A stretch of DNA of 64,000 nucleotides from an uncultured Lachnospiraceae bacterium (lineage in GTDB: Bacteria; Bacillota; Clostridia; Lachnospirales; Lachnospiraceae), in assembly GCA_947588995.1 (NCBI GenBank), contig CANPZI010000003.1, forward strand, positions 128,180 through 192,179, written 5' to 3'. Under the pieces are notes generated by a model. It worked only from the letters and a program-made list of their open reading frames with translations, ran no database searches and was not told the origin of the DNA. The position numbers and the translations under genes are program-made. Shown here in pieces: positions 1 to 64,000 of the stretch (positions are counted from its first letter, which is position 1; each line of letters starts with the position of its first letter).

Positions 1-609
1 TATCAGTTCATCCGCTCCCTGCTGCGCACCGAAAAAGATCTCATCATTGACAAGGAGCACACGCTGGTTATCAGCCCCGACGAGGGCGCGCTGGACAGAG
101 CCGTCTACTTTGCGGATGTGCTTGGCGTGGATGTGGGCATGTTCTACAAGCGCCGCGACTACTCCGTGATCGTGAACGGCAAAAATCCCATTGTGGCGCA
201 TGAATTTCTCGGAGACAACGTGGACGGCAAGGATGCCATCATCATAGACGATATGATCTCTTCCGGCGGCAGCATGATCGACACCGCCATGCACCTGAAG
301 CGCATGAATGCGAAGCGCGTCTTCGTCTGCTGTACTTTCGGTCTTTTTACGGACGGCCTGAAATCTTTCGACGAGGCCTATGAGAAATGTTATTTCGACA
401 GAATCATCTCGACGAACCTCTGCTATCAGCCTCCGGAGCTCAAGGAAAAGCCCTACTATGTGGAGGCTGATATGAGTAAGTTCGTCGCTTCCATTATCAA
501 CTTCATGAATCATGACGCATCGATGGCCAATATCTACACGCCCACCGACAAGATCCATCAGATCCTCGCCAAATACAACAACCGTGAGATGAGCGCATTC
601 GATCTGTAG
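1..609 (+). CDS. prs: ribose-phosphate diphosphokinase family protein, C-terminal part (5' end outside window)
   Basis: Frame 1 is open from base 1 (YQFIRSLLRTEKDLIIDKEHTLVISPDEGALDRAVYFADVLG...) and continues into tracked ORF 118..609. PRPP-binding loop DAIIIDDMISSGGSM. Confidence 0.75.
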   Translation, partial: YQFIRSLLRTEKDLIIDKEHTLVISPDEGALDRAVYFADVLGVDVGMFYKRRDYSVIVNGKNPIVAHEFLGDNVDGKDAIIIDDMISSGGSMIDTAMHLKRMNAKRVFVCCTFGLFTDGLKSFDEAYEKCYFDRIISTNLCYQPPELKEKPYYVEADMSKFVASIINFMNHDASMANIYTPTDKIHQILAKYNNREMSAFDL

Positions 610-612
610 AGA

Positions 613-3474
613 TTACGCCTGCGCCGCGGGGAAAGTCATAACCACCTTAAACAGATCCCCGTCAAGCTGAATGCTGAACGTACCTCCCTGCGCCTCGGTC
701 AGATTCCTCGCAATCGACAGGCCGAGCCCGCTTCCCTCCGTGGTCCGCGACTCATCTCCACGGATAAACCGCTCCGTCAGTTCATCGGGATTGCAGTTTA
801 GCGCCATGGCCGAAATATTCTTGACGGACAGTTCAATATATCCCGCCCGGTCAGGCACGCTGTCTATCGTCAGGTAGACTCTCGTCCCCTCCAGCGCATA
901 CTTGAAGATATTGTTAAAGAGGTTCTCAATCACACGCCAGATCCTGCGGCTGTCCGCCTCGATCACGGCGTTCTTCACGTTGACGTTCATGACTGCGGTG
1001 AGCCTCTTTTGCTCGAATTTTTCCGAGAATTCTCCGAGCGTCTGGTTCATCAGCTCTGTCAGGTCAATCTTCTCGAAGTGCAGATTGATATTGCCGGAGG
1101 AAATCTTGCTGGCCTCCACCAGATCGTCCGTCAGCTGCTTTAAGCGCTGCGATTTCTCGTCCAGCACACCGATATAGCTGCGGATTTTCTCGTTGTCCAC
1201 CTGCTCCCTCTTGATCAGATCCACATAGTTGATAATCGAGGTGAGCGGCGTCTTGATATCATGGGACACATTCGTGATCAGATCCGCTTTCATGCGCTCG
1301 TCTTTCATGCTTGTCTCGACCGCCTCCTTGATTCCCTGGCCGATACTGTTGACGGAATTGGCCAGAGTCAGATTATTCCCATGAAGTCTGTCGATGTCCA
1401 CCTGATACTCCAGCGCTCCCCCCGCAATCGTCTCGATTCCCTCAACGATCTCCTGCTGTTCTTTCGCATTGCGGAAGAGGATGATCCCCACGAAGAGATC
1501 CACCGCTGCCAGCACAAAGAGCGCAAACAGGCATAGGAAACTGCCGCTGTCATGCACAAACGCAACCAGCAACAGGGCGATGTTAAACAGCACAAACGCC
1601 GCGTACGGGAGCCATGTGCGCAGCACGATATCGCTGTTGTCGTACACTTTCCAGCCAAACTGTACCGCACGGACGGACAGCCTCTTCACATAGCTGTTCT
1701 TCCAGAGTGTGCGCGCCTTGATCCTCCTGACCAGACTGTAGAAGAAGAACATGGCGATCCAGTCTGCCAGAAACACATAGGCTGCCAGCAGGCCGACACC
1801 CAGTACCCGTGCCGTTCCCGCCAGATCCGACACCTCCCACGGGCGGGACGGATCAATGCCCATAAGACTCATCAGCAGCGCAAAGACACCCAGACCGACA
1901 CAGACAGCGCCGCAGGCAATGGCAAGCGCACCCTCCGTAGGTACCGCCCTGTCAAACTGCTGCAGACTGACGCATCTGCTGCCTTTCCCGTCCGTGTCCC
2001 TCCCCGCCGTATACGTCAGATAGAACCAGATCAGCAGATACAGAATGCCCGCTATCAGCAGAGCGGCCACGCCCTGCCACAGGTAAGGACCGTAGTGGTA
2101 AAAGCTTCGGCATCCCTGCCAGAATCCGTCATGAACGGGATAGTCCGTGTCCACGCCGATCCAGATTCTCGTCGTCTCCGGATACGCGTAGTCATATACC
2201 TGCGCAACCTCCAGAACTGTCTCCTCGTCGATGCCCGTGTTGGTCTCATAGACCATATCGGCCGGAGCATAGTAGACGTACCGCGAAGCATCCGCCGCAC
2301 CGGCAGGCAGACTCCCCGTCTTCATCAGATCTCCCGCATAGGCAAATGACGGATTGTCCAGATCCTGCTTCGTCAGATTGGTAAAGACCTGCTGCTCCTC
2401 ACCCGTATCCTGCACGATCAGGTAGCGCATATTGGTCTTGTCCGCCTTATAGAAATTGTTGAACTGCAGATATTCCTTATAGTTGTAAGCCAGCCCGCCG
2501 GCCGCCGTTTTTACCTGGTTGCACAGGTCATAGTAGAGATTCCAGTCAGACACATAATCCTCCAGTTTGCCGCCGTCCACGGTCAGGTAACGGTTCACCA
2601 GAATATTATTTCTCACCGGGTAGCCGTCGGCATCGGCGTATTCTTCCAGCAGAGGTTCTCCGTCATCCGTATAGGCCGCCACACCCGCATCCGTGACCTC
2701 CGCAGGATAGCCGTCGCCGTCCGTGTATACCCACATCTGGCTGCCCAGCAGATTGCCCGACACATCCGTCTGATAGAGTCCGGCACTGGTACGGCTATAC
2801 TCGCCTCCGTCCTCGCCGATCAGATACGCCGCATCCTCGTTCAAACCGTCCGAAGCGGCGAACGTCAATCTGGTCCTGTCCGCCAGAAACGAGTCCGCCT
2901 GTTCCTGCGTCATAGTCTCCGTCCGCGTCTCGAAGCCGTAATTCTGCCACTTCAGCAGATCTTCCAGATAGTATTCCGCGGTCACATACTGCGCCGGCAG
3001 TTCTGTCTGGCGGTAGTTGTAGGCCGTCACGTCGATCACCTTGCTGCCGTCGAAACTGCCGTCCGTCTCCATCTGCCCGCTCACTACGCCGTGCCGCATC
3101 ACGTCCGAGAGCGCCCAGCCGAACAGATTGACAAATACGTCGGTATCCTCATAACGCTTCGACTGGTCATACAGCGAATAGCCCAGCGTATAGGTTCCCT
3201 GAAAGGTATTTACACGAAAGCCGGAAGCGCCGGTCACCACGAAGAGGGCGATAACCACAACCGCCAGCGCGATATGCTGCAGCAGGCCGAGGAATTTCCG
3301 TCCGGCGCCGCCTCTCTTTCCCGTGCGCTTTTTCCCCTGTTTTCCGGTCTTACTCTTCCTGTCTTCCACCCTCTCTTCGGCCTCCGCATACTCTGTGCTC
3401 TCTTCGCTCTGCCTCTTTGCCGTCTCCCATACGATCTCTTCCGTCTCCGGTCTGTTTCTCTCTTCTTTTTCCAT
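613..3474 (-). CDS. sensor histidine kinase with large extracytoplasmic domain and multi-TM core
   Basis: 953-aa ORF. H-box ITNVSHDIKTPLTSI. HATPase N/G boxes (NLFNNIFKYA, GSGLGLSIARNL). TM after a basic N-terminus, about 400 aa of non-hydrophobic sequence, then several TM helices. ATG at 3474 with GGGAGCAGGAAG upstream. Lies just downstream of an OmpR-type regulator. Confidence 0.85.
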   Translation of the reverse strand: MEKEERNRPETEEIVWETAKRQSEESTEYAEAEERVEDRKSKTGKQGKKRTGKRGGAGRKFLGLLQHIALAVVVIALFVVTGASGFRVNTFQGTYTLGYSLYDQSKRYEDTDVFVNLFGWALSDVMRHGVVSGQMETDGSFDGSKVIDVTAYNYRQTELPAQYVTAEYYLEDLLKWQNYGFETRTETMTQEQADSFLADRTRLTFAASDGLNEDAAYLIGEDGGEYSRTSAGLYQTDVSGNLLGSQMWVYTDGDGYPAEVTDAGVAAYTDDGEPLLEEYADADGYPVRNNILVNRYLTVDGGKLEDYVSDWNLYYDLCNQVKTAAGGLAYNYKEYLQFNNFYKADKTNMRYLIVQDTGEEQQVFTNLTKQDLDNPSFAYAGDLMKTGSLPAGAADASRYVYYAPADMVYETNTGIDEETVLEVAQVYDYAYPETTRIWIGVDTDYPVHDGFWQGCRSFYHYGPYLWQGVAALLIAGILYLLIWFYLTYTAGRDTDGKGSRCVSLQQFDRAVPTEGALAIACGAVCVGLGVFALLMSLMGIDPSRPWEVSDLAGTARVLGVGLLAAYVFLADWIAMFFFYSLVRRIKARTLWKNSYVKRLSVRAVQFGWKVYDNSDIVLRTWLPYAAFVLFNIALLLVAFVHDSGSFLCLFALFVLAAVDLFVGIILFRNAKEQQEIVEGIETIAGGALEYQVDIDRLHGNNLTLANSVNSIGQGIKEAVETSMKDERMKADLITNVSHDIKTPLTSIINYVDLIKREQVDNEKIRSYIGVLDEKSQRLKQLTDDLVEASKISSGNINLHFEKIDLTELMNQTLGEFSEKFEQKRLTAVMNVNVKNAVIEADSRRIWRVIENLFNNIFKYALEGTRVYLTIDSVPDRAGYIELSVKNISAMALNCNPDELTERFIRGDESRTTEGSGLGLSIARNLTEAQGGTFSIQLDGDLFKVVMTFPAAQA

Positions 3475-3534
3475 ACTTCCTGCTCCCTTCCGGATGCGCT
3501 TATTCCTGCGCCTGCTTCGCCGTTTGCCGTATCT

Positions 3535-4227
3535 TTACTGTTTCTCTATCTTATAGCCGACGCCCCACACCACTTTCAGGTAGCGGGGTTCTTTCGGGTT
3601 AATCTCAATCTTCTCGCGGATATGTCTGATATGTACCGCCACCGTATTGTCCGCGCCGATGGCTTCCTCGTTCCAGATGCTCTCATAGATCTGGTTGATG
3701 GAAAACACTCTGCCGCAGTTTTTCACGAGGAGCAACAGGATATTGTACTCGATCGGCGTCAGTCTGACGGCCTCCCCGTCCACCGTGACCTCTTTCGTAT
3801 CGTCGTCGATACACAGGCCGCCCACCTGAAAGAGGGCGTTGTTCTCCACATTGAGATTGCCCAGCGTGGTGTACCTTCTCAAGTTCGACTTCACCCGCGC
3901 CACCAGTTCCAGCGGATTGAAAGGTTTTGTCACGTAGTCGTCCGCGCCGATATTGAGCCCCAGGATCTTGTCGTTGTCCTCCGATTTGGCCGACAGAATG
4001 ATGATCGGGATGCTGGAATACTCCCGGATCTTGAGCGTCGCGTGAATCCCGTCCAGCTTCGGCATCATGACGTCGATGATGAGCAGATGAATCTGCTGTT
4101 CTTTTAAGATTCTGATCGCCTGTTCCCCGTCGTACGCCTTGTAGATCGTGTAGCCCTCCTGCAGCAGATAGATTTCAATCGCGTCCACAATCTCTCTGTC
4201 GTCGTCACACACCAGTATATTAGCCAT
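3535..4227 (-). CDS. OmpR-family response regulator
   Basis: MANILVCDDD receiver start with GAGAGGTGAGG RBS. Phospho-acceptor region LLIIDVMMPKLDG. C-terminal winged helix (RYLKVVWGVGYKIE). The tracked ORF extends to 4257, but the internal ATG at 4227 has the RBS. Confidence 0.9.
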   Translation of the reverse strand: MANILVCDDDREIVDAIEIYLLQEGYTIYKAYDGEQAIRILKEQQIHLLIIDVMMPKLDGIHATLKIREYSSIPIIILSAKSEDNDKILGLNIGADDYVTKPFNPLELVARVKSNLRRYTTLGNLNVENNALFQVGGLCIDDDTKEVTVDGEAVRLTPIEYNILLLLVKNCGRVFSINQIYESIWNEEAIGADNTVAVHIRHIREKIEINPKEPRYLKVVWGVGYKIEKQ

Positions 4228-4335
4228 GCCCTCACCTCTCGTATCCCGACCGCGCATGGCGGCCTTTCTTCTCGTACTGTATTGATTAAAACACAGAAAC
4301 CTAAAGGAATAGATGGGAAATTTTTTAACTTTTTC

Positions 4336-5187
4336 TTAAGATAGCAGTCCGAGAAACGCGCCCAGATTTCCCCGCTGCCCGTGACTGGCCCTGTGGGAAA
4401 AGAGATAGCCGCTGTTATGGCAGGTGCACAGGTCAGTCACCTGAATCTGCTGTGCGGGAATTCCTGCCTCTGTCAGGACAATCTCGTTGGCGCGCCACAA
4501 GTCCAGCCGGTATTTTCCGCCGCCCTTGTCAGACAGTATGCTGTCCGCCTGCCCCGCGCCGCGAAATTCCGCCGCGAACACATCTGCCACATCCGCGCTC
4601 ACCTCATAGCAGTCCCGGCAGATGGATGGGCCGATTGCCGCCACGATGTCCGCCGGATCCGTGCCGTACTCCTTTCGCATCCTCTGCACCACACACTGCC
4701 CCATGCGGGCCGCCGTGCCGCGCCAGCCGGAGTGCGCCAGTGCCACCGCCCGTCTCCTCGTATCCACGAAGTAGAGCGGCACACAGTCGGCATAGAACGT
4801 CGCCAGCACGATACCCGGCTCGTCGGTCAAAAGCCCGTCAATATCCGTGTAGTCTTTCGCCCTGATAATCCCCTTGCCGCCGTCCTGACGCGACGCCACC
4901 CGCAGATTCACGGTGTGCGTCTGGTCAGAACAGACAATGTCTTCCGGTGCACAGCCGAGTACGCCGGCGATCCGCCTGAAATTTTCATCCACGGCCTCCC
5001 GCCTGTCGCCGCGCGTGTAGCTTAAATTCATCGTAGAGTAGATACCCTCGCTCACGCCGCCGACTCTGGTGGAAAAGAGATGCCGCACCATTCCCGTCTG
5101 CGCAAGCAGCGGGAAAGTGAGATACTCCACGCCGTCCGTCCGGTTGACCTGCATCCTGATTCTGCTCTCATGCCTGTATAACGCCAT
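4336..5187 (-). CDS. pgeF: peptidoglycan editing factor PgeF (YfiH/DUF152 laccase-domain protein)
   Basis: Motifs ALAHSGWRGT, ADCVPLYF and CTCHNSGYLFSHR are typical of the YfiH family. AGGAGGAAG RBS. Confidence 0.85.
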   Translation of the reverse strand: MALYRHESRIRMQVNRTDGVEYLTFPLLAQTGMVRHLFSTRVGGVSEGIYSTMNLSYTRGDRREAVDENFRRIAGVLGCAPEDIVCSDQTHTVNLRVASRQDGGKGIIRAKDYTDIDGLLTDEPGIVLATFYADCVPLYFVDTRRRAVALAHSGWRGTAARMGQCVVQRMRKEYGTDPADIVAAIGPSICRDCYEVSADVADVFAAEFRGAGQADSILSDKGGGKYRLDLWRANEIVLTEAGIPAQQIQVTDLCTCHNSGYLFSHRASHGQRGNLGAFLGLLS

Positions 5188-5246
5188 CGCTGCTCTTCCT
5201 CCTGCCCGCCACCCGCCTGCGTCTCCCGCCGCCCGCGCCGGAGCGC

Positions 5247-5603
5247 TTATCGCGGGATATAATAAAACGCGTTTTTGATCCAGTTGACGTCTGTCCCGTC
5301 AATCGCGACCACATCGAAACGTATCGGCGTATTCTCCGCACAGTGATGAAGCATACGGTAATAGTCCGCCACACGGCTGATTCTTCGCTGTTTGGCATAC
5401 CCGACCGCCTCCGCCGCGCTGCCGGCGCGCTTCCCGCTCCTGTACTTCACCTCAAAGAACACGAGGATATCCCCGTCACAGCCAATGATGTCGATCTCAC
5501 CCTGCCTGCACCTGAAATTTTTCTCCAGGATGACTATGCCCCCGGAAAGCAAACGGGCACAGACCTCTTCCTCTTTCTGTGCCCCTATCTCGCGTTTATT
5601 CAT
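5247..5603 (-). CDS. yraN: YraN family endonuclease-like protein (UPF0102)
   Basis: MNKREIGAQKEEEVCARLL...RCRQGEIDIIG...FFEVKYR is the UPF0102 pattern. The ATG at 5603 is preceded by GAGGA. The tracked ORF start at 5639 is a TTG. Confidence 0.8.
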   Translation of the reverse strand: MNKREIGAQKEEEVCARLLSGGIVILEKNFRCRQGEIDIIGCDGDILVFFEVKYRSGKRAGSAAEAVGYAKQRRISRVADYYRMLHHCAENTPIRFDVVAIDGTDVNWIKNAFYYIPR

Positions 5604-5635
5604 ATTCATCCTCATTCCGGAGCGCTCACGCCTCC

Positions 5636-5932
5636 TCAATGCCCGGCTTTCGCCATCTTCGCCTTGATCTTATCCATGGAATCCACGAAGACGAGGATCT
5701 CTGCCACAACTTCATATAGTTCCGGCGGAATCATATCGCCGATTTCCAGACGCGACAGCGTATCCGCCAGCTTGTCATCCCGGTGGATCGGCACATCGGC
5801 CTCTTTTGCCCGTTCGATAATGCGCTCCGCCAGTGCGCCCCGGCCCGAAGCGATGACACGGGGCGCCTCGTCCGCGGGATCATACTCTAACGCAATCGCC
5901 TGTTTCGGTTTTGTATTCTCTTTTTCGGCCAT
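5636..5932 (-). CDS. ylqH: FlhB C-terminal-domain-like protein (YlqH / EscU-YscU-HrcU family)
   Basis: 98 aa. AIALEYDPADEAPRVIASGRGALAERIIERAKEADVPIHRDDKLADTL...IPPELYEVVAEIL matches the FlhB/YscU autocleavage-domain fold family. AAGGAGG RBS. Confidence 0.8.
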   Translation of the reverse strand: MAEKENTKPKQAIALEYDPADEAPRVIASGRGALAERIIERAKEADVPIHRDDKLADTLSRLEIGDMIPPELYEVVAEILVFVDSMDKIKAKMAKAGH

Positions 5933-5951
5933 CCGGACGCCTCCTTATCTC

Positions 5952-7730
5952 TTATGCCCGCATATCAAAAGATGTTCTGCTGAGCACCGATATATTCTTT
6001 CCCTGGCTTAAGATCGTCTGCAGGATGCCCTCATCCTGTGTCTCCTCTTCTTTCACGGAAAACTGCGCTTTCAGATCATACCCCCGCCCGGCCAGCCTCT
6101 CATCCAGCAGATGAATATGCTCCTCGATCAGATCCAGCGCGCTCTCGTCCCGCAGTGTAAAATTCGTGTTCACCCTGTTCTGCTGCATGGTCACATAGAC
6201 GTCCAGCGGCCCGAGATGCTCCATATCCAGATGTAACAGCGCGCTCACGCTGCCGTCTTTGGCGGCCAGATTCTTCTTGTTCGTGTAGACGTACAGGTCG
6301 CCGTGCGCGTTGTTGCCCGCCAGCTTGAGCGGGAGCTGGATATAGGTGAACATGTGATTCAGCTGGTTCATAAAATCCACATTGTTCTGCAGATTCTGAA
6401 CGCTTCTCGCCGCCGGCAGATCCGCCTTGCCGACTTCCTGCATCGCCTCGTGCAGGCGCATGGACTGCTCCCGCACCCGCTCGTAGAGCTGTTCCACCTT
6501 GTGCGGGTCGGCCACATCTTTCGGTTCGATCAGCCACTGTTTCCCCATCTCTTCTTTCAGGAGAGCCGCGAACTCCCTGCTGTCAAGCAGCCGCGCCATC
6601 AGACGCGCATGCGGATCGTCCGCGTCCGCGCGCGGCATCAGGCCGCGGACCAGCGCAAGCACCTCCCCCGAAGGCATCCCGCCGCTTCCAACCTGCCGCG
6701 CCGTCTGCTCGTCTGCGCCCAGTTCCCGCAGCAGATCGCCCAGCGTGCTCCACTGTTGATCCGTGAGGACAGCCTCCCTGAGGACCGTCTGTCCCTCCTC
6801 CTGCGCCGGCGCGCTCTCGCCGCGGCTCACCATGTCGATCACGGTCTTCGCCGCGTCTCCCTGAAGCTGTGCCGACACATTTTCCGCCTGCGCCTGTACT
6901 CCCTCCGACGCCGCATTCGGCACGCCCGGCGCGCCGTCTGCCGTATTCTCCATCACAGCCGCGCCGTCAGCGGCCTGCGGCTGCGCTTCCGGCCGCACCG
7001 CCACCATCCCGTCGGCATCGGCCTGCCCATAGTTCAGAAAAATATCCAGCACCTGCCGATAAAACGCAATCGCCTGATCCGTCCTGCCCTCACCGGCCAG
7101 TTCCGCGAAGATCTGCGGCAGTTCATCCAGAATCGTCTCCACGCTCCCGAGAAGCTGGTGATTTGCCTGGCTGTACTGCTCGAACTGCGCGATATTCTCC
7201 TCCGTGACCGGCATGCCGAGCCGCGTCATCTGCACCAGCGTGGCCGGATTCTGCGCGGGAAATTCCATCATAAGACGGCTGATATTGGCGAGGGACTCCC
7301 TGTCAATCGGCATCCCCTCCTCCATCATCACCGCCACCATCTCGATATTGTTTGCCGTCTCGGGAAGCCCCGCGGCATCAAGCGCCCGCATGACGGTGGG
7401 CTCGTTCGCCATATTGGCGTACAGCGGCGTCAGCGAAAGCACGGAGCCGTTGTTCGCCTTGACCTCAAAGCTCATATTCTGCCCGAGCGCCAGACTGATG
7501 CTCTGATCGATCTTCGCGTTGATCAGTATGTTCTGTCTGAGCGCGATCTGCACGGCATTTCCGTCACGGCTGACGACGGAACCCTGTATCGTCTGCCCCG
7601 GCACCAGATTCCTGATCTCGCTCTGGATCCGGTAGGCCCGCTCCCCTCTGGACATGGCGTCCGGCACTCTGACCGTATCGGCAGACCTGACGCTCTGATT
7701 GTCTCTCTTAAAAATATTTCCCAGATTCAC
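5952..7730 (-). CDS. YlqG-like protein with FliK-type (hook-length-control-like) C-terminal domain
   Basis: 592-aa ORF with GTG start at 7730. C-terminal region (LPLKLAGNNAHGDLYVYTNKK...LHLDMEHLGPLDVYVTMQQNRVNTNFTL...LDERLAGRGY) resembles the Flg_hook domain. Sits between rnhB and ylqH, as ylqG does in Bacillus. Confidence 0.55.
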   Translation of the reverse strand: MNLGNIFKRDNQSVRSADTVRVPDAMSRGERAYRIQSEIRNLVPGQTIQGSVVSRDGNAVQIALRQNILINAKIDQSISLALGQNMSFEVKANNGSVLSLTPLYANMANEPTVMRALDAAGLPETANNIEMVAVMMEEGMPIDRESLANISRLMMEFPAQNPATLVQMTRLGMPVTEENIAQFEQYSQANHQLLGSVETILDELPQIFAELAGEGRTDQAIAFYRQVLDIFLNYGQADADGMVAVRPEAQPQAADGAAVMENTADGAPGVPNAASEGVQAQAENVSAQLQGDAAKTVIDMVSRGESAPAQEEGQTVLREAVLTDQQWSTLGDLLRELGADEQTARQVGSGGMPSGEVLALVRGLMPRADADDPHARLMARLLDSREFAALLKEEMGKQWLIEPKDVADPHKVEQLYERVREQSMRLHEAMQEVGKADLPAARSVQNLQNNVDFMNQLNHMFTYIQLPLKLAGNNAHGDLYVYTNKKNLAAKDGSVSALLHLDMEHLGPLDVYVTMQQNRVNTNFTLRDESALDLIEEHIHLLDERLAGRGYDLKAQFSVKEEETQDEGILQTILSQGKNISVLSRTSFDMRA

Positions 7731-7757
7731 TGTCTTCCCTCTTATTCGATGATAGGT

Positions 7758-8525
7758 TCAGCAGAAGTGCGTGATGAACGACCGCCTGTGGATCGGGCAG
7801 GGACCGTATTTCTTCAGCGCTTCGATGTGCGCCCTGGCGCCGTAGCCCTTGTTTGACGCGAAGCCGTACTCCGGATAAATATCGTCATAGCGCACCATCA
7901 GCCGGTCCCTGGTGACTTTGGCCACAATGCTCGCCGCGCCGATCGAGATGCTCTTGGCGTCCCCCTTGATGATCGGCACCTGCCTGACAGAAACCTGCGG
8001 TATGGTGACGGCATCATTCAGCAGAAGATCCGGCGCCACCGAAAGCTGTGAAATCGCTTCCCGCATGGCCTCGTAGGTGGCCTGCAGGATGTTGATCTCG
8101 TCGATCCGCTCCGGCGTGCTGTACCCCAGTCCTACAGCCACCGCGCGCTCCATGATCACATCATAAAGCTCCTCTCTCTTTTTTTCGGACAGTTTCTTGG
8201 AATCGTTGATATATAAAATGTCACAATCTTTGGGCAGTATGACCGCGCCCGCCACCACCGGACCGGCCAGAGGGCCGCGCCCGACCTCGTCGATGCCGCA
8301 TATGTGGGCATAGGCGGCGTACTCCCGCTCATACTTCTTCAGTGCCTCGCAGCGTGCCTTTTCTTTCTCCCAGGCTGCCAGACGCTTTCTGCCCCGCTCC
8401 ACGGCAGCGCGTACTCCCTCCCTGTCGTCCTGCGCATATTCCAAAAACAAAGCAGGCAGCTCTTCCGGTGCTGCCGCCTGTAATCTCGCCCTGATGGCTC
8501 CGATTGTCTCCGCCATTTTTCCCAT
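7758..8525 (-). CDS. rnhB: ribonuclease HII
   Basis: ICGIDEVGRGPLAGPVVAGAV catalytic DE motif, DSKKLS, ASIVAKVTRD. Confidence 0.92.
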   Translation of the reverse strand: MGKMAETIGAIRARLQAAAPEELPALFLEYAQDDREGVRAAVERGRKRLAAWEKEKARCEALKKYEREYAAYAHICGIDEVGRGPLAGPVVAGAVILPKDCDILYINDSKKLSEKKREELYDVIMERAVAVGLGYSTPERIDEINILQATYEAMREAISQLSVAPDLLLNDAVTIPQVSVRQVPIIKGDAKSISIGAASIVAKVTRDRLMVRYDDIYPEYGFASNKGYGARAHIEALKKYGPCPIHRRSFITHFC

Positions 8526-8527
8526 CC

Positions 8528-9067
8528 CTACCTGTGTTTGATCAAGCCGAACTTGTCAAGCGGCCAGATGCGCAGCCACGCCCGGCCGATGATTTCCTCC
8601 CGCTTAATATTGCCCACGGACGGATCCCGGCTGTCCGTACTGTTGTTTCTGTTATCTCCCATCACGAAATATTCGTCGTCGCCGAGCCGGATTTCTTCAT
8701 AGGCTCTGCCGGGGCTCTGGATGACTTCCTTGCCGTAGTTTTCCTCAAGCACCTCGCCGTTGATCAGGATATTGCCCTCCTCATCGATCCGCACAGTCTC
8801 CCCAGGCAGGCCGATAATGCGCTTGATATAGTAGGTATTGTCCTCATAGCGGAAAGGAAAGACGATGATGTCAAAACGCTCCGGCTCATGAAACCTGTAG
8901 CTGATCTTATCCACAATCAGATTGTCTTCACTGCTCAGTTTCGGCTCCATGGAGCTGCCGAGCACCTGCGTCCTCTGTCCTACGAAGTGAATGACCAGAT
9001 AGACGGCGCACAGAACAAACAAGATATAGATGCTGGTGCTCAAAATCTCTTTCAATGCTTTCTTCAT
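8528..9067 (-). CDS. lepB: signal peptidase I (copy 1)
   Basis: SSMEP Ser box, YIKRIIGLPGE Lys box, GDNRNNSTDSR box. ATG at 9067 (MKKALKEI) with GAGGAAAG RBS. Alternative GTG at 9100. Confidence 0.88.
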   Translation of the reverse strand: MKKALKEILSTSIYILFVLCAVYLVIHFVGQRTQVLGSSMEPKLSSEDNLIVDKISYRFHEPERFDIIVFPFRYEDNTYYIKRIIGLPGETVRIDEEGNILINGEVLEENYGKEVIQSPGRAYEEIRLGDDEYFVMGDNRNNSTDSRDPSVGNIKREEIIGRAWLRIWPLDKFGLIKHR

Positions 9068-9119
9068 GATGCTCTTTCCTCGATTCTGTCCGTAGTTCAC
9101 ACCCGGTCCCGGCCGGTGT

Positions 9120-9968
9120 CTAAGGCAGTTCCAGCGTGATTCTGCCGATCCTGCCGTTCCTGAAATCTTCCATCAGCACGGAGGCCGCCTTGTCGTAATC
9201 GGGTTCCTGTCCTTTCTTATAGCACTTGCGGTTCTCGCAGATGTGCGCAAGCACGTCGGCCGCCGTCGTCCGGTCGTCGACACCGCTCATCTGATATCTG
9301 GCCGCGAGCTGCTCCCTGTAGTGCGCAAGCAGATAAACCAGAAGTTCCCCGGCAAGCTGTGTCATCTCCAGAATCTCATCGTTCATGGAACCGATCAGCG
9401 CCAGATTCCGTCCCACTTCTTCGCTCTCGAATTTCGGCCACAGAATCCCCGGCGTATCTAACAGTTCCAGTTCCCTGTTCATGCGGATCCACTGTTTGCC
9501 CTTGGTGACGCCCGGCTTGTTGCCCGTCTTCGTACATGCCTTGCCGGCAAAAGAATTGATGAAAGTGGATTTACCCACATTGGGAATTCCCACCACGATC
9601 GCGCGGATCGGCCTGTTTTTGATCCCCCGTTTTCTGTCCCGCTCGATCTTCTCACGGCACGCTTCCCTGACGATTCCCTGCAGTTCTCTAAGCCCCTGGC
9701 CGCTCTTGGCGTTCACTTCCAGCGCGTGAAAACCTTTATCCTTAAAATGTGTCATCCACAGACGGTTTGCCTCTGCATCGGCCAGGTCTGATTTGTTGAG
9801 CAGAATGACCCTGAACTTATTCCTGCCCAGCTCGTCGATATCCGGATTGCGGCTGCTGATCGGAATCCTGGCGTCCACCAGCTCGATCACGAGATCGATC
9901 AGTCCGATATTTTCCTGCATCATCCTCTTCGCCTTGGTCATATGACCCGGATACCACTGATAATTCAT
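9120..9968 (-). CDS. rbgA: ribosome biogenesis GTPase A (YlqF/RbgA)
   Basis: MNYQWYPGHMTKAKR start typical of YlqF. Circularly permuted G motifs (LLNKSDL ... GIPNVGKST ... DTPG). The tracked ORF extension to 10145 overlaps the upstream lepB and is Arg/Ser-rich. Confidence 0.9.
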   Translation of the reverse strand: MNYQWYPGHMTKAKRMMQENIGLIDLVIELVDARIPISSRNPDIDELGRNKFRVILLNKSDLADAEANRLWMTHFKDKGFHALEVNAKSGQGLRELQGIVREACREKIERDRKRGIKNRPIRAIVVGIPNVGKSTFINSFAGKACTKTGNKPGVTKGKQWIRMNRELELLDTPGILWPKFESEEVGRNLALIGSMNDEILEMTQLAGELLVYLLAHYREQLAARYQMSGVDDRTTAADVLAHICENRKCYKKGQEPDYDKAASVLMEDFRNGRIGRITLELP

Positions 9969-9990
9969 ATGTATACCGATCCTTTCACGG

Positions 9991-10575
9991 TCACTCGACC
10001 GGCCCGATATTTTCCCACTCTCCGGACAGCCTGAACCACGCCTTGCCGACAATAGTGTCTCTCCTGACCGCGCCGATATTGCCGGACCTGCTGTCCTCGC
10101 TGCTGTTTCGGTTGTCTCCCAGCACAAAATATTCGTCCGCCGCAAGCGTCAGCTCGTTCTCCGCGATCCCCGCGTCCGCCATGCTGTCATATTTTTCGTC
10201 CTCCGCAAGCGGCGCGCCGTCCACATACACACGGCCCTCGCGGATCTGTATCGTCTCTCCCGGCAGTCCCACTACCCGTTTTACATAGTAGTGCGAGTTC
10301 TGGTTGCCGTTTGGCAGAAAGACGACCACGTCCCCGCGCTTTGGCGACGACAGCCTGTACAGAACCCTGTTGATCAGGATCTCCTGCCCGCTCAAAAGTC
10401 CCGGCTCCATGGAATCTCCGACGATGCTCGTCTTCATCCCCACCGAGAGAACAATCACAAATGCCAGGAATACGGCGATCACCGCACCGATCAGAGTCTC
10501 AAAGATATCTCTGATCAGCACGGGATTCCATTTTTTCTTTTTCTGATAGAATGTCAGCCCTTTTCTTCTCGCCAC
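9991..10575 (-). CDS. lepB: signal peptidase I (copy 2)
   Basis: GDSMEP, YVKRVVGLPGE, GDNRNSSEDSR boxes. Likely GTG start at 10575, 6 nt after AAGGAG. The tracked start at 10620 is a TTG without an RBS. Confidence 0.85.
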   Translation of the reverse strand: MARRKGLTFYQKKKKWNPVLIRDIFETLIGAVIAVFLAFVIVLSVGMKTSIVGDSMEPGLLSGQEILINRVLYRLSSPKRGDVVVFLPNGNQNSHYYVKRVVGLPGETIQIREGRVYVDGAPLAEDEKYDSMADAGIAENELTLAADEYFVLGDNRNSSEDSRSGNIGAVRRDTIVGKAWFRLSGEWENIGPVE

Positions 10576-10662
10576 AAAGCGCTCCTTTGCCGTAAGCAAT
10601 TGCAAAAACAGATACCTCAAATTTCTTCAAGGTATCTGTCTTCAATCCGCCGGTCACAGGTA

Positions 10663-11010
10663 TTATTTCACGATCTCTTTGACCTTAGCCTTCTTGCCGA
10701 CACGCTGTCTCAGGTAATTCAGCTTCGCGCGTCTCACCTTACCTCTTCTCACAACTTCCACTTTCTCTACGTTGGGAGAATGGAGCGGCCACGTTTTCTC
10801 GACGCCGACACCGTTGGAGACTTTCCTTACCGTGAAAGTCGCCCTGCTGCTTCCGCCCTGTATCTTCAGTACAGTGCCCTCGAAAATCTGGATTCTCTCC
10901 CGATTTCCCTCCTTGATCTTGCCGTATACCTTGACGGTATCGCCAACATTGAAATCGCTGACATTCTCTTTCAGCTGTTCCGCCTCAATTTCTCTGATAA
11001 TATCGTTCAT
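10663..11010 (-). CDS. rplS: 50S ribosomal protein L19
   Basis: [14 protein letters not shown]...FNVGDTVKV...[16 protein letters not shown] 6 nt upstream of the second ATG. Confidence 0.95.
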
Positions 11011-11084
11011 CATCTGCCTCCTATTGATATGGATGTTCTTAATACGTGCCGTAACAGAGGACCATCTTTTTTCGCAACATTAAT

Positions 11085-11113
11085 AATTTAGCATAGATTG
11101 CCGTAAATTGCAA
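11085..11113 (-). promoter_or_regulatory. candidate sigma-A promoter for rplS
   Basis: Minus strand: TTGCAA (11113..11108), 17 nt, TAAATT (11090..11085), in the trmD-rplS gap. Confidence 0.35.
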
Positions 11114-11125
11114 GCCTCTGTTGAT

Positions 11126-11923
11126 TTATTTCTCCCGATTGCTCCCGCTTTCGGCATTCTGCGCCGCCAGATAGGCCTCATACAGATCAGGCCGCAGCTT
11201 TTTGGTCCTCTCGACAGACTGGGCAAGACGCCATGCGTCCACTTTCGCGTGATCGCCGGAGAGCAGGATCTCCGGCACCCGCCTGCCGTGCCATACTTCC
11301 GGTCTGGAATACTGCGGATACTCAAGCAGGCCGTCGTGAAACGTCTCTGTCACGGCGGAATCGTCGTTGTGCAGCACCCCGGGCACCAGTCTGGCGATGG
11401 CATCCACCATCACCATCGCCGGCAGTTCGCCGCCGGTCAGCACATAGTCGCCGATAGAGACATAATCCGTGACGACCTCCTCCAGCACACGCTCGTCGAT
11501 GCCCTCATAGTGGCCGCACAGGAAGATCAGGTCCTCCTCTTCCGCCAGTTCTCTCGCCATCTCCTGACGGAAAGTCCGGCCCTGAGGCGTCACATAGATC
11601 ACCCGCGCCGCCGCGTGCGCCGTCTCTTCGCTCTCCTCCGGCCGCACGCCGACTTCCTGCTCTGCTTTCTCTGCCTGCCTGCGAAGCGCAATCTGCCTCT
11701 GCAGGGCCTGGCACGCGTCATAGACAGGCTGCGCCTGCATCAGCATACCCGCGCCGCCGCCGTAGGTATAGTCATCCACCTTGCCGTGTTTATCCTGCGT
11801 ATAATCCCTTATATTCACCGCATTGAGGGAAATATATCCCTTTTGGGCGGCTCTGCCCAGAATACTGGTGTGCAGTCCCTGCAGCACCATCTCCGGAAAA
11901 AGAGTGAGAATATGAAAATACAT
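11126..11923 (-). CDS. trmD: tRNA (guanine37-N1)-methyltransferase TrmD
   Basis: MYFHILTLFPEM, DDYTYGGGAGM, CGHYEGIDERV, SIGDYVLTGGELPAM. Carries an extra acidic/Ala-rich loop (see findings). Confidence 0.93.
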   Translation of the reverse strand: MYFHILTLFPEMVLQGLHTSILGRAAQKGYISLNAVNIRDYTQDKHGKVDDYTYGGGAGMLMQAQPVYDACQALQRQIALRRQAEKAEQEVGVRPEESEETAHAAARVIYVTPQGRTFRQEMARELAEEEDLIFLCGHYEGIDERVLEEVVTDYVSIGDYVLTGGELPAMVMVDAIARLVPGVLHNDDSAVTETFHDGLLEYPQYSRPEVWHGRRVPEILLSGDHAKVDAWRLAQSVERTKKLRPDLYEAYLAAQNAESGSNREK

Positions 11924-11968
11924 CCTGCGCGCTCCCGTCACAATCCCTGTGTCTCCCCGTATCTGTCT

Positions 11969-12475
11969 CTACAGCAGGCCATCCATGATGTGCACCGTTA
12001 TTTTCCCCTGTTCCATGTCGATCTCTCTGACACATTCCCTGATGACGGGAAGCAGGACTTCGGAACCGTCCTCCCGCGATACCACATAGACATCGTTCGC
12101 CCCCGTCACCAGCACATCCCTGATCTGCCCAAAAGGCTCGCCATCCTCAGTCTCGACCCGCATACCGATCAGATCCGCGATAAAATATTCGTCTTTTTGC
12201 AGCCTGACGGCGTTGTCCCGCGTGACATACAGCCTGGCCTGCCTGTATTTCTCCACATCATTGATGGAATCCAGTCCCTTGAATTTGAGGATCACAAGCT
12301 GTTTGAAGAATTTTACGCTCTCGATGCCGAGACTCTTACGCTCTCTCCCGTCGTCCAGAATGACTTCCTTAAGCTTCTTAAAACGCGCTGCGTCGTCCGT
12401 CGTGGGAAACACCTTGACTTCTCCCCTGACGCCGTGAGGCTGTGTGATCACGCCAACCTGCAGTTCTGAAACCAT
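11969..12475 (-). CDS. rimM: 16S rRNA processing protein RimM
   Basis: LQVGVITQPHGVRGEVKV start region, PRC-barrel C-terminus. GGAGGAGAGG RBS before the ATG at 12475. Confidence 0.9.
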   Translation of the reverse strand: MVSELQVGVITQPHGVRGEVKVFPTTDDAARFKKLKEVILDDGRERKSLGIESVKFFKQLVILKFKGLDSINDVEKYRQARLYVTRDNAVRLQKDEYFIADLIGMRVETEDGEPFGQIRDVLVTGANDVYVVSREDGSEVLLPVIRECVREIDMEQGKITVHIMDGLL

Positions 12476-12543
12476 ACCTCTCCTCCCCGCCCTCACATAA
12501 AAAACAGCCTCATGGTATTCCCTGAGGCTGTCAGTGAAACAAA

Positions 12544-12771
12544 TCAAACAATTTCCACGTCCACTCTCTTGTTGTCCTTTGACGATGCGGCTTTTACCAC
12601 GGAGCGTATCGCCTTGGCGATGCGTCCCTGTTTGCCGATCACTTTACCCATATCCGAGGCCGCGACATGAAGCTCCACAGTGATGTGTCTGCCTTCCTCT
12701 TTCTCGGTCACAACCACCTCATCAGGGTTTTCGACAAGAGCTTTTGCGATCACTTCAACCAATTCTTTCAT
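12544..12771 (-). CDS. KH domain RNA-binding protein (YlqC family)
   Basis: 75 aa. MKELVEVIAKALV...GKVIGKQGRIAKAIR (GXXG KH motif). Conserved position between rpsP and rimM. Confidence 0.9.
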   Translation of the reverse strand: MKELVEVIAKALVENPDEVVVTEKEEGRHITVELHVAASDMGKVIGKQGRIAKAIRSVVKAASSKDNKRVDVEIV

Positions 12772-12825
12772 AGTCCACCTCCAAAAGCCTTGCTGCCTGC
12801 GTACTGATATCGTACCGGCCGGTCA

Positions 12826-13071
12826 CTATTTTGTTATGCCCACGCTCTTGAAAATTCTGCTGACGATCTCTGTCGGCTGAGCACCGTTGTTGAGCCATTT
12901 TTTTGCCGCCTCTTCATCCACCTTGTAGGTGCTGGGATCCGTATTCGGATCGTACGTGCCGATCTCCTCGATGAATCTGCCGTCTCTCGGCGACCTGGAA
13001 TCCGCAACCACAATTCTGTAGAAAGGAGCTTTCTTCTGCCCCATTCTTCTCAATCTGATCTTAACTGCCAT
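12826..13071 (-). CDS. rpsP: 30S ribosomal protein S16
   Basis: [35 protein letters not shown]. Confidence 0.95.
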
Positions 13072-13122
13072 TTTTCTCTGCCTCCATGTAAAATAATATT
13101 GTTGGTTCTTTATGAGGAAACC

Positions 13123-14490
13123 CTAAAACGGGAACTTCATACCGCCTAAACCGCCGAACATGCCGCGGCCTTTTTTGCCGCCCATCATACCGGGGATCTG
13201 CTTCATCATCTTCTGGGACTGCTCAAACTGCTTGATAAAACGGTTGACCAGCGAGATATCCACACCCGATCCCCTCGCGATCCGCGCCTTGCGGCTGGGA
13301 TTTAACAGTTTGGGATTCTGCCGCTCCGCAGGCGTCATGCTGAGCACGATAGCCTCCATGTGCGCCAGCTGCTTCTCGTCCACCATGGATTCGAGATCGC
13401 CCATCTTGCCGCCCATTCCCGGCAGCATGCCGAGCAGACTTGACAGCCCGCCCATGTTGCGCATCTGCTTCATGCTCTCCAGATAATCCTCGAAGTCAAA
13501 CTTGCCCTTCTTCATGCGGGCGGCCATCTGCTTCTCTTTCTCTTCGTCGATATCGATATTCTGCTGCGCTTTCTCAATCAGCGTCAGCACGTCGCCCATA
13601 CCCAGAATACGGCTTGCCATGCGCTCGGGATAGAACTGTTCCAGATCGGAGAGCTTCTCGCCCATACCGACATACAGAATCGGCCTGCCGGTCACCGCCC
13701 TGACGGAGAGCGCCGCGCCGCCTCGGGAATCGCCGTCCATCTTCGAGAGGACGACTCCGTCGATCCCGATCTTTTCGTCGAAATCTTTGGCCACGTTGAC
13801 GGCGTCCTGACCCGTCATGGCATCCACCACGAGAAGTGTCTGATGCACGGTCACGCTGTCCTTGATCTCCTTTAACTCCGCCATCATCTCCTCATCGATA
13901 TGAAGACGTCCGGCAGTATCCAGAATCACCACATTGTGTCCGTTTTTCTCCGCGTGTTCCAGAGCCGCTTTCGCAATATTGACAGGTCTGTGGTTCTCTC
14001 CCATGGAAAACACGTCCACCTGCTGCTTCTCGCCGTTGATCTGCAGCTGTTTGATCGCCGCCGGCCTGTAGACGTCACAGGCGACGAGCAGCGGCTTCTT
14101 GCCCTTGAGCTTCAGCTTGCCGGCAATTTTCGCCGTGGTAGTGGTCTTACCTGCACCCTGCAGACCGCACATCATGATAACCGTGACTGCCTTGCCCGGC
14201 TGCAGCGTGATCTCCGTCGTCTCGGATCCCATCAGGGCGACCATCTCTTCGTTGACGATCTTGATCACCATCTGACCGGGATTCAGTCCGTTCAGCACAT
14301 CGGCGCCGACGGCCCTCTCCTCCACGGATTTGACAAACTGCTTGACCACCCTGAAATTGACATCCGCCTCCAAGAGCGCCATCTTCACCTCTTTTAACGC
14401 CGTCCTGACGTCCTCCTCGGTGAGGCGGCCCTTGCCTCTTAAGTTCTTGAACACATTCTGCAGTTTGTCTGTAAGACTTTCAAATGCCAT
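13123..14490 (-). CDS. ffh: signal recognition particle protein Ffh
   Basis: N/G domain (GLQGAGKTTT, DTAGR, LSKMDGD) and Met-rich M domain. Confidence 0.95.
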   Translation of the reverse strand: MAFESLTDKLQNVFKNLRGKGRLTEEDVRTALKEVKMALLEADVNFRVVKQFVKSVEERAVGADVLNGLNPGQMVIKIVNEEMVALMGSETTEITLQPGKAVTVIMMCGLQGAGKTTTTAKIAGKLKLKGKKPLLVACDVYRPAAIKQLQINGEKQQVDVFSMGENHRPVNIAKAALEHAEKNGHNVVILDTAGRLHIDEEMMAELKEIKDSVTVHQTLLVVDAMTGQDAVNVAKDFDEKIGIDGVVLSKMDGDSRGGAALSVRAVTGRPILYVGMGEKLSDLEQFYPERMASRILGMGDVLTLIEKAQQNIDIDEEKEKQMAARMKKGKFDFEDYLESMKQMRNMGGLSSLLGMLPGMGGKMGDLESMVDEKQLAHMEAIVLSMTPAERQNPKLLNPSRKARIARGSGVDISLVNRFIKQFEQSQKMMKQIPGMMGGKKGRGMFGGLGGMKFPF

Positions 14491-14560
14491 ATGAGCGTAT
14501 GTCCCTCCAGATACAATCCAGATTCCTGTGCTTCCCGCGGCTGCGATACCCTCCGCGGCG

Positions 14561-14911
14561 CTATAATTCCTGCAAAATCTCCTCGGACAGTCTCTTCACC
14601 TGCGCGCTGTAGGCGGCTGCATCCGCCGCGCCGTCCCCGTACTCCTCGGACAGACATACAATGCTGGCCACTTTATCCTTGATACTCTCAAATTTCTCCA
14701 CCAGGCGCAGTTTTTCCTCATATCCCTGCAGCGCCCTGTCACAGCGCTTCACGATATCGTGCACCGCCTGTCTGCTGACGCCCTCCTCCTCGGCGATCTC
14801 GCCCAGAGAGAGATTGTCGTACACGATAGCCTCGTAGATCCGCCGCTGGTGCTTCGTCAGCAGCTCTCCATAGAAATCATACAATAGACCCTGCTCTACG
14901 ATCTTCTCCAT
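14561..14911 (-). CDS. ylxM: YlxM/p13-like DNA-binding protein (UPF0122)
   Basis: MEKIVEQGLLYDFYGELLTKHQRRIYE...SLGEIAEEEGVSRQAVHD. Immediately upstream of ffh. The tracked start at 14941 is a TTG. Confidence 0.85.
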   Translation of the reverse strand: MEKIVEQGLLYDFYGELLTKHQRRIYEAIVYDNLSLGEIAEEEGVSRQAVHDIVKRCDRALQGYEEKLRLVEKFESIKDKVASIVCLSEEYGDGAADAAAYSAQVKRLSEEILQEL

Positions 14912-14955
14912 GTCAAAACCCCGACCGGACGCTTTCTGCAAAGTCCGACTTCTGC

Positions 14956-14984
14956 ATTGTACTATATCGGAAATATGGTGTCAA
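14956..14984 (-). promoter_or_regulatory. candidate sigma-A promoter for ylxM-ffh
   Basis: Minus strand: TTGACA (14984..14979), 17 nt, TACAAT (14961..14956). Overlaps the stop codon of the upstream MFS gene. Confidence 0.5.
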
Positions 14985-16264
14985 GTATTTTTATTTGACA
15001 GCCATCTGCCTCCCGCCAGGCAGAGCGCGCTCCCGCATACGCCGAGGAGAAACATCACAAGCGCCGCGCCCGATCCCTTGCCGCGCCCGAAACAGATCGC
15101 AAGACAGGCCGCATCCCCATAGGAGGCCATGAAAGGCTCGCACACCCGATCCACCAGAAAACCGCCCAGCAAAAGCCCCGCCGGTATCGTGAAAAACTGC
15201 AGCGTATTGCGGCAGGCATAGACACGCCCCTGCAGTTCCACGGGAATACCCGTCCGGAGAATCACGTCCAGATTGGCATCCATAACCGGCACCAGAATCC
15301 AGCCGATCACCTGTCCGATGCACCACAGCACAGGTTCACGGGAAAAAGCCAGCAGAAAATTCTCGCTGCCGAGAGAAAAGAGCATGGTCAGCCAAATGAC
15401 CCGCACCCTGTCTTTTGGCGGCGGCAGAAAAGAGATCAGCAGGCTGCCGGCGACCATGGCAATCCCCGCGCAGGAAGTCACGATCCCCAGCATGGATGTG
15501 CCGCCTCTGGGATTCGGGATCACATAGCCCGGCAGCGCCGCGTCGAAAGCCGATGCCGTCAGATTGACGCCCGCCATGAACAGAATCAGCTTAAAAAGCA
15601 GCGGATTCTCCCGCAGGAATGTCAGCCCTTCCCGTGCGAGGACAAGCAGCGGTTCGCTTCCCGCAGATTCCTTTTTCGGAATCCTGACGAAAAACAAAAG
15701 CGCCGCAAACGCCGCCGCAAAACTGCACAGATCGAGCGCTACAACGATGGTCAGGCCGGCGAGAGAATATAAGGCCGTCGCGATCAGCGGATGCAGAATA
15801 TCGATCAGGGATCTGGACAGGGATCGCAGGCCGCTTGTCTTCTGATACTCTTTTTCGGGAACGATGAGCGTCATCGCCACCTCGGAAGCCGGCTGCTGCA
15901 GCGTGTTCATCAGCCCATTGACGCCGTTTATGACATAGAGATGCCACACCGCCAGACGCTCCGTCCGAAACAGCGCGTACACAAGGATTGTGCCGAGCGC
16001 CGCCGTCAGGTCGCAGACGAGCATGGTGCGCTTCTTGTCCAGCCTGTCGGCCAGCGCTCCCGCAAAAATGCTCATCAGCACGTACGGCCCGTAAAAGCAT
16101 AGGGAAAGCGCCGCCGTGCTCAGCGAAGACCCGGTCTTTTCATACAGCCATAACGTCAGGGCAAAAGCCGTGATGCTGCTCCCCAGCTGGGAAATGCTCT
16201 GTGTGCTCCACAGAAGCAGGAAATCCCGCAGTTCATAGATTGTATTTTTCTTTTTGGTTTTCAT
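14981..16264 (-). CDS. MFS transporter
   Basis: 427 aa, about 12 hydrophobic segments. GALADRLDKKR loop 2-3 motif typical of the MFS. Confidence 0.8.
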   Translation of the reverse strand: MKTKKKNTIYELRDFLLLWSTQSISQLGSSITAFALTLWLYEKTGSSLSTAALSLCFYGPYVLMSIFAGALADRLDKKRTMLVCDLTAALGTILVYALFRTERLAVWHLYVINGVNGLMNTLQQPASEVAMTLIVPEKEYQKTSGLRSLSRSLIDILHPLIATALYSLAGLTIVVALDLCSFAAAFAALLFFVRIPKKESAGSEPLLVLAREGLTFLRENPLLFKLILFMAGVNLTASAFDAALPGYVIPNPRGGTSMLGIVTSCAGIAMVAGSLLISFLPPPKDRVRVIWLTMLFSLGSENFLLAFSREPVLWCIGQVIGWILVPVMDANLDVILRTGIPVELQGRVYACRNTLQFFTIPAGLLLGGFLVDRVCEPFMASYGDAACLAICFGRGKGSGAALVMFLLGVCGSALCLAGGRWLSNKNT

Positions 16265-16416
16265 TGTCTTTGCTCCTTTTCCTCTTTTCTTTCATCAGTC
16301 AAGAGCAAAGCCTGAGGCTTACGGCATGGCGCCGTTCCTCCATGCAGTCCTCAGACCCCGCATGGAGCTTTTGCAATGCACAGTATCATTTTTTCTTCTC
16401 CTGTGTGCAGATCCGC

Positions 16417-17601
16417 TCACTGCACTCTCTTAGCCACCACCACAAATCTTCCGTCCTGCTCCGAGTTGTCACATGTGGACAAAGTCAGCAGTTCATCCCC
16501 GTAGCTTGCCGTGACGCCGGTGTCGTACAAGGACAGCGCCGCCATCTCCTGCATATCGGATTCAAACTCCTTGGCGGAATCCGCATCCAAAAACTGGTAG
16601 TACTTAAACACGATCTCGTCCTCATTGTAGATGCGGGAACGGAAGACATACATGACCTCATAGGTTCCCTTTTCATAGATCGTATCGAACTGGATCGTCG
16701 CGTGCTTCTTCCCGTAATCCTCGCTGCTGTACAGGTTCAGATTGCCGAACATCTTACCGGACTTCATGTGGTGCCCGTATATAATCAGATTCGTGTTTCT
16801 GTGTACCACGTCGCAGTCCTTATCCAGAAACAGGCTGCCGTTCTTGTCATACTCCTGATCATAATTGTGGTCGAGGTAATACTCGTTGTTGACTGTCTGC
16901 ATCACCGGATAGTCGATATTCGTGCCGTCGATCTTGAGCCAGCCGATCAGACTCTTATTCTTATTGTAGAGTGTCTGGTACTCCGGCAGAACGCTCAGTT
17001 CGACATCCTCCTCATCCGTGTAATGAATCGTCACGGTGGGCGCCTGTCCCGCGGCCAGCGTCGTGCTGCCTTTCAGGCCGGCGAGATCTTCATAGTCCGC
17101 CTCCGTCCTGTCAGCGAAATAGTAATACACGCCGAAGTACGCAAAGCACGCCGCCGCCACGACCGAGCAGAGAATCAGCATGAGCCTGCGGCGTTTTTCG
17201 CGTTTTTTTAGCTCGTCGAGGATGACCGCCTGCATATCTTTGTCGTAATCTTTTAAAGAGATGTTCTTCTTGGTCTTCCCGGACTCTGCGGTTTTGGGCT
17301 TAGCCGCTTTCTTCTCTGCCCTGCGCGCTTTCTTTCCCGCAGCTATCCTGCTGTCCTTGTCGTATCCCTGCTGCTTGAACCGCTGCGCCAGCTCATAGAT
17401 CTCGTCGTCAAAATCATTGCCCACCACAGTTTCAAACCGGTACTTTCCCGCCTGCATCTCCGTATACAGCGTGATGACCTCACCGGGCTGGCGCATATCG
17501 ACCTGCGACCTGATTTTTTCTATTTTGGCCTGATCCCGCAGCGCCGCGCGATAGTCCGCCTCGGTGCGGAATCTTCTGCCGGCAACTTCCAAACCCGGCA
17601 T
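16417..17601 (-). CDS. srtB: class B sortase with about 140-aa cytoplasmic N-terminal extension
   Basis: Catalytic His (LIIYGHHMKSG), Cys (TLSTCDN) and Arg (GRFVVVAKR). Single TM LMLILCSVVAAACFAYFGVYYYF at about aa 139. AAGGAGAG RBS. Confidence 0.8.
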   Translation of the reverse strand: MPGLEVAGRRFRTEADYRAALRDQAKIEKIRSQVDMRQPGEVITLYTEMQAGKYRFETVVGNDFDDEIYELAQRFKQQGYDKDSRIAAGKKARRAEKKAAKPKTAESGKTKKNISLKDYDKDMQAVILDELKKREKRRRLMLILCSVVAAACFAYFGVYYYFADRTEADYEDLAGLKGSTTLAAGQAPTVTIHYTDEEDVELSVLPEYQTLYNKNKSLIGWLKIDGTNIDYPVMQTVNNEYYLDHNYDQEYDKNGSLFLDKDCDVVHRNTNLIIYGHHMKSGKMFGNLNLYSSEDYGKKHATIQFDTIYEKGTYEVMYVFRSRIYNEDEIVFKYYQFLDADSAKEFESDMQEMAALSLYDTGVTASYGDELLTLSTCDNSEQDGRFVVVAKRVQ

Positions 17602-17828
17602 GTAGATCTCTCCTTTTACCTGTCTTTATCGTTTCGGCTCCGTCCCGTCTTCCCGGCAGTCCGACTCGCCGAAGCTTCCGTACACCGGCCGCCGTTACGT
17701 TATCTTTGGCCGCCGTACAGCATCATTCTACTATATCCTGAGATTTATGCAAGTGGTTGCCGCAAATTTGTCACCAACCCGCGCGGCACACATAAGATAT
17801 ACCATAAACAACATTTGGAGGCTTAACA

Positions 17829-18065
17829 ATGAGCGATTTATCAGCAACTCAGTGCGGATGCAACAACAATAACGGCGGATTTTTCAGCAACAACGGCAAC
17901 GGCGGCGGGTGCTGCTCCCTGATCTGGATCCTCCTGCTCTTATCCGCCTGCGGCAGTGACAATGACACAAACGGCATCAGCCTGTTTGGCGGAAACGGCA
18001 ACGGCAGCGGATGCTGCAACACACTGATCTGGTTACTGCTCCTTTCCAGCTGCTGCGGCAACTGA
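17829..18065 (+). CDS. Cys/Asn/Gly-rich small membrane protein with internal tandem duplication (function unknown)
   Basis: 78 aa. GGAGG 7 nt upstream of the ATG. Two repeats GNGGGCCSLIWILLLLSACG / GNGSGCCNTLIWLLLLSSCCG. Followed by a hairpin terminator. Confidence 0.65.
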   Translation: MSDLSATQCGCNNNNGGFFSNNGNGGGCCSLIWILLLLSACGSDNDTNGISLFGGNGNGSGCCNTLIWLLLLSSCCGN

Positions 18066-18108
18066 TTTACGCAGACACTCCCCTTTACCCATCTTTTTTC
18101 ACATGTGG

Positions 18109-18142
18109 AAAAATAGGCTTCGGTTTTGTCGGAGCCTATTTT
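18109..18142 (+). terminator. Rho-independent terminator after the Cys-rich mini-gene
   Basis: 11-bp stem 18112..18122 / 18130..18140 (AATAGGCTTCG / CGGAGCCTATT, one G-U pair), 7-nt loop, short T tract. Confidence 0.55.
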
Positions 18143-18199
18143 CCGCAGCGGGAACATATACTGTAGAGAACCGGCAGGCATCGGAAAGGCGCGCTCCCC

Positions 18200-18736
18200 A
18201 TGGCATCGAAAAATGAAGAAGCGGCTGGCGTTGCGGCATTTGACGCCATATATACGACAAACGAACTGCAGAAGCTCAAGATTCTTCTGCCCTGCCTGGA
18301 ACCGTCCCTGCAAAAGCATCTGGCGGTCTATATCAAATACAGGGAACTGTGCTACACGATGCAGTATGTCAGGCGGCACGCGTCCCAGCTTAGCGGCTGC
18401 AGCCTCTCTTCCGGCGGTAAACCGGATCTGTATGCCCTGTGCGGCCAGCTGTCGCTCTACTCGACGCCGGAAGAGATCAGACAGCTGGAGCAGCTGCAGA
18501 ATATGGGCAGAACCTGGGAGAACATGCAGGAGATGGCGCAGACCATGTCGGCCCTGCAGGAACTCTTCCCCGATTCCGGCATTCCGCCTTTTGGAGACGG
18601 GCCGTCTCCCTTTGACGGCGAGAGCGGCGCGTCAGCGCAGGCCGGACCTTTTTCCGCAGATATGCTCCTTGGCATGCTCACGCCCGAACAGAGAGCCATG
18701 TACGATATGTTCCTGCAAAGAGACGAAACGGGATAA
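18200..18736 (+). CDS. hypothetical protein
   Basis: 178 aa with protein-like composition (helical N-half, Gly/Pro/Ser-rich linker, short C-terminal helix LTPEQRAMYDMFL). GGAAAGG upstream. The overlapping frame 18126.. is Arg/Cys/Ser-rich and was rejected. Confidence 0.55.
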   Translation: MASKNEEAAGVAAFDAIYTTNELQKLKILLPCLEPSLQKHLAVYIKYRELCYTMQYVRRHASQLSGCSLSSGGKPDLYALCGQLSLYSTPEEIRQLEQLQNMGRTWENMQEMAQTMSALQELFPDSGIPPFGDGPSPFDGESGASAQAGPFSADMLLGMLTPEQRAMYDMFLQRDETG

Positions 18737-18794
18737 AAAAAGAAGCCCGCATGAGGGCTTCCCAAAATCAAATTTCCGAAACAGAGGTGAGAAT

Positions 18795-19061
18795 ATGACA
18801 GACAACTGGATGGATGATCCGTCTCTCGCAGACATCGACCGCGGCAAACTCGCTTTCCTGCAGTCGCTGATCTTCGAGAGCCGCTCTCTGAGCAGAGAGC
18901 AGATGCTCCCTTTCCTGATGGCCGCCGTCCGCAAAAGCAAAGACAGCCGCATCGCATTTGACGGCGGGGAGGTGAAACGCATCACCTCCGTCATCCGCAA
19001 ATATGCCGCGCCCGAAGAGCTGGAAAGCCTCGACAGCCTGCTGCGGCTGCGCGGGCGCTGA
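18795..19061 (+). CDS. hypothetical protein
   Basis: 88 aa beginning MTDNWMDDPSLADIDRGKLAFLQSL. GAGGTGAG RBS at 18785..18792. It is the 3' part of tracked ORF 18126..19061. Confidence 0.55.
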   Translation: MTDNWMDDPSLADIDRGKLAFLQSLIFESRSLSREQMLPFLMAAVRKSKDSRIAFDGGEVKRITSVIRKYAAPEELESLDSLLRLRGR

Positions 19062-19071
19062 TCCCGGCACG

Positions 19072-21600
19072 CTATTTCTGAACGATATTGACGATTCTGC
19101 CCGGCACGTAAATCTCCTTGACGATGGTGCCGGTCAGCTTGTCGGCGACGGCCTCTTTCGCCCTGGCGATGACGTCCTCTTTCGGATCGTCCTTGCCGAT
19201 CTCCAGGGTAGCCCTCGTCTTACCGTTGATCTGCACCGCGATCTCCACGGTGTGCTCGACGGTCTTGGCTTCGTCATATTCCGGCCATGATGTCTGATAA
19301 ATCCTGCCGGGGAAACCGACCCTCTCCCACAGTTCCTCGGTGATATGGGGCGCCACGGGATTTAACAGCGTAAGAAGCGTCTTGAACTCGCCCCTGGTCA
19401 CCGCGTTTTTCCTGTAAAATTCATTGATTAACGCCATCATCGCCGCGATGGCGGTATTGTACTTCAGATTTTCAAAATCGCCGCTGACTTTTTTGATGGT
19501 CTGGTGCATCTTCGTCTCCAGATCCGCAGAGTACGCCTCGTCGTCCGTCATGCAGTCCTGCAGCTTCCACACGCGCTCCAGGAAACGTCTGCAGCCCTTG
19601 ACGCCGTCCTCGCTCCAGCCGGCGCTCATCTCAAAGGCGCCGATGAACATCTCATAAGTCCTCAGGGTATCCGCGCCGTACTCCGTCACAATATCGTCGG
19701 GGTTCACCACATTGCCGAGGGATTTTGACATCTTCACCACGGGATGCTCCGCCATCTCGCCGTACTTCTCTTTCAGCGCTTCCCGCGCCGCTTTCTCACT
19801 GCCGTACTCCGCGAGCAGCTTCTCCTGCTCTTTCGCGGGCAGATTGGCATAGTTGTGCGGATTCAGCCCCAGAATCATGCCGTGGGACGTTCTCTTGGCA
19901 TAGGGTTCCGGACAGGGCACAACTTTCTGGTCATAGAGAAACTTATGCCAGAACCGGGAGTACAGAAGATGCAGCGTGGTATGCTCCATGCCGCCGTTGT
20001 ACCAGTCTACCGGCATCCAGTATGCCAGCGCCTCTTTGCTCGCCAGCGCCTCCGTGTTGTTCGGATCCGTATAGCGGAGGAAATACCAGGAAGAACCCGC
20101 CCACTGGGGCATGGTGTCCGTCTCCCGCTTCGCCGGTCCGCCGCAGCACGGACAGGTCGTGTTCACCCAGTCCGTCATAAGCGCCAACGGCGACTCGCCG
20201 TTGTCGGTCGGCATGTAGCTGTCCACCTCGGGCAGCTCTAACGGCAGCTCGCTCTCGTCAAGCGGCACATAGCCGCACTTGTCACAGTGCACAACCGGGA
20301 TCGGCTCGCCCCAGTAACGCTGTCTGGAGAAGACCCAGTCCCTGAGTTTGAAATTGGTCTTCGCGCAGCCGATGCCTTTTTCCTCGAGGAAAGCGATCAT
20401 CTTCTCCTTTGCCTCCGCCACATTCATGCCGTTTAAGAAGCCGGAGTTGACGAGCGTGCCGTCGGCCACATCGGTATACACTTCCTCCTGCACGTCGCGT
20501 CCGCCCGCTACCACCTCGATGATCGGCAGACCAAACTTTTTCGCGAAATCCCAGTCTCTCTCATCGTGCGCCGGCACCGCCATGATCGCGCCCGTGCCGT
20601 AGCTCATCAGCACATAGTCGGAGATAAAGATCGGAATCTCCACATCATTCACGGGATTCACCGCCGTCAGGCCGTCAAGCTTCACGCCGGTCTTATCTTT
20701 CGCCAGTTCCGCCCGCTCAAAATCAGACTTTCTCGCCGCCTGCTCGCGGTAAGCCTCAACTTCGCTCCAGTTGGCAATGTCGTCCTTATATTTGTCCAAC
20801 AGAGGATGCTCCGGCGACATGACCATATAGGTCACGCCGAACAGCGTGTCGCATCTGGTCGTATAGATGCGCATCTTATCCTCTTTGCCCTTGATGATAA
20901 AATCCACTTCCGCGCCGGTGGACTTGCCGATCCAGTTCTTCTGGGAGACTTTCACGCGCTCCACATAATCGACGGTGTCAAGCCCCTCAATCAGCTTGTC
21001 GGCATACTCCGTGATCTTTAACATCCACTGGCTCTTCACCTTGCGGACCACCTCGGAACCGCAGCGCTCGCAGACGCCGTTGACAACCTCCTCGTTGGCC
21101 AGGCCCACCTTGCAGGAAGTACACCAGTTGATCGGCATCTCCGACTTGTACGCCAGTCCCGCCTTAAACAGCTTTAAGAAAATCCACTGTGTCCATTTAT
21201 AATAGTTCGGGTCGGTCGTGTTGACCTCCCTGTCCCAGTCGAAAGAGTAGCCCAGCGAATGCAGCTGATCCTTGAAACGCTTCACGTTGTTCTTCGTCAC
21301 GATCTTCGGATGGATATGATTCTGGATCGCATAATTCTCCGTCGGCAGGCCGAACGCATCCCATCCCATCGGATAGAGCACATTGTAACCCTGCATTCTC
21401 CGCTTTCTCGCCACGATGTCAAGCGCGGTATAGGGCCTTGGATGCCCTACATGAAGCCCCTGTCCTGAGGGATAGGGGAACTCTACCAGTGCATAATACT
21501 TCGGCCTGGAGTAATCATCCGAAGTCTTAAAAGCTTTTTCGTCGTCCCAGATCTTCTGCCATTTCGTCTCTACTTCTCTGTGATTGTATACTTCCGCCAT
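19072..21600 (-). CDS. leuS: leucine--tRNA ligase
   Basis: [18 protein letters not shown] start, HVGH (HIGH) motif, KMSKS motif (VKMSKSLGN), CP1 editing domain. Confidence 0.95.
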
Positions 21601-21708
21601 CAGTACCTGTCCTCTCTGTCCGCATTTCCGAAGACCGCTTTGCCGCAAACCGCCTGTCCGGCCCGGCGCCGCACGCCGATCTCCGCTTGATCCTGCGGAA
21701 ACATAACC

Positions 21709-21736
21709 ATTTTACTATACCGGGTAGATTTGTCAA
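21709..21736 (-). promoter_or_regulatory. candidate sigma-A promoter for leuS
   Basis: Minus strand: TTGACA (21736..21731), 16 nt, TAAAAT (21714..21709). Confidence 0.4.
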
Positions 21737-21737
21737 G

Positions 21738-22388
21738 TCACTTCATCTTCCCCAGTCTCGCCGGATTCGCGATCACGATCAGCCGCATGAAACTCTCCAG
21801 CGGGCGGTTCGGATCGATGTTCACGCAGACGCTGTCGCCCTCCAGAACAGCTGCCACGTTGATCCCGTACTTCTGCCTGAGTTTCAGTTCGATCAGGCTC
21901 TTGCCGACCCACTCCGGCCTGATCTCGAGTTCGATCATGGACACGTCTTTCGACAGTTCCACGATATCGACAAAACCGGAACTTAAGAGATTCTTCGCCA
22001 GCCGGATTCCCGACTCATTCTCCGGGAAGACGACTCTGTCTGCGCCCACTTTGCTTAAGATCCTGCAGTTCATCTCGCTGGCGCACTTCGTGATCACGGT
22101 TTTGACCCCGATCTCCTTACACAGCATCGTGGCCATGACGCTGGCTTCCAGATTCGTCGCCATGGCGATGATCACGACATCCACGTTGGCGATGCCAAGC
22201 CGCCTGATCACCTCCGCGTCCGTCACGTCCGCACACTTGCAGTACGGAATATCCGCGATCGACTCGTTGACGAGATTCTCGTCGATATCCACGGCGAGCA
22301 CTTCCGCACCGCTCTCCACCAGTTCCCTGGCCACGGCTCTCCCGTATCTGCCCAGTCCGAACACCGCATAGGATCTGTTCACGCTCAT
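21738..22388 (-). CDS. trkA: TrkA/KtrA-family potassium uptake regulatory protein
   Basis: Rossmann motif AVFGLGRYGRAVA, RCK N and C domains, 216 aa. Confidence 0.88.
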   Translation of the reverse strand: MSVNRSYAVFGLGRYGRAVARELVESGAEVLAVDIDENLVNESIADIPYCKCADVTDAEVIRRLGIANVDVVIIAMATNLEASVMATMLCKEIGVKTVITKCASEMNCRILSKVGADRVVFPENESGIRLAKNLLSSGFVDIVELSKDVSMIELEIRPEWVGKSLIELKLRQKYGINVAAVLEGDSVCVNIDPNRPLESFMRLIVIANPARLGKMK

Positions 22389-22421
22389 CTCTTATCTCTC
22401 CTCTCTTTTCCGTATCCTGCG

Positions 22422-23777
22422 TCAGCCGACGCTGATCTCCTCCGCCGGCTCCCTGATGATATTGCTGCTTTCTTTTCTCGTGTGAAAGGCGATCACGAGA
22501 GAGATCGGCCCTACCCGGCCGAAATACATCGTCACGATGATGATCAGCTTGCCCCAGAGATTTAACGACGGCGTCAGATTCCTCGTAAGCCCTACCGTAG
22601 CCGTGGCGCTGACCGTCTCATAGGCGATATCCAGCGCGTCCGCATCGGTACAGGCCGACAGCAGCACGGTCGCGGTGAACATGATGAGAAAGGACATGCA
22701 CACTACCGCCACCGCCTTGCTGACCGCCTGCTTCGGGATCGTCCTGTGAAAAAGCACCGCGTCCTCCCGGCCTCGGATGGCCGCAAAGGCGAAGACAAGC
22801 AGGACCGCAACCGTCACGGTCTTGACACCGCCGGCGGTGCCCACCGGAGAGCCGCCGATAAACATAAGAAACAGGGAGACGATGGCCGAGGCGTTGGTCA
22901 TATCCTGCTGGGGGATCGTCGCGAAGCCCGCCGTCCTGGTCGTCACCGACTGGAAAACGGCCGCCATAACTTTCTCCGGAAACGTATACGTCCGCATGGT
23001 CAGCGGATTGTCATATTCAAAGAACAAAAAAGCCGCCGCGCCCGACAGAATCAGGAATGCAGTGACCGCCAGCGCGATCTTGCTGTGGAGCGTCAGACTG
23101 CGAAGACATCTTCCGTGCAGCCTTTTCCTGTCCCGCCACACGCGCACCACGTCCCACCAGACGATATAGCCGATGCCGCCGAACACAATCAGGAGGCAGG
23201 TCACCAGATTGACGACAGGATTCAGCGCGTATCCGCACAGACTGTCCTCCGCCAAAATGTCCATGCCGGCATTGCAGAAAGCCGAAACCGCATTGAAGAC
23301 GGAAATCCATACGCCTCTCACGCCGTACTCCGGCACGAATACCGTCATGTACAGAAGCGCGCCGACACCCTCCACCGCAAATGTGCCGGCCAGCACTTTC
23401 CGGATGAACCTGACGATGCCGGACATGGTGTTCAGGTTAAAGGCGTCCTGGATCAGCATCCTGTCGCCGATGCCGATCCTGCGGTGCAGGCCGATCAGCA
23501 GGCCCGTGAGAATCGTGATCACGCCCAGTCCGCCGATCTGGATCAGGACCAGGATGACCGCCTGCCCGAAAGCGCTCCATGCCGTCGCCGTCGGCACGGT
23601 CACCAGGCCCGTCACGCACACCGCCGTGGTCGCCGTAAAGAGCGCGTCAATATAGGGAACCGCCTGCCCGTCCGCCGCGCTGATAGGCAGGGCCAGAAAC
23701 AGACTGCCCGCCAGTATGGCGAGAAAAAAGCTGAGCAGAATGGTCTGGGTTGTGGATAAACGAATCTTATGTCTCAT
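22422..23777 (-). CDS. trkH: TrkH/KtrB-family potassium transporter
   Basis: 451 aa, polytopic. Selectivity-filter-like repeats (TAVCVTGL, NAGMD, TTRTAGFAT, ATVGLT). Confidence 0.88.
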   Translation of the reverse strand: MRHKIRLSTTQTILLSFFLAILAGSLFLALPISAADGQAVPYIDALFTATTAVCVTGLVTVPTATAWSAFGQAVILVLIQIGGLGVITILTGLLIGLHRRIGIGDRMLIQDAFNLNTMSGIVRFIRKVLAGTFAVEGVGALLYMTVFVPEYGVRGVWISVFNAVSAFCNAGMDILAEDSLCGYALNPVVNLVTCLLIVFGGIGYIVWWDVVRVWRDRKRLHGRCLRSLTLHSKIALAVTAFLILSGAAAFLFFEYDNPLTMRTYTFPEKVMAAVFQSVTTRTAGFATIPQQDMTNASAIVSLFLMFIGGSPVGTAGGVKTVTVAVLLVFAFAAIRGREDAVLFHRTIPKQAVSKAVAVVCMSFLIMFTATVLLSACTDADALDIAYETVSATATVGLTRNLTPSLNLWGKLIIIVTMYFGRVGPISLVIAFHTRKESSNIIREPAEEISVG

Positions 23778-24292
23778 GATTCCGCCTCCGAACGGCGCAG
23801 GCTCCGCCTGTAAAAGAACAGGACAATCCGCTCCAGACAGCGCTTCAGGACAATCTGGATCTCCTCTTTCGGATGAATAGGCTGCACCAGAACCGTATGG
23901 ATACCCGCCTTTCTGGCGCCCCAGATATCGGTAAAAAGCTGATCGCCCACGAACAGCGTCGTCTCCCGGTCGGTTCCCATCCGCCGCATTGCCTCAAGAT
24001 AGCCCCGGGCCGCCGGCTTCCCCGCCTTGTAGAGATAGAGAGAACCAACCCGGTCATTGAACGACCTGACTCTGGGTTCTTTATTGTTGGACAGGATAAA
24101 GCTGGCAAAGCCGATCTCACGAAGACGCGCAAAGAGCGCGATGCTGCGCTCGTCCGCAGGCGCGCCGTGCGGCACCAGCGTGTTGTCGATATCAAAAATC
24201 ACGCCGCGGTATCCCTGCCGGTAAAACGCTTCAAAATCGATCTGATAAGTGCTCTCGCAGCATTCATCCGGGAAAAAGCGTTCCAGAATCAT
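23774..24292 (-). CDS. yqeG: YqeG-family HAD-IIIA phosphatase
   Basis: GVIFDIDNTLVPH, ILSNN, FVGDQLFTDIWGA. The stop overlaps the trkH start (ATGA). Confidence 0.85.
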   Translation of the reverse strand: MILERFFPDECCESTYQIDFEAFYRQGYRGVIFDIDNTLVPHGAPADERSIALFARLREIGFASFILSNNKEPRVRSFNDRVGSLYLYKAGKPAARGYLEAMRRMGTDRETTLFVGDQLFTDIWGARKAGIHTVLVQPIHPKEEIQIVLKRCLERIVLFFYRRSLRRSEAES

Positions 24293-24320
24293 CGTCTGTC
24301 ATCTCCTCGCATTTTTTCGG

Positions 24321-24354
24321 CAAAAACACCCTCTCCCCGCGCGGGAAAGGGTGT
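24321..24354 (-). terminator. Rho-independent terminator ending the accessory gene string
   Basis: Minus strand: ACACCCTTTCCC-GCGCG-GGGAGAGGGTGT (12-bp stem, one G-U pair) followed by TTTTT. Confidence 0.7.
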
Positions 24355-24386
24355 CTGTATCATACCGGGGCAGACCTCAGTGCCCC

Positions 24387-25061
24387 TCACTCCGTGATGA
24401 CCTCCAGATAGCCTACCATCTTCTCGTGGTCAAACTCCTTGAACACGCCAAGATTCGGGTCATAATACTGTCCGTCATAGCCTACCAGATAGTGGCTGTA
24501 TCTTCCCATCTTCTCCATGATAATGCAGCACTTCGGCAGCTCCACGGACTTGCCCAGCGTATACACGAGCTTGTCCGCGTGACGGATGCCCAGATACTCC
24601 AGCGTCGCGATCATTTTGCTCATATTCGCCTGCCACTCGCGGCACTTCATGATATCGCAGGCCTCGTCCAGCGTCGTGCCCGCGATCATCGCGATGCAGG
24701 ACTGTCCGCACAGGCCGTCCCATGGCTGTGTGACCAGATTGATGCCGTCAATTTTGCGGATCGGATTCTCGGTGCTGTAAGGGCTGTTGCCGCTCAGCGC
24801 CGTCACGTTGTTGCCCACGATCTCGATGGAGATGGTGTACTTCTTGCCCAGCTCCACTTTCGACAACGTCTCCTGGCTGATGGGGATATCGTAATACCCC
24901 TGCCCTTTCGGCACCAGATCGCAGATAAAGCACACCTCGTCAAAGCACACTCTGACCGGCGCGTCGCCCACTTTCTCGCATACCTCCCACACATTGAACG
25001 GAACGGCGATCGTGTTCTCATTCTCCCGAAATTCCACCGTTCCCTCAAATTCGTATTTCAT
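24387..25061 (-). CDS. DUF1905-like domain fused to papain-like (C39-like) cysteine peptidase domain
   Basis: N-half MKYEFEGTVEFRENENTIAVPFNVWEV...PVRVCFDEVCFICDLVPKGQGYYDIPIS resembles DUF1905. C-half has DGLCGQSCIAMIAG (Cys), GRYSHYLVGYDG (His) and YYDPN (Asp). No signal peptide. GGAAAGG RBS before the ATG at 25061. Confidence 0.6.
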   Translation of the reverse strand: MKYEFEGTVEFRENENTIAVPFNVWEVCEKVGDAPVRVCFDEVCFICDLVPKGQGYYDIPISQETLSKVELGKKYTISIEIVGNNVTALSGNSPYSTENPIRKIDGINLVTQPWDGLCGQSCIAMIAGTTLDEACDIMKCREWQANMSKMIATLEYLGIRHADKLVYTLGKSVELPKCCIIMEKMGRYSHYLVGYDGQYYDPNLGVFKEFDHEKMVGYLEVITE

Positions 25062-25144
25062 CGTAACCCCGCCTTTCCTGAATATAATACTAAAATTAAG
25101 TATATCACAATTTTTTATCACCGCAAAGTGGAAATCTTGTATTC

Positions 25145-26059
25145 TCACTCCAATTTTGACGGCGCTCTCCCCACGATCGCCTTAAACCGTCTGGCAAAGG
25201 TGGAATAATCCCGGAATCCGCACTCATAACAGGCCCTGGAGGCCGGCATGCCGGCGAGGATCATCTGTCTTGCCGCCTGAACCCGTTTCTCATTGATATA
25301 CCGGTGGATCGAATAGCCCGTGGCCTCCTTGAACTGCCGCATCAGATGATATTTGCTGACATAGCACTGTCTGGCCAGCGTGTCCACGCTGATCTCCTCC
25401 GCCAGATGCTCGCGGATATAGGCGATCACATCGATCACTTTCTCGTGATAGGCCGCCGTGGTGATAAAGGCCTGCGGCTGTCCGGCAACGCTCCGGTTAA
25501 AGAGCGCCATAAACTCCAGGAAAGCGCTCTTCAGGAGCAGATCGCCCATGTATTCCTCTCTCTGCCTGTCAGCCTGTTCCATGCGCAGCAGACAGCCCAC
25601 AAGCTGTCCGTAACTGTCCGGCGCGAAGTGAACGACATGATTCTGCCGGCGTGACGCCTCCTCAAAGCAGAATTTCAGGCTCTCGCCGCGCTCGTTTTTC
25701 TCCGCGAGGAACTCCTCCGACAGGTAAACGATGTATCTCTCGTAGGGCACACTCCCGTCTATCTCCGGCTTGTGGATGACGTTCGCGCCCACCAGCACGA
25801 AATCATGCGGCTTCAGGTGATAGGTCTTTCCCTCGACTTTATAATCCACCCTGCCGTCCACCAGATAAATCATTTTGCAGAATTCATGGTAATGAAAAGG
25901 AAACGTGCGTTCCGCACAGTCGCGAATATGAAATATCCTGAACGGCTCGGTCAGATATCCCGTCTTCTCATAATGTTCAAATTCCGCCGTCCCGTCTGCA
26001 GGCAGGATCTCTTCGCCGCCGCACCTGAGACGGCGGTCACGGTCCGCTCTCTCACTCAT
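25145..26059 (-). CDS. AraC-family transcriptional regulator with cupin sensor domain
   Basis: N-terminal cupin (FPFHYHEFCKMIYLVDG). C-terminal dual HTH (SVDTLARQCYVSKYHLMRQFKE ... GFRDYSTFARRFK). The ATG at 26059 overlaps the upstream GH25 stop by 8 nt. Confidence 0.85.
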   Translation of the reverse strand: MSERADRDRRLRCGGEEILPADGTAEFEHYEKTGYLTEPFRIFHIRDCAERTFPFHYHEFCKMIYLVDGRVDYKVEGKTYHLKPHDFVLVGANVIHKPEIDGSVPYERYIVYLSEEFLAEKNERGESLKFCFEEASRRQNHVVHFAPDSYGQLVGCLLRMEQADRQREEYMGDLLLKSAFLEFMALFNRSVAGQPQAFITTAAYHEKVIDVIAYIREHLAEEISVDTLARQCYVSKYHLMRQFKEATGYSIHRYINEKRVQAARQMILAGMPASRACYECGFRDYSTFARRFKAIVGRAPSKLE

Positions 26060-27173
26060 CGGCAAGATCCTCAAAACTGATATTCAGATCCACGTTCGCC
26101 CCGATGCCGTCCACTCTGCCCTTGTCTGTGTACTGCCAGATCCTGAACGCATAGGGATAGTATGGCATCTCATCATAGTTGGCAAACCACTTGTCATACT
26201 CTTCCAACTGCGTCAGGTCAAGCATCAGCATAAAAGTCTTTAAGTTGCCGTAGATCATAGGCGTGTATCCCGCTTCCCTGATCTTTTCACAAAACGCGAT
26301 ACAGTACTTTGTCCGCTCCTCTTTCGTGAGCTCCCTCGTCCGCGCCCGCGTGTTGGCCACAGCCTCCACATCGAGCACGACGGGATAATCCACCTCGTAC
26401 GGCGCGATTTGATCCAGCACATATTCGGCCTCCTCCTCGGCCTCCTCCACGCTGGTCGCCTGGGTAAAGAAATACACGCCCACGTCGATATCGTTCTGCC
26501 GCGCGCCCTTGATATTTGCCTCAAACTGCTCGTCTTCCTGGATGGCGCCCTCCGTGTAGCCCCTGATGCCAAGCCGGATAAAGGCGTACTCCACCTCGTC
26601 CCCGGCGACTTTCTCCCAGTTGATCTCGCCCTGATATCTGGACACATCGATGCCCTTGTGGGAGATCCGCTCTCCTCCCGCATAGTAGTGCATCACCTGA
26701 TCTTCATCCGGCACAAACCCCGCCGGATCGTATGTATTGTGCGTCAGTTCGTCCGAGATCGGGAAAAAATAAAATTCTCCCGCATCCGCCAGGACAACCT
26801 CGTCCGGATAGAAATACCGCAGCATATCCACCACGTTCTTCCCGGAGAGCAGGAGTTCTTTCATCTGATCCAGATACTCCTGTGTGACCGTCTCTGCCGT
26901 GCGCTGCTCCGCCTCCGCGACCGCCTGGTCGAGCATGGCGTCCACCTCGCTCTGCGTGTATGTGACCGTCTCGTCCATGCGGATCGCCTCCAGCTCGCTC
27001 ATGACGACCGTATTTTCCATCTGCACGGCGCGGTATTTGAATACCAGCATCAGACTGATCGTAATCGCCGTAAGCGTGACGACGCACAGAATGATCGAAC
27101 CGAGCAGTATGCCGTTCTCACTCCGTCTGTATTTTTTCTTACGTCTTTTGCTCTGCATGTGATCTCCCCGCAT
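26052..27173 (-). CDS. GH25 muramidase (lysozyme) with N-terminal membrane anchor
   Basis: GIDVSRYQGEINWEKV...YAFIRLG...DVGVYFF is the GH25 signature. Basic N-terminus plus TM ILLGSIILCVVTLTAITISLMLVF. Alternative ATG at 27158. Confidence 0.85.
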   Translation of the reverse strand: MRGDHMQSKRRKKKYRRSENGILLGSIILCVVTLTAITISLMLVFKYRAVQMENTVVMSELEAIRMDETVTYTQSEVDAMLDQAVAEAEQRTAETVTQEYLDQMKELLLSGKNVVDMLRYFYPDEVVLADAGEFYFFPISDELTHNTYDPAGFVPDEDQVMHYYAGGERISHKGIDVSRYQGEINWEKVAGDEVEYAFIRLGIRGYTEGAIQEDEQFEANIKGARQNDIDVGVYFFTQATSVEEAEEEAEYVLDQIAPYEVDYPVVLDVEAVANTRARTRELTKEERTKYCIAFCEKIREAGYTPMIYGNLKTFMLMLDLTQLEEYDKWFANYDEMPYYPYAFRIWQYTDKGRVDGIGANVDLNISFEDLADE

Positions 27174-27214
27174 ATACGCTCCCCGAATTGATTGTCCGCG
27201 CCATTCTTTCGGCT

Positions 27215-28138
27215 CTATATCCGCTCGTTAAAGTAACTCTTATAACCTTCCCCAAAAATTTCCGAAGCGCTTGTCACGATCAGGAAAGAGTCCGCGTCCT
27301 CCTCCCGAACAATGCGCTCCACACGCGGAAAAACCGGTTTCTTCACGGCGCACAGCAGCACCTGTTTCCGCTCTCCGCTGTAAGCTCCCCTGCCCTCGAT
27401 CAGCGTCGCCCCGACAGCCAGCTCAGCGAGGATGCGCGCCCTGATCTCTTCCGGCCGGCCGCTGATGATATACAGAAGCTTCGCCTCGTCACGCCCGTAG
27501 AGCACGATATCCAGCACGAGCGAAGTGCATGTGGCCGCGATCGCCGCATAGAGCGCCGCGTCGATATCCCTGAAGACGAGGGCGGAGGCCGTCACGACCA
27601 CGGCGTCCGCGGCAAAGAAGAGATTGCCTGTCTTCAGGTGCGGAAACTTCAGCCGCAGCGCTTTCACCACGATATCCATACCGCCTGTGGTGGCTCCCTC
27701 CCTGAAGATCACGCCGATCGATACCGCGGACAAAATACCGCCCGCCAGAGACGCCAACAGCCTGTCGTCTGTCGCCGCCGGAAAACCCGACAGAAAATTC
27801 GTGAAGACGGCGATCAGCGCGGTGGCATAGATCGTCGAGACAGCCATCTTCAATCCGAATTTCCACACGGCGAACAGCAGGATCGGGACATTGAGAAGCA
27901 GGATCAGCGTACCCGTGCCGATCGGCACCAGTCTGTTTGCCACAATCGAGATGCCCGTGACACCGCCCGGCGCAATATTGTTCGGATCGACGAACAGGCT
28001 GACGCCGACCGCATAGACAAAGGCAGCCGCCGTTATCACAGTATATTTCTTCAGCCCGCCGATCTTGCCTGTACGCTTTTTTTCTTTTCTTCTCTTTCTT
28101 TGCTCCATGTCTGACACGCTCCCGCCCGGATACTGCAT
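27215..28138 (-). CDS. YitT-family membrane protein (DUF2179 C-terminal domain)
   Basis: YAVGVSLFVDPNNIAPGGVTGISIV motif, 5-6 TM helices, then a soluble C-domain. AGAGAGGAAAG RBS before the ATG at 28138. Confidence 0.8.
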   Translation of the reverse strand: MQYPGGSVSDMEQRKRRKEKKRTGKIGGLKKYTVITAAAFVYAVGVSLFVDPNNIAPGGVTGISIVANRLVPIGTGTLILLLNVPILLFAVWKFGLKMAVSTIYATALIAVFTNFLSGFPAATDDRLLASLAGGILSAVSIGVIFREGATTGGMDIVVKALRLKFPHLKTGNLFFAADAVVVTASALVFRDIDAALYAAIAATCTSLVLDIVLYGRDEAKLLYIISGRPEEIRARILAELAVGATLIEGRGAYSGERKQVLLCAVKKPVFPRVERIVREEDADSFLIVTSASEIFGEGYKSYFNERI

Positions 28139-28208
28139 TGCCGCTTTCCTCTCTGCTTAGCATATCCCGTTTTGCGGAATTCATGTCATGACAGGGGCCT
28201 GTCGCCCC

Positions 28209-29027
28209 TTATGAATAATAGGCCATCAGGACCGTGATATCGTCCCCGCAGCCGAGCTCGCTCGTCTCCTTAAGCCATCCTCTCAGACTGTCCGATACGG
28301 CTTTCGCGCCGTGTTTTCGCAGCAGCGCATAGTAATCGGCACAGGTTTTACAGAATTCGTCCCCGTTCTTATAGCTGTTCGCCATGCCGTCCGTGGAGAG
28401 CATGTACAAAAGCGGTCGCCGCCGCTTCCCGTCCCGCCTCGCCGTGCAGGTGATCGCTTTGCGCCATGCCTCCGCACGGCTCAGCGAATGCGTCTCCGTG
28501 CCGAGAATCTTATCCGCCTCGATCACGCTCTGCACACCTTTGCCTGTAACTTCCATGATATCGCCGTCCCCCAGCTGAAAAGCGAACAGGAACTCTTCCG
28601 TCAGCGCCAGGCCGAGCAGTGTGCTGCCGTACATGCGGTACACGGCCTCGCTGTCCTTTTCCCCTTCCGGATCAAGAGGAACTTCCCGTTTATGGTTCGC
28701 GTGGGCTTTCAGGACTCTGCGCTTCCACTCAGCCTCAATGGCCTGCGCCACCTTGGTGTCGCCCTCGCGCTTTAGAAACGTCAGGAGCATATCCGTCCTG
28801 TCGGCGTAGGTGTCCAGATAATCCTCCATGATTTTACAGAAGACATTCACGGCGATATCCGCTCCCGTTCTGCTGTATGGACAGGCATCGCTCCCATGGC
28901 CGTCGGCGACCGCCAGGATAACGGTATCCTCGCCACGCTCGACCTTTTTCAGGCTGTCCTGACACTCCCGCCCGCTTCTGATGTGGGACGCGCCCTGCAC
29001 GGATTCGCCAAATACGATTCGCGCCAT
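28209..29027 (-). CDS. PP2C-family Ser/Thr phosphatase (TerY-P triad phosphatase-like)
   Basis: GESVQGASHIRSGRECQDS, ILAVADGHGS, LSTDGM, GCGDDITVLM metal-binding Asp motifs. The ATG at 29027 is 7 nt after AGAGAGGGTG. Lies 5-14 nt downstream of the vWA gene. Confidence 0.85.
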   Translation of the reverse strand: MARIVFGESVQGASHIRSGRECQDSLKKVERGEDTVILAVADGHGSDACPYSRTGADIAVNVFCKIMEDYLDTYADRTDMLLTFLKREGDTKVAQAIEAEWKRRVLKAHANHKREVPLDPEGEKDSEAVYRMYGSTLLGLALTEEFLFAFQLGDGDIMEVTGKGVQSVIEADKILGTETHSLSRAEAWRKAITCTARRDGKRRRPLLYMLSTDGMANSYKNGDEFCKTCADYYALLRKHGAKAVSDSLRGWLKETSELGCGDDITVLMAYYS

Positions 29028-29041
29028 AGCCAACACCCTCT

Positions 29042-29764
29042 CTACCAGACGTCGCCGTCCTGAATATCGTCCTGATCGGGAAGCCTGCCTCCCATGCTCA
29101 CGATGACGGGCGTATCGGCGCCTGTGCCGCCCTCCGCCGCCTCATCCGCCGCGATGCTCGCCGGGGCGGAGACCAGGGATGCCGCGGTGGAGGCCCATTT
29201 GATCATCTTGGTGAGCGCCGCCGCGTTGTTCGCCTGCAGTACCAGCTCCCTGTTGCCCGTGAACTCCTCCAGCACCGTGTCGTCCGCATCCTGTCCGATG
29301 GAGATCGCGATTTTGACGGCCTTTTTCCCCCAGGGGAGCTTCTTTAACTCCTCCAGCGACTTCTTGTAGTCGTCCGTCGGCTGCCCGTCCGACAGAAGAA
29401 CCAGCACGGGCGGAAGCGCCCTGTCGGACATGGGCGGTATCGTCAGCTGCGCCGCCAGAAGCTCGAACGCCTTGCCCAGATCGGTCACCCCGTCCGCCTC
29501 CAGATCGTCCCATGCAAAATCTTCCACATTCACGGGACTGCTCGTCACCCAGGATGCGCCCGTGGAAAATTTGAGCGTGCGGATCATGAGCTGCGCATTC
29601 GGATTGTTCTCCGCCGCCGCCACCATCTCCGGAATCGTCGACTGGATCGCGTGATTCACCGTGCCGATCTTTTCCCCGCGCATGGAACCTGAACAGTCCA
29701 CAATCCAAAAGAAATGCAAGGGTCTGCTCGCCAGTTCCCCGCCCGGTCTTTTCAATGCTGCCAT
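29042..29764 (-). CDS. von Willebrand factor A domain protein (TerY-like)
   Basis: MIDAS DCSGSM ... GVTDLG ... LLSDGQPTD. 240 aa with an acidic tail. AGGAGG RBS before the ATG at 29764. Confidence 0.85.
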   Translation of the reverse strand: MAALKRPGGELASRPLHFFWIVDCSGSMRGEKIGTVNHAIQSTIPEMVAAAENNPNAQLMIRTLKFSTGASWVTSSPVNVEDFAWDDLEADGVTDLGKAFELLAAQLTIPPMSDRALPPVLVLLSDGQPTDDYKKSLEELKKLPWGKKAVKIAISIGQDADDTVLEEFTGNRELVLQANNAAALTKMIKWASTAASLVSAPASIAADEAAEGGTGADTPVIVSMGGRLPDQDDIQDGDVW

Positions 29765-29777
29765 AGTATCCCTCCTC

Positions 29778-30932
29778 TTATCCCTGTGCCCTGGCACATC
29801 TGATCTGCTGTTTTCTCGCATAGCTCATCGCATATGAGCCCGCATTGCACAATATCGTAAAGTCCGGATGTCTGTCGTCAGCCTCCCCGAACGTCTGGAT
29901 AAAGCCGCTTCCTCTGCCGCCGCCGATCTCGCTGACGGAGTCAGGCAGATAGATGCGCTCTAACTTCCTGCACCCGGCAAACGCGCCCTGCCCGATGCTC
30001 TGCACGCCCTCCGGCAGCGTCACGGACACCAGCGACTCGCAGCCCTCGAAAGCTTCCGACCGAATCGCGGAGAGCGCCGGCGGAAAGATCACTTCCGTCA
30101 GGCTTTTGCACCAGCAGAACGTATTCTCTTTAATTTCCCCAAGCCCGGCAGACAACGCAATCCTCTCCAGCTTCGCGCAGCCGGCGAAAGCGTTCTCACC
30201 GATATACTTCACACTGTCCGGCACATTCACACGCTCCAGCGCCGTATTTTCAAATGTGCCCTCCAGCTTCGTCATGGTTCCCAGAATCTTCGGACAGCCG
30301 GTCGGATCCGCCGTGCCGATCCGCTTCAATGTCCCCGGCAGGACTACCTCCCGCAGCTCCTTGCAGTTTAAGAACACGCCGTTGCCCAGCGTCTCGATGC
30401 CCTCCGGAAGAACAATCTTCTCGATGCCGACGCAGCCCTTAAAAGCGTGGTTGCCAAGCTCTGTCACCTTTCTGCCGCCGACGCTGCCCGGCACCGCGAT
30501 CACCGCCTCGTCGAAATCGATATAGCGAAGCAGCCGGATCCCTTTCGGCGTATCCTCGTACTCGTAGGCGCTCTCGTCAGCCTCCGGCACTTCCCCGCCC
30601 GCGGGGACGCCCTCCGTCTCTCCGCCGCACTCTGCCTCCGTCATGACGCCGAGCGCCCTCGCCCAGGTCAGCACGGCAGCCTCGGCGTTCTGCGTCTGTA
30701 TGCCGTATCCCTGGCCGACAGACTTTACGAAACGGTGCAGCGACACATCGTCCAGCCGGTCAAGCCCCTGCAGTTCCCCGACAATGCCGTCGTCATAAAC
30801 CATCAGCAGGATGTTCCGCCGCAGTCTGTCCTCCGCAAAGAAATCAGACAACAGTGCCTGCAGCTTTTTTCGGTCAGAGAGAGCGTCCGGATAATCTTTT
30901 ACAATCCTTGCCAAGATTCTGTGATCTTCCAT
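29778..30932 (-). CDS. cytoplasmic BspA-type leucine-rich-repeat protein with helical N-terminal domain
   Basis: 384 aa, no signal peptide. About 7 repeats of the pattern I-x-L/I-P-x-x-V/I-x-x-I-G-x-x-A-F-x-x-C-x-x-L (e.g. IVLPEGIETLGNGVFLNCKEL, VTLPEGVQSIGQGAFAGCRKL). AAGGAGG RBS. Lies 9 nt after the kinase stop. Confidence 0.8.
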   Translation of the reverse strand: MEDHRILARIVKDYPDALSDRKKLQALLSDFFAEDRLRRNILLMVYDDGIVGELQGLDRLDDVSLHRFVKSVGQGYGIQTQNAEAAVLTWARALGVMTEAECGGETEGVPAGGEVPEADESAYEYEDTPKGIRLLRYIDFDEAVIAVPGSVGGRKVTELGNHAFKGCVGIEKIVLPEGIETLGNGVFLNCKELREVVLPGTLKRIGTADPTGCPKILGTMTKLEGTFENTALERVNVPDSVKYIGENAFAGCAKLERIALSAGLGEIKENTFCWCKSLTEVIFPPALSAIRSEAFEGCESLVSVTLPEGVQSIGQGAFAGCRKLERIYLPDSVSEIGGGRGSGFIQTFGEADDRHPDFTILCNAGSYAMSYARKQQIRCARAQG

Positions 30933-30941
30933 GAGGCCTCC

Positions 30942-32240
30942 TTAACAAAATTCTCCCACAAGCTGCCCGAAATCAATCTTCACATTCTCCGCAATCGCGG
31001 CGGAGCGCCCCGGCTCAATCGGAATCTGCGTGCCGTCCGCCTTGATGTATGTCCAGTTGTCTTTCGTGAGGTTCTTAATGCCCCATATGTCGGAATTCTT
31101 CGGATTCCGCACCACCTCGCCGGCTGCCGTCTCCATATCGTATCCGCCGTCCGTGTGGTGCCTGTACAGTTTCGTGCCGGCCGAAAGCAGCAGGGTGCTC
31201 CTCCCCGCGACGAGCTTGGCCGGAACGGTCACGGGCTTCTGGCAGCTCCAGCAGGTGTGCGCCGCGCCGGCCGCCTCTTTCTGTGCGTCATAGAAAACCT
31301 CCGCACCGCAGTGCGGACAGACGATGATGCCGGACATCAGATTGGCAAAAGTCTCCAGCCACTGCGTCTCGGTCACCCTGCGGTTCGGCTCTCTCAGGCC
31401 CACCGTGAAAGACTCGGTAAACAGATCCCGCAGCTTCCCTGGGTACAGATCCCAGAAGATGAGCGCGTTGTCCTGATAACCCGCAAGCGGCCTGTTATCC
31501 TTGTTGTCCGGGTCGAAGATAAAAAGCGGATCGGTCCCGTACAGCCTGTTCATCGCGTGGATATCCATACACTTGATCTGCGCCTCCCGCTTTCCCTCCA
31601 ACGGGTGATTCAGCATAAACATATAGAACAGAAGCACTGCCAGGGAAAACAGATCGGTGTTCCGCGACGGCTTCGCCCTGCCCAGCACAATCTCCGGCGC
31701 CATAAAGCGCGGCGTCCCATAGATTCCGCTCTTCGCTCCGTTGTAGGAGACGTTGTCGTTGTCGCAGATCAGGACGTCGCCGGTGTCCGGATCGAAGAAC
31801 ACATTGCCGAAAGAGATATCGCGGTAGCTGTAACCTTTCGCGTGCAGCGCGTTGTAGCCTTTGGTCAGGTTGTAGGCAGCCCGGCACAGGCAGTAGAAAG
31901 AAGGCTCGGCCCGGCGCTTCATCATGTCCACGATACTCTTATAATGGGATGGCCGAAGCGGCATCACATAGCCGAAAGAATCCCCTTTCGCGCTGTCGAT
32001 CATATCCTGCGGCCACAGAAAAGAGACGTCCGGCTGCCCTTTGCGGATCAGGTTATCCAGAATCTCCCGCTGGTTCTCCGTGGCGGTATTTTTATAATAC
32101 CACTTCATGGCGCAGGTTTTGCCGCGCGATTCCACCTCGTAGACTTCGCCCTGCCCGCCGGAGCCCAGAAGTCTTTTAATCTTATACTTGACACCGCTCT
32201 CAGCAAGAAGCGACGTGCCGTTCTTCAACTGTCCGTCCAT
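30942..32240 (-). CDS. Ser/Thr protein kinase with zinc ribbon and FHA-like C-terminal domain
   Basis: LGSGGQGEVY, CAMKWY, YRDISFGN, ICDNDN, GTPRFMAPE, then CPHCG...CWSC. The ATG at 32240 is preceded by AGGAGA. A longer start at 32270 is possible (tracked ORF 30942..32270). Confidence 0.85.
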   Translation of the reverse strand: MDGQLKNGTSLLAESGVKYKIKRLLGSGGQGEVYEVESRGKTCAMKWYYKNTATENQREILDNLIRKGQPDVSFLWPQDMIDSAKGDSFGYVMPLRPSHYKSIVDMMKRRAEPSFYCLCRAAYNLTKGYNALHAKGYSYRDISFGNVFFDPDTGDVLICDNDNVSYNGAKSGIYGTPRFMAPEIVLGRAKPSRNTDLFSLAVLLFYMFMLNHPLEGKREAQIKCMDIHAMNRLYGTDPLFIFDPDNKDNRPLAGYQDNALIFWDLYPGKLRDLFTESFTVGLREPNRRVTETQWLETFANLMSGIIVCPHCGAEVFYDAQKEAAGAAHTCWSCQKPVTVPAKLVAGRSTLLLSAGTKLYRHHTDGGYDMETAAGEVVRNPKNSDIWGIKNLTKDNWTYIKADGTQIPIEPGRSAAIAENVKIDFGQLVGEFC

Positions 32241-32285
32241 AATCGGTTTCTCCTGCCTGCCGTCATACATCCGCCCGCAGACGAA

Positions 32286-33503
32286 TCAAATACTGGCCCT
32301 CACCACTTTGGGCTGATAGCCGTTCTCATGCAGCGCCTTGATAATCTGTTCCTTGTGTTCCGTGCCGTAGGCCTCCAGCGTGATACGCAGCTCCACCGCC
32401 GCGCTGCGGTTGATCGAGACGAACTGGTTGTGCTCCAGCTTGATGACATTGCCGTTCTGCTTCGCGATGATGCCGGAGACTCTCGTCAACTCTCCCGGCT
32501 TATCCGGCAGAAGCACCGACACCGTAAAGATTCTGTCGCGCAGCACCAGCCCCTGCTGTACCACCGAGGACATCGTGATCACATCCATGTTGCCGCCGCT
32601 CAAGATCGATACGATCTTCTTATTCTTCACGTCGAGGTGCTTGAGCGCCGCCACCGTGAGCAGGCCGGAGTTCTCCACGATCATCTTGTGGTTCTCCACC
32701 ATATCGAGGAATGCGACGACCAGCTCCTCGTCCTCCACGGTGATGATATCGTCCAGATTTTTGCTGATATACGGAAAGATATTCGTTCCCGGCGTCTTCA
32801 CCGCCGTGCCGTCCGCGATGGTGCTCACATGGTCGAGCGTCATGACTTTGCCCGCGCGGATGGACTCCTGCATACAGTTCGCCCCGGCAGGTTCCACGCC
32901 GATCACTTTGATCTTGGGATTCAGGAGCTTTGCCAGAGTGGAAACGCCCGTGGCCAGCCCGCCGCCGCCGACCGGCACGAGAATATAGTCCACCAGCGGC
33001 AGTTCCTTGATGATTTCCATGGCGATCGTGCCCTGCCCCGTGGCCACGTCCAGATCGTCAAAAGGATGCACGAACGTGTAGCCTTTCTCCTCCGCCAGCC
33101 GGTACGCATAGGCGCACGCCTCATCATACACATCGCCGCTTAAGATCACTTCCGCCCCATAGCCTTTCGTGCGGTTCACCTTGATGAGCGGCGTGGTGGT
33201 GGGCATCACGATAACCGCCTTGACGCCGTAACACTTTGCCGCGTAGGCGACGCCCTGGGCGTGATTGCCCGCCGACGCCGTGATCAGACCTCTTCCCCGC
33301 TCCTCCTCGGACAGGGTGCTGATCTTGTAGTACGCGCCGCGCAGCTTGTACGCGCCCGTCAGCTGCATGTTCTCGGGCTTTAAGTACACCTTGTTGTCCG
33401 TCTGTGCACTGAAGTAATCACTGTACACCAGCTTCGTCTCCGAGGCCACTTCCCTGACTACCTCGTACGCCTCCTCAAATTTATCCAATGACAGTTCTTT
33501 CAT
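32286..33503 (-). CDS. ilvA: threonine ammonia-lyase
   Basis: PLP lysine YKLRGAYYK, SAGNHAQGVA, GGGGL loop, C-terminal ACT-like domain. Confidence 0.9.
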   Translation of the reverse strand: MKELSLDKFEEAYEVVREVASETKLVYSDYFSAQTDNKVYLKPENMQLTGAYKLRGAYYKISTLSEEERGRGLITASAGNHAQGVAYAAKCYGVKAVIVMPTTTPLIKVNRTKGYGAEVILSGDVYDEACAYAYRLAEEKGYTFVHPFDDLDVATGQGTIAMEIIKELPLVDYILVPVGGGGLATGVSTLAKLLNPKIKVIGVEPAGANCMQESIRAGKVMTLDHVSTIADGTAVKTPGTNIFPYISKNLDDIITVEDEELVVAFLDMVENHKMIVENSGLLTVAALKHLDVKNKKIVSILSGGNMDVITMSSVVQQGLVLRDRIFTVSVLLPDKPGELTRVSGIIAKQNGNVIKLEHNQFVSINRSAAVELRITLEAYGTEHKEQIIKALHENGYQPKVVRASI

Positions 33504-33531
33504 GGCTTCCTCCTCTTATCCGCTATCCTTT

Positions 33532-34503
33532 TCACTCCGCCTCTTCCGTATTCTCCGCTCCCCGGCCGTCGTCCGCCGCCACGTCGAACAGCGCGTTCAC
33601 GAACTGCTCAGCGTCGAATTTCTGCAGATCGTCGATCGTCTCCCCGACGCCGATATATTTCACGGGGATCTGCAGCTGTGACTGGATCGCCACCGCGATG
33701 CCGCCCTTGGCCGTACCGTCCATCTTGGTGAGGATGATACCTGTCAGATCCGCGACCTCAGCGAATTCCTTTGCCTGCTGCAGCGCGTTCTGCCCCGTCG
33801 TGGCGTCGAGCACTACCAGATTCTCTCTGTGGGCATCCGGAAATTCCCTGTCGATGATACGGTTGATCTTTTTGAGTTCCTCCATCAGATTCTTCTTATT
33901 GTGCAGCCTGCCCGCCGTGTCGCAAAGAAGCACATCCACGCCCCTCGCTTTCGCCGCGTTTACGGCGTCATAGATCACGCTGGCGGGATCCGCTCCCTCG
34001 CTTCCGCCGATGAGATCCACGCCCGCGCGGTGCGCCCACTCATTAAGCTGCTCGCCGGCCGCCGCGCGGAAAGTGTCCGCCGCCGCCAAAAGCACCCTGC
34101 GCCCCTGCGCTTTGAGCTTGCCCGCCAGCTTGCCGACGGTGGTCGTCTTGCCGACGCCGTTTACGCCGATCACAAGCACCACCGACTGCCTGTGTTCAAA
34201 CTCGTATGCCGTGTCCCCCACCTGCATCTGTTCCACGATATTGCGGATCAGAAACTGCCTGCAGTCCGCGGGTTCCTTGATATGATTTTCTCTCACCTGT
34301 CCGCGCAGCTTGGTCAGAATTTCCTCCGTCGCTTTCACGCCGATATCGCCCATGATCAGGATCTCTTCCAGCTCCTCATAGAAATCCTCGTCGATACTGG
34401 AGAATCCGCCAAACACCGAATCGATTCCGTGCACGATATTGTTTCTGGTCTTGGCAAGCCCGTCCTTTAATCTGCCAAAGAAGCCCCTTTTCTCTTCACT
34501 CAT
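33532..34503 (-). CDS. ftsY: signal recognition particle receptor FtsY
   Basis: GVNGVGKTTT, DTAGRL, LTKMDGTAKGG. The start overlaps the smc stop. Confidence 0.93.
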   Translation of the reverse strand: MSEEKRGFFGRLKDGLAKTRNNIVHGIDSVFGGFSSIDEDFYEELEEILIMGDIGVKATEEILTKLRGQVRENHIKEPADCRQFLIRNIVEQMQVGDTAYEFEHRQSVVLVIGVNGVGKTTTVGKLAGKLKAQGRRVLLAAADTFRAAAGEQLNEWAHRAGVDLIGGSEGADPASVIYDAVNAAKARGVDVLLCDTAGRLHNKKNLMEELKKINRIIDREFPDAHRENLVVLDATTGQNALQQAKEFAEVADLTGIILTKMDGTAKGGIAVAIQSQLQIPVKYIGVGETIDDLQKFDAEQFVNALFDVAADDGRGAENTEEAE

Positions 34504-37500
34504 CAGTCATCCAATTCCTTATCAATCAAATTGACGCTTACTAACGTCGAGACGCCTTTCTCCTGCATGGTGATGCCGTACAGTCTGTCCGCCTTTTCCA
34601 TCGTGCCGCGCCTGTGCGTAATCACTATAAACTGTGTATTCTTAGTCAGTTTATGCAGATACTTCGCGAATCTTCCCACGTTATTCTCATCGAGGGCCGC
34701 CTCGATCTCATCCAGCAGGCAGAACGGGGACGGCTTCAGATTCTGGATTGCGAACAGCAGACAGATTGCCGTCAGAGACTTCTCGCCGCCGGACATCTGC
34801 ATCATGTTGACCAGCTTCTTGCCGGGCGGCTGGGCGATGATGCGGATGCCCGCCTCCAGAATATCCTCGTCCTCCATCAGTTCCAGTGTTCCCTTGCCGC
34901 CGCCGAAAAGTTCCCTGAAGACTTTGTCAAACTCCCTGTTGATCTCCGCAAACTTCTCGTTGAACTGCCTGCGCATGGAAGTGTCCAGTTCCTCGATGAT
35001 GTTGAGCAGCGTTTTCTCCGCCTCCACCAGATCGTCGTGCTGGGTCTTTAGGAACGTATAGCGCTCCATCAGATTTCTGTAATCTTCGATGGCGTTGACA
35101 TTGACGTCGCCCAGTTTTTTGATCTCGTCCTTGAGCGCCGCAATGTCTTTTTTCATGGCGGGGAGATCATTCATCGCCTCGTCTTTGAGCGTCTCCGCGT
35201 CGGACAGCGTGATCTCATATTCATCCCACATGTAGTTGATCTGCCCCTCTATGGACTCCTGCAGGCGTTCTTTCTGGCTCTCCAGGCGGTACACTTCCTT
35301 GTCCAGAGCCGTCATGCGCTCCGACATCTCCTCTCTGGAGGCGAAGAAATTCTTCTGTCTGGCAGCCAGTTCCTCCTTGGCTGCCGTGTCCTCCCTGAGC
35401 TTCTGTGCGGCGTCGTTCTGTGCGGTGTAGGAGGAAGCGATGGTCTTCTCGATCTCGGTGATGCTCTCTTTCTTGCGCTCCACTTCCTCCTTGCTCAGAT
35501 GCAGCCCCTCCTGCACCTCCTCAAGTTCCGCCGTGTGCCTGGCGATCTCGCCCTCCACACGCTCCAGATTCTGGCCCTGAAAATCTACGCTCTGACGCAT
35601 CTTTTCGACTTCCACATCCCACTCGGACACTTTGGACGACTGCGCGGATTCCTCCGCGCGGCTCTCCTCCAGCTGCCGCTGGAATTCCTCGATCTGCAGG
35701 CCCACATTTTTCTCAAGTGTCTCTGAGTCTTCCAGTTCCCTGGCAATCTCATCCTTGTCCGTCCGGATCTCCCTGATCTGCAGTTCGATCTCCTGCTCCT
35801 CGCTCTTTAACTCGCCGAAGCCCTCCTCCGTCTCGCTCTTCCTGTCCCTGGCCTGCATCACATTGAGCCTTGCGGTGTTCTGTTCGATAAACTTCTGCTG
35901 CAGCTGTCCCTTGACGTCCTCCACATCCAGACGCAGCTTGTTTCTCCTCTTCTTCGTATCCTCGATCTCATTGAGCAGCCTGTCGATCTCGACGACATAC
36001 TGCTTTACCTTTTTTTCCAGTTCCTCCATCTCCCGGCGTCTGCCCAGAAGATTGGAATTGTTCTTGAACGCGCCGCCGCTGATCGCGCCGCCGGGCACGA
36101 GCAGTTCTCCCTCCAGTGTGACCATGCGGATGCCGTAATCAAACTTTCTCGCGATCTTCACGGCATGGTCAACATTGTCCACAACCACGATACGTCCCAG
36201 CATCGCTTTCGCCACATTGCGGTACTTCTTCTCAATCTTCACCAGCTCATCCGCCATGCCGATGACGCCCTCCTCTTTCAGGGCCTCAGGATTCTTGAAC
36301 TCCTGCGGTTTGGTAATGCTGGTGAGCGGCAGGAACGTCGCGCGCCCGGCTCTCGTCTTCTTCAGATAGGCGATCATGCGCTTCGCCGTCTCCTCGTCCT
36401 CGGTGACAATATTCTGGATATTCCCGCCCAGCGCCGTCTCAATCGCCGTCTCGTACTTTGCCTCAGCCTGAATAATATCGGCCACGACACCGATGATGCC
36501 TTTCTCCTGTTCTTTCTGTTCCATCACGGCCTTGACGCTGCCGCCGTAACCCTCGTAGCGCTCCGTCAGGTTGGAAAGCGCCTCCAGCTTGGATTTTTCC
36601 TGATGATAGAGCACCTGTGTGTCGCGCAGCTTCTGATCTCTGCCTGCCAGCTCCTCCCTGAGCGCCGCAAGCTGTTCTTCCATCGTCGCCTGTCTGTCGT
36701 GAAGTTCCCGTATCACTGCGTTGACGGCTTCAAATTCCTCCTCCAGCTTCCTGATATTCTCCGCCTGTTCCGCCTCATCGGACTTCACGCGCAGAAGGCG
36801 GGAATTCAGTTCGGCCTTGCGGATATTGATCTGCTCCAGCTTCGCGTCATAACTTCCCAGCTTGGATTTGATCGTGGCGCGGTTGTTGAGGGCATCGATA
36901 ATCGTGTTCTTGCCGCTCTCGATATTGCCGTTCAACTCCTCTATCCTGCGCTGTATCCCCTCCAGAAGTTCCCTCGCCTCGCTCCTGGCCTGTTCCAGCC
37001 CGGCCAGTTTCGTGTCAATCTCCGCCTTGTCCGCGCGGATCTTTTCCCGCTCGGCACTCCTCTCCTCGATCAGTTCCCGGATGCTGCCGATACGATTCTG
37101 CAGATGTTCCTCGTTGCCCTCGGCGGAGTGGATCTGCTCCTTTAGGACATTGATTTCTCCCTCCAGCTTGGAGCGCGTGACGCCGGTATCCGTCAGCGTC
37201 GCCCGCGCCGCCTCGATCTCCTGATCCAGCTGCTCGATACGGCTCGCGATCTGCTCGTACTCATCCTTGATCTGCTCGTACTTCTGCGTGGTATCGCTCA
37301 GATCATCTCCGGCGATTTTCAGCTTTCCCTCCGTCTCGTCGAGCTGCTGCCTGACGCGCACATTCTCCAACAGGAACACGTTGACATCCAGCGTCTTTAA
37401 CGCTTCCTTTTTCTTCAGGTAGACCCTCGCTTTCTCAGCCTGCTTTTCCAGCGGTCCGACCTGCTTCTCCAGTTCCGAGAGAATATCGTTGACGCGGAGC

Positions 37501-38063
37501 AGATTCTGCTTTTCATCCTCCAGCTTCTTCTGCGCCGCGTACTTCCTGCGCTTGAATTTCACAATACCGGCAGCCTCGTCAAAGAGTTCCCTCCGCTCTT
37601 CCGGCTTGCCGCTCAAGATTTTGTCAATCTGCCCCTGCCCGATAATCGAGTAGCCCTCCTTGCCGATACCCGTATCGTAGAAGAGTTCGTTGACATCTTT
37701 TAAGCGACACGGCGTGCCGTTGATCATATACTCGCTCTCGCCGGAACGGTACAGTCTGCGCGAGACGGTCACTTCGTCATAGTCTATGGCCAGCTGATGA
37801 TCGGCATTGTCGAGCGTGATCGCCACATAGGCATAGCCTAACGGCTTGCGCATCTCCGTACCCGAAAAGATGACGTCCTGCATACTCGCGCCGCGCAGCT
37901 GTTTGATCCGCTGTTCACCCAGGACCCACCTGACGGCATCCGCCACATTGCTCTTGCCGGAGCCGTTCGGCCCGACAATCCCGGTGATGCCGTTATGGAA
38001 CTTGAAAGTGATCTTATTGGCAAAGGATTTGAATCCGTGTACTTCAATACTTTTTAAATACAT
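34503..38063 (-). CDS. smc: chromosome segregation protein SMC
   Basis: 1186 aa. Walker A GPNGSGKSN, long coiled coils, hinge, signature LSGGEKS, Walker B FCLLDE. Confidence 0.95.
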   Translation of the reverse strand: MYLKSIEVHGFKSFANKITFKFHNGITGIVGPNGSGKSNVADAVRWVLGEQRIKQLRGASMQDVIFSGTEMRKPLGYAYVAITLDNADHQLAIDYDEVTVSRRLYRSGESEYMINGTPCRLKDVNELFYDTGIGKEGYSIIGQGQIDKILSGKPEERRELFDEAAGIVKFKRRKYAAQKKLEDEKQNLLRVNDILSELEKQVGPLEKQAEKARVYLKKKEALKTLDVNVFLLENVRVRQQLDETEGKLKIAGDDLSDTTQKYEQIKDEYEQIASRIEQLDQEIEAARATLTDTGVTRSKLEGEINVLKEQIHSAEGNEEHLQNRIGSIRELIEERSAEREKIRADKAEIDTKLAGLEQARSEARELLEGIQRRIEELNGNIESGKNTIIDALNNRATIKSKLGSYDAKLEQINIRKAELNSRLLRVKSDEAEQAENIRKLEEEFEAVNAVIRELHDRQATMEEQLAALREELAGRDQKLRDTQVLYHQEKSKLEALSNLTERYEGYGGSVKAVMEQKEQEKGIIGVVADIIQAEAKYETAIETALGGNIQNIVTEDEETAKRMIAYLKKTRAGRATFLPLTSITKPQEFKNPEALKEEGVIGMADELVKIEKKYRNVAKAMLGRIVVVDNVDHAVKIARKFDYGIRMVTLEGELLVPGGAISGGAFKNNSNLLGRRREMEELEKKVKQYVVEIDRLLNEIEDTKKRRNKLRLDVEDVKGQLQQKFIEQNTARLNVMQARDRKSETEEGFGELKSEEQEIELQIREIRTDKDEIARELEDSETLEKNVGLQIEEFQRQLEESRAEESAQSSKVSEWDVEVEKMRQSVDFQGQNLERVEGEIARHTAELEEVQEGLHLSKEEVERKKESITEIEKTIASSYTAQNDAAQKLREDTAAKEELAARQKNFFASREEMSERMTALDKEVYRLESQKERLQESIEGQINYMWDEYEITLSDAETLKDEAMNDLPAMKKDIAALKDEIKKLGDVNVNAIEDYRNLMERYTFLKTQHDDLVEAEKTLLNIIEELDTSMRRQFNEKFAEINREFDKVFRELFGGGKGTLELMEDEDILEAGIRIIAQPPGKKLVNMMQMSGGEKSLTAICLLFAIQNLKPSPFCLLDEIEAALDENNVGRFAKYLHKLTKNTQFIVITHRRGTMEKADRLYGITMQEKGVSTLVSVNLIDKELDD

Positions 38064-38088
38064 ACTTACCTCTCAACCGTGCGGTGTC

Positions 38089-38787
38089 TCAGGTCCTGCC
38101 GCCTTTATCCATGCGAAGAAGCGCCTCATAGGCCGCTTTCTGCTCCGCCGCTTTCTTGGAATGGCCGACGCCGCTTCCGACTTTTCTCTCCCCGATATAT
38201 GCCTCCACCGTAAATATTTTATCGTGTTCCGGCCCTTCCTCGCTCACGAGTTCATAGCGCAGCGCGCCTTTGTTGTCTTTCTGCACTTCCTCCTGCAGGA
38301 TGGTCTTGGCGTCATAGAACAGCTGCTTGTTCTTAAGATCCGACAGAATAAAACGATGGATAAAAGACTTCGCCTTGTCAATCCCGCTGTCCAGATAGAT
38401 CGCGCCGATGATCGCCTCCATGACATCGGAGATGATGGAGTCACGGTTCCTGCCTCCCGTCGCCTCCTCGCCCTTGCCGAGCCTGATATATTCCTGCAGG
38501 CCGATCTGTCTCGCGCAGAATGCCAGCGCCGGTTCGCAGACCACCGACGAGCGGTACTTTGTCATCTTTCCCTCAGGCATATCCATATGTTCCCTGTAGA
38601 TATAGTCGCTGCTGACCAGCTCCAGCACCGCGTCGCCCAAAAATTCCAGCCGTTCATAGTCCTGCGTCCTGTTGATCTTCTGCTCATTGGCACAGGAACT
38701 GTGCGTCAGCGCCTGCCGCAGGAGCCCCTCGTCACGAAAAGAATACGCTATTTTCTGCTCCAATTCTCCGAGTTTTTCTTCCAGCAT
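38089..38787 (-). CDS. rnc: ribonuclease III
   Basis: NERLEFLGDAVL-type signature (YERLEFLGDAVLE), C-terminal dsRBD (GHSKKAAEQKAA). GGAGG RBS before the ATG at 38787. Confidence 0.92.
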   Translation of the reverse strand: MLEEKLGELEQKIAYSFRDEGLLRQALTHSSCANEQKINRTQDYERLEFLGDAVLELVSSDYIYREHMDMPEGKMTKYRSSVVCEPALAFCARQIGLQEYIRLGKGEEATGGRNRDSIISDVMEAIIGAIYLDSGIDKAKSFIHRFILSDLKNKQLFYDAKTILQEEVQKDNKGALRYELVSEEGPEHDKIFTVEAYIGERKVGSGVGHSKKAAEQKAAYEALLRMDKGGRT

Positions 38788-38840
38788 GAAAACCTCCACA
38801 TAGAAAAACCCTTTCCTGCAGAAAGGGCTTCTCTGCTTCC

Positions 38841-39071
38841 TTATGACCTCGCTTCCCTGATCAGGGCGACCGCTTCCCCCACTGTGGAAATATGCTCCGC
38901 CCGTTCGGCTGGGATCTCTATCTCAAAGGCCTCCTCAATTCCCATAATAATCTGGAACACGTCCAGGGAATCCGCGCCGAGATCTTCCGTAAAAGTAGTC
39001 TCCGGCGTTATCTCATTGGGATCTACACTCAGTACATCAGCGATGACTTCCTTAAGCTTATCAAACTCCAC
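38841..39071 (-). CDS. acpP: acyl carrier protein
   Basis: 76 aa with the DLGADSLD phosphopantetheine attachment motif. Confidence 0.93.
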   Translation of the reverse strand: MEFDKLKEVIADVLSVDPNEITPETTFTEDLGADSLDVFQIIMGIEEAFEIEIPAERAEHISTVGEAVALIREARS

Positions 39072-39106
39072 GTCGATGCCGCTCCCTTCGTCTTCTCTAT
39101 CGTCTG

Positions 39107-40135
39107 TCAGTCCTCCTCGGACACAGCTTCCTGCGTCAAAAGCATCTCCCTGATCTTATCGTTGATCTTCTGCTCCGTAAAGGTAATACACTGCAAAATG
39201 GAATTCTTGACTTCCACGGCTTTGGCGCTTCCGTGCGTCTTGACGACCAGCCCTTTCAGTCCGAGAAGCGGTGCGCCGCCGTACTGTTCTAAGTCGAACG
39301 CTTTCAGGGTCTGCTTCAGGGCAGGCTTCACCAGCAGGGCGCCGATCTTGCTGCGCAGGCTCGTCATCATGCCCTCCTTGACTTTCTTAATCAGCGTGGC
39401 GCCGACTCCCTCGTAAGTTTTGAGGATCACGTTGCCGACGAAAGCCTCGCACACAATCACATCCGCCGCGCCCGCCGGGATATCCCTGGCCTCCACGCTG
39501 CCGATAAAATTGATGTCCGGACAGTTTTTGAGAAGAGGGAATGTCTCCTTGACCAGAGCGTTGCCTTTCTCCTCCTCGGCGCCGATATTCACGATGCCGA
39601 CCCTGGGGTTCTTCACGCCCATCACATGCTCCATATACACGGAGCCCATCTTGGCGAACTGCACGAGATGAGACGGCCTGGCATCCACATTGGCCCCGCA
39701 GTCGATCAGCAGCGAGCAGCCGTCCGCCGTCGGGATGAGCGGTGCAAGCGGCGGCCTCTCCACGCCCTTGATGCGCCCCACGATAACTTGTCCGCCCACC
39801 AGGGTCGCGCCCGTGCTTCCCGCGGAGACATAGGCGTCGCAGACGCCGTCTTTCACCAACGTCAGCGCTTTCACCAGCGAGGAATCTTTCTTTCTGCGGA
39901 TCGCCATCACCGGCGGTTCCGCCGTCTCTATGATCTCCGAGGCCGGCACAATCTCTATCCTGTCTTTCTGATAAGTATATTTTGCGAGTTCGCTCTCCAG
40001 AACGTCCTGCGGACCGGTCAGACAAATCATGACCTTGTCGCTCTCATTGACGGCATCCACCGCGCCCTTGACGATTTCCCGCGGCGCATTGTCGCCGCCC
40101 ATCGCATCTACAGCCACTTTCACCAATTCGCCCAT
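39107..40135 (-). CDS. plsX: phosphate acyltransferase PlsX
   Basis: VAVDAMGGDNAP start motif, 342 aa. Sits in the conserved rpmF-plsX-acpP-rnc context. Confidence 0.93.
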   Translation of the reverse strand: MGELVKVAVDAMGGDNAPREIVKGAVDAVNESDKVMICLTGPQDVLESELAKYTYQKDRIEIVPASEIIETAEPPVMAIRRKKDSSLVKALTLVKDGVCDAYVSAGSTGATLVGGQVIVGRIKGVERPPLAPLIPTADGCSLLIDCGANVDARPSHLVQFAKMGSVYMEHVMGVKNPRVGIVNIGAEEEKGNALVKETFPLLKNCPDINFIGSVEARDIPAGAADVIVCEAFVGNVILKTYEGVGATLIKKVKEGMMTSLRSKIGALLVKPALKQTLKAFDLEQYGGAPLLGLKGLVVKTHGSAKAVEVKNSILQCITFTEQKINDKIREMLLTQEAVSEED

Positions 40136-40177
40136 ACCTGTCTACACCTTTCCCGCGCCTGTTAAAATATCATCTCT

Positions 40178-40206
40178 ACTATACTAAATATACCCGTAAA
40201 AATCAA
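40178..40206 (-). promoter_or_regulatory. candidate sigma-A promoter for plsX-acpP
   Basis: Minus strand: TTGATT (40206..40201), 17 nt, TATAGT (40183..40178). Confidence 0.5.
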
Positions 40207-40238
40207 GGTCTAAAAGAACGCCCGCACCGCTTTTGCGC

Positions 40239-40277
40239 AAAATAAAATAAGGCTCTCCGGAGTCTTCCGGAAAGCCT
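40239..40277 (-). terminator. Rho-independent terminator after rpmF
   Basis: Minus strand: AGGCTTTCCGGA-AGAC-TCCGGAGAGCCT (12-bp stem, one G-U pair) followed by TATTTTATTTT. Confidence 0.7.
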
Positions 40278-40290
40278 CGTCACACAGTGA

Positions 40291-40470
40291 TCAATCTACA
40301 GCAATGATCTCTTTTTTGTTGTATGTGCCGCAGTTCTTACATACTCTGTGAGGCACTGTCAGAGCGCCGCACTTGCTGCATTTTACCAGCGTGGGAGCGG
40401 TCATTTTCCAATTTGCTCTCCTCTTGTCTCTTCTTCCCTTAGAAGATTTGTTCTTAGGACAAATAGACAT
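40291..40470 (-). CDS. rpmF: 50S ribosomal protein L32
   Basis: Absent from the ORF track because it is under 60 aa. My translation: MSICPKNKSSKGRRDKRRANWKMTAPTLVKCSKCGALTVPHRVCKNCGTYNKKEIIAVD (CxxC...CxxC zinc ribbon). Directly after yceD. Confidence 0.9.
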   Translation of the reverse strand: MSICPKNKSSKGRRDKRRANWKMTAPTLVKCSKCGALTVPHRVCKNCGTYNKKEIIAVD

Positions 40471-40472
40471 CT

Positions 40473-41000
40473 TTACACCTCCTTATTTCCGTAAAAAATA
40501 TCCTTTATTAACGCCATCCTCGGATCAGGAACAAAGGTGTCGCAATCACATGTTCCCGTATTCAAGTCCCTGCCGCACTGCCTGCAGATTCCTTTACATT
40601 CAGGCCTGCACAGGACTTTCATAGGTAGGTTAATCACAATCTCCATGCGCAGGAAGTCGTCCACATCCATCTGACAACCGTCCATGAACTCCTGATCCGC
40701 CTGCCCGTCAGGCACGGCCGCAAGCACATCCGGCGCGTACACTTCCCTGTCAAACACAAGGTCAAGCGTCTCATCCACCGGCTTTAAGCATCTGTCGCAG
40801 TTCATGGCCAGCGTGATCTCCGCGTGGCCGGTGAGCAGCGCCCGTCCCTTGCCGTTGTTGACAAAAGTCAGGCTGACCGGTGAAACCTCTTTCACCGGGA
40901 TCGACACACCGCCCGTCACAACCTCTCTAAGCGCCGTCTCCGCCTCTGTTGTGACCGTCCGGTCTTGCGCGGCAAACACCTCAGTCAAGTTTATAACCAT
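40473..41000 (-). CDS. yceD: YceD-family (DUF177) protein
   Basis: 175 aa with the C-terminal CRPECKGICRQCGRDLN Cys cluster. Conserved partner upstream of rpmF. Confidence 0.88.
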   Translation of the reverse strand: MVINLTEVFAAQDRTVTTEAETALREVVTGGVSIPVKEVSPVSLTFVNNGKGRALLTGHAEITLAMNCDRCLKPVDETLDLVFDREVYAPDVLAAVPDGQADQEFMDGCQMDVDDFLRMEIVINLPMKVLCRPECKGICRQCGRDLNTGTCDCDTFVPDPRMALIKDIFYGNKEV

Positions 41001-41026
41001 AACCGACTCCTATACACACGCAGATA

Positions 41027-41055
41027 ATTATACTAACGAGAATATTTTTTGTCAA
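41027..41055 (-). promoter_or_regulatory. consensus sigma-A promoter for yceD-rpmF
   Basis: Minus strand: TTGACA (41055..41050), 17 nt, TATAAT (41032..41027). Confidence 0.65.
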
Positions 41056-41131
41056 CCACAAAATTCACATCCTGCCCGAAACGCTCATCCGGTCCTCCCC
41101 GGCTCCGTCTCTTCCAGCGCGGCGGCCGGAT

Positions 41132-42133
41132 TTATGACAGCTGCGCCTGAACCGCCGTGAGCGCCACGACACCCACGATATCTTCCCAGGAACAGCCTCG
41201 GGAGAGGTCGTTGACCGGCTTCGCGATACCCTGCAGCATCGGGCCGTAAGCCTCAGCCCTGCCGAGCCGCTGCACCAGCTTGTAGCCGATGTTGCCGCAG
41301 TCCAGGTTGGGGAAGATCAGCACGTTTGCCTTGCCCGCCACCTCGCTGCCCGGCGCTTTGGACTTCGCCACCTGAGGTACCAGCGCCGCGTCGGTCTGCA
41401 GCTCACCGTCGAGACACAGATGAGGGTACTGTTCATGAGCGATCTTCGTCGCCTCTACCACCTTGTCCACAAGAGGGTGCTTGGCGCTTCCCTTGGTGGA
41501 GTGGGAGAGCATGGCGATGATCGGTTTCGCGCCTACCAGACTCTTGAAACTCTTCGCGGAAGTGTCCGCGATCGCAGCCAGCTCCTCCGCGGTGGGATCC
41601 TGATTCAGACCGCAGTCCGCGAAGAGGAATGTCCCGTGCTCCCCGTACTCGCAATCCGGCACGTCCATGATGAAGAAGCCGGACACCAGCTTCACACCCG
41701 GCGCGGTTTTCAGAATCTGCAGCGCCGGCCGAAGCGTGTCCGCCGTCGCATGGCAGGCGCCCGCCACCATACCGTCCGCATCGTTCGCCTTGACCATGAT
41801 CACGCCGAACGTGAGGTAATCTTTCAACAGGATCTCTCTCGCCGCCTCCGGCGTCATCCCCTTATTCTTTCTCGTCTCATACAGAAGGTCCGCGTACTCC
41901 TCAAATTTGTCCGTCCTCTCGGGGTCCACGATCTTCACGCCGTCCAGCTCTACCTCCAGCCAGCCGGCGCCGTCCATGATCTTCTCCTCGTTGCCGATCA
42001 TGATGATATCCGCGATACCCTCTTTCAGAATGTGCGAGGCCGCGATCAGCGTCCTCTTATCGTTCGTCTCCGGCAGGATAATCGTCTTTTTGTCGCTCTT
42101 GGCTTTCTCTTTGATCAAATCAATGTAACTCAT
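41132..42133 (-). CDS. pta: phosphate acetyltransferase
   Basis: 333 aa with a typical short Pta (KTIILPETNDKRTL ... GACHATADTLRPALQI ... GPMLQG). Confidence 0.92.
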   Translation of the reverse strand: MSYIDLIKEKAKSDKKTIILPETNDKRTLIAASHILKEGIADIIMIGNEEKIMDGAGWLEVELDGVKIVDPERTDKFEEYADLLYETRKNKGMTPEAAREILLKDYLTFGVIMVKANDADGMVAGACHATADTLRPALQILKTAPGVKLVSGFFIMDVPDCEYGEHGTFLFADCGLNQDPTAEELAAIADTSAKSFKSLVGAKPIIAMLSHSTKGSAKHPLVDKVVEATKIAHEQYPHLCLDGELQTDAALVPQVAKSKAPGSEVAGKANVLIFPNLDCGNIGYKLVQRLGRAEAYGPMLQGIAKPVNDLSRGCSWEDIVGVVALTAVQAQLS

Positions 42134-42194
42134 ATGCTTTTCCCTCCTGATACATCATTGTGCCGCGTTTTACACGACACCCCATACAGGTAAA

Positions 42195-42223
42195 ATTATA
42201 CAGAATTTATTGATTTTGTACAA
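42195..42223 (-). promoter_or_regulatory. candidate sigma-A promoter for pta
   Basis: Minus strand: TTGTAC (42223..42218), 17 nt, TATAAT (42200..42195). Confidence 0.5.
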
Positions 42224-42313
42224 GATATATTCCTGTTTTGACGGTATTTTTTTAGATACAAAAGACGCCTTTTATGATACACTGATAGAAACAGATTCAG
42301 CGAAACGGAGATT

Positions 42314-43555
42314 ATGATGAAAACAGTTGGCATTATCGCGGAGTACAATCCGTTCCACAACGGACACGCATACCAGATCAGAGAAGCGAAGCAGCTTACC
42401 GGCGCGGACTATTGTATCGTCGTCATGAGCGGCGATTTCGTGCAGCGCGGCGTCCCGGCGATCATGGACAAGTATCTGCGCGCCCGCTCCGCTCTTGAGA
42501 ACGGCGCGGATCTCGTGCTGGAACTGCCCGTCTGCTATGCCGCCGCCAGCGCGGAATACTTTGCCGCCGGCGCCGTCTCTCTGCTTGACCGGCTGGGCGT
42601 TGCCGACGCGCTCTGCTTTGGCAGCGAATGCGGCGACATCCGTATCCTGTCCGCGTTCGCAGAAGAACTTCTCGCGGAATCACCGGCGTTTCAGGCGCAT
42701 CTCAAAGAGCGCATGAAAGCGGGGGAAACCTATCCGCAGGCGAGAAACCACGCGCTCTGTGAAACCGCTCCGCAGCTGACCGGCTCTCTCGACGTCCTGC
42801 AGTCCCCGAACAACATTCTCGGCATAGAATACCTCAAAGCGCTCATGAGACAAAAAAGCCGCATCGAAGCGCACACCTTGAGCCGTATCGGCGCAGGCTA
42901 TCACACCGCCTGCCTCGATACCTCCTACAGTTCCGCCCGCGCCATCCGGGAATCCATTGAGACGAACAGAGGAATCGGTTATGTCAGAGAACAGGTTCCG
43001 CCCTCCGTCTTCGGCGTGATGGAGCAGGCTTACGGAAATGCTTTTCCGATCCTGCCCGACGACCTGTCGGCTCTTTTGCCCTACAGGCTTCTTCTGGAAC
43101 AGGCTCGCGGATTTACGGCATATCTCGACGTGGACGGCGCTTTTTCGGACAGGCTGTGCCGGCTGCTGCCCTCCTACACGGACTACGCATCTTTCTGCGA
43201 ACTGCTCAAGACGCGGAACATGACCTACACGCGAGTCGCGCGCAACCTGCTGCATATCCTGCTGGACATCCGCCAGGAGGATGTCGACGCTTTCCGCGCC
43301 GAAGACTGTGTTTACTATGCGAGAATGCTCGGCTTTCGGGAAGACGCAAAACCGCTTCTTAGCGCGGTCAAAGAGCACGCCTCAATCCCTCTGATCTCCA
43401 GACCGGCGGACGCAGACAGGCTGATTGCATCGCCAAACGGCCTGCGCATATTCGCGTGCGATATCCGCGCCTCCCACATCTATTCGCTCCTCGTCCAGCG
43501 GAAGTTCGGAGGCGCCATGCGGAACGAATACCAAAGGCAGCTCGTCGTCGTGTAG
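42314..43555 (+). CDS. tmcAL: tRNA(Met) cytidine acetate ligase (UPF0348/YlbM family nucleotidyltransferase)
   Basis: GIIAEYNPFHNGHAYQI HxGH-type motif, 413 aa. Confidence 0.85.
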   Translation: MMKTVGIIAEYNPFHNGHAYQIREAKQLTGADYCIVVMSGDFVQRGVPAIMDKYLRARSALENGADLVLELPVCYAAASAEYFAAGAVSLLDRLGVADALCFGSECGDIRILSAFAEELLAESPAFQAHLKERMKAGETYPQARNHALCETAPQLTGSLDVLQSPNNILGIEYLKALMRQKSRIEAHTLSRIGAGYHTACLDTSYSSARAIRESIETNRGIGYVREQVPPSVFGVMEQAYGNAFPILPDDLSALLPYRLLLEQARGFTAYLDVDGAFSDRLCRLLPSYTDYASFCELLKTRNMTYTRVARNLLHILLDIRQEDVDAFRAEDCVYYARMLGFREDAKPLLSAVKEHASIPLISRPADADRLIASPNGLRIFACDIRASHIYSLLVQRKFGGAMRNEYQRQLVVV

Positions 43556-43574
43556 CTGTCCGTCCCGCCGCTTC

Positions 43575-45773
43575 TCACTTGTTTTCCAGCAGTTCAAAGG
43601 GCAGCCACGCCAGAATCTTCTCGCTCAGTTCCTTGATGTTGATGGGCTTCGGGATAAAGTCGTTCATGCCCTCTTCGAGGAACATTTCCTTGACGCCGCT
43701 TATCGCGTTGGCCGTCAGCGCGATGATCGGCACATTCCGGTAATACTCCCCGTCCATCTGCCTGATGATGTGCGTAGTCTCCACGCCGTCCATATCCGGC
43801 ATCATGTGATCCATAAAGATCAGATGGTATTCTTTTTCTTTCACCATCTCGATGGCTTCTTTGCCGCTCTTGGCCGTATCTACCTGCATGGCGAACGGCC
43901 GCATCAGCCCCACCGCCACCTTGCGGTTGACGAGATTGTCGTCCACGACGAGCACTCTGGCGTTCGGCGCCTTAAAATCCTCGTACCTGGTCGTCTGCTG
44001 CGCGCGCGGTTGTTTCTCACTCAGTTCCAGCGACCCGCAGGGCTCTGCGTCCACCACGCGCTGCGGCACTTCAAAGCTGAACGTACTCCCCTGACGATAC
44101 TCGCTCTCCACATGAATCTGACCGCCCATCAGCTGAATGAGCTGCCTCGAGATGGCGAGTCCCAGACCGCTTCCCTCTTTCTTGCGGTTTCTGAAGACGT
44201 CGGACTGTTCAAACGAATTGAAGATCCGTTCCAGGTCCTCCTCCTTAATGCCGATGCCTGTATCTCTCACCGCCGCCCGAAGCAGGATGTCTTCCCCGGC
44301 TTTCTCATAGCCGACGCTCAGCTGTATACCGCCCTGCTCAGTGAATTTCACGGCGTTGTTGACCAGATTGATGAGTACCTGTTTTAAGCGGATCTCGTCG
44401 CCGTGCAGCCTCTTCGGCATCGTCTGGTCAAGTCCGATCTCCAGACGCAGGTTTTTCTCCTCCACCTTACCGGAGAAAATGTGATACACATCCTGCACGA
44501 GAGATTTCACGTCATAATCCGCCTCCACAATCTCCATTTTGCCGGATTCCATCTTCGAGAAATCCAGGATATCGTTGATGATCGTCAACAGCGTCGTGCT
44601 GGCGGATTTGATCTGCTCGATGGCGTCCCGCTGCTGTTCGTCCAGCTTCCCCCTGAGGGCGATCTCCGTCATGCCCAGGATCGCGTTCATGGGCGTTCTG
44701 ATCTCATGGCTCATATTCGCCAGAAACGCGGATTTGACGCGCGAGGCATTCTCCGCTTTCTCCGCCAGTTCCCGCATCAGCTTCGCCTGCGCCATCACGT
44801 CAGTCACGTCGATAACGGACAGCATATAGCCCTTAACCTGCATCTCGTCGCGGATCTCCGCGTTCCTGATCTCGTAACTCTTATCGTTCAGTTCCAGCAC
44901 CGTGCCGGTCTGCTCGTAGATCGCCTGGATCTCCGACTCGCTGACTCTGCCCTCCCCCAGTTTCATATCGGGGAACAGTTCACATGCCGCCGGATTCGCA
45001 TAGAGGAACTTCATCTGGTTGTCCGACACGATGATACCCTCGTCCATGCTCTCGATCACGGCTTCTTTCGCGTTCTGCACCAGATCAAACAGCCCGTACC
45101 TGTTGACCGCCACAAAGAGACAGACGACCGAGCAGAAAATGCCGAGCGGCGTCGTGTCAAACCCGCCGGTAATCCCGCTTAAATATAAGAGCAGCATAAA
45201 AAACGGCAGCACGCCCGCAGCGATCAGAAGACTGCGGATTGTCCGATGCTCCTGTCCGTTCTGATGGTAGGCCGGATTGATACAGACATAGAGATACAGA
45301 ATCATTTCCACCAGGCAGAACAGCATGTAGAAATAGTAGAGCGGCGCTTTGCCCAGAATGAGGATATTGCCGTTGGCCGTGGCCGCAATCTCATAAGAGG
45401 TATAGTAGAGGCTGTGGTAATCACAGGTCATGATGATGCCGAAAAAGACCAGATTGATCCCGAAGAGCGCGGTCATCAGCCTCCGCGGCCATCGGATCTT
45501 ATAGTAGGACAGGATGAATGTAAGCGCCAGAAAATTGGCAAAACACTTGCCCATGTACTCTGCCTTGCCGAGCGCCAGAAGTTCCCGCATATCCGCTTCT
45601 GCCATGATGAACAGGCTGCGGGCCACCAGCGCCGCCAGACAGCAGCTCACCGTCATGATCAGCCTGTTCTTGTAAGCGGAATCTTTCTGCTTCAATATGG
45701 AAGCCAGAAGAAAAAACGATACCAGTACCCCGAATATATGGATACAAAGCCATACTCCCTGCATGATCTGCAT
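43575..45773 (-). CDS. hybrid sensor histidine kinase/response regulator
   Basis: About 7 N-terminal TM helices, PAS-like segment, H-box LANMSHEIRTPMNAI, HATPase (GSGLGLAISRQL), C-terminal receiver (VLVVDDN...IFMDHMMPDMDG...LTAN). Confidence 0.88.
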   Translation of the reverse strand: MQIMQGVWLCIHIFGVLVSFFLLASILKQKDSAYKNRLIMTVSCCLAALVARSLFIMAEADMRELLALGKAEYMGKCFANFLALTFILSYYKIRWPRRLMTALFGINLVFFGIIMTCDYHSLYYTSYEIAATANGNILILGKAPLYYFYMLFCLVEMILYLYVCINPAYHQNGQEHRTIRSLLIAAGVLPFFMLLLYLSGITGGFDTTPLGIFCSVVCLFVAVNRYGLFDLVQNAKEAVIESMDEGIIVSDNQMKFLYANPAACELFPDMKLGEGRVSESEIQAIYEQTGTVLELNDKSYEIRNAEIRDEMQVKGYMLSVIDVTDVMAQAKLMRELAEKAENASRVKSAFLANMSHEIRTPMNAILGMTEIALRGKLDEQQRDAIEQIKSASTTLLTIINDILDFSKMESGKMEIVEADYDVKSLVQDVYHIFSGKVEEKNLRLEIGLDQTMPKRLHGDEIRLKQVLINLVNNAVKFTEQGGIQLSVGYEKAGEDILLRAAVRDTGIGIKEEDLERIFNSFEQSDVFRNRKKEGSGLGLAISRQLIQLMGGQIHVESEYRQGSTFSFEVPQRVVDAEPCGSLELSEKQPRAQQTTRYEDFKAPNARVLVVDDNLVNRKVAVGLMRPFAMQVDTAKSGKEAIEMVKEKEYHLIFMDHMMPDMDGVETTHIIRQMDGEYYRNVPIIALTANAISGVKEMFLEEGMNDFIPKPINIKELSEKILAWLPFELLENK

Positions 45774-45778
45774 AACCC

Positions 45779-46507
45779 TTATCTCCCATCAACGCCCTGT
45801 TGTCCCGTCACCTTCGCGATATAGCTTTTGATCCGATCGTGCACCATGTCGGACACCTCCAGCGTACTCATTCCCCGGTACTGCTCGTAGGTGATCGCCG
45901 GCAGATAGTGCACCTGCGTGGTGACCGGTTTGAGCGACCACTCCTCGAACACCTTGTAGGAATCGATCAGCACCACCGGCACGATCGGCGCTTTTGCCCG
46001 CATCGCGCTCTTGAAACAGCCCGGCTTAAACTCCCGCACTTCATTGTGATTGTGAAAATAGCCGCCCTCCGGGAAAATGATGTAGCGCCTCCCCTGCGCA
46101 ACCTCAGACGCCACTTCCGAGATGAGCTTCACCGACTGCCGCATATCGTCCTTGATCAGCCGCTTCCCGTGCAGCAGATCCACAAACTGTGTCGTCAGGA
46201 TCACATGGGACTTCGCGTCGTCGATCACCACGGTACACGGCTTCTCGTGCGTCGCTATGATACCCAGCGCGTCATACTTGCCCTGATGATTCGGGAACAT
46301 GACATAACCGCCCTCTTTCGGCAGGTTCTCCATGCCGTACCCGCGCGTCGTGATATGCCCGGAACGCTTCATGCGTTCCACCGTCAGCTTCGCGTAGGCA
46401 TAGCGCTGCTCTTCCGTGTATCTGCTGCTTCCCGCCTTGTACCGCATCCGCGGTATCATATAGAGCCGCGGCAGATTGCACACGATAACCTGTATAAAAC
46501 GTAACAT
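45779..46507 (-). CDS. plsC: 1-acyl-sn-glycerol-3-phosphate acyltransferase family protein
   Basis: HX4D motif (PNHQGKYD) and FPEGG motif. Confidence 0.85.
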   Translation of the reverse strand: MLRFIQVIVCNLPRLYMIPRMRYKAGSSRYTEEQRYAYAKLTVERMKRSGHITTRGYGMENLPKEGGYVMFPNHQGKYDALGIIATHEKPCTVVIDDAKSHVILTTQFVDLLHGKRLIKDDMRQSVKLISEVASEVAQGRRYIIFPEGGYFHNHNEVREFKPGCFKSAMRAKAPIVPVVLIDSYKVFEEWSLKPVTTQVHYLPAITYEQYRGMSTLEVSDMVHDRIKSYIAKVTGQQGVDGR

Positions 46508-46526
46508 ATTGTTTTTTCCCCTCCCA

Positions 46527-48059
46527 TCACAGTAGCGGCGAAAAAAGCTTTAGAATCGGGCCGATCACATTGCTCTTGACAAATTTTTTTCTGCACCACT
46601 CCATCGTGATCAGCTCCGACACGCCAAACGTCTCCTCCATATCTCTCTTCAGATCCCGTATGGCGTCTACGCGGTACAGAAACACACCGCATTCAAAATG
46701 GTGGTAAAAACTGCGGTAATCAAAATTGATCGTCCCCACGACCGCCGATTCGTCGTCGCACAGCACGCACTTGGAATGCAGGAAACCGGGCGTATACTGA
46801 TAGATCTTCACGCCCGCCTCGACCAGAGTCTGATAGTTGGACTGGGTCAGCCAGTAGATCGTCTTCTTGTCCGGCACGCCCGGCGTCACGATACGCACGT
46901 CCACGCCCCGCTTGGCCGCCAGCTTGAGCGCTGTGACGACCTCGCTGTCCGTGACCAGATAGGGCGTAAAAATATACACATATTTCACGGCGCTCCCAAT
47001 CATGTTCAGATAGACGTTCTCACCGACCAGCTCCCCGTCCAGCGGCGCGTCCATATAGGGCTGCACATAGCCTGTCCTTTCAGGCCGCGTCACGAACCGA
47101 TGGAAATACCTGCTGTAATCATCCTCTGTGTAGCGGACCATATTCCACATCTGCAGAAACATCGCCGTAAAATTCCGCACGGCCTCTCCTTCGATGCGGA
47201 TGCCGGCGTCTTTCCAGTAACCGCCGTGAGGATGTGTGTAGTTGATATACTCGTCCGATATATTGATACCGCCCGTGTAGCCCACCCTGCCGTCGATCAC
47301 GGCGATCTTCCTGTGATCCCTGTTGTTCAGGATCAGCGCCATAACCGGGATGATGCGGTTGAAAGCGATGCACTTGATCCCCTTCTTCTCCATGACCTCA
47401 TCATAATTCTTCGGGAGAACGAAGACGCTGCCGACATCGTCATAGATCAGGCGCACCTCCACGCCTTCCCTGACCTTGCGCTCCAGGATTTCCAGCACCG
47501 CGTTCCACATTGTGCCTTCTCCCAGAATAAAGTATTCGAGGAAGATAAACTCTTTCGCCTGTTCCAGATCTTCCAGCAGCTTTTTCCAGTACGGAATCCC
47601 GTCCGCATAGTAATCCGCCGCTGTACGGTCCCATACGGGCATCTCCGCATAGCCGAGAATGTAGGCGCACTGATTGGCGGTATCCGTGCTCTCCCGTCTC
47701 AGCCTGTCCATGATTTCCGTCTCCTGATGGAGACTCTGCCCGATATGGCGGGATGTCTGCTCCCACCCCCTGCGCAGTCTGCCGGGCAGAAACACATGGC
47801 CAAAAGCAAGATACATGATGCCGCCGAGCAGCGGAAACAGCAGGATCGGCACGACCCAGGCCAGCTTGACTGCCGGATCGTTCGATCTGAGAATGATCGC
47901 GACCACCGCGCCGAGGCTGATAAGCCGCAGGACGATCGCAATCGCCACATAATAATTGCTCCAGCGGAAAATCTCCAGCATGAAAAACCCGATCTGAAGC
48001 GCCACCAGAAAACCGGTAATCACTACCCTGTTCAGGGCCAGATGCAAAAATTTTCTCAT
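46527..48059 (-). CDS. cls: cardiolipin synthase
   Basis: Two HKD motifs (HRKIAVIDG..GG.N; LHSKCVLCDD), N-terminal TM pair, 510 aa. Confidence 0.9.
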   Translation of the reverse strand: MRKFLHLALNRVVITGFLVALQIGFFMLEIFRWSNYYVAIAIVLRLISLGAVVAIILRSNDPAVKLAWVVPILLFPLLGGIMYLAFGHVFLPGRLRRGWEQTSRHIGQSLHQETEIMDRLRRESTDTANQCAYILGYAEMPVWDRTAADYYADGIPYWKKLLEDLEQAKEFIFLEYFILGEGTMWNAVLEILERKVREGVEVRLIYDDVGSVFVLPKNYDEVMEKKGIKCIAFNRIIPVMALILNNRDHRKIAVIDGRVGYTGGINISDEYINYTHPHGGYWKDAGIRIEGEAVRNFTAMFLQMWNMVRYTEDDYSRYFHRFVTRPERTGYVQPYMDAPLDGELVGENVYLNMIGSAVKYVYIFTPYLVTDSEVVTALKLAAKRGVDVRIVTPGVPDKKTIYWLTQSNYQTLVEAGVKIYQYTPGFLHSKCVLCDDESAVVGTINFDYRSFYHHFECGVFLYRVDAIRDLKRDMEETFGVSELITMEWCRKKFVKSNVIGPILKLFSPLL

Positions 48060-48256
48060 CGTACCAATCCGCTTCCCTGTGTCCTTCCCGCAGGGAACTT
48101 ATTACAGTATCATATCACAAAACGGCATAGTGCGCAAATACCGCCCGAAATGTCTTCTGCCCGGCCGGACCCGCGCTTTTTCCCACAGGCCAAGACAGGG
48201 ACTGCCGGCACATGATCTCTCACATGCCGGCAGTCCCCAGTCACGCATCCCCACGG

Positions 48257-48499
48257 CTAATCTTCCCGTACCAGATACGGCGCAATCGCGGCTTCCACCT
48301 CCGCGATCCTGTCGTTCGTCTCCAGAATCCTGAACTCCACGTTCTTCGACAGATCCATGGAGAAAATGCCCATGATGGATTTCGCATCGATCACGTATCT
48401 GCCGGACACCAGATCGAAATATCCGTCAAATCCCACAATCGCGGTGACAAATCCCTTGACCCTCTCAATCGAGTTCAGGTCCAATATGTAACTTTTCAT
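48257..48499 (-). CDS. HPr-like protein lacking the phospho-histidine
   Basis: 80 aa. DAKSIMGIFSMDL matches the HPr Ser46 region. The His15 loop reads LNSIERV instead of G-I/L-H-A-R-P-A. GAGG RBS before the ATG at 48499. Confidence 0.65.
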   Translation of the reverse strand: MKSYILDLNSIERVKGFVTAIVGFDGYFDLVSGRYVIDAKSIMGIFSMDLSKNVEFRILETNDRIAEVEAAIAPYLVRED

Positions 48500-48579
48500 T
48501 CCGCATACCTCATCCCTCTTCTTCCGGGAATTCCACCTACACAAGTATATAGTCATTCTCTCATTTTTGCAATGAGAAA

Positions 48580-50355
48580 TTATTCCCGGGCCTCCAAAGC
48601 GCGGATTTTCCTGATCAGGATGCCGTTGTGCAGCAGCGTGTTGTCAATATAATGCCTGGCGAACAGAATCTCTCCCTCACGCGCGATCTCCACGTCCTCC
48701 TCCTCGCAGTTGATGATGACCTCCACATAATTGTCCAGCCAGCCGATCTTGTTAAACTCGATCACCCGCGGCCTGTTGATCTTATTCGGAAAATGGAAGT
48801 TGCGGCTTCTGAGCAGCGGTTCACTCTGCCGCAGCTTCAGCAGACTTTTGACGATCCGAATCCGCTCGTCATAGACGCCGCTCTCAATCTCCGTCCATGG
48901 CATACACCGGCGGCAGTCCGGATCATGACCGCCTTCCATGGCAAGTTCCGTGCCATAGTAGATGCACGGAGAACCCGGCATGGTGAACAGCACCGCCAGC
49001 TGCTGAAAATACTCGTCCAGATTCTTCACGTCGCTCCGGAGACGCTTTGTGTCGTGGGAATCCAGCAGATTGAACAGCACGTCGTTGGTCTGCTGCATAT
49101 AACCCGTGTAACAGCGGTTGATCGTGAACTCGAAGTCCTCATTGGTCAGGCTCTTATCGATCCAGAAATCCTTGATGCTCTCCCCGAGCGGGTAATTCAT
49201 GACCGCGTCAAACTCGTCTCCCCTCAGCCACGGCATCGCGTCGTGCCAGATCTCGCCCAGAATATAGATGTCCGGCTTGATCGCCTTTAAGCGCGCGCGC
49301 AGTTCTTTGCACAGCGCATGGGAAATCTCGTTCGCCACATCCAGCCTGATGCCGTCCACGTCATAATTTTTCACCCAGTTCTCACAGACGCCGATCAGGT
49401 ATTCCCGCACCTTCGGATTGTTCGTATTTAACTTCGGCATCCGGTCGAAGAACGCGAACGTATAATACTGCTTTGCCCGCGCGCAGCCGCCATCCTCACG
49501 GAAAGGCCACTCGTTTACCATGAACCAGTCCCAGTAAGCGGACTGAGGTCCTTTCTCTTTCACGTCCTGCCACGGCGCAAAATATTCTCCGCTGTGGTTA
49601 AAGACGCCGTCCAGCATCACGCGGATCCCCCGCGCGTGCGCTTCCCGCACCAGCGTCTTCATCGTCTCTTCCGTGCCGAAATGCGGATCAACTTTCGTGT
49701 AATCGGTGGTGTCGTACTTGTGGGAGGAGGGCGCCTCATTGATGGGGGTCAGGTACAGTCCCGACACGCCAAGATCTCTGATATAATCCAGTTTATCGAT
49801 GATCCCCTGCAGATCCCCGCCAAAAAATTCCTGATTCGTCACCGACCCTCTTTCCCGCCACGGCAGAGTTCCCTCAGGGTCATTGGAGGGATCGCCGTTG
49901 CGGAAACGCTCGGGAAAAATCTGATACCAGATCGTCTCGTTCACCCAGGCAGGCGTCACGGGAATGTCGGCCGGATTCATCCACGGGAATACGAAGCACT
50001 GCCTGCTCCTGCCCTCCAGCCCCATCTGCTCCTCGGACACAAAACCGTCCTCAAAATAAAACCATTTTTCATTCTCCGTCTGCAGTTCAAAATAATATTT
50101 TAAGCGCTTATATTCCGGCCTGATCGTCGTCGTCCACCAGAGCTGGTTCTTCAGCCGCTTCTTAAAAGGGATATTGACCGCATCCCCGCTCCAGTTCTCG
50201 CCGCCGCCCAGAATGCCGGCCTTAAAAGGATCGCCCTGTACCAGATTGACATACTTCACATCATAACCCGTTCTGATGTTGATGACCAGCTGGTCCTCGT
50301 CCAGAGGATAACAGTAATTGTCGTTTGCCCTGTGATATACCGCGTTGAAATCCAT
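48580..50355 (-). CDS. GH13 alpha-amylase family enzyme (neopullulanase/cyclomaltodextrinase-like)
   Basis: Conserved regions DGVFNHSG, GIRLDVANE, ILGEIWHD, NLLDSHDTKR, plus an N-terminal Ig-like domain. AAGGAGG RBS before the ATG at 50355. Confidence 0.88.
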   Translation of the reverse strand: MDFNAVYHRANDNYCYPLDEDQLVINIRTGYDVKYVNLVQGDPFKAGILGGGENWSGDAVNIPFKKRLKNQLWWTTTIRPEYKRLKYYFELQTENEKWFYFEDGFVSEEQMGLEGRSRQCFVFPWMNPADIPVTPAWVNETIWYQIFPERFRNGDPSNDPEGTLPWRERGSVTNQEFFGGDLQGIIDKLDYIRDLGVSGLYLTPINEAPSSHKYDTTDYTKVDPHFGTEETMKTLVREAHARGIRVMLDGVFNHSGEYFAPWQDVKEKGPQSAYWDWFMVNEWPFREDGGCARAKQYYTFAFFDRMPKLNTNNPKVREYLIGVCENWVKNYDVDGIRLDVANEISHALCKELRARLKAIKPDIYILGEIWHDAMPWLRGDEFDAVMNYPLGESIKDFWIDKSLTNEDFEFTINRCYTGYMQQTNDVLFNLLDSHDTKRLRSDVKNLDEYFQQLAVLFTMPGSPCIYYGTELAMEGGHDPDCRRCMPWTEIESGVYDERIRIVKSLLKLRQSEPLLRSRNFHFPNKINRPRVIEFNKIGWLDNYVEVIINCEEEDVEIAREGEILFARHYIDNTLLHNGILIRKIRALEARE

Positions 50356-50470
50356 CTTTTCCTCCTTTCCGGAGCGTTCACGCTCCTCGTCTGCCGCCGC
50401 AGAGAAAACGTTTTCCATCTACGCTAAAATCATAATATAACGATACGGAAATTGCAAGCACAAAATAAAG

Positions 50471-52477
50471 TCACAGGATCAGGCAGCCGATCTGATAAAA
50501 GACAAACGCCACGAGCCAGGCCACGCCGCACTGCATACACACGATCCCAAACGTCTTCCACGCGGAGCCGGTCTCCCGTCTGATGGTCGCCACCGCCGCC
50601 ACACAGGGGGTATACAGCAGCGTGAACACCAGATAGCTGGCCGCCGAGAGCGGGGTGAACAGGGTGCCCAGCGTCTCGCCGAGGTGTGACATGCCGGTTC
50701 CCGTCAGCACGCTCAAGGTGCTGACCACCGCTTCCTTGGCGCTGAAACCGCTGATCAGCGCCGTCGCCGCCCGCCAGTCGCCGAAGCCGAGCGGCATAAA
50801 GAGCGGCGCGATCAGTTTGCCGATCATGGCGAGCAGGCTCTCCCCGGAGTCCGTCACCACATTGAGCCGCATGTCAAAAGTCTGCAGGAACCAGATGATG
50901 AGCGTAGCGATAAAGATGATCGTGAAAGCCCGCTGGATGAAATCTTTGGCCTTGTCCCACATCAGAAGAGCCACGCTCTTGGCCGAGGGAAAGCGATAGT
51001 TGGGCAGTTCCATCACAAAAGGCATGGGTTTGCCGTTAAAGAGCGTCCGGCGCAGGATCACGGCGCTGACAATTCCCACCGCAATGCCGAGCGCGTACAG
51101 CCCGATCATGACAAGCGCCTGGTACTTTCGGAAAAAAGCCGCCGCAAACAGCGCGTAAATCGGAATCTTGGCGGAACAGCTGATGAAAGGAATCAGCATA
51201 ATCGTCATCCTCCTGTCCCGCTCGGAGGAGAGCGTCCTGGTGGACATGACCGCCGGCACGCTGCAGCCGAAGCCGATCAGCATGGAGACAAAGCTCTTGC
51301 CGGACAGGCCGATTTTTCTCAAGGGTCTGTCCATCACAAAAGCAATCCTCGCCATATAACCGGAATCCTCCAGAATGGACAGGAAGAAAAACAACACCAC
51401 GATAATCGGCAGAAAACTCAGCACGCTGCCGACACCCGCAAAGATACCGTCGATCACCAGACTCTCCACCACCGGATTGATGCCGTATGTTTCGAGCGCG
51501 CCCTGCACCGCCCCGGCCAGTCTGTCGATCCCCAGGCTCAGCAGATCACTCAGATACGTGCCGATCACCCCGAACGTCAGCCAGAACACAAGCAGCATGA
51601 TCGCCAGGAAAGACGGTATCGCCAGATACTTGTTCGTCAGCACGCTGTCGATGCGCACGCTCCTCCTGTGCTCCTTACTCTCCCTGCACTTGATGACCGC
51701 CTGTGCGCAGACTTTTTCGATAAAGGCGTAGCGCATATCCGCAAGCGCCGCGTTGCGGTCCATGCCGCTGTCCCGTTCCATCTCCACAATGCTGTGCTCC
51801 ATCAGGTCCAGCTCATTGTCCGACAGCTGCAGGCTCTCGATGATATCATGATCTCCCTCCACGATCTTGGTCGCGGCGAATCGCGGCGAGATGCCGACGC
51901 GCTCCGCATGGTCCTCCACCTGATGGCTGACCGCATGGATACATCTGTGCACCGGCCCTTTCTCACAGAAATCCGTCACTTTCGGATAAATGCGCCTGGA
52001 CGAGACTTCTTTGACCGCGCTGATCAGATCCTCGATTCCCTCGTTCTTCACCGCGCTTATGGCGACCACCGGTATGCCCAGCGCCTCCTCCATTTTGGCG
52101 ATGTCGATTGTCCCGCCGTTGCCCCGCACCTCGTCCATCATATTCAGGGCCAGAACCATCGGAATGTGCATTTCCAGAAGCTGCAGCGTCAGATACAGAT
52201 TCCGCTCAATATTGGTGGCATCCACAATATTGATGATGCCGTCGGGGCGCTCCTTTAACAAAAACCGCCTCGTCACCAGTTCCTCGTTGGTATAAGGGCG
52301 TATTGAATAGATGCCGGGCAGATCCACCACCGCATCCCCTTTTTCCCCGCGTATTTCGCCCATCTTGGAGTCCACCGTCACGCCCGGAAAATTCCCGACG
52401 TGCTGATTTGATCCCGTCAGCTGATTAAAAAGTGTCGTCTTGCCGCAATTCTGATTTCCTGCCAATGCGTATATCAT
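50471..52477 (-). CDS. feoB: ferrous iron transporter FeoB
   Basis: G domain GNQNCGKTTLFN, DLPG, then the polytopic permease. 668 aa. Confidence 0.92.
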   Translation of the reverse strand: MIYALAGNQNCGKTTLFNQLTGSNQHVGNFPGVTVDSKMGEIRGEKGDAVVDLPGIYSIRPYTNEELVTRRFLLKERPDGIINIVDATNIERNLYLTLQLLEMHIPMVLALNMMDEVRGNGGTIDIAKMEEALGIPVVAISAVKNEGIEDLISAVKEVSSRRIYPKVTDFCEKGPVHRCIHAVSHQVEDHAERVGISPRFAATKIVEGDHDIIESLQLSDNELDLMEHSIVEMERDSGMDRNAALADMRYAFIEKVCAQAVIKCRESKEHRRSVRIDSVLTNKYLAIPSFLAIMLLVFWLTFGVIGTYLSDLLSLGIDRLAGAVQGALETYGINPVVESLVIDGIFAGVGSVLSFLPIIVVLFFFLSILEDSGYMARIAFVMDRPLRKIGLSGKSFVSMLIGFGCSVPAVMSTRTLSSERDRRMTIMLIPFISCSAKIPIYALFAAAFFRKYQALVMIGLYALGIAVGIVSAVILRRTLFNGKPMPFVMELPNYRFPSAKSVALLMWDKAKDFIQRAFTIIFIATLIIWFLQTFDMRLNVVTDSGESLLAMIGKLIAPLFMPLGFGDWRAATALISGFSAKEAVVSTLSVLTGTGMSHLGETLGTLFTPLSAASYLVFTLLYTPCVAAVATIRRETGSAWKTFGIVCMQCGVAWLVAFVFYQIGCLIL

Positions 52478-52486
52478 AGTTTGTCC

Positions 52487-53422
52487 TCAATCGTTAGCGT
52501 ATACGTGCTTAAATGCCCTGTATGTCCTGCCGATCCCTTCCGCAAAGTCCGTGTAGACCACGCCGAGTTCCCGCCTGCTCCTCCCATTGTCGCACAGCTG
52601 CGTCTCACCGGCCGTCGCCGGAAAAGGAAGCGGTGCCTGCCCCGCCTCCGCCTGCGCCACCGTGAACGGCACCCGCAAAAGCGCGTTCCTGACCTCCGGC
52701 TCCGCCGCCGCTTCAAGCGCCTGCAGGAAACTGCCGTAAGTCATGATCTCGTCCTGACACAGATTGTATGCCTGTCCATACGCCCGCTCATTGCCAATCG
52801 CGCGCAGGGCGGCCTGCGCCGCGTCTTTTACATAGACACACTGGAACTTCCCGTCCGCGTCCGTGTAGTGCGGAAGCACATGATTCTGCAGCATCATCTG
52901 TATATAGACGGATTCTCTGGGCGCATAATTGTATGGCCCGTAGAGGATCGCAGGACGCAGGATCGTGTACGGGATCTTCCTCTCACCGCAAACGCGCGCC
53001 GTCTCCCGCTCCAGAGCGACTTTGCCGGCGATATAGTCTCCGGCCTCCCCGCCGAACCTGCGCTCCTCCAGCCGGTACTCCTCCGTCCTGATGCCGCCTT
53101 CTCCGCGCTCGTACACATCCACCGTGCTGATCAGAACATACTGTTTCGTCCTGCCCGGGACGCCGTCAAGCACGGCCTGTACATCGCCCGGCCGGTAGGC
53201 ACAGAAATCAATGACGGCGTCATAGTCCTCTCCGCAGGCCGCAAGCGCCTCTGCATCATGTCTGTCTCCCGTCACCTGCCTGACGCCAAACTGCGCCATC
53301 GAATAGGTCCCGCGGTTTAAGAGCGTGATATCGAATTCTTCCTCTTTGGCCGCCTCCATGACAAACACCCTGCCATAGAAATAGCTGCCGCCGATCACCA
53401 GCAGTTTTCGCTTATTCTTCAT
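52487..53422 (-). CDS. NAD-dependent epimerase/dehydratase family protein
   Basis: LLVIGGSYFYGRVF Rossmann start, 311 aa. GAGGAG RBS before the ATG at 53422. The upstream extension of the tracked ORF is rejected. Confidence 0.7.
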   Translation of the reverse strand: MKNKRKLLVIGGSYFYGRVFVMEAAKEEEFDITLLNRGTYSMAQFGVRQVTGDRHDAEALAACGEDYDAVIDFCAYRPGDVQAVLDGVPGRTKQYVLISTVDVYERGEGGIRTEEYRLEERRFGGEAGDYIAGKVALERETARVCGERKIPYTILRPAILYGPYNYAPRESVYIQMMLQNHVLPHYTDADGKFQCVYVKDAAQAALRAIGNERAYGQAYNLCQDEIMTYGSFLQALEAAAEPEVRNALLRVPFTVAQAEAGQAPLPFPATAGETQLCDNGRSRRELGVVYTDFAEGIGRTYRAFKHVYAND

Positions 53423-53499
53423 CGTCTCCTCGTTTCCGCCCGTTCTCACTGACGGTCCGCCTTTCCATCTTCTGCCCTCTATGCTTTCAGCTCCGGCAG

Positions 53500-54333
53500 T
53501 TACAGAAAAGGATTGTAATATCTGCTGCCGTCCCAGAACGTCACCAGCAGATCGACCGCAAGAATCACCACAGCCAGAATGGCCACAATCCAGTCGCTCC
53601 TCTGCATCCTGCGCAGATTGTACCACGTTCTCTTCCTATTCCTGCCAAAGCCCCGAAGTTCCATGGCGTTGCTGACCGTCTCGATGCGGTTTAAGCTGGA
53701 CAGCACCAGCGGCAGCAGGATTGCCACCGAATTTTTCATTCTCGTGAGCAGCTTATCCTTGCCTGACAGATCGATGCCTCTCGCCTGCTGCGCCTGGCTG
53801 ATATTGTGATACTCCCGCTGTATGTCCGGTATATAGCGCAGTGCCAGGCTCACCGAGTAGCCGATCCGATAGCTGACGCCGATGCTCGCCAGCGACGAGG
53901 CAAACTCACTGGGATCGGTGCAGGCGATGAAAAGAAGCGCGATCGGCACGACGCACACCACTTTCATCGTCATATTCAGATGATAGAACAACTGCTGCAG
54001 CGTGACCGTATAGGGCCCGGCGATAGTGAAGAGAAGCGTCCTGCTCTGATACAGCCCGACCCCGTATTCCGGCGAAAACAGATAGACGAACAGATTGTTC
54101 ATGAACAGGAATACCGCCGCCAGACCCAGCACGAAGCTGATATCCCGGACTCTGATCCTGCTGGCCCGAAAAATCGCGATGCTAAACAGCAGCATGCAGA
54201 CCAGCACCCGCGTATCATAGGTCACCATCGAGGCCACGCTCCACGCCAGGAAAAAGACCAGCTTCGTCCTGCCCGTCAGCCCGTGTACAAAGCTGTCCCT
54301 CTTAATATAACTCAGGATCGCAATCCTTGCCAT
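53500..54333 (-). CDS. ecfT: ECF transporter transmembrane (T) component
   Basis: 277 aa, polytopic. Coupling-helix Ala-Arg-Gly motif (AQQARGID). Abuts the ATPase gene. Confidence 0.85.
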   Translation of the reverse strand: MARIAILSYIKRDSFVHGLTGRTKLVFFLAWSVASMVTYDTRVLVCMLLFSIAIFRASRIRVRDISFVLGLAAVFLFMNNLFVYLFSPEYGVGLYQSRTLLFTIAGPYTVTLQQLFYHLNMTMKVVCVVPIALLFIACTDPSEFASSLASIGVSYRIGYSVSLALRYIPDIQREYHNISQAQQARGIDLSGKDKLLTRMKNSVAILLPLVLSSLNRIETVSNAMELRGFGRNRKRTWYNLRRMQRSDWIVAILAVVILAVDLLVTFWDGSRYYNPFL

Positions 54334-56043
54334 CTAGCGCACCTCCTTTTGCTCATAGCCGATAAAGCACTCCGTGAACGTCTGCGGCTCGTCGATGCCG
54401 CAGGCCATGCTGAGTGTATACAGACTCGTCTCTTTTAAGTTCGCCGCCCGAACCAGATCGGGGTCATTCAGCACATGCGCCGCCGTCGTATCCGCCAACA
54501 TCCTGCCCTCGCTGAACACGATCGCTCTGGGCGTATACTCGAGCATCAGGTGCATATCGTGTGTGATCATCAGTATCGTGTAGCCCTGTTCATTCAGCCC
54601 TTTCAGGAAATCCATGATCTCCGTGTAATGGCGGTAGTCCTGCCCGGCCGTCGGCTCGTCCAGGATAATCATCCGCGGGCGCTGCACCAGGATACTGGCT
54701 ATCGTCACGCGCTTTTTCTGCCCGAAAGACAGTGCCGACACCGGCCAATTTCTGAAAGGATACAGGCCGCACACCCGCAGAGTCTCCTCTACCCGCTCTT
54801 TTCTCTCCTCTTTCGGCATACCGCTCTGTACCAGCGCCATCTCCACCTCATCCCAGATCATCGGTTTGGAGATCATCTGGTTCGGGTTCTGCATCACATA
54901 GCCGATAGAGGCCGCCCGCTCCTTGATGGTATCGCCGGACAGATCTCTGTTTTCCATCAAAATAGTACCCGACAGCGGTGTCTCGAAGCCGCAGATCAGC
55001 TTCGCCAGCGTGCTCTTGCCTGCGCCGTTGCGCCCGACGATGCTGACCATCTCGCCCTTATGTACCGCAAAGCTCACGTCCTGCAGTGTGCGCTGCCCGG
55101 CCGTATAGCCAAAATCCAGATGCTCTACCCTGAGCAGTTCTTCTCCCGCCTCTCTTCGGCTGACCTGAGATTTCTGCGCCTGATACCAGTTTCGCACTTT
55201 CTCCTTGTCTTCCTCGGCAAGCAGAAGCTTTTCCACATGTTCCGGGTGCATCTTCTCGCTGATCTCCACGCCGGCATAGCGAAGCGCCGTCAGATACAGC
55301 GGTTCCCTGATGCCGTGCTCAATAAGCGCCCTGCCAGACAACAGGGCAGCCACCGGCATATCCGCTATGATCCGCCCCTCGTCCATCAGCACGATACGGT
55401 CCATGCTGCGCCACAGGACATCTTCCAGACGGTGCTCGATTATGATAATGGCCGCGCCCGTCCGCTCGTGCACCATGTCGATCAGTTCAATCGTCGCTCT
55501 GCCTGCCGCGGGATCGAGATTGGCCAGCGGCTCGTCAAAGAGCAGGGCCTTCACATCCTCCACCATGACGCCCGCCAGGCTCACCCGCTGCTTCTGTCCG
55601 CCTGACAGTTCATGCGGCGCATACTCCAGATGATGATCGATATCCACCAGCTTCGCCACGCGATTCACGAGCTCTTTCATCTCATCCTGCGGCACGCAGT
55701 TGTTCTCCGGTGCAAAAGCGATATCCTCTCCCACCGTCAGCCCGATAAACTGTCCGTCCGTGTCCTGCAGTACCGTGCCAACCGTGTGGCTCAGTTCAAA
55801 GATGCTGCTCTTGTCCGGCTCTTTGCCGCCCACAAGAAGTGTTCCCGTCTTTTTGCCCGGATAGGCAAAGGGAATCAGGCCGTTGATACAGCTGCCGATC
55901 GTGCTCTTGCCGCTCCCGGACGTGCCCGCGATGAGCACTTTCTCGCCCGGATAGATGTCGAGATTGATGTGGTGCAGCGTGGGAGCTGCCTGTGCCATAT
56001 ACTGAAAACCGTAATCCTGAAAGGATATAATGGGATCTGCCAT
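54334..56043 (-). CDS. fused tandem ECF/ABC ATPase (EcfA1-EcfA2-like, YkoD type)
   Basis: Two Walker A boxes (GTSGSGKST; GRNGAGKST), two LSGGQ-type signatures (LSGGQKQR; LSFGQKKR), two Walker B boxes. AAGGAG RBS before the ATG at 56043. Confidence 0.9.
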   Translation of the reverse strand: MADPIISFQDYGFQYMAQAAPTLHHINLDIYPGEKVLIAGTSGSGKSTIGSCINGLIPFAYPGKKTGTLLVGGKEPDKSSIFELSHTVGTVLQDTDGQFIGLTVGEDIAFAPENNCVPQDEMKELVNRVAKLVDIDHHLEYAPHELSGGQKQRVSLAGVMVEDVKALLFDEPLANLDPAAGRATIELIDMVHERTGAAIIIIEHRLEDVLWRSMDRIVLMDEGRIIADMPVAALLSGRALIEHGIREPLYLTALRYAGVEISEKMHPEHVEKLLLAEEDKEKVRNWYQAQKSQVSRREAGEELLRVEHLDFGYTAGQRTLQDVSFAVHKGEMVSIVGRNGAGKSTLAKLICGFETPLSGTILMENRDLSGDTIKERAASIGYVMQNPNQMISKPMIWDEVEMALVQSGMPKEERKERVEETLRVCGLYPFRNWPVSALSFGQKKRVTIASILVQRPRMIILDEPTAGQDYRHYTEIMDFLKGLNEQGYTILMITHDMHLMLEYTPRAIVFSEGRMLADTTAAHVLNDPDLVRAANLKETSLYTLSMACGIDEPQTFTECFIGYEQKEVR

Positions 56044-56132
56044 TTCCGTGCTCCTTTGCCAGCTTGGCTCATTGCTCGCGTAAAAAAGAGCCGCCGCCTT
56101 AACAGCGGCAGCTCCTGCCATACCTTTACGCT

Positions 56133-56678
56133 TTAGTCTTCCTCTTTTTTCAGAGAGCCTCGCTTCACAACCGTCTCCGCATAAGCGACCAGCAGAAGTG
56201 TGCCGACCACGCCTGTCGTGATGATGTTGGCAACGCCGGCCATCAGACCCTGCGCGAACAGCTTCTCAATCGGCTCACTGTAAATCACGATATCGAGTAC
56301 CGGTGCAATCAGACCCCAGGCGAGCAGATGCGCGATGATCTGCGCTACGTTGAAAGTGACGATCTTCTTCGTGTCAATCCCCTCGCTGATATCCAGCTTC
56401 ATCGTGATCAGACCGATAACCAGACCCACGCACGCGGAAGCGATGATCCAGCTCCACCACGGGCCGTAACTCGTCGCATCGACCAGCGTGTGCCCGATCA
56501 GGCCGATCAGAAGTCCAGCGACCGGTCCGAAGAGCGTCGCGAATACCGCCTCGATCGCGTACTGTAAACTGATGTAGGTGTTCGGAACGGGTGTCGGTAT
56601 GGAAATCTTGCCCAGCACAAAGAACAATGCCGCGCCGATGCCGATTGCGACAACCGTTTTTACGGAAAGTTTTTTCAT
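56133..56678 (-). CDS. ECF transporter S component (UPF0397-like), substrate unknown
   Basis: 181 aa. [32 protein letters not shown]...[10 protein letters not shown] matches the UPF0397 S-component pattern. Confidence 0.8.
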
Positions 56679-56765
56679 AAAGTTCCCTCTCCTTTACTCT
56701 TGTCTTCCTGAAATTTTTTATCTGCCGTCCGCATGTGTCAGGCGCCCGGACGAATTACCATGTCT

Positions 56766-56795
56766 ATTATAGACTGCCTGTCCGCGGGATGTCAA
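56766..56795 (-). promoter_or_regulatory. candidate sigma-A promoter for the ECF operon
   Basis: Minus strand: TTGACA (56795..56790), 18 nt, TATAAT (56771..56766). Leaves a leader of about 80 nt. Confidence 0.55.
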
Positions 56796-56856
56796 CCTGG
56801 AGATCGAGAGATTTCTCCCTGCCGTCCCCTCTGCCTCCCACAGGCAGCCGCCGGGC

Positions 56857-58945
56857 CTACGCATTCCGACTGAACAGTATCTGCTTCGTCGTCTCCGGCA
56901 CGAGATCATCCAGCGGCGAAAAGTCACTTGTCTCCAGACATTCTCTCACCGTCGTCGCGCTGATATAGTTTCCGTTTACTTTCTTTCGCGGCACTTCCAC
57001 GATAGCAATGCCGTGCGCCGGCAGAATACGCTTCATCGCGGCGTTATACTCGTTTGTCACGCTATCCTCCGGCTCCTCGCCGACAAACCGGCTGGTGATG
57101 TGCAGCGCCGGGGCGATCCGCTCCGCAAAAAGCGTGATATCATACTCCACATTGCGCACGATATCCTCGTCTTCGATTTTGAGAAAATACTCTGGAAAAG
57201 TCCGCTGCGACAAAATGAAATCCCCGCTCGGCACGACCCGCACATTCGCAAGATCCGCCACGCCGTCACGCACCATGGCAAAACGCTCCCCGAAACTGAA
57301 CAGAGATTTATCCTCCTCCACCACAAAGACAATGAGATGATCGACCCTCGCGGAGGCATACTCTATCAGATAGCGATGGCCGTAAGTAAACGGGTTGCAG
57401 TTCATCACTATGGCGCCGACTTCCCCGTAATCCGCCGCGGAAAAATCGGGAAAATACTGCCGCAGATAAGCCGTCACAAGGAAATTGTCGTCCAGCGCAA
57501 CCGCCGTGCGCTCCCCCGGCGGCTCGCGCAGTATGGGGAAGAGTTTCTCATAGATCGCGTCCGCAAATATTTCGTTCGCCCTGTGGTTGCAGTGCATAAT
57601 CGCGTTCACAAACCATGCTGCAGGAGCATCGTGCAACGCTGCGACATCATACAGGTTCACGCACTCCAGTTCGAGATTTCCTGCATCTGGCTCTGGCAGA
57701 TGCAGGACAACGACGTCGCCTGTTTTCAGTTCTGTGTGAGAGATGCGGTTCATCCTCCCCAGCATATTGTCCGGCGCGCCCAGATTAACCACCCTGGTTC
57801 TGCTCCCGCTCTCATTCAGGCGCGCCTGCAGGAAGCTCTCGATCGTATATTTATCTTCTACATAATATCCTGTGATCAGACACGGCCCGAAGCACCAGAC
57901 CGTCCTCTCGTACTCCGCCGGCTGCCCCGCGGTCAGACGTTCTCCGTCATGGACATGATAATAAGTATGTGATGAATCTTTCAGTACATTAAAACCTGCC
58001 GCCGACCTCGCGCCGATCTGACCAAATTGCAGATCTGCGATTTCCTTTCTGTCCGCCTGCTCATATAAATCCCCAAAAAATCCGTCATAGGCGGATTCCG
58101 GCAGTCTGTTCGTCCTGCAATCCTTAAGCTGCTGCCGTAAGGCCCTGCCGTATGCGCTGTCATGATATGAGTCTTCGACAATAAGCATTCGCACGCCCGT
58201 GTTTTGCAGCTTTTTCAGGAATCCGTCAGCCACCGCAGCTCCATAGCGGTTATACATCTTCTCCTTAATCGGCCCTCTTGCAAATCCATTGTATGAGCGC
58301 GTCGCATAATCCTTTTTCCATATCCAGTGATACAGCGTGTCCATCCCGCGGCGCTCATCCTCATCCACGAATAGCAGCCTGTCGGATACATCGAAGTCCC
58401 CGACACAGGCTGCGACGTCCTGCCGCTCCACCGTCTGGTAGGCGACGCCGTGCCGCTCCAGCTGTCTGATCCACCCTGCATATTTTTCCGCTTTCCAGGA
58501 GAAAAGCGCGCACGGTTTTACCAGCACAAGCGGCTCTCTTGGCCAAAACCGCCTGTCCCAGAAATCCGCCCCGTAACGCAGCGCCGGATCGTCCGGCATC
58601 GCGAAATCGTCCCATCTGGCATATTCTCCCAGAAGCACCCCCCCCCTCAACGACAGGGAGCGCATTGATCGTCTCTTTCTCCCGAAAGATCTGTCTGGCT
58701 CTCATATATTCGCCCCGGGAAAGTTGTGTAAACCGTCTGTTGACCGTCACCTCGCGAAGCCCTGCCCCACCGGCTCTCATCACATCGCCCATACTGACAA
58801 TCCCGTACAGCCGCCCCTCTGCCTCACAGTAGATCATGTTTGAAGGGCGTTCCAGCAGAGCTTCGGCAATGCTGTCAAAGGCAAGGTTCTCGACCTCATC
58901 TCCGGTCTCGATGACCGTAAGCTTGTCCCGTTCCGTGTATATCAT
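56857..58945 (-). pseudogene. CBS pair + unknown central domain + CitC-like (citrate lyase ligase C-terminal type) nucleotidyltransferase; reading frame broken at a G9 tract
   Basis: Upstream frame (ATG 58945, AGAGAGGAAAA RBS) reads ...RLYGIVSMGDVMRA...ETINALPVVEGG, then becomes Arg/Gly-rich nonsense. Tracked ORF 56857..58665 continues ...GGVLLGEYARWDD in the -1 frame. The C-terminus carries NCNPFTYGHRYLIEYA (HxGH-type) and PSGDFILSQRTFPEYF. Removing one G fuses both parts into 695 aa. Confidence 0.6.
58638..58646 (-). repeat. G9 homopolymer (C9 on plus strand) at the frameshift point
   Basis: Plus strand reads ...agaagca CCCCCCCCC tcaacg...; counted directly from the sequence. Confidence 0.95.
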
Positions 58946-58967
58946 TAGTTTTCCTCTCTTTCCGCAA

Positions 58968-60332
58968 TCAGTTCTTAAAGCTGTGAATCGGTGCGGGGAT
59001 TCTTCCCCCGCGCGCGATAAAGGCATCGCAGGAGAAACCGTTGACGGGCATGATCGGCGCATAGCCGAGAAGCCCGCCGAACTCGACAGTCTCTCCCACG
59101 CCCTTGCCGATCACAGGGATGAGGCGCACCGCCGTCGTCTTCTGGTTCACCATGCCGATCGCCATCTCGTCCGCAATGATGCCCGATATGGTGGACGCCC
59201 TGGTATCTCCGGGAATCGCGATCATATCAAGTCCCACGGAGCACACGCACGTCATCGCTTCCAGTTTTTCCAGTGTCAGCGCCCCTGCCGTCACCGCGTC
59301 GATCATGCCCTGATCCTCGCTGACGGGAATGAACGCGCCGCTTAGGCCGCCCACATAGGAGGATGCCATGACGCCGCCTTTTTTCACCTGATCGTTGAGA
59401 AGCGCAAGCGCAGCGGTCGTTCCCGGCGCTCCCGCATGCTCCAGCCCGATCTCGCAGAGGATCTCCGCGACGGAGTCTCCCACTGCCGGCGTCGGTGCCA
59501 GCGACAGATCGACGATGCCGAACGGCACATTCATCATCTTGGAGGCCTCTTTCGCGACAAGCTGCCCTACGCGGGTCACTTTGAACGCCGTCTTCTTGAT
59601 CGTCTCGCACAGCACTTCAAAATTTTCTCCGCGCACTTTCTCCAACGCCGTCTTGACCACGCCCGGCCCGCTGACGCCCACATTGATGACCTTATCCGCC
59701 TCTGTCACGCCATGGAAAGCGCCCGCCATGAAAGGATTGTCGTCCGGCGCATTGCAGAACACTACCAGCTTCGCGCAGCCGAGGGAATCCTGATCCGCAG
59801 TGGCCTGTGCCGTCTGCAGGATCATCTCACCCATCAGCTTCACGGCGTCCATGTTAATCCCCGTCCTGGTCGAGCCCAGATTGACGGAACTGCACACACG
59901 CTCTGTGACAGACAGCGCTTGCGGAATAGAGCGGATCAGCATCTCATCCGCCGCCGTCATGCCTTTTGACACCAGGGCGGAATAGCCGCCGATAAAATTG
60001 ACGCCCACCTCATGGGCCGCCTTGTCGAGAGTCTTCGCAAGGGAGACAAAATCTTCCGGGGACTTACAGGCGGCTCCGCCCACCAGGGCGATGGGCGTCA
60101 CGGAGATCCGCTTGTTGACGACAGGGATGCCGTACTCGGCGGAGATGTACTCTCCCGTCGCCACCAGATCTTTTGCCGCCTCGTAGATTTTCTGGTAGAT
60201 CTTCTCATTGAGAAGCTTCAGATCCGCGTCGATGCAGTCCAACAGACTGATCCCCAGCGTGATCGTACGCACATCCAGATTCTCTTTCTCTATCATTTCA
60301 TTAGTTTCTGCCACTTCAAATATATTGATCAT
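58968..60332 (-). CDS. UPF0210 (DUF711, PFL-like) family protein
   Basis: Starts [33 protein letters not shown]. 454 aa. GGAAGGAAC RBS. The longer tracked ORF (to 60692) overlaps the ACT gene and is Arg/Gly/Asp-rich. Confidence 0.8.
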
Positions 60333-60376
60333 GATTGCCTTGTTCCTTCCGCGTCGCTTGCTTTTCCTCTGCACCT

Positions 60377-60649
60377 CTATATTCTGTGCATCTGGTCGAA
60401 GATTTCTTCTTTCTGGCACTTGATGATCACACCGATGCTCTTGCCCAGCTCCTCCAGATCTTTCGCCATCTCCCCGAAATCCTTGGCGGTCTGATTGGTA
60501 TCTACGATCATCATCATATTGAAATAATCCTGCACAATAGTCTGCGAGATATCCAGAATGTTGATCCCGTTGTCCGCCAGATAGGTACATACTCTGGCGA
60601 TAATGCCTACCGTGTCTTTGCCGACCACCGTAATGATTGTCTTTTTCAT
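60377..60649 (-). CDS. ACT domain protein (UPF0237)
   Basis: 90 aa. [33 protein letters not shown]. Conserved partner of UPF0210. Confidence 0.85.
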
Positions 60650-60739
60650 CTTCTCTCTTCTCCTTATCCATATTTCCGCTTCTGTACCGCATGCCCCTCC
60701 TCCGGCAGCCGCCGCACAGTCAGTCTTTTCCTGTCGTTT

Positions 60740-61540
60740 TCATATCTCCGGCATCTGCGATACCTCGCTGCGCTTCGCCACATACAGCGGAAAATCATCG
60801 CCCCGGTACGGCGTATCCGACATGGTCACTTCCAGCCGCACCGACTCGTAGGCGAGCTCCGGCAGGTTATTCTCCTGGCTCAGATGTCCCAGCATCACCG
60901 CGCGCATCCCGTCGTGCAGAAGCCTGCTCAACAGCTTCCCCGCCGCCTCGTTGGACAGATGCCCCCTGTCTCCGAGGATGCGCTGCTTCAGATAATAGGG
61001 ATAAGAACCCGCCTGCAGCATACGGACGTCATGGTTGGCCTCCAGATAGAGGATATCCAATCCCCGCAGGCATTCCACCGTATAGTCACTGTAGCAGCCC
61101 AGATCGGTAATGACCGCCGCTTTCTGCCCGTCATGACTGATTCGGTATGCCACCGGGTCGGCCGCGTCGTGGGAAGTGCGTATCGGATACAGCGTCATGT
61201 CTTTCACCGTACACTTCTCGTCCTCTTTGACATAGTGAAAAAGTTCCTCGTCGATCTGCCCCAGCGTGTGCGTCTGCCTGATCGCCGCGATCGTCCCTCT
61301 CGTAGCGTAGATCGGCAGCGCATATTTTCTGGCGATCACGCCGAGGCCTCCTATATGATCCGCGTGTTCATGAGTGATAAAAATACCGTCGATCTCCGAC
61401 AATCTGATGCCCAGTTCGGCAGCGCCCGCCTCGACCCGCTTACAGCTGATCCCCACATCGATCAGAAGATGCGTCGCGTCGGAGCCCACATAGACGCAGT
61501 TCCCGCTGCTGCCGCTGGCTATACTGCATAGTCTCATCAT
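60740..61540 (-). CDS. MBL-fold metallo-hydrolase
   Basis: ITHEHADHIGG metal motif, SSGNCVYV N-terminus, 266 aa. Confidence 0.85.
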   Translation of the reverse strand: MMRLCSIASGSSGNCVYVGSDATHLLIDVGISCKRVEAGAAELGIRLSEIDGIFITHEHADHIGGLGVIARKYALPIYATRGTIAAIRQTHTLGQIDEELFHYVKEDEKCTVKDMTLYPIRTSHDAADPVAYRISHDGQKAAVITDLGCYSDYTVECLRGLDILYLEANHDVRMLQAGSYPYYLKQRILGDRGHLSNEAAGKLLSRLLHDGMRAVMLGHLSQENNLPELAYESVRLEVTMSDTPYRGDDFPLYVAKRSEVSQMPEI

Positions 61541-61582
61541 CCGTTTTCTTTTCTTTCCGTATCGTTCAGGTATGGCAGTCTG

Positions 61583-63949
61583 TCAGTGCTTCCAGTAGAT
61601 CTCGATCTGCGCGCCGCCGTAGATTTTCTCCATATACTGTGCGTCCCTGCCGTTCAGCTTCGTGACGATCCCGCTGCCCTGCGGCTTGGAGAGATCGAAG
61701 TCGATATAGGCAAACACATCCACAAACACATACTCTTTCTTGCCCGACATCTGAATCTGCTGCCCGTTCACCGTCACCGTGATGCTGTCGCCTGTCTGCG
61801 CGGGCACAGCGTCCGCCGGCTGCACGCCCTGCGGCTCCTCCGCCGCGCCAGGCGCTGTATCCTGCAAGGCTTCTCCGCTTTCCGGGCCCTGTGCATTCGT
61901 TCCGGCGCTTCCCTCCGGCTGCACGCCTGATCCGGTTTCTCCCTCCACGCTCTCCCGCGTCTGAGCGTCCGCGGAATTGCCCTGCACGCTGCCGCTGTCC
62001 GGAAGCGTCTGCCTGTCGGCAGTTTCCGCTGTCCCGGAAGCGTCTGCGGACATCGGCGCCGCTGCCGCCTGTTCCTCAGGCCTGTTCTCCGGCTGCGGCT
62101 CACGCTTTACATAGCTGCCGTCGTCCTCCGGCAGATCGGCGAAAGAATCCGCCACACCGTTCTCGTACTTGTCGCGGTCGGACAGCTGCAGCGTCTCCAT
62201 CGTCCAGATCACCGAGAAGTTCTCGTACACTTTCGTATCCATATCCGCCAGCTTGTTGTTCACATAGATGTTCATCTCCTGATTGATGATGACATCCATA
62301 AATTCCGCGATCTGACGCACGGTATAATAACCCAGGATCTCGATGGAGTCATTCTCCCTGATGCTGTAATACCCCGACTGCAGTTCGCCGTTCACGCTGG
62401 CAAATTTCGGCAGGTCAATCTTCTTGTCGTTGACCTCCACGCGCATGGTTGCGCCGTACTCCGGCAGCTGATTGATATCCAGCTGCGCCGCCTCCCCCGC
62501 TGTGGATTCCCTGACTCTGATCTGATCGTTGGCATGGATGAGGGTATAGATATCCGCCTCATTGCCGTTGACGGTGATCACCGCCGCCTCTCCGAGCGCG
62601 CCTCTGGTGATGCGCGGCTTGCCGTTGACCACATAGTTGAGTTCCCTGCCCCGCTTCGGGAAAAGCCCGTCGTTCGGAAACTCCGCCTGCATGGCCGCGT
62701 CCACCACCGCCACCTTATTGTTGTCGTAAATTTTGATTCTCTGCTCATTGAAATAGACAAAGATGAAGTTGTTGCTCTGCTCATAGAAACTCAGGCAGAT
62801 ACCGATGGGTGTCACCATCAGGGAATCCCGCTTCGCATCCGCCTCCAGAAACTCTATGTTCTGCATCACTTCCTCGCCGCGCACCGCAACTCTCTCTCTC
62901 TGAATACCGAGTTTGTCTGCCAGAGCCTCGGTGTAGCCCGGCAGCATACCGCCGCCGCCCACCACAAAGACAGCGCTGACGGACTTGCCGCCGTTTAACT
63001 CTCTGATCTTGTCGGCCACCCGGCCGGTCATGTCGGCGATGACATCCGCCGTCACTTCCGCGACCTCGTCTGCCGTGATGGTCTGTGACAATCCCATGAT
63101 ATCCTTGTACTCTATCCGCTCTCTGACGCCCGTCTCCCGCTTGATGTGCTCCGCCGTCGCAAAGTCCACCAGACAGTGTTTGGCCACCACTTCCGTCAGA
63201 CTGTCTCCCGCTATGGGAATCATGCCGTAGGCAATGATGCTGCCGTCTTTGGTCACAGAGATATCCGAAGTGCCGGCTCCCACGTCAACCAGCGCAATAT
63301 TCAGCATACGGTACATCTGCGGTATCGCCACCTGAATCGCGGCGATCGGCTCCAGCGTCAGATTCACGACCTCTAAGCCCGCGGCTCCCACGGCCTTGTA
63401 TAAACCGTCCACGACGTCCTCCGGCAGGAACGTCGCAATCAGATCTTCCCCGATGGTCCTGGCCTTATGTCCCTCCAGATTTCCCATCTGATAACCGTTC
63501 ATGTAATAGCGCACCACAGAGTAGCCGACACAGTAGAAACGGATATCGGTATCGTTGTCTTCCAGAAACGCCTCGTAGGCTTTCTCCACACCCATGGAAT
63601 CCAGCGCGTAGATGTCCTCGCCGTTTACTTCCCTGTCGCCCGAAAGCTCCGTGTCCACTCTGACCGTCACGGTGCGCAGGACGCGCCCGGCAGCGGCGAT
63701 GCAGACGTCCTTAAGCGGCCTGCCGATGCGCTCTTCCAGCTCGCTCTTCACCTCGCTTATCGTCTCGCCGACCTTATAGATATCGTGGATCTGTCCGTCC
63801 AGCATGGAGCGGGTCGTGTGTTCTCTGATGCTCTGCGTGACCACATAAAATTTCTCACCGACACGGTAGCCCACCGTGCCGACGATGCTCCTCGTCCCGA
63901 TATCCAGACCGAACACCAACTGTCCCGGAAATTTTATTGCTTCTGACAC
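61583..63949 (-). CDS. FtsA/PilM-like actin-fold ATPase with long repeat-containing C-terminal extension
   Basis: N-terminal 400 aa has the phosphate-1 (FGLDIGTRSIVG), phosphate-2 (VDVGAGTSDISV) and adenosine (VVGGGGMLPG) motifs. The C-terminal about 390 aa has repeated VxVNG modules and a Pro/Glu/Ala/Gly-rich linker. Confidence 0.75.
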   Translation of the reverse strand: MSEAIKFPGQLVFGLDIGTRSIVGTVGYRVGEKFYVVTQSIREHTTRSMLDGQIHDIYKVGETISEVKSELEERIGRPLKDVCIAAAGRVLRTVTVRVDTELSGDREVNGEDIYALDSMGVEKAYEAFLEDNDTDIRFYCVGYSVVRYYMNGYQMGNLEGHKARTIGEDLIATFLPEDVVDGLYKAVGAAGLEVVNLTLEPIAAIQVAIPQMYRMLNIALVDVGAGTSDISVTKDGSIIAYGMIPIAGDSLTEVVAKHCLVDFATAEHIKRETGVRERIEYKDIMGLSQTITADEVAEVTADVIADMTGRVADKIRELNGGKSVSAVFVVGGGGMLPGYTEALADKLGIQRERVAVRGEEVMQNIEFLEADAKRDSLMVTPIGICLSFYEQSNNFIFVYFNEQRIKIYDNNKVAVVDAAMQAEFPNDGLFPKRGRELNYVVNGKPRITRGALGEAAVITVNGNEADIYTLIHANDQIRVRESTAGEAAQLDINQLPEYGATMRVEVNDKKIDLPKFASVNGELQSGYYSIRENDSIEILGYYTVRQIAEFMDVIINQEMNIYVNNKLADMDTKVYENFSVIWTMETLQLSDRDKYENGVADSFADLPEDDGSYVKREPQPENRPEEQAAAAPMSADASGTAETADRQTLPDSGSVQGNSADAQTRESVEGETGSGVQPEGSAGTNAQGPESGEALQDTAPGAAEEPQGVQPADAVPAQTGDSITVTVNGQQIQMSGKKEYVFVDVFAYIDFDLSKPQGSGIVTKLNGRDAQYMEKIYGGAQIEIYWKH

Positions 63950-64000
63950 AATTCTGCCCCCAATTTCTCATCGATCTGCCTGTAGGTATCCGCAAGCAGC

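Follow-up and report, generated by a model that had tools for sequence, protein, structure and literature searches.

The four tightly packed, co-directional genes on the minus strand at positions 28209-32240 of the window (the whole 64,000-nucleotide stretch analysed, from a gut Lachnospiraceae chromosome) probably form a chromosomally fixed phospho-signalling conflict system of the TerY-P class, directed against phage or other mobile elements, with a leucine-rich-repeat (LRR) protein attached as client through an N-terminal "handle" domain. The evidence supports placing this cassette in a known but mechanistically unexplained type, TerY-P, with an LRR partner. The ORF list and the sequence give the order kinase-LRR-vWA-PP2C, with intergenic gaps of 9, 13 and 14 nt, the last falling to 5 nt with an alternative GTG start of the PP2C gene at 29036; the spacing of 5-14 nt given in an earlier note on this DNA, for four co-directional minus-strand ORFs, is thereby borne out. 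AGGAG-type ribosome-binding sites (RBS) were read ahead of the kinase (AGGAGA), LRR (AAGGAGG) and vWA (GAGGAGGG) genes. Because gene calls on independent public contigs give the identical set of four and dN/dS against 8 relatives lies between 0.05 and 0.14, which indicates purifying selection, these are evidently real genes and not chance ORFs. The HMM searches that the note had called for returned Pkinase (2.4e-19), LRR_5 (3.1e-42), VWA (6.5e-8) and PP2C_2 (3.3e-34; all Pfam E-values), and every motif it had quoted for the kinase, vWA protein and phosphatase was found in the translations.

The Ser/Thr protein kinase gene (30942..32240, minus strand) encodes 432 aa. The longest ORF (30942-32270) would yield 442 aa; the true start is likely the ATG at 32240, which has AGGAGA 8 nt upstream and agrees with the 432 aa of public gene calls, and inspection of the sequence found no RBS at the ATG at 32270, placed 13 nt past the ilvA stop. 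The Hanks-type catalytic domain (31542..32186, minus strand; residues 29-243 of the 442-aa ORF) retains the G-loop (GSGGQGEVY), the lysine (AMK), and the YRD...N (YRDISFGN), DND (CDNDN) and APE (GTPRFMAPE) motifs intact. It is followed by a four-Cys zinc ribbon (CPHC...CWSC; 31242..31319, minus strand), identified by Cys conservation, all four positions being invariant or nearly so in an alignment of 12 diverse kinase homologues (A5), while zinc-ribbon HMM matches are weak (e.g. DZR at 0.0036) and under the Pfam cut-off. The C-terminal domain of about 99 aa (30945..31241, minus strand), apparently beta-rich, shows conservation in every homologue, with W, N, G and F positions that do not vary; its dN/dS is 0.10, and it has no sequence match in Pfam or PDB. 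An FHA-like reading of this domain was not supported when checked.

The vWA gene (29042..29764, minus strand) encodes a 240-aa TerY-type protein with a complete MIDAS site (D23-x-S25-x-S27, T94 and D126; motifs DCSGSM, GVTD and LLSDG), whose residues are invariant in alignment A1. Among 59 Lachnospiraceae species loci the protein retains 87-97% identity, with a dN/dS of 0.051. The PP2C-family Ser/Thr phosphatase gene (28209..29027, minus strand) encodes 272 aa with the motifs AVADGHGS and GDDITV, and evolves at a dN/dS of 0.114.

Relative to empty-site relatives the cassette has inserted between ilvA and yitT, which adjoin each other without it in 80 related ilvA loci, and the earlier description of this stretch as accessory-looking was right. 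No mobility genes, flanking direct repeats or tRNA were found around it. The upstream junction, from the ilvA stop to the kinase start (32241..32285, minus strand), contained neither a terminator nor a promoter-like site in a scan of the minus strand, so transcription likely reads through from ilvA into the cassette. An empty-site relative whose ilvA is 93% identical (locus L104) has a hairpin and T-run at the matching position. The downstream junction (28139..28208, minus strand) carries a short GC hairpin past the PP2C stop and then a yitT promoter-like motif, CATGAATT..GCAAAACGGGATATGCTAA, which is common to cassette-bearing loci and resembles that of empty-site loci. At least 8 species-level genomes carry the cassette at this site, and about 44 genomes of a sister clade have it at another fixed site, after rnfCDGEAB (3' of rnfB). 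It has the same dS as the housekeeping genes that flank it. Within its own clade the cassette has been passed on vertically and is conserved, not patchy, and it behaves like a core gene set.

These same features make it possible, if unlikely, that a TerY-P ancestor was domesticated as a housekeeping or stress module that serves an endogenous regulatory process (for example by sensing, through the LRR and vWA proteins, a cellular protein or the state of the envelope or of metals) and has no anti-phage role. Fixation 3' of housekeeping operons in two clades, probable co-transcription with ilvA, dS values that match the flanks, purifying selection on all four genes, the high identity of the vWA protein over 59 loci, the lack of flanking mobility genes, repeats or tRNA, and the loss of TerY_C, HYP166 and BREX linkage would all suit such a module. 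However, because close same-site relatives such as L104 lack the cassette, it can be dispensed with and has a patchy distribution on a slightly wider scale; the neighbouring genes suggest no endogenous target, and the two host operons are mutually unrelated. All the more distant relatives examined, moreover, have a defence or mobile context. In at least 11 distinct loci of distant Clostridia the order LRR-HYP166-kinase-vWA-PP2C-TerY_C begins straight after brxL on the same strand, and brxL is immediately upstream in all loci with the LRR-HYP166-kinase-vWA-PP2C order; the kinase and PP2C of the window are 69% and 61% identical, respectively, to their homologues in one BREX-linked locus (L003). 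The flanks of relatives hold PglZ/PglX, pAgo, SIR2, AriA, AbiLi, Schlafen, integrases and recombinases. The term "defence-like" in the earlier note holds by association only, through relatives directly behind BREX brxL, in islands that also contain integrases, pAgo, SIR2 and Abi genes; the window itself contains no BREX gene, no HYP166 gene and no recognisable killing effector.

The TerY-phosphorylation triad (TerY-P) was reportedly described by Anantharaman, Iyer and Aravind in 2012. It is defined as a Ser/Thr kinase with zinc ribbon (STK-ZnR), a vWA protein and a PP2C, and TerY-P-like modules also occur in stand-alone defence (PMC11090510). The TerY-P-type reading first proposed from the letters alone is supported on several counts. 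The vWA protein shares homology with the three TerY paralogues (TerY1-3) of the classic enterobacterial ter cluster at 26-31% identity (31%, E 2.6e-20, in the pairwise comparison with TerY1), and in a tblastn search it matched 2280 plasmids at 29-31% identity (E ~1e-13). The kinase is 23% identical over 344 aa to the ter-cluster kinase (E 2e-22), and its C-terminal zinc ribbon is the layout described for TerY-P (PMC11090510). A TerY_C gene (PF15616), absent from the window, directly follows the PP2C gene in 48 of 59 sister loci, and homologues go under the names "tellurium resistance protein" or YegL in public sources. PADLOC matched only the kinase, with generic models (mad6, PD-T4-6), and gave no match for the vWA, PP2C or LRR protein; this null is uninformative because the triad of the classic ter cluster likewise yielded no TerY-P-like match.

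The classic ter cluster (E. coli plasmid NZ_CP068707, L188), with the gene order VWA-TerD-VWA-TerY_C-PP2C-kinase, shares with the window a MIDAS vWA, a PP2C and a Hanks kinase encoded together. It has three vWA proteins where the window has one, and its 577-aa PP2C has no BLAST similarity to the 272-aa PP2C_2 protein. The window lacks TerD, TerZ and any other ter gene as well as the metal-binding TerY_C, which most sister loci retain, and has an extra gene, for the handle and LRR_5 protein, between the kinase and vWA genes. That the vWA and kinase have homologues in this cluster, that homologues bear tellurium-resistance names, and that a metal-sensing switch has been hypothesized for TerY-P (cited in PMC11090510) would accord with a response to metal- or tellurite-type chemical stress, the role originally suggested for the TerY-P triads of ter clusters, in which the MIDAS of the vWA protein would detect metal ions and the kinase and phosphatase would transduce the signal. 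We consider this improbable, given the missing ter genes, the neighbours of the relatives, which are BREX genes, helicases and integrases and not ter biosynthetic genes, and the LRR and other handle-bearing partners, which bind proteins or DNA, not metals.

The TerY-P module embedded in CoCoNuT systems of Types II and III-A (Bell et al., eLife 2024, PMC11090510) likewise combines vWA, PP2C and an STK with C-terminal zinc ribbon. The CoCoNuT triad is an accessory cassette on a larger restriction-type system, which parallels the BREX attachment in relatives of the window; however, the window has no McrBC, CnuH or CnuE genes, the system attached in its relatives is BREX type 1, and its partner proteins bear the handle domain, of which the CoCoNuT paper makes no mention. 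In BREX type 1 (PglX-PglZ-BrxL) the triad is not a described component, although its genes adjoin brxL in distant Clostridia. The TerY-P system of Gao et al. 2020 (Gao_TerY) and its variant from P. aeruginosa (Costa et al.) have given experimental protection, without culture collapse, against T7-like phages (PMC7699616) and Autographiviridae (bioRxiv 10.1101/2022.08.12.503731). Both draw on the same three classes of enzyme or adaptor as the window, a likeness by class; they are three-gene systems of proteobacterial origin without LRR, whereas the window has four genes with LRR, and the kinase of the Gao type carries an OB-fold fusion in place of a zinc ribbon (PMC11090510).

The LRR gene (29778..30932, minus strand) is a genuine extra component of the cassette. 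All 52 complete Lachnospiraceae loci share the gene order, and this synteny supports the four-component variant proposed earlier; the operon of more distant Clostridia again includes, at a different position, an LRR_5 gene whose product has the same handle at its N-terminus. The earlier picture of a 384-aa BspA-type LRR protein was right in length and LRR_5 content, but LRR_5 covers only about residues 141-384 (29781..30512, minus strand; two Pfam stretches), modelled by AF2 as repeated beta strands with pLDDT 70-81 and evolving at dN/dS 0.11, and residues 1-98 are a distinct domain. Between the two lies an acidic low-complexity linker (aa 99-140; 30513..30638, minus strand) of low AF2 confidence, with the highest dN/dS in the cassette (0.29) and no conservation in the L003 counterpart. 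The whole LRR protein is 27% identical to that counterpart, compared with 61-76% for the three enzymes; gene-wide dN/dS is 0.137, which indicates purifying selection, and shows no sign of diversifying selection, being equal at 0.14 to that of yitT and GH25. It is very improbable that the gene is an unrelated passenger encoding a BspA-like surface adhesin inside a three-gene TerY-P operon: LRR_5 proteins are commonly surface or secreted, many unrelated to triads occur on phage and metagenome contigs, and NCBIfam gives weak matches to adhesin families, but the translation lacks both a signal peptide and a membrane segment, the gene holds its position under purifying selection, the handle also occurs on triad-linked proteins without LRR, and a single natural LRR-less variant (L041) was found among about 60 loci.

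The handle (aa 1-98; 30639..30932, minus strand) is modelled by AF2 from alignment A3 as a seven-helix all-alpha fold of about 95 residues (pLDDT 94.7). It had no match in Pfam, NCBIfam, PADLOC or PHROG, and Foldseek with the model found nothing at E<0.5 or TM>0.5 in PDB or BFVD; it is a separate, previously unannotated domain, absent from the domain libraries searched. A profile search recovered 2544 cluster representatives. Almost all triad loci with sufficient flanking sequence encode handles, in some cases on 2-5 different proteins, joined to LRR_5, Sel1, RCC1, UvrD/RecQ/DEAD helicases, SMC-like and BrxL-like ATPases, or Clp_N and ClpX zinc-finger domains (Clp-adaptor proteins), and five consecutive handle-bearing genes lie on one Methylomonas plasmid. 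Starting from randomly picked handle proteins, a full triad was reached in three of five informative loci; the handle is also found away from triads (L186). By its distribution it is a widespread domain common to diverse triad-linked proteins. Alignments of homologues show no invariant Ser, Thr or Tyr in the handle, which accords better with docking than with a fixed phospho-acceptor site.

We therefore return to the conflict system as the preferred reading. Its core would be the active Hanks kinase, fused to the zinc ribbon and the conserved C-terminal domain, with the PP2C reversing its action and the vWA MIDAS clamping, in a metal-dependent way, a ligand that is acidic or phosphorylated. 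The LRR protein would be a cytoplasmic client whose handle plugs it into the core and whose solenoid binds a protein ligand. The LRR would capture an invader-derived or infection-induced protein, the handle would relay the signal to the kinase/vWA pair, the kinase would phosphorylate host or invader targets so that infection is blocked, and the PP2C would reset the system. We infer handle docking, ligand sensing by the LRR, the effector role of the kinase and a defence role in this organism, as well as the sensor or adaptor function for the LRR protein that the earlier note suggested. In plants, LRR receptor kinases with PP2C regulators act in immune signalling. The window shares with them an LRR ligand-binding module, a Ser/Thr kinase and an antagonistic PP2C, as a functional analogy only: its proteins are separate and cytoplasmic, its LRR is BspA-type, and no homology is claimed beyond the domain superfamilies. 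The presence of the handle domain on many triad partners offers a concrete route for testing how TerY-P systems work.

The cassette is composed of four co-directional genes on the minus strand, encoding a kinase, an LRR protein, a vWA protein and a PP2C phosphatase, with the gaps and ribosome-binding sites (RBS) that the earlier note had described, the PP2C site being weak. The kinase ORF spans 30942-32270; ATG 32240, with AGGAGA 8 nt upstream, is most likely the start and gives 432 aa, because ATG 32270 has no RBS and lies only 13 nt past the ilvA stop. The LRR gene (29778-30932, 384 aa, RBS AAGGAGG) follows after 9 nt, the vWA gene (29042-29764, 240 aa, RBS GAGGAGGG) after a further 13 nt, and the PP2C gene (28209-29027, 272 aa, purine-rich GAGAGGG) after 14 nt, or 5 nt with GTG 29036. 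Independent public contigs encoding identical proteins have gene calls of 432, 384, 240 and 272 aa, and comparison with eight relatives gave dN/dS values of 0.065 (kinase), 0.137 (LRR protein), 0.051 (vWA) and 0.114 (PP2C), indicating purifying selection; these are real genes and not chance ORFs. An 898-aa ORF on the plus strand (30447-33143), antisense to the kinase gene and ilvA, was rejected as an artefact of GC-rich coding DNA.

Pfam searches assigned the proteins to the expected families, namely Pkinase (2.4e-19), LRR_5 (3.1e-42), VWA (6.5e-8) and PP2C_2 (3.3e-34), and all of the motifs quoted previously were found in the translations. The catalytic motifs of the kinase are intact, the phosphatase carries the PP2C signature motifs, and the MIDAS site of the vWA protein (DxSxS...T...D) is complete, with D23, S25, S27, T94 and D126 invariant across the vWA alignment. 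The vWA protein is conserved at housekeeping level (dN/dS 0.051 versus 0.050 for ftsY), and its 90%-identity cluster has 186 members, compared with 9 for the kinase and 1 each for the LRR and PP2C proteins. After a variable low-complexity linker, all members of this Clostridial vWA family end in an invariant P...D-V-W (window 29045-29053, minus strand), which is missing from classic TerY and from a remote two-vWA protein (P0008), and which looks like a short docking motif. At its C-terminus the kinase carries CPHC...CWSC (CxxC...CxxC), with the cysteines kept in 12 homologues, and then a conserved domain of ~99 aa; zinc-ribbon HMMs matched this region at sub-threshold level only. An FHA domain, suggested by eye from a GR / xxH / NxSxxNWT pattern, was discarded: a profile search of PDB sequences gave no support, and hhalign against an approximate GarA FHA sequence returned a probability of 0.8%.

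The TerY-P triad has been defined as a TerY-like vWA protein, a PP2C-like phosphatase and a Ser/Thr kinase with a C-terminal zinc ribbon, whereas in the TerY-P-like modules that act as stand-alone defence systems (Gao et al.) an OB fold takes the place of the zinc ribbon on the kinase (PMC11090510). The window encodes a vWA protein with an intact MIDAS, a PP2C_2 protein in the same operon, and a Hanks kinase with a C-terminal Zn ribbon. The vWA protein matches 2280 enterobacterial plasmids at 29-31% identity, in three places on each; these are the TerY paralogues encoded by the classic VWA-TerD-VWA-TerY_C-PP2C-kinase cluster. Pairwise comparison with this ter cluster gave E 2.6e-20 for vWA against TerY1 and E 2e-22 for the kinases, and no BLAST similarity between the PP2C proteins. 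TerY_C (PF15616) is found nowhere in the window; it is frequent in triads and, as far as the accessible literature goes, not obligatory (PMC11090510). We file the locus as TerY-P-type, of the Zn-ribbon-kinase kind without TerY_C and not of the OB-fold kind of Gao et al., in agreement with the TerY-P identity proposed earlier. The triad classes are those of Gao_TerY; where the Gao-type kinase has an OB fold, the window kinase has a Zn ribbon and the ~99-aa domain, with no OB-fold HMM match in its C-terminus. PADLOC v2.0.0 was silent on membership, with a generic match for the kinase and none, up to E<=10, for the vWA, PP2C and LRR proteins, the classic ter triad used as a control likewise giving none.

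Homologues of the vWA protein number more than 4560; the top 120 are 52-90% identical, and some are named 'tellurium resistance protein' or YegL (JGI: YegL). Scanning one genome per species for the vWA gene yielded 80 loci, 59 of them from Lachnospiraceae, with vWA proteins 87-97% identical to that of the window. The order kinase-LRR-vWA-PP2C was found in 52 of 52 complete Lachnospiraceae loci, so the LRR gene, which the earlier note had described as an extra component, is recurrent and syntenic elsewhere. The other 7 are cut by contig ends, except for a locus in a Lachnospiraceae MAG (L041, 750-4085) that is a natural LRR-less variant, with 86 nt between kinase stop and vWA start and both PP2C and TerY_C kept; it offers a natural control for what the LRR gene does. 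TerY_C is the fifth gene, after PP2C, in 48 of the 59 loci, and is also present in most distant loci; it is absent from the subclade of the window (eight species loci, ftsY-ilvA ... yitT-GH25 context). In a larger sister clade the cassette lies after rnfCDGEAB and before an aldo/keto reductase gene, with flanks kept in 37-44 loci. Inheritance of the cassette is vertical in each clade; its synonymous divergence (dS 0.86-1.37) is at the same level as in the flanking genes (1.0-1.4).

In the window, which belongs to an uncultured Lachnospiraceae genome, the cassette is flanked by smc-ftsY-ilvA upstream and by yitT/DUF2179, a GH25 muramidase gene and an AraC regulator gene downstream, all on the same strand. 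None of 80 metagenomic loci with ilvA 82-93% identical contains the cassette, which bears out the description of this stretch as accessory-looking. Around 44 of these empty-site loci have a recognisable downstream gene, always yitT directly after ilvA, with GH25 and AraC next in the closer relatives. The closest empty site (L104, ilvA 93%; 11215-11400) has a hairpin and T-run 3' of ilvA that is absent from the window, and we therefore read the cassette as a 4.1-kb insertion replacing the ilvA terminator. Inspection and scanning of the sequence revealed no terminator- or promoter-like site between ilvA and the kinase gene, and the cassette is probably transcribed by read-through from ilvA. Downstream of PP2C the promoter-like motif of yitT, CATGAATT..GCAAAACGGGATATGCTAA, is intact (window 28139-28208; the other junction is 32241-32285). 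The cassette is bounded by no insertion scars in the form of flanking direct or inverted repeats, tRNA, integrase, transposase or mobility genes.

The LRR protein is the most divergent of the four between the window and L003, a distant BREX-linked Clostridial relative: identity is 69% for the kinase, 76% for the vWA protein, 61% for PP2C and only 27% for the LRR protein. The two LRR proteins still have in common an N-terminal region of ~100 aa, a charged helical domain (residues 1-98) that we call the handle. An AlphaFold2 model built from a 13-sequence alignment is a seven-helix domain with pLDDT 94.7, superseding a single-sequence run on the whole LRR protein (pLDDT 56) that was of no use for this domain. 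Searches of Pfam, NCBIfam, PADLOC and PHROGs gave no match to the handle, and a Foldseek search of PDB and BFVD with the model returned nothing with E<0.5 or TM>0.5. In the handle alignments every Ser, Thr and Tyr position varies, which is more in keeping with docking than with a fixed phospho-acceptor.

A handle profile run against the ORFs of all fetched loci placed this domain in almost all triad loci whose flanks were long enough, on diverse partners. In most loci it is fused to a C-terminal LRR_5 region; elsewhere it is joined to a UvrD helicase (L087), a RecQ-like helicase (L071), a BrxL-like ATPase (L088), DEAD/ResIII helicases of ~1050 aa (L085, L094) or several small proteins, and some triad loci have two or three handle proteins. 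On a Methylomonas sp. AM2-LC plasmid (CP157007, L189, 8587-16016), whose vWA protein is 58% identical to that of the window, kinase-vWA-PP2C is followed by five consecutive handle genes with Sel1 repeats, an unknown part, a Tim44-like domain, Clp_N and a ClpX zinc finger. In a remote arrangement on a 5.5-Mb genome contig (L091, 10001-15943), a fused double-vWA protein (417 aa), PP2C and kinase precede a protein of 682 aa whose residues 9-95 match the handle weakly (E 2.7e-6). A word-indexed homologue search with the handle alignment found only 19 short fragments, and an exhaustive representative search was needed; it yielded 2544 clusters at E<=1e-3, with the handle mostly N-terminal and sometimes C-terminal. 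Pfam fusions among 106 handle clusters were LRR_5 (18), RCC1, DUF5050 propeller, FtsK-gamma, RNAP alpha-CTD, DEAD/ResIII, FtsK, HIRAN, OB, SMC_N, BrxL_ATPase, UvrD, RuvB, non-specific endonuclease and TPR.

When handle proteins were picked blind to context, three of five informative loci contained the full triad (L100, L184, L187); the other two were a BREX locus that lacks the triad and has a broken LRR gene (L097) and a locus with no triad (L186), and three further look-ups fell on contigs of 2.5-6.8 kb that were uninformative on neighbours. The association of handle and triad is strong and not exclusive. L186 (8177-10105) lies in a TonB-receptor context and encodes an RCC1-repeat protein in which the handle occurs twice in tandem; L192 (115-6350) encodes two adjoining large handle proteins (971 aa, with beta-propeller and LRR_5, and 1089 aa), with no visible triad in either.

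The defence-like character proposed in the earlier note is supported by association in relatives, which are linked to defence islands. In all loci of the form LRR-HYP166-kinase-vWA-PP2C(-TerY_C) (L003-10, L072-76, L078, L079, L082, L089 and L184), brxL lies directly upstream of the LRR gene, with PglZ and PglX further upstream where the flank permits. The window lacks PglX, PglZ and BrxL, the components of BREX type 1 that these relatives have alongside, and tblastn with the three L003 proteins gave no match in it. HYP166 (L003 8154-8654 and homologues) is a conserved protein of ~166 aa with only a weak HMM match to bPH_3 (E 0.011). Its gene directly precedes that of the kinase in every BREX-linked locus and in many of the other distant ones, and neither the window nor any of the 59 Lachnospiraceae loci has it. 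Genes flanking 16 distant loci also encode pAgo, SIR2, AriA, AbiLi, Schlafen-like and transglutaminase-like proteins, as well as Y-family polymerases, S24 repressors, PemK, integrases and recombinases. At L097-L099 (~5900-8700), BREX genes (PglZ-BrxL) are followed by a frameshifted or broken handle and LRR gene and then by a two-component system, and genes for kinase, vWA and PP2C are missing; the locus may be a decayed remnant, or else it hints at a tie between the LRR protein and BREX itself. The family is all but missing from the viral-contig and phage collections, which gave no sign of a phage-borne system or a decoy of the system: among viral contigs there were two distant relatives of the vWA protein (27-30% identity) and none of the handle, and the matches to the LRR protein in the phage collection were rejected as ordinary LRR_5 repeat proteins without the handle.

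We consider it fairly probable that the cassette is a TerY-P conflict module. The handle would dock its partner proteins, or clients, onto a kinase/vWA/PP2C core; the LRR solenoid would bind a protein ligand, binding would shift the balance between kinase and PP2C, the vWA MIDAS may clamp an acidic or phospho motif, and kinase output would block infection. Other TerY-P systems have been reported to protect without culture collapse (bioRxiv 10.1101/2022.08.12.503731). In a broader proposal, which we hold tentatively and at somewhat less than even confidence, the handle would be a universal plug ('one core, many clients') through which interchangeable sensors and effectors are placed under the TerY-P core, and in Clostridia core plus client may also be a regulatory or sensing add-on to BREX. 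The proposed clients include LRR, Sel1, RCC1 and beta-propeller binders, UvrD/RecQ/DEAD helicases, SMC-like and BrxL-like ATPases, nucleases and Clp-adaptor domains.

The main rival, clearly less likely in our judgement, is that the cassette is a domesticated endogenous signalling module. It is favoured by fixed chromosomal sites and vertical inheritance, by an LRR protein without diversifying selection (dN/dS 0.14, like yitT and GH25), and by the fact that TerY_C, HYP166 and the linkage to BREX have been lost. A metal or tellurite role is unlikely: the ter (tellurite) cluster has TerD-family genes beside its triad, whereas the window has no TerD homologue. That the LRR protein is a passenger adhesin is very unlikely, since BspA-type surface adhesins have secretion or anchor signals, whereas this protein, LRR_5 repeats notwithstanding, has no signal peptide or membrane segment and is cytoplasmic.

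The triad, its role in defence and its attachment to larger restriction systems were already known. In the searchable literature outside the founding 2012 paper and Gao 2020, so that prior mention is possible, we found no description of a stable LRR_5 component of the triad, of a handle common to triad-linked partners, of a BREX-TerY-P super-operon in Clostridia or of a fixed chromosomal TerY-P state in Lachnospiraceae, and full-text searches pairing TerY with LRR, leucine-rich or BREX returned no such association.

TerY-P is listed among the validated anti-phage systems, and this locus and its relatives offer testable sensor and substrate candidates for TerY-P signalling. One large sub-family of TerY-P stably includes a fourth class of protein, defined by a common docking-type domain and not by its variable business end, and the whole unit has repeatedly been joined to BREX. 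The four-, five- and six-gene versions, the LRR-less variant and the five-client plasmid version form a natural comparison set. Given its fixed, vertically inherited state in gut Lachnospiraceae, one may ask whether a conflict system became domesticated in these bacteria. If the handle proves to be a universal plug, it would account for what is sensed and targeted by TerY-P systems, a question dating from 2012 and 2020, and would constitute a new protein domain family of ~2500 clusters.
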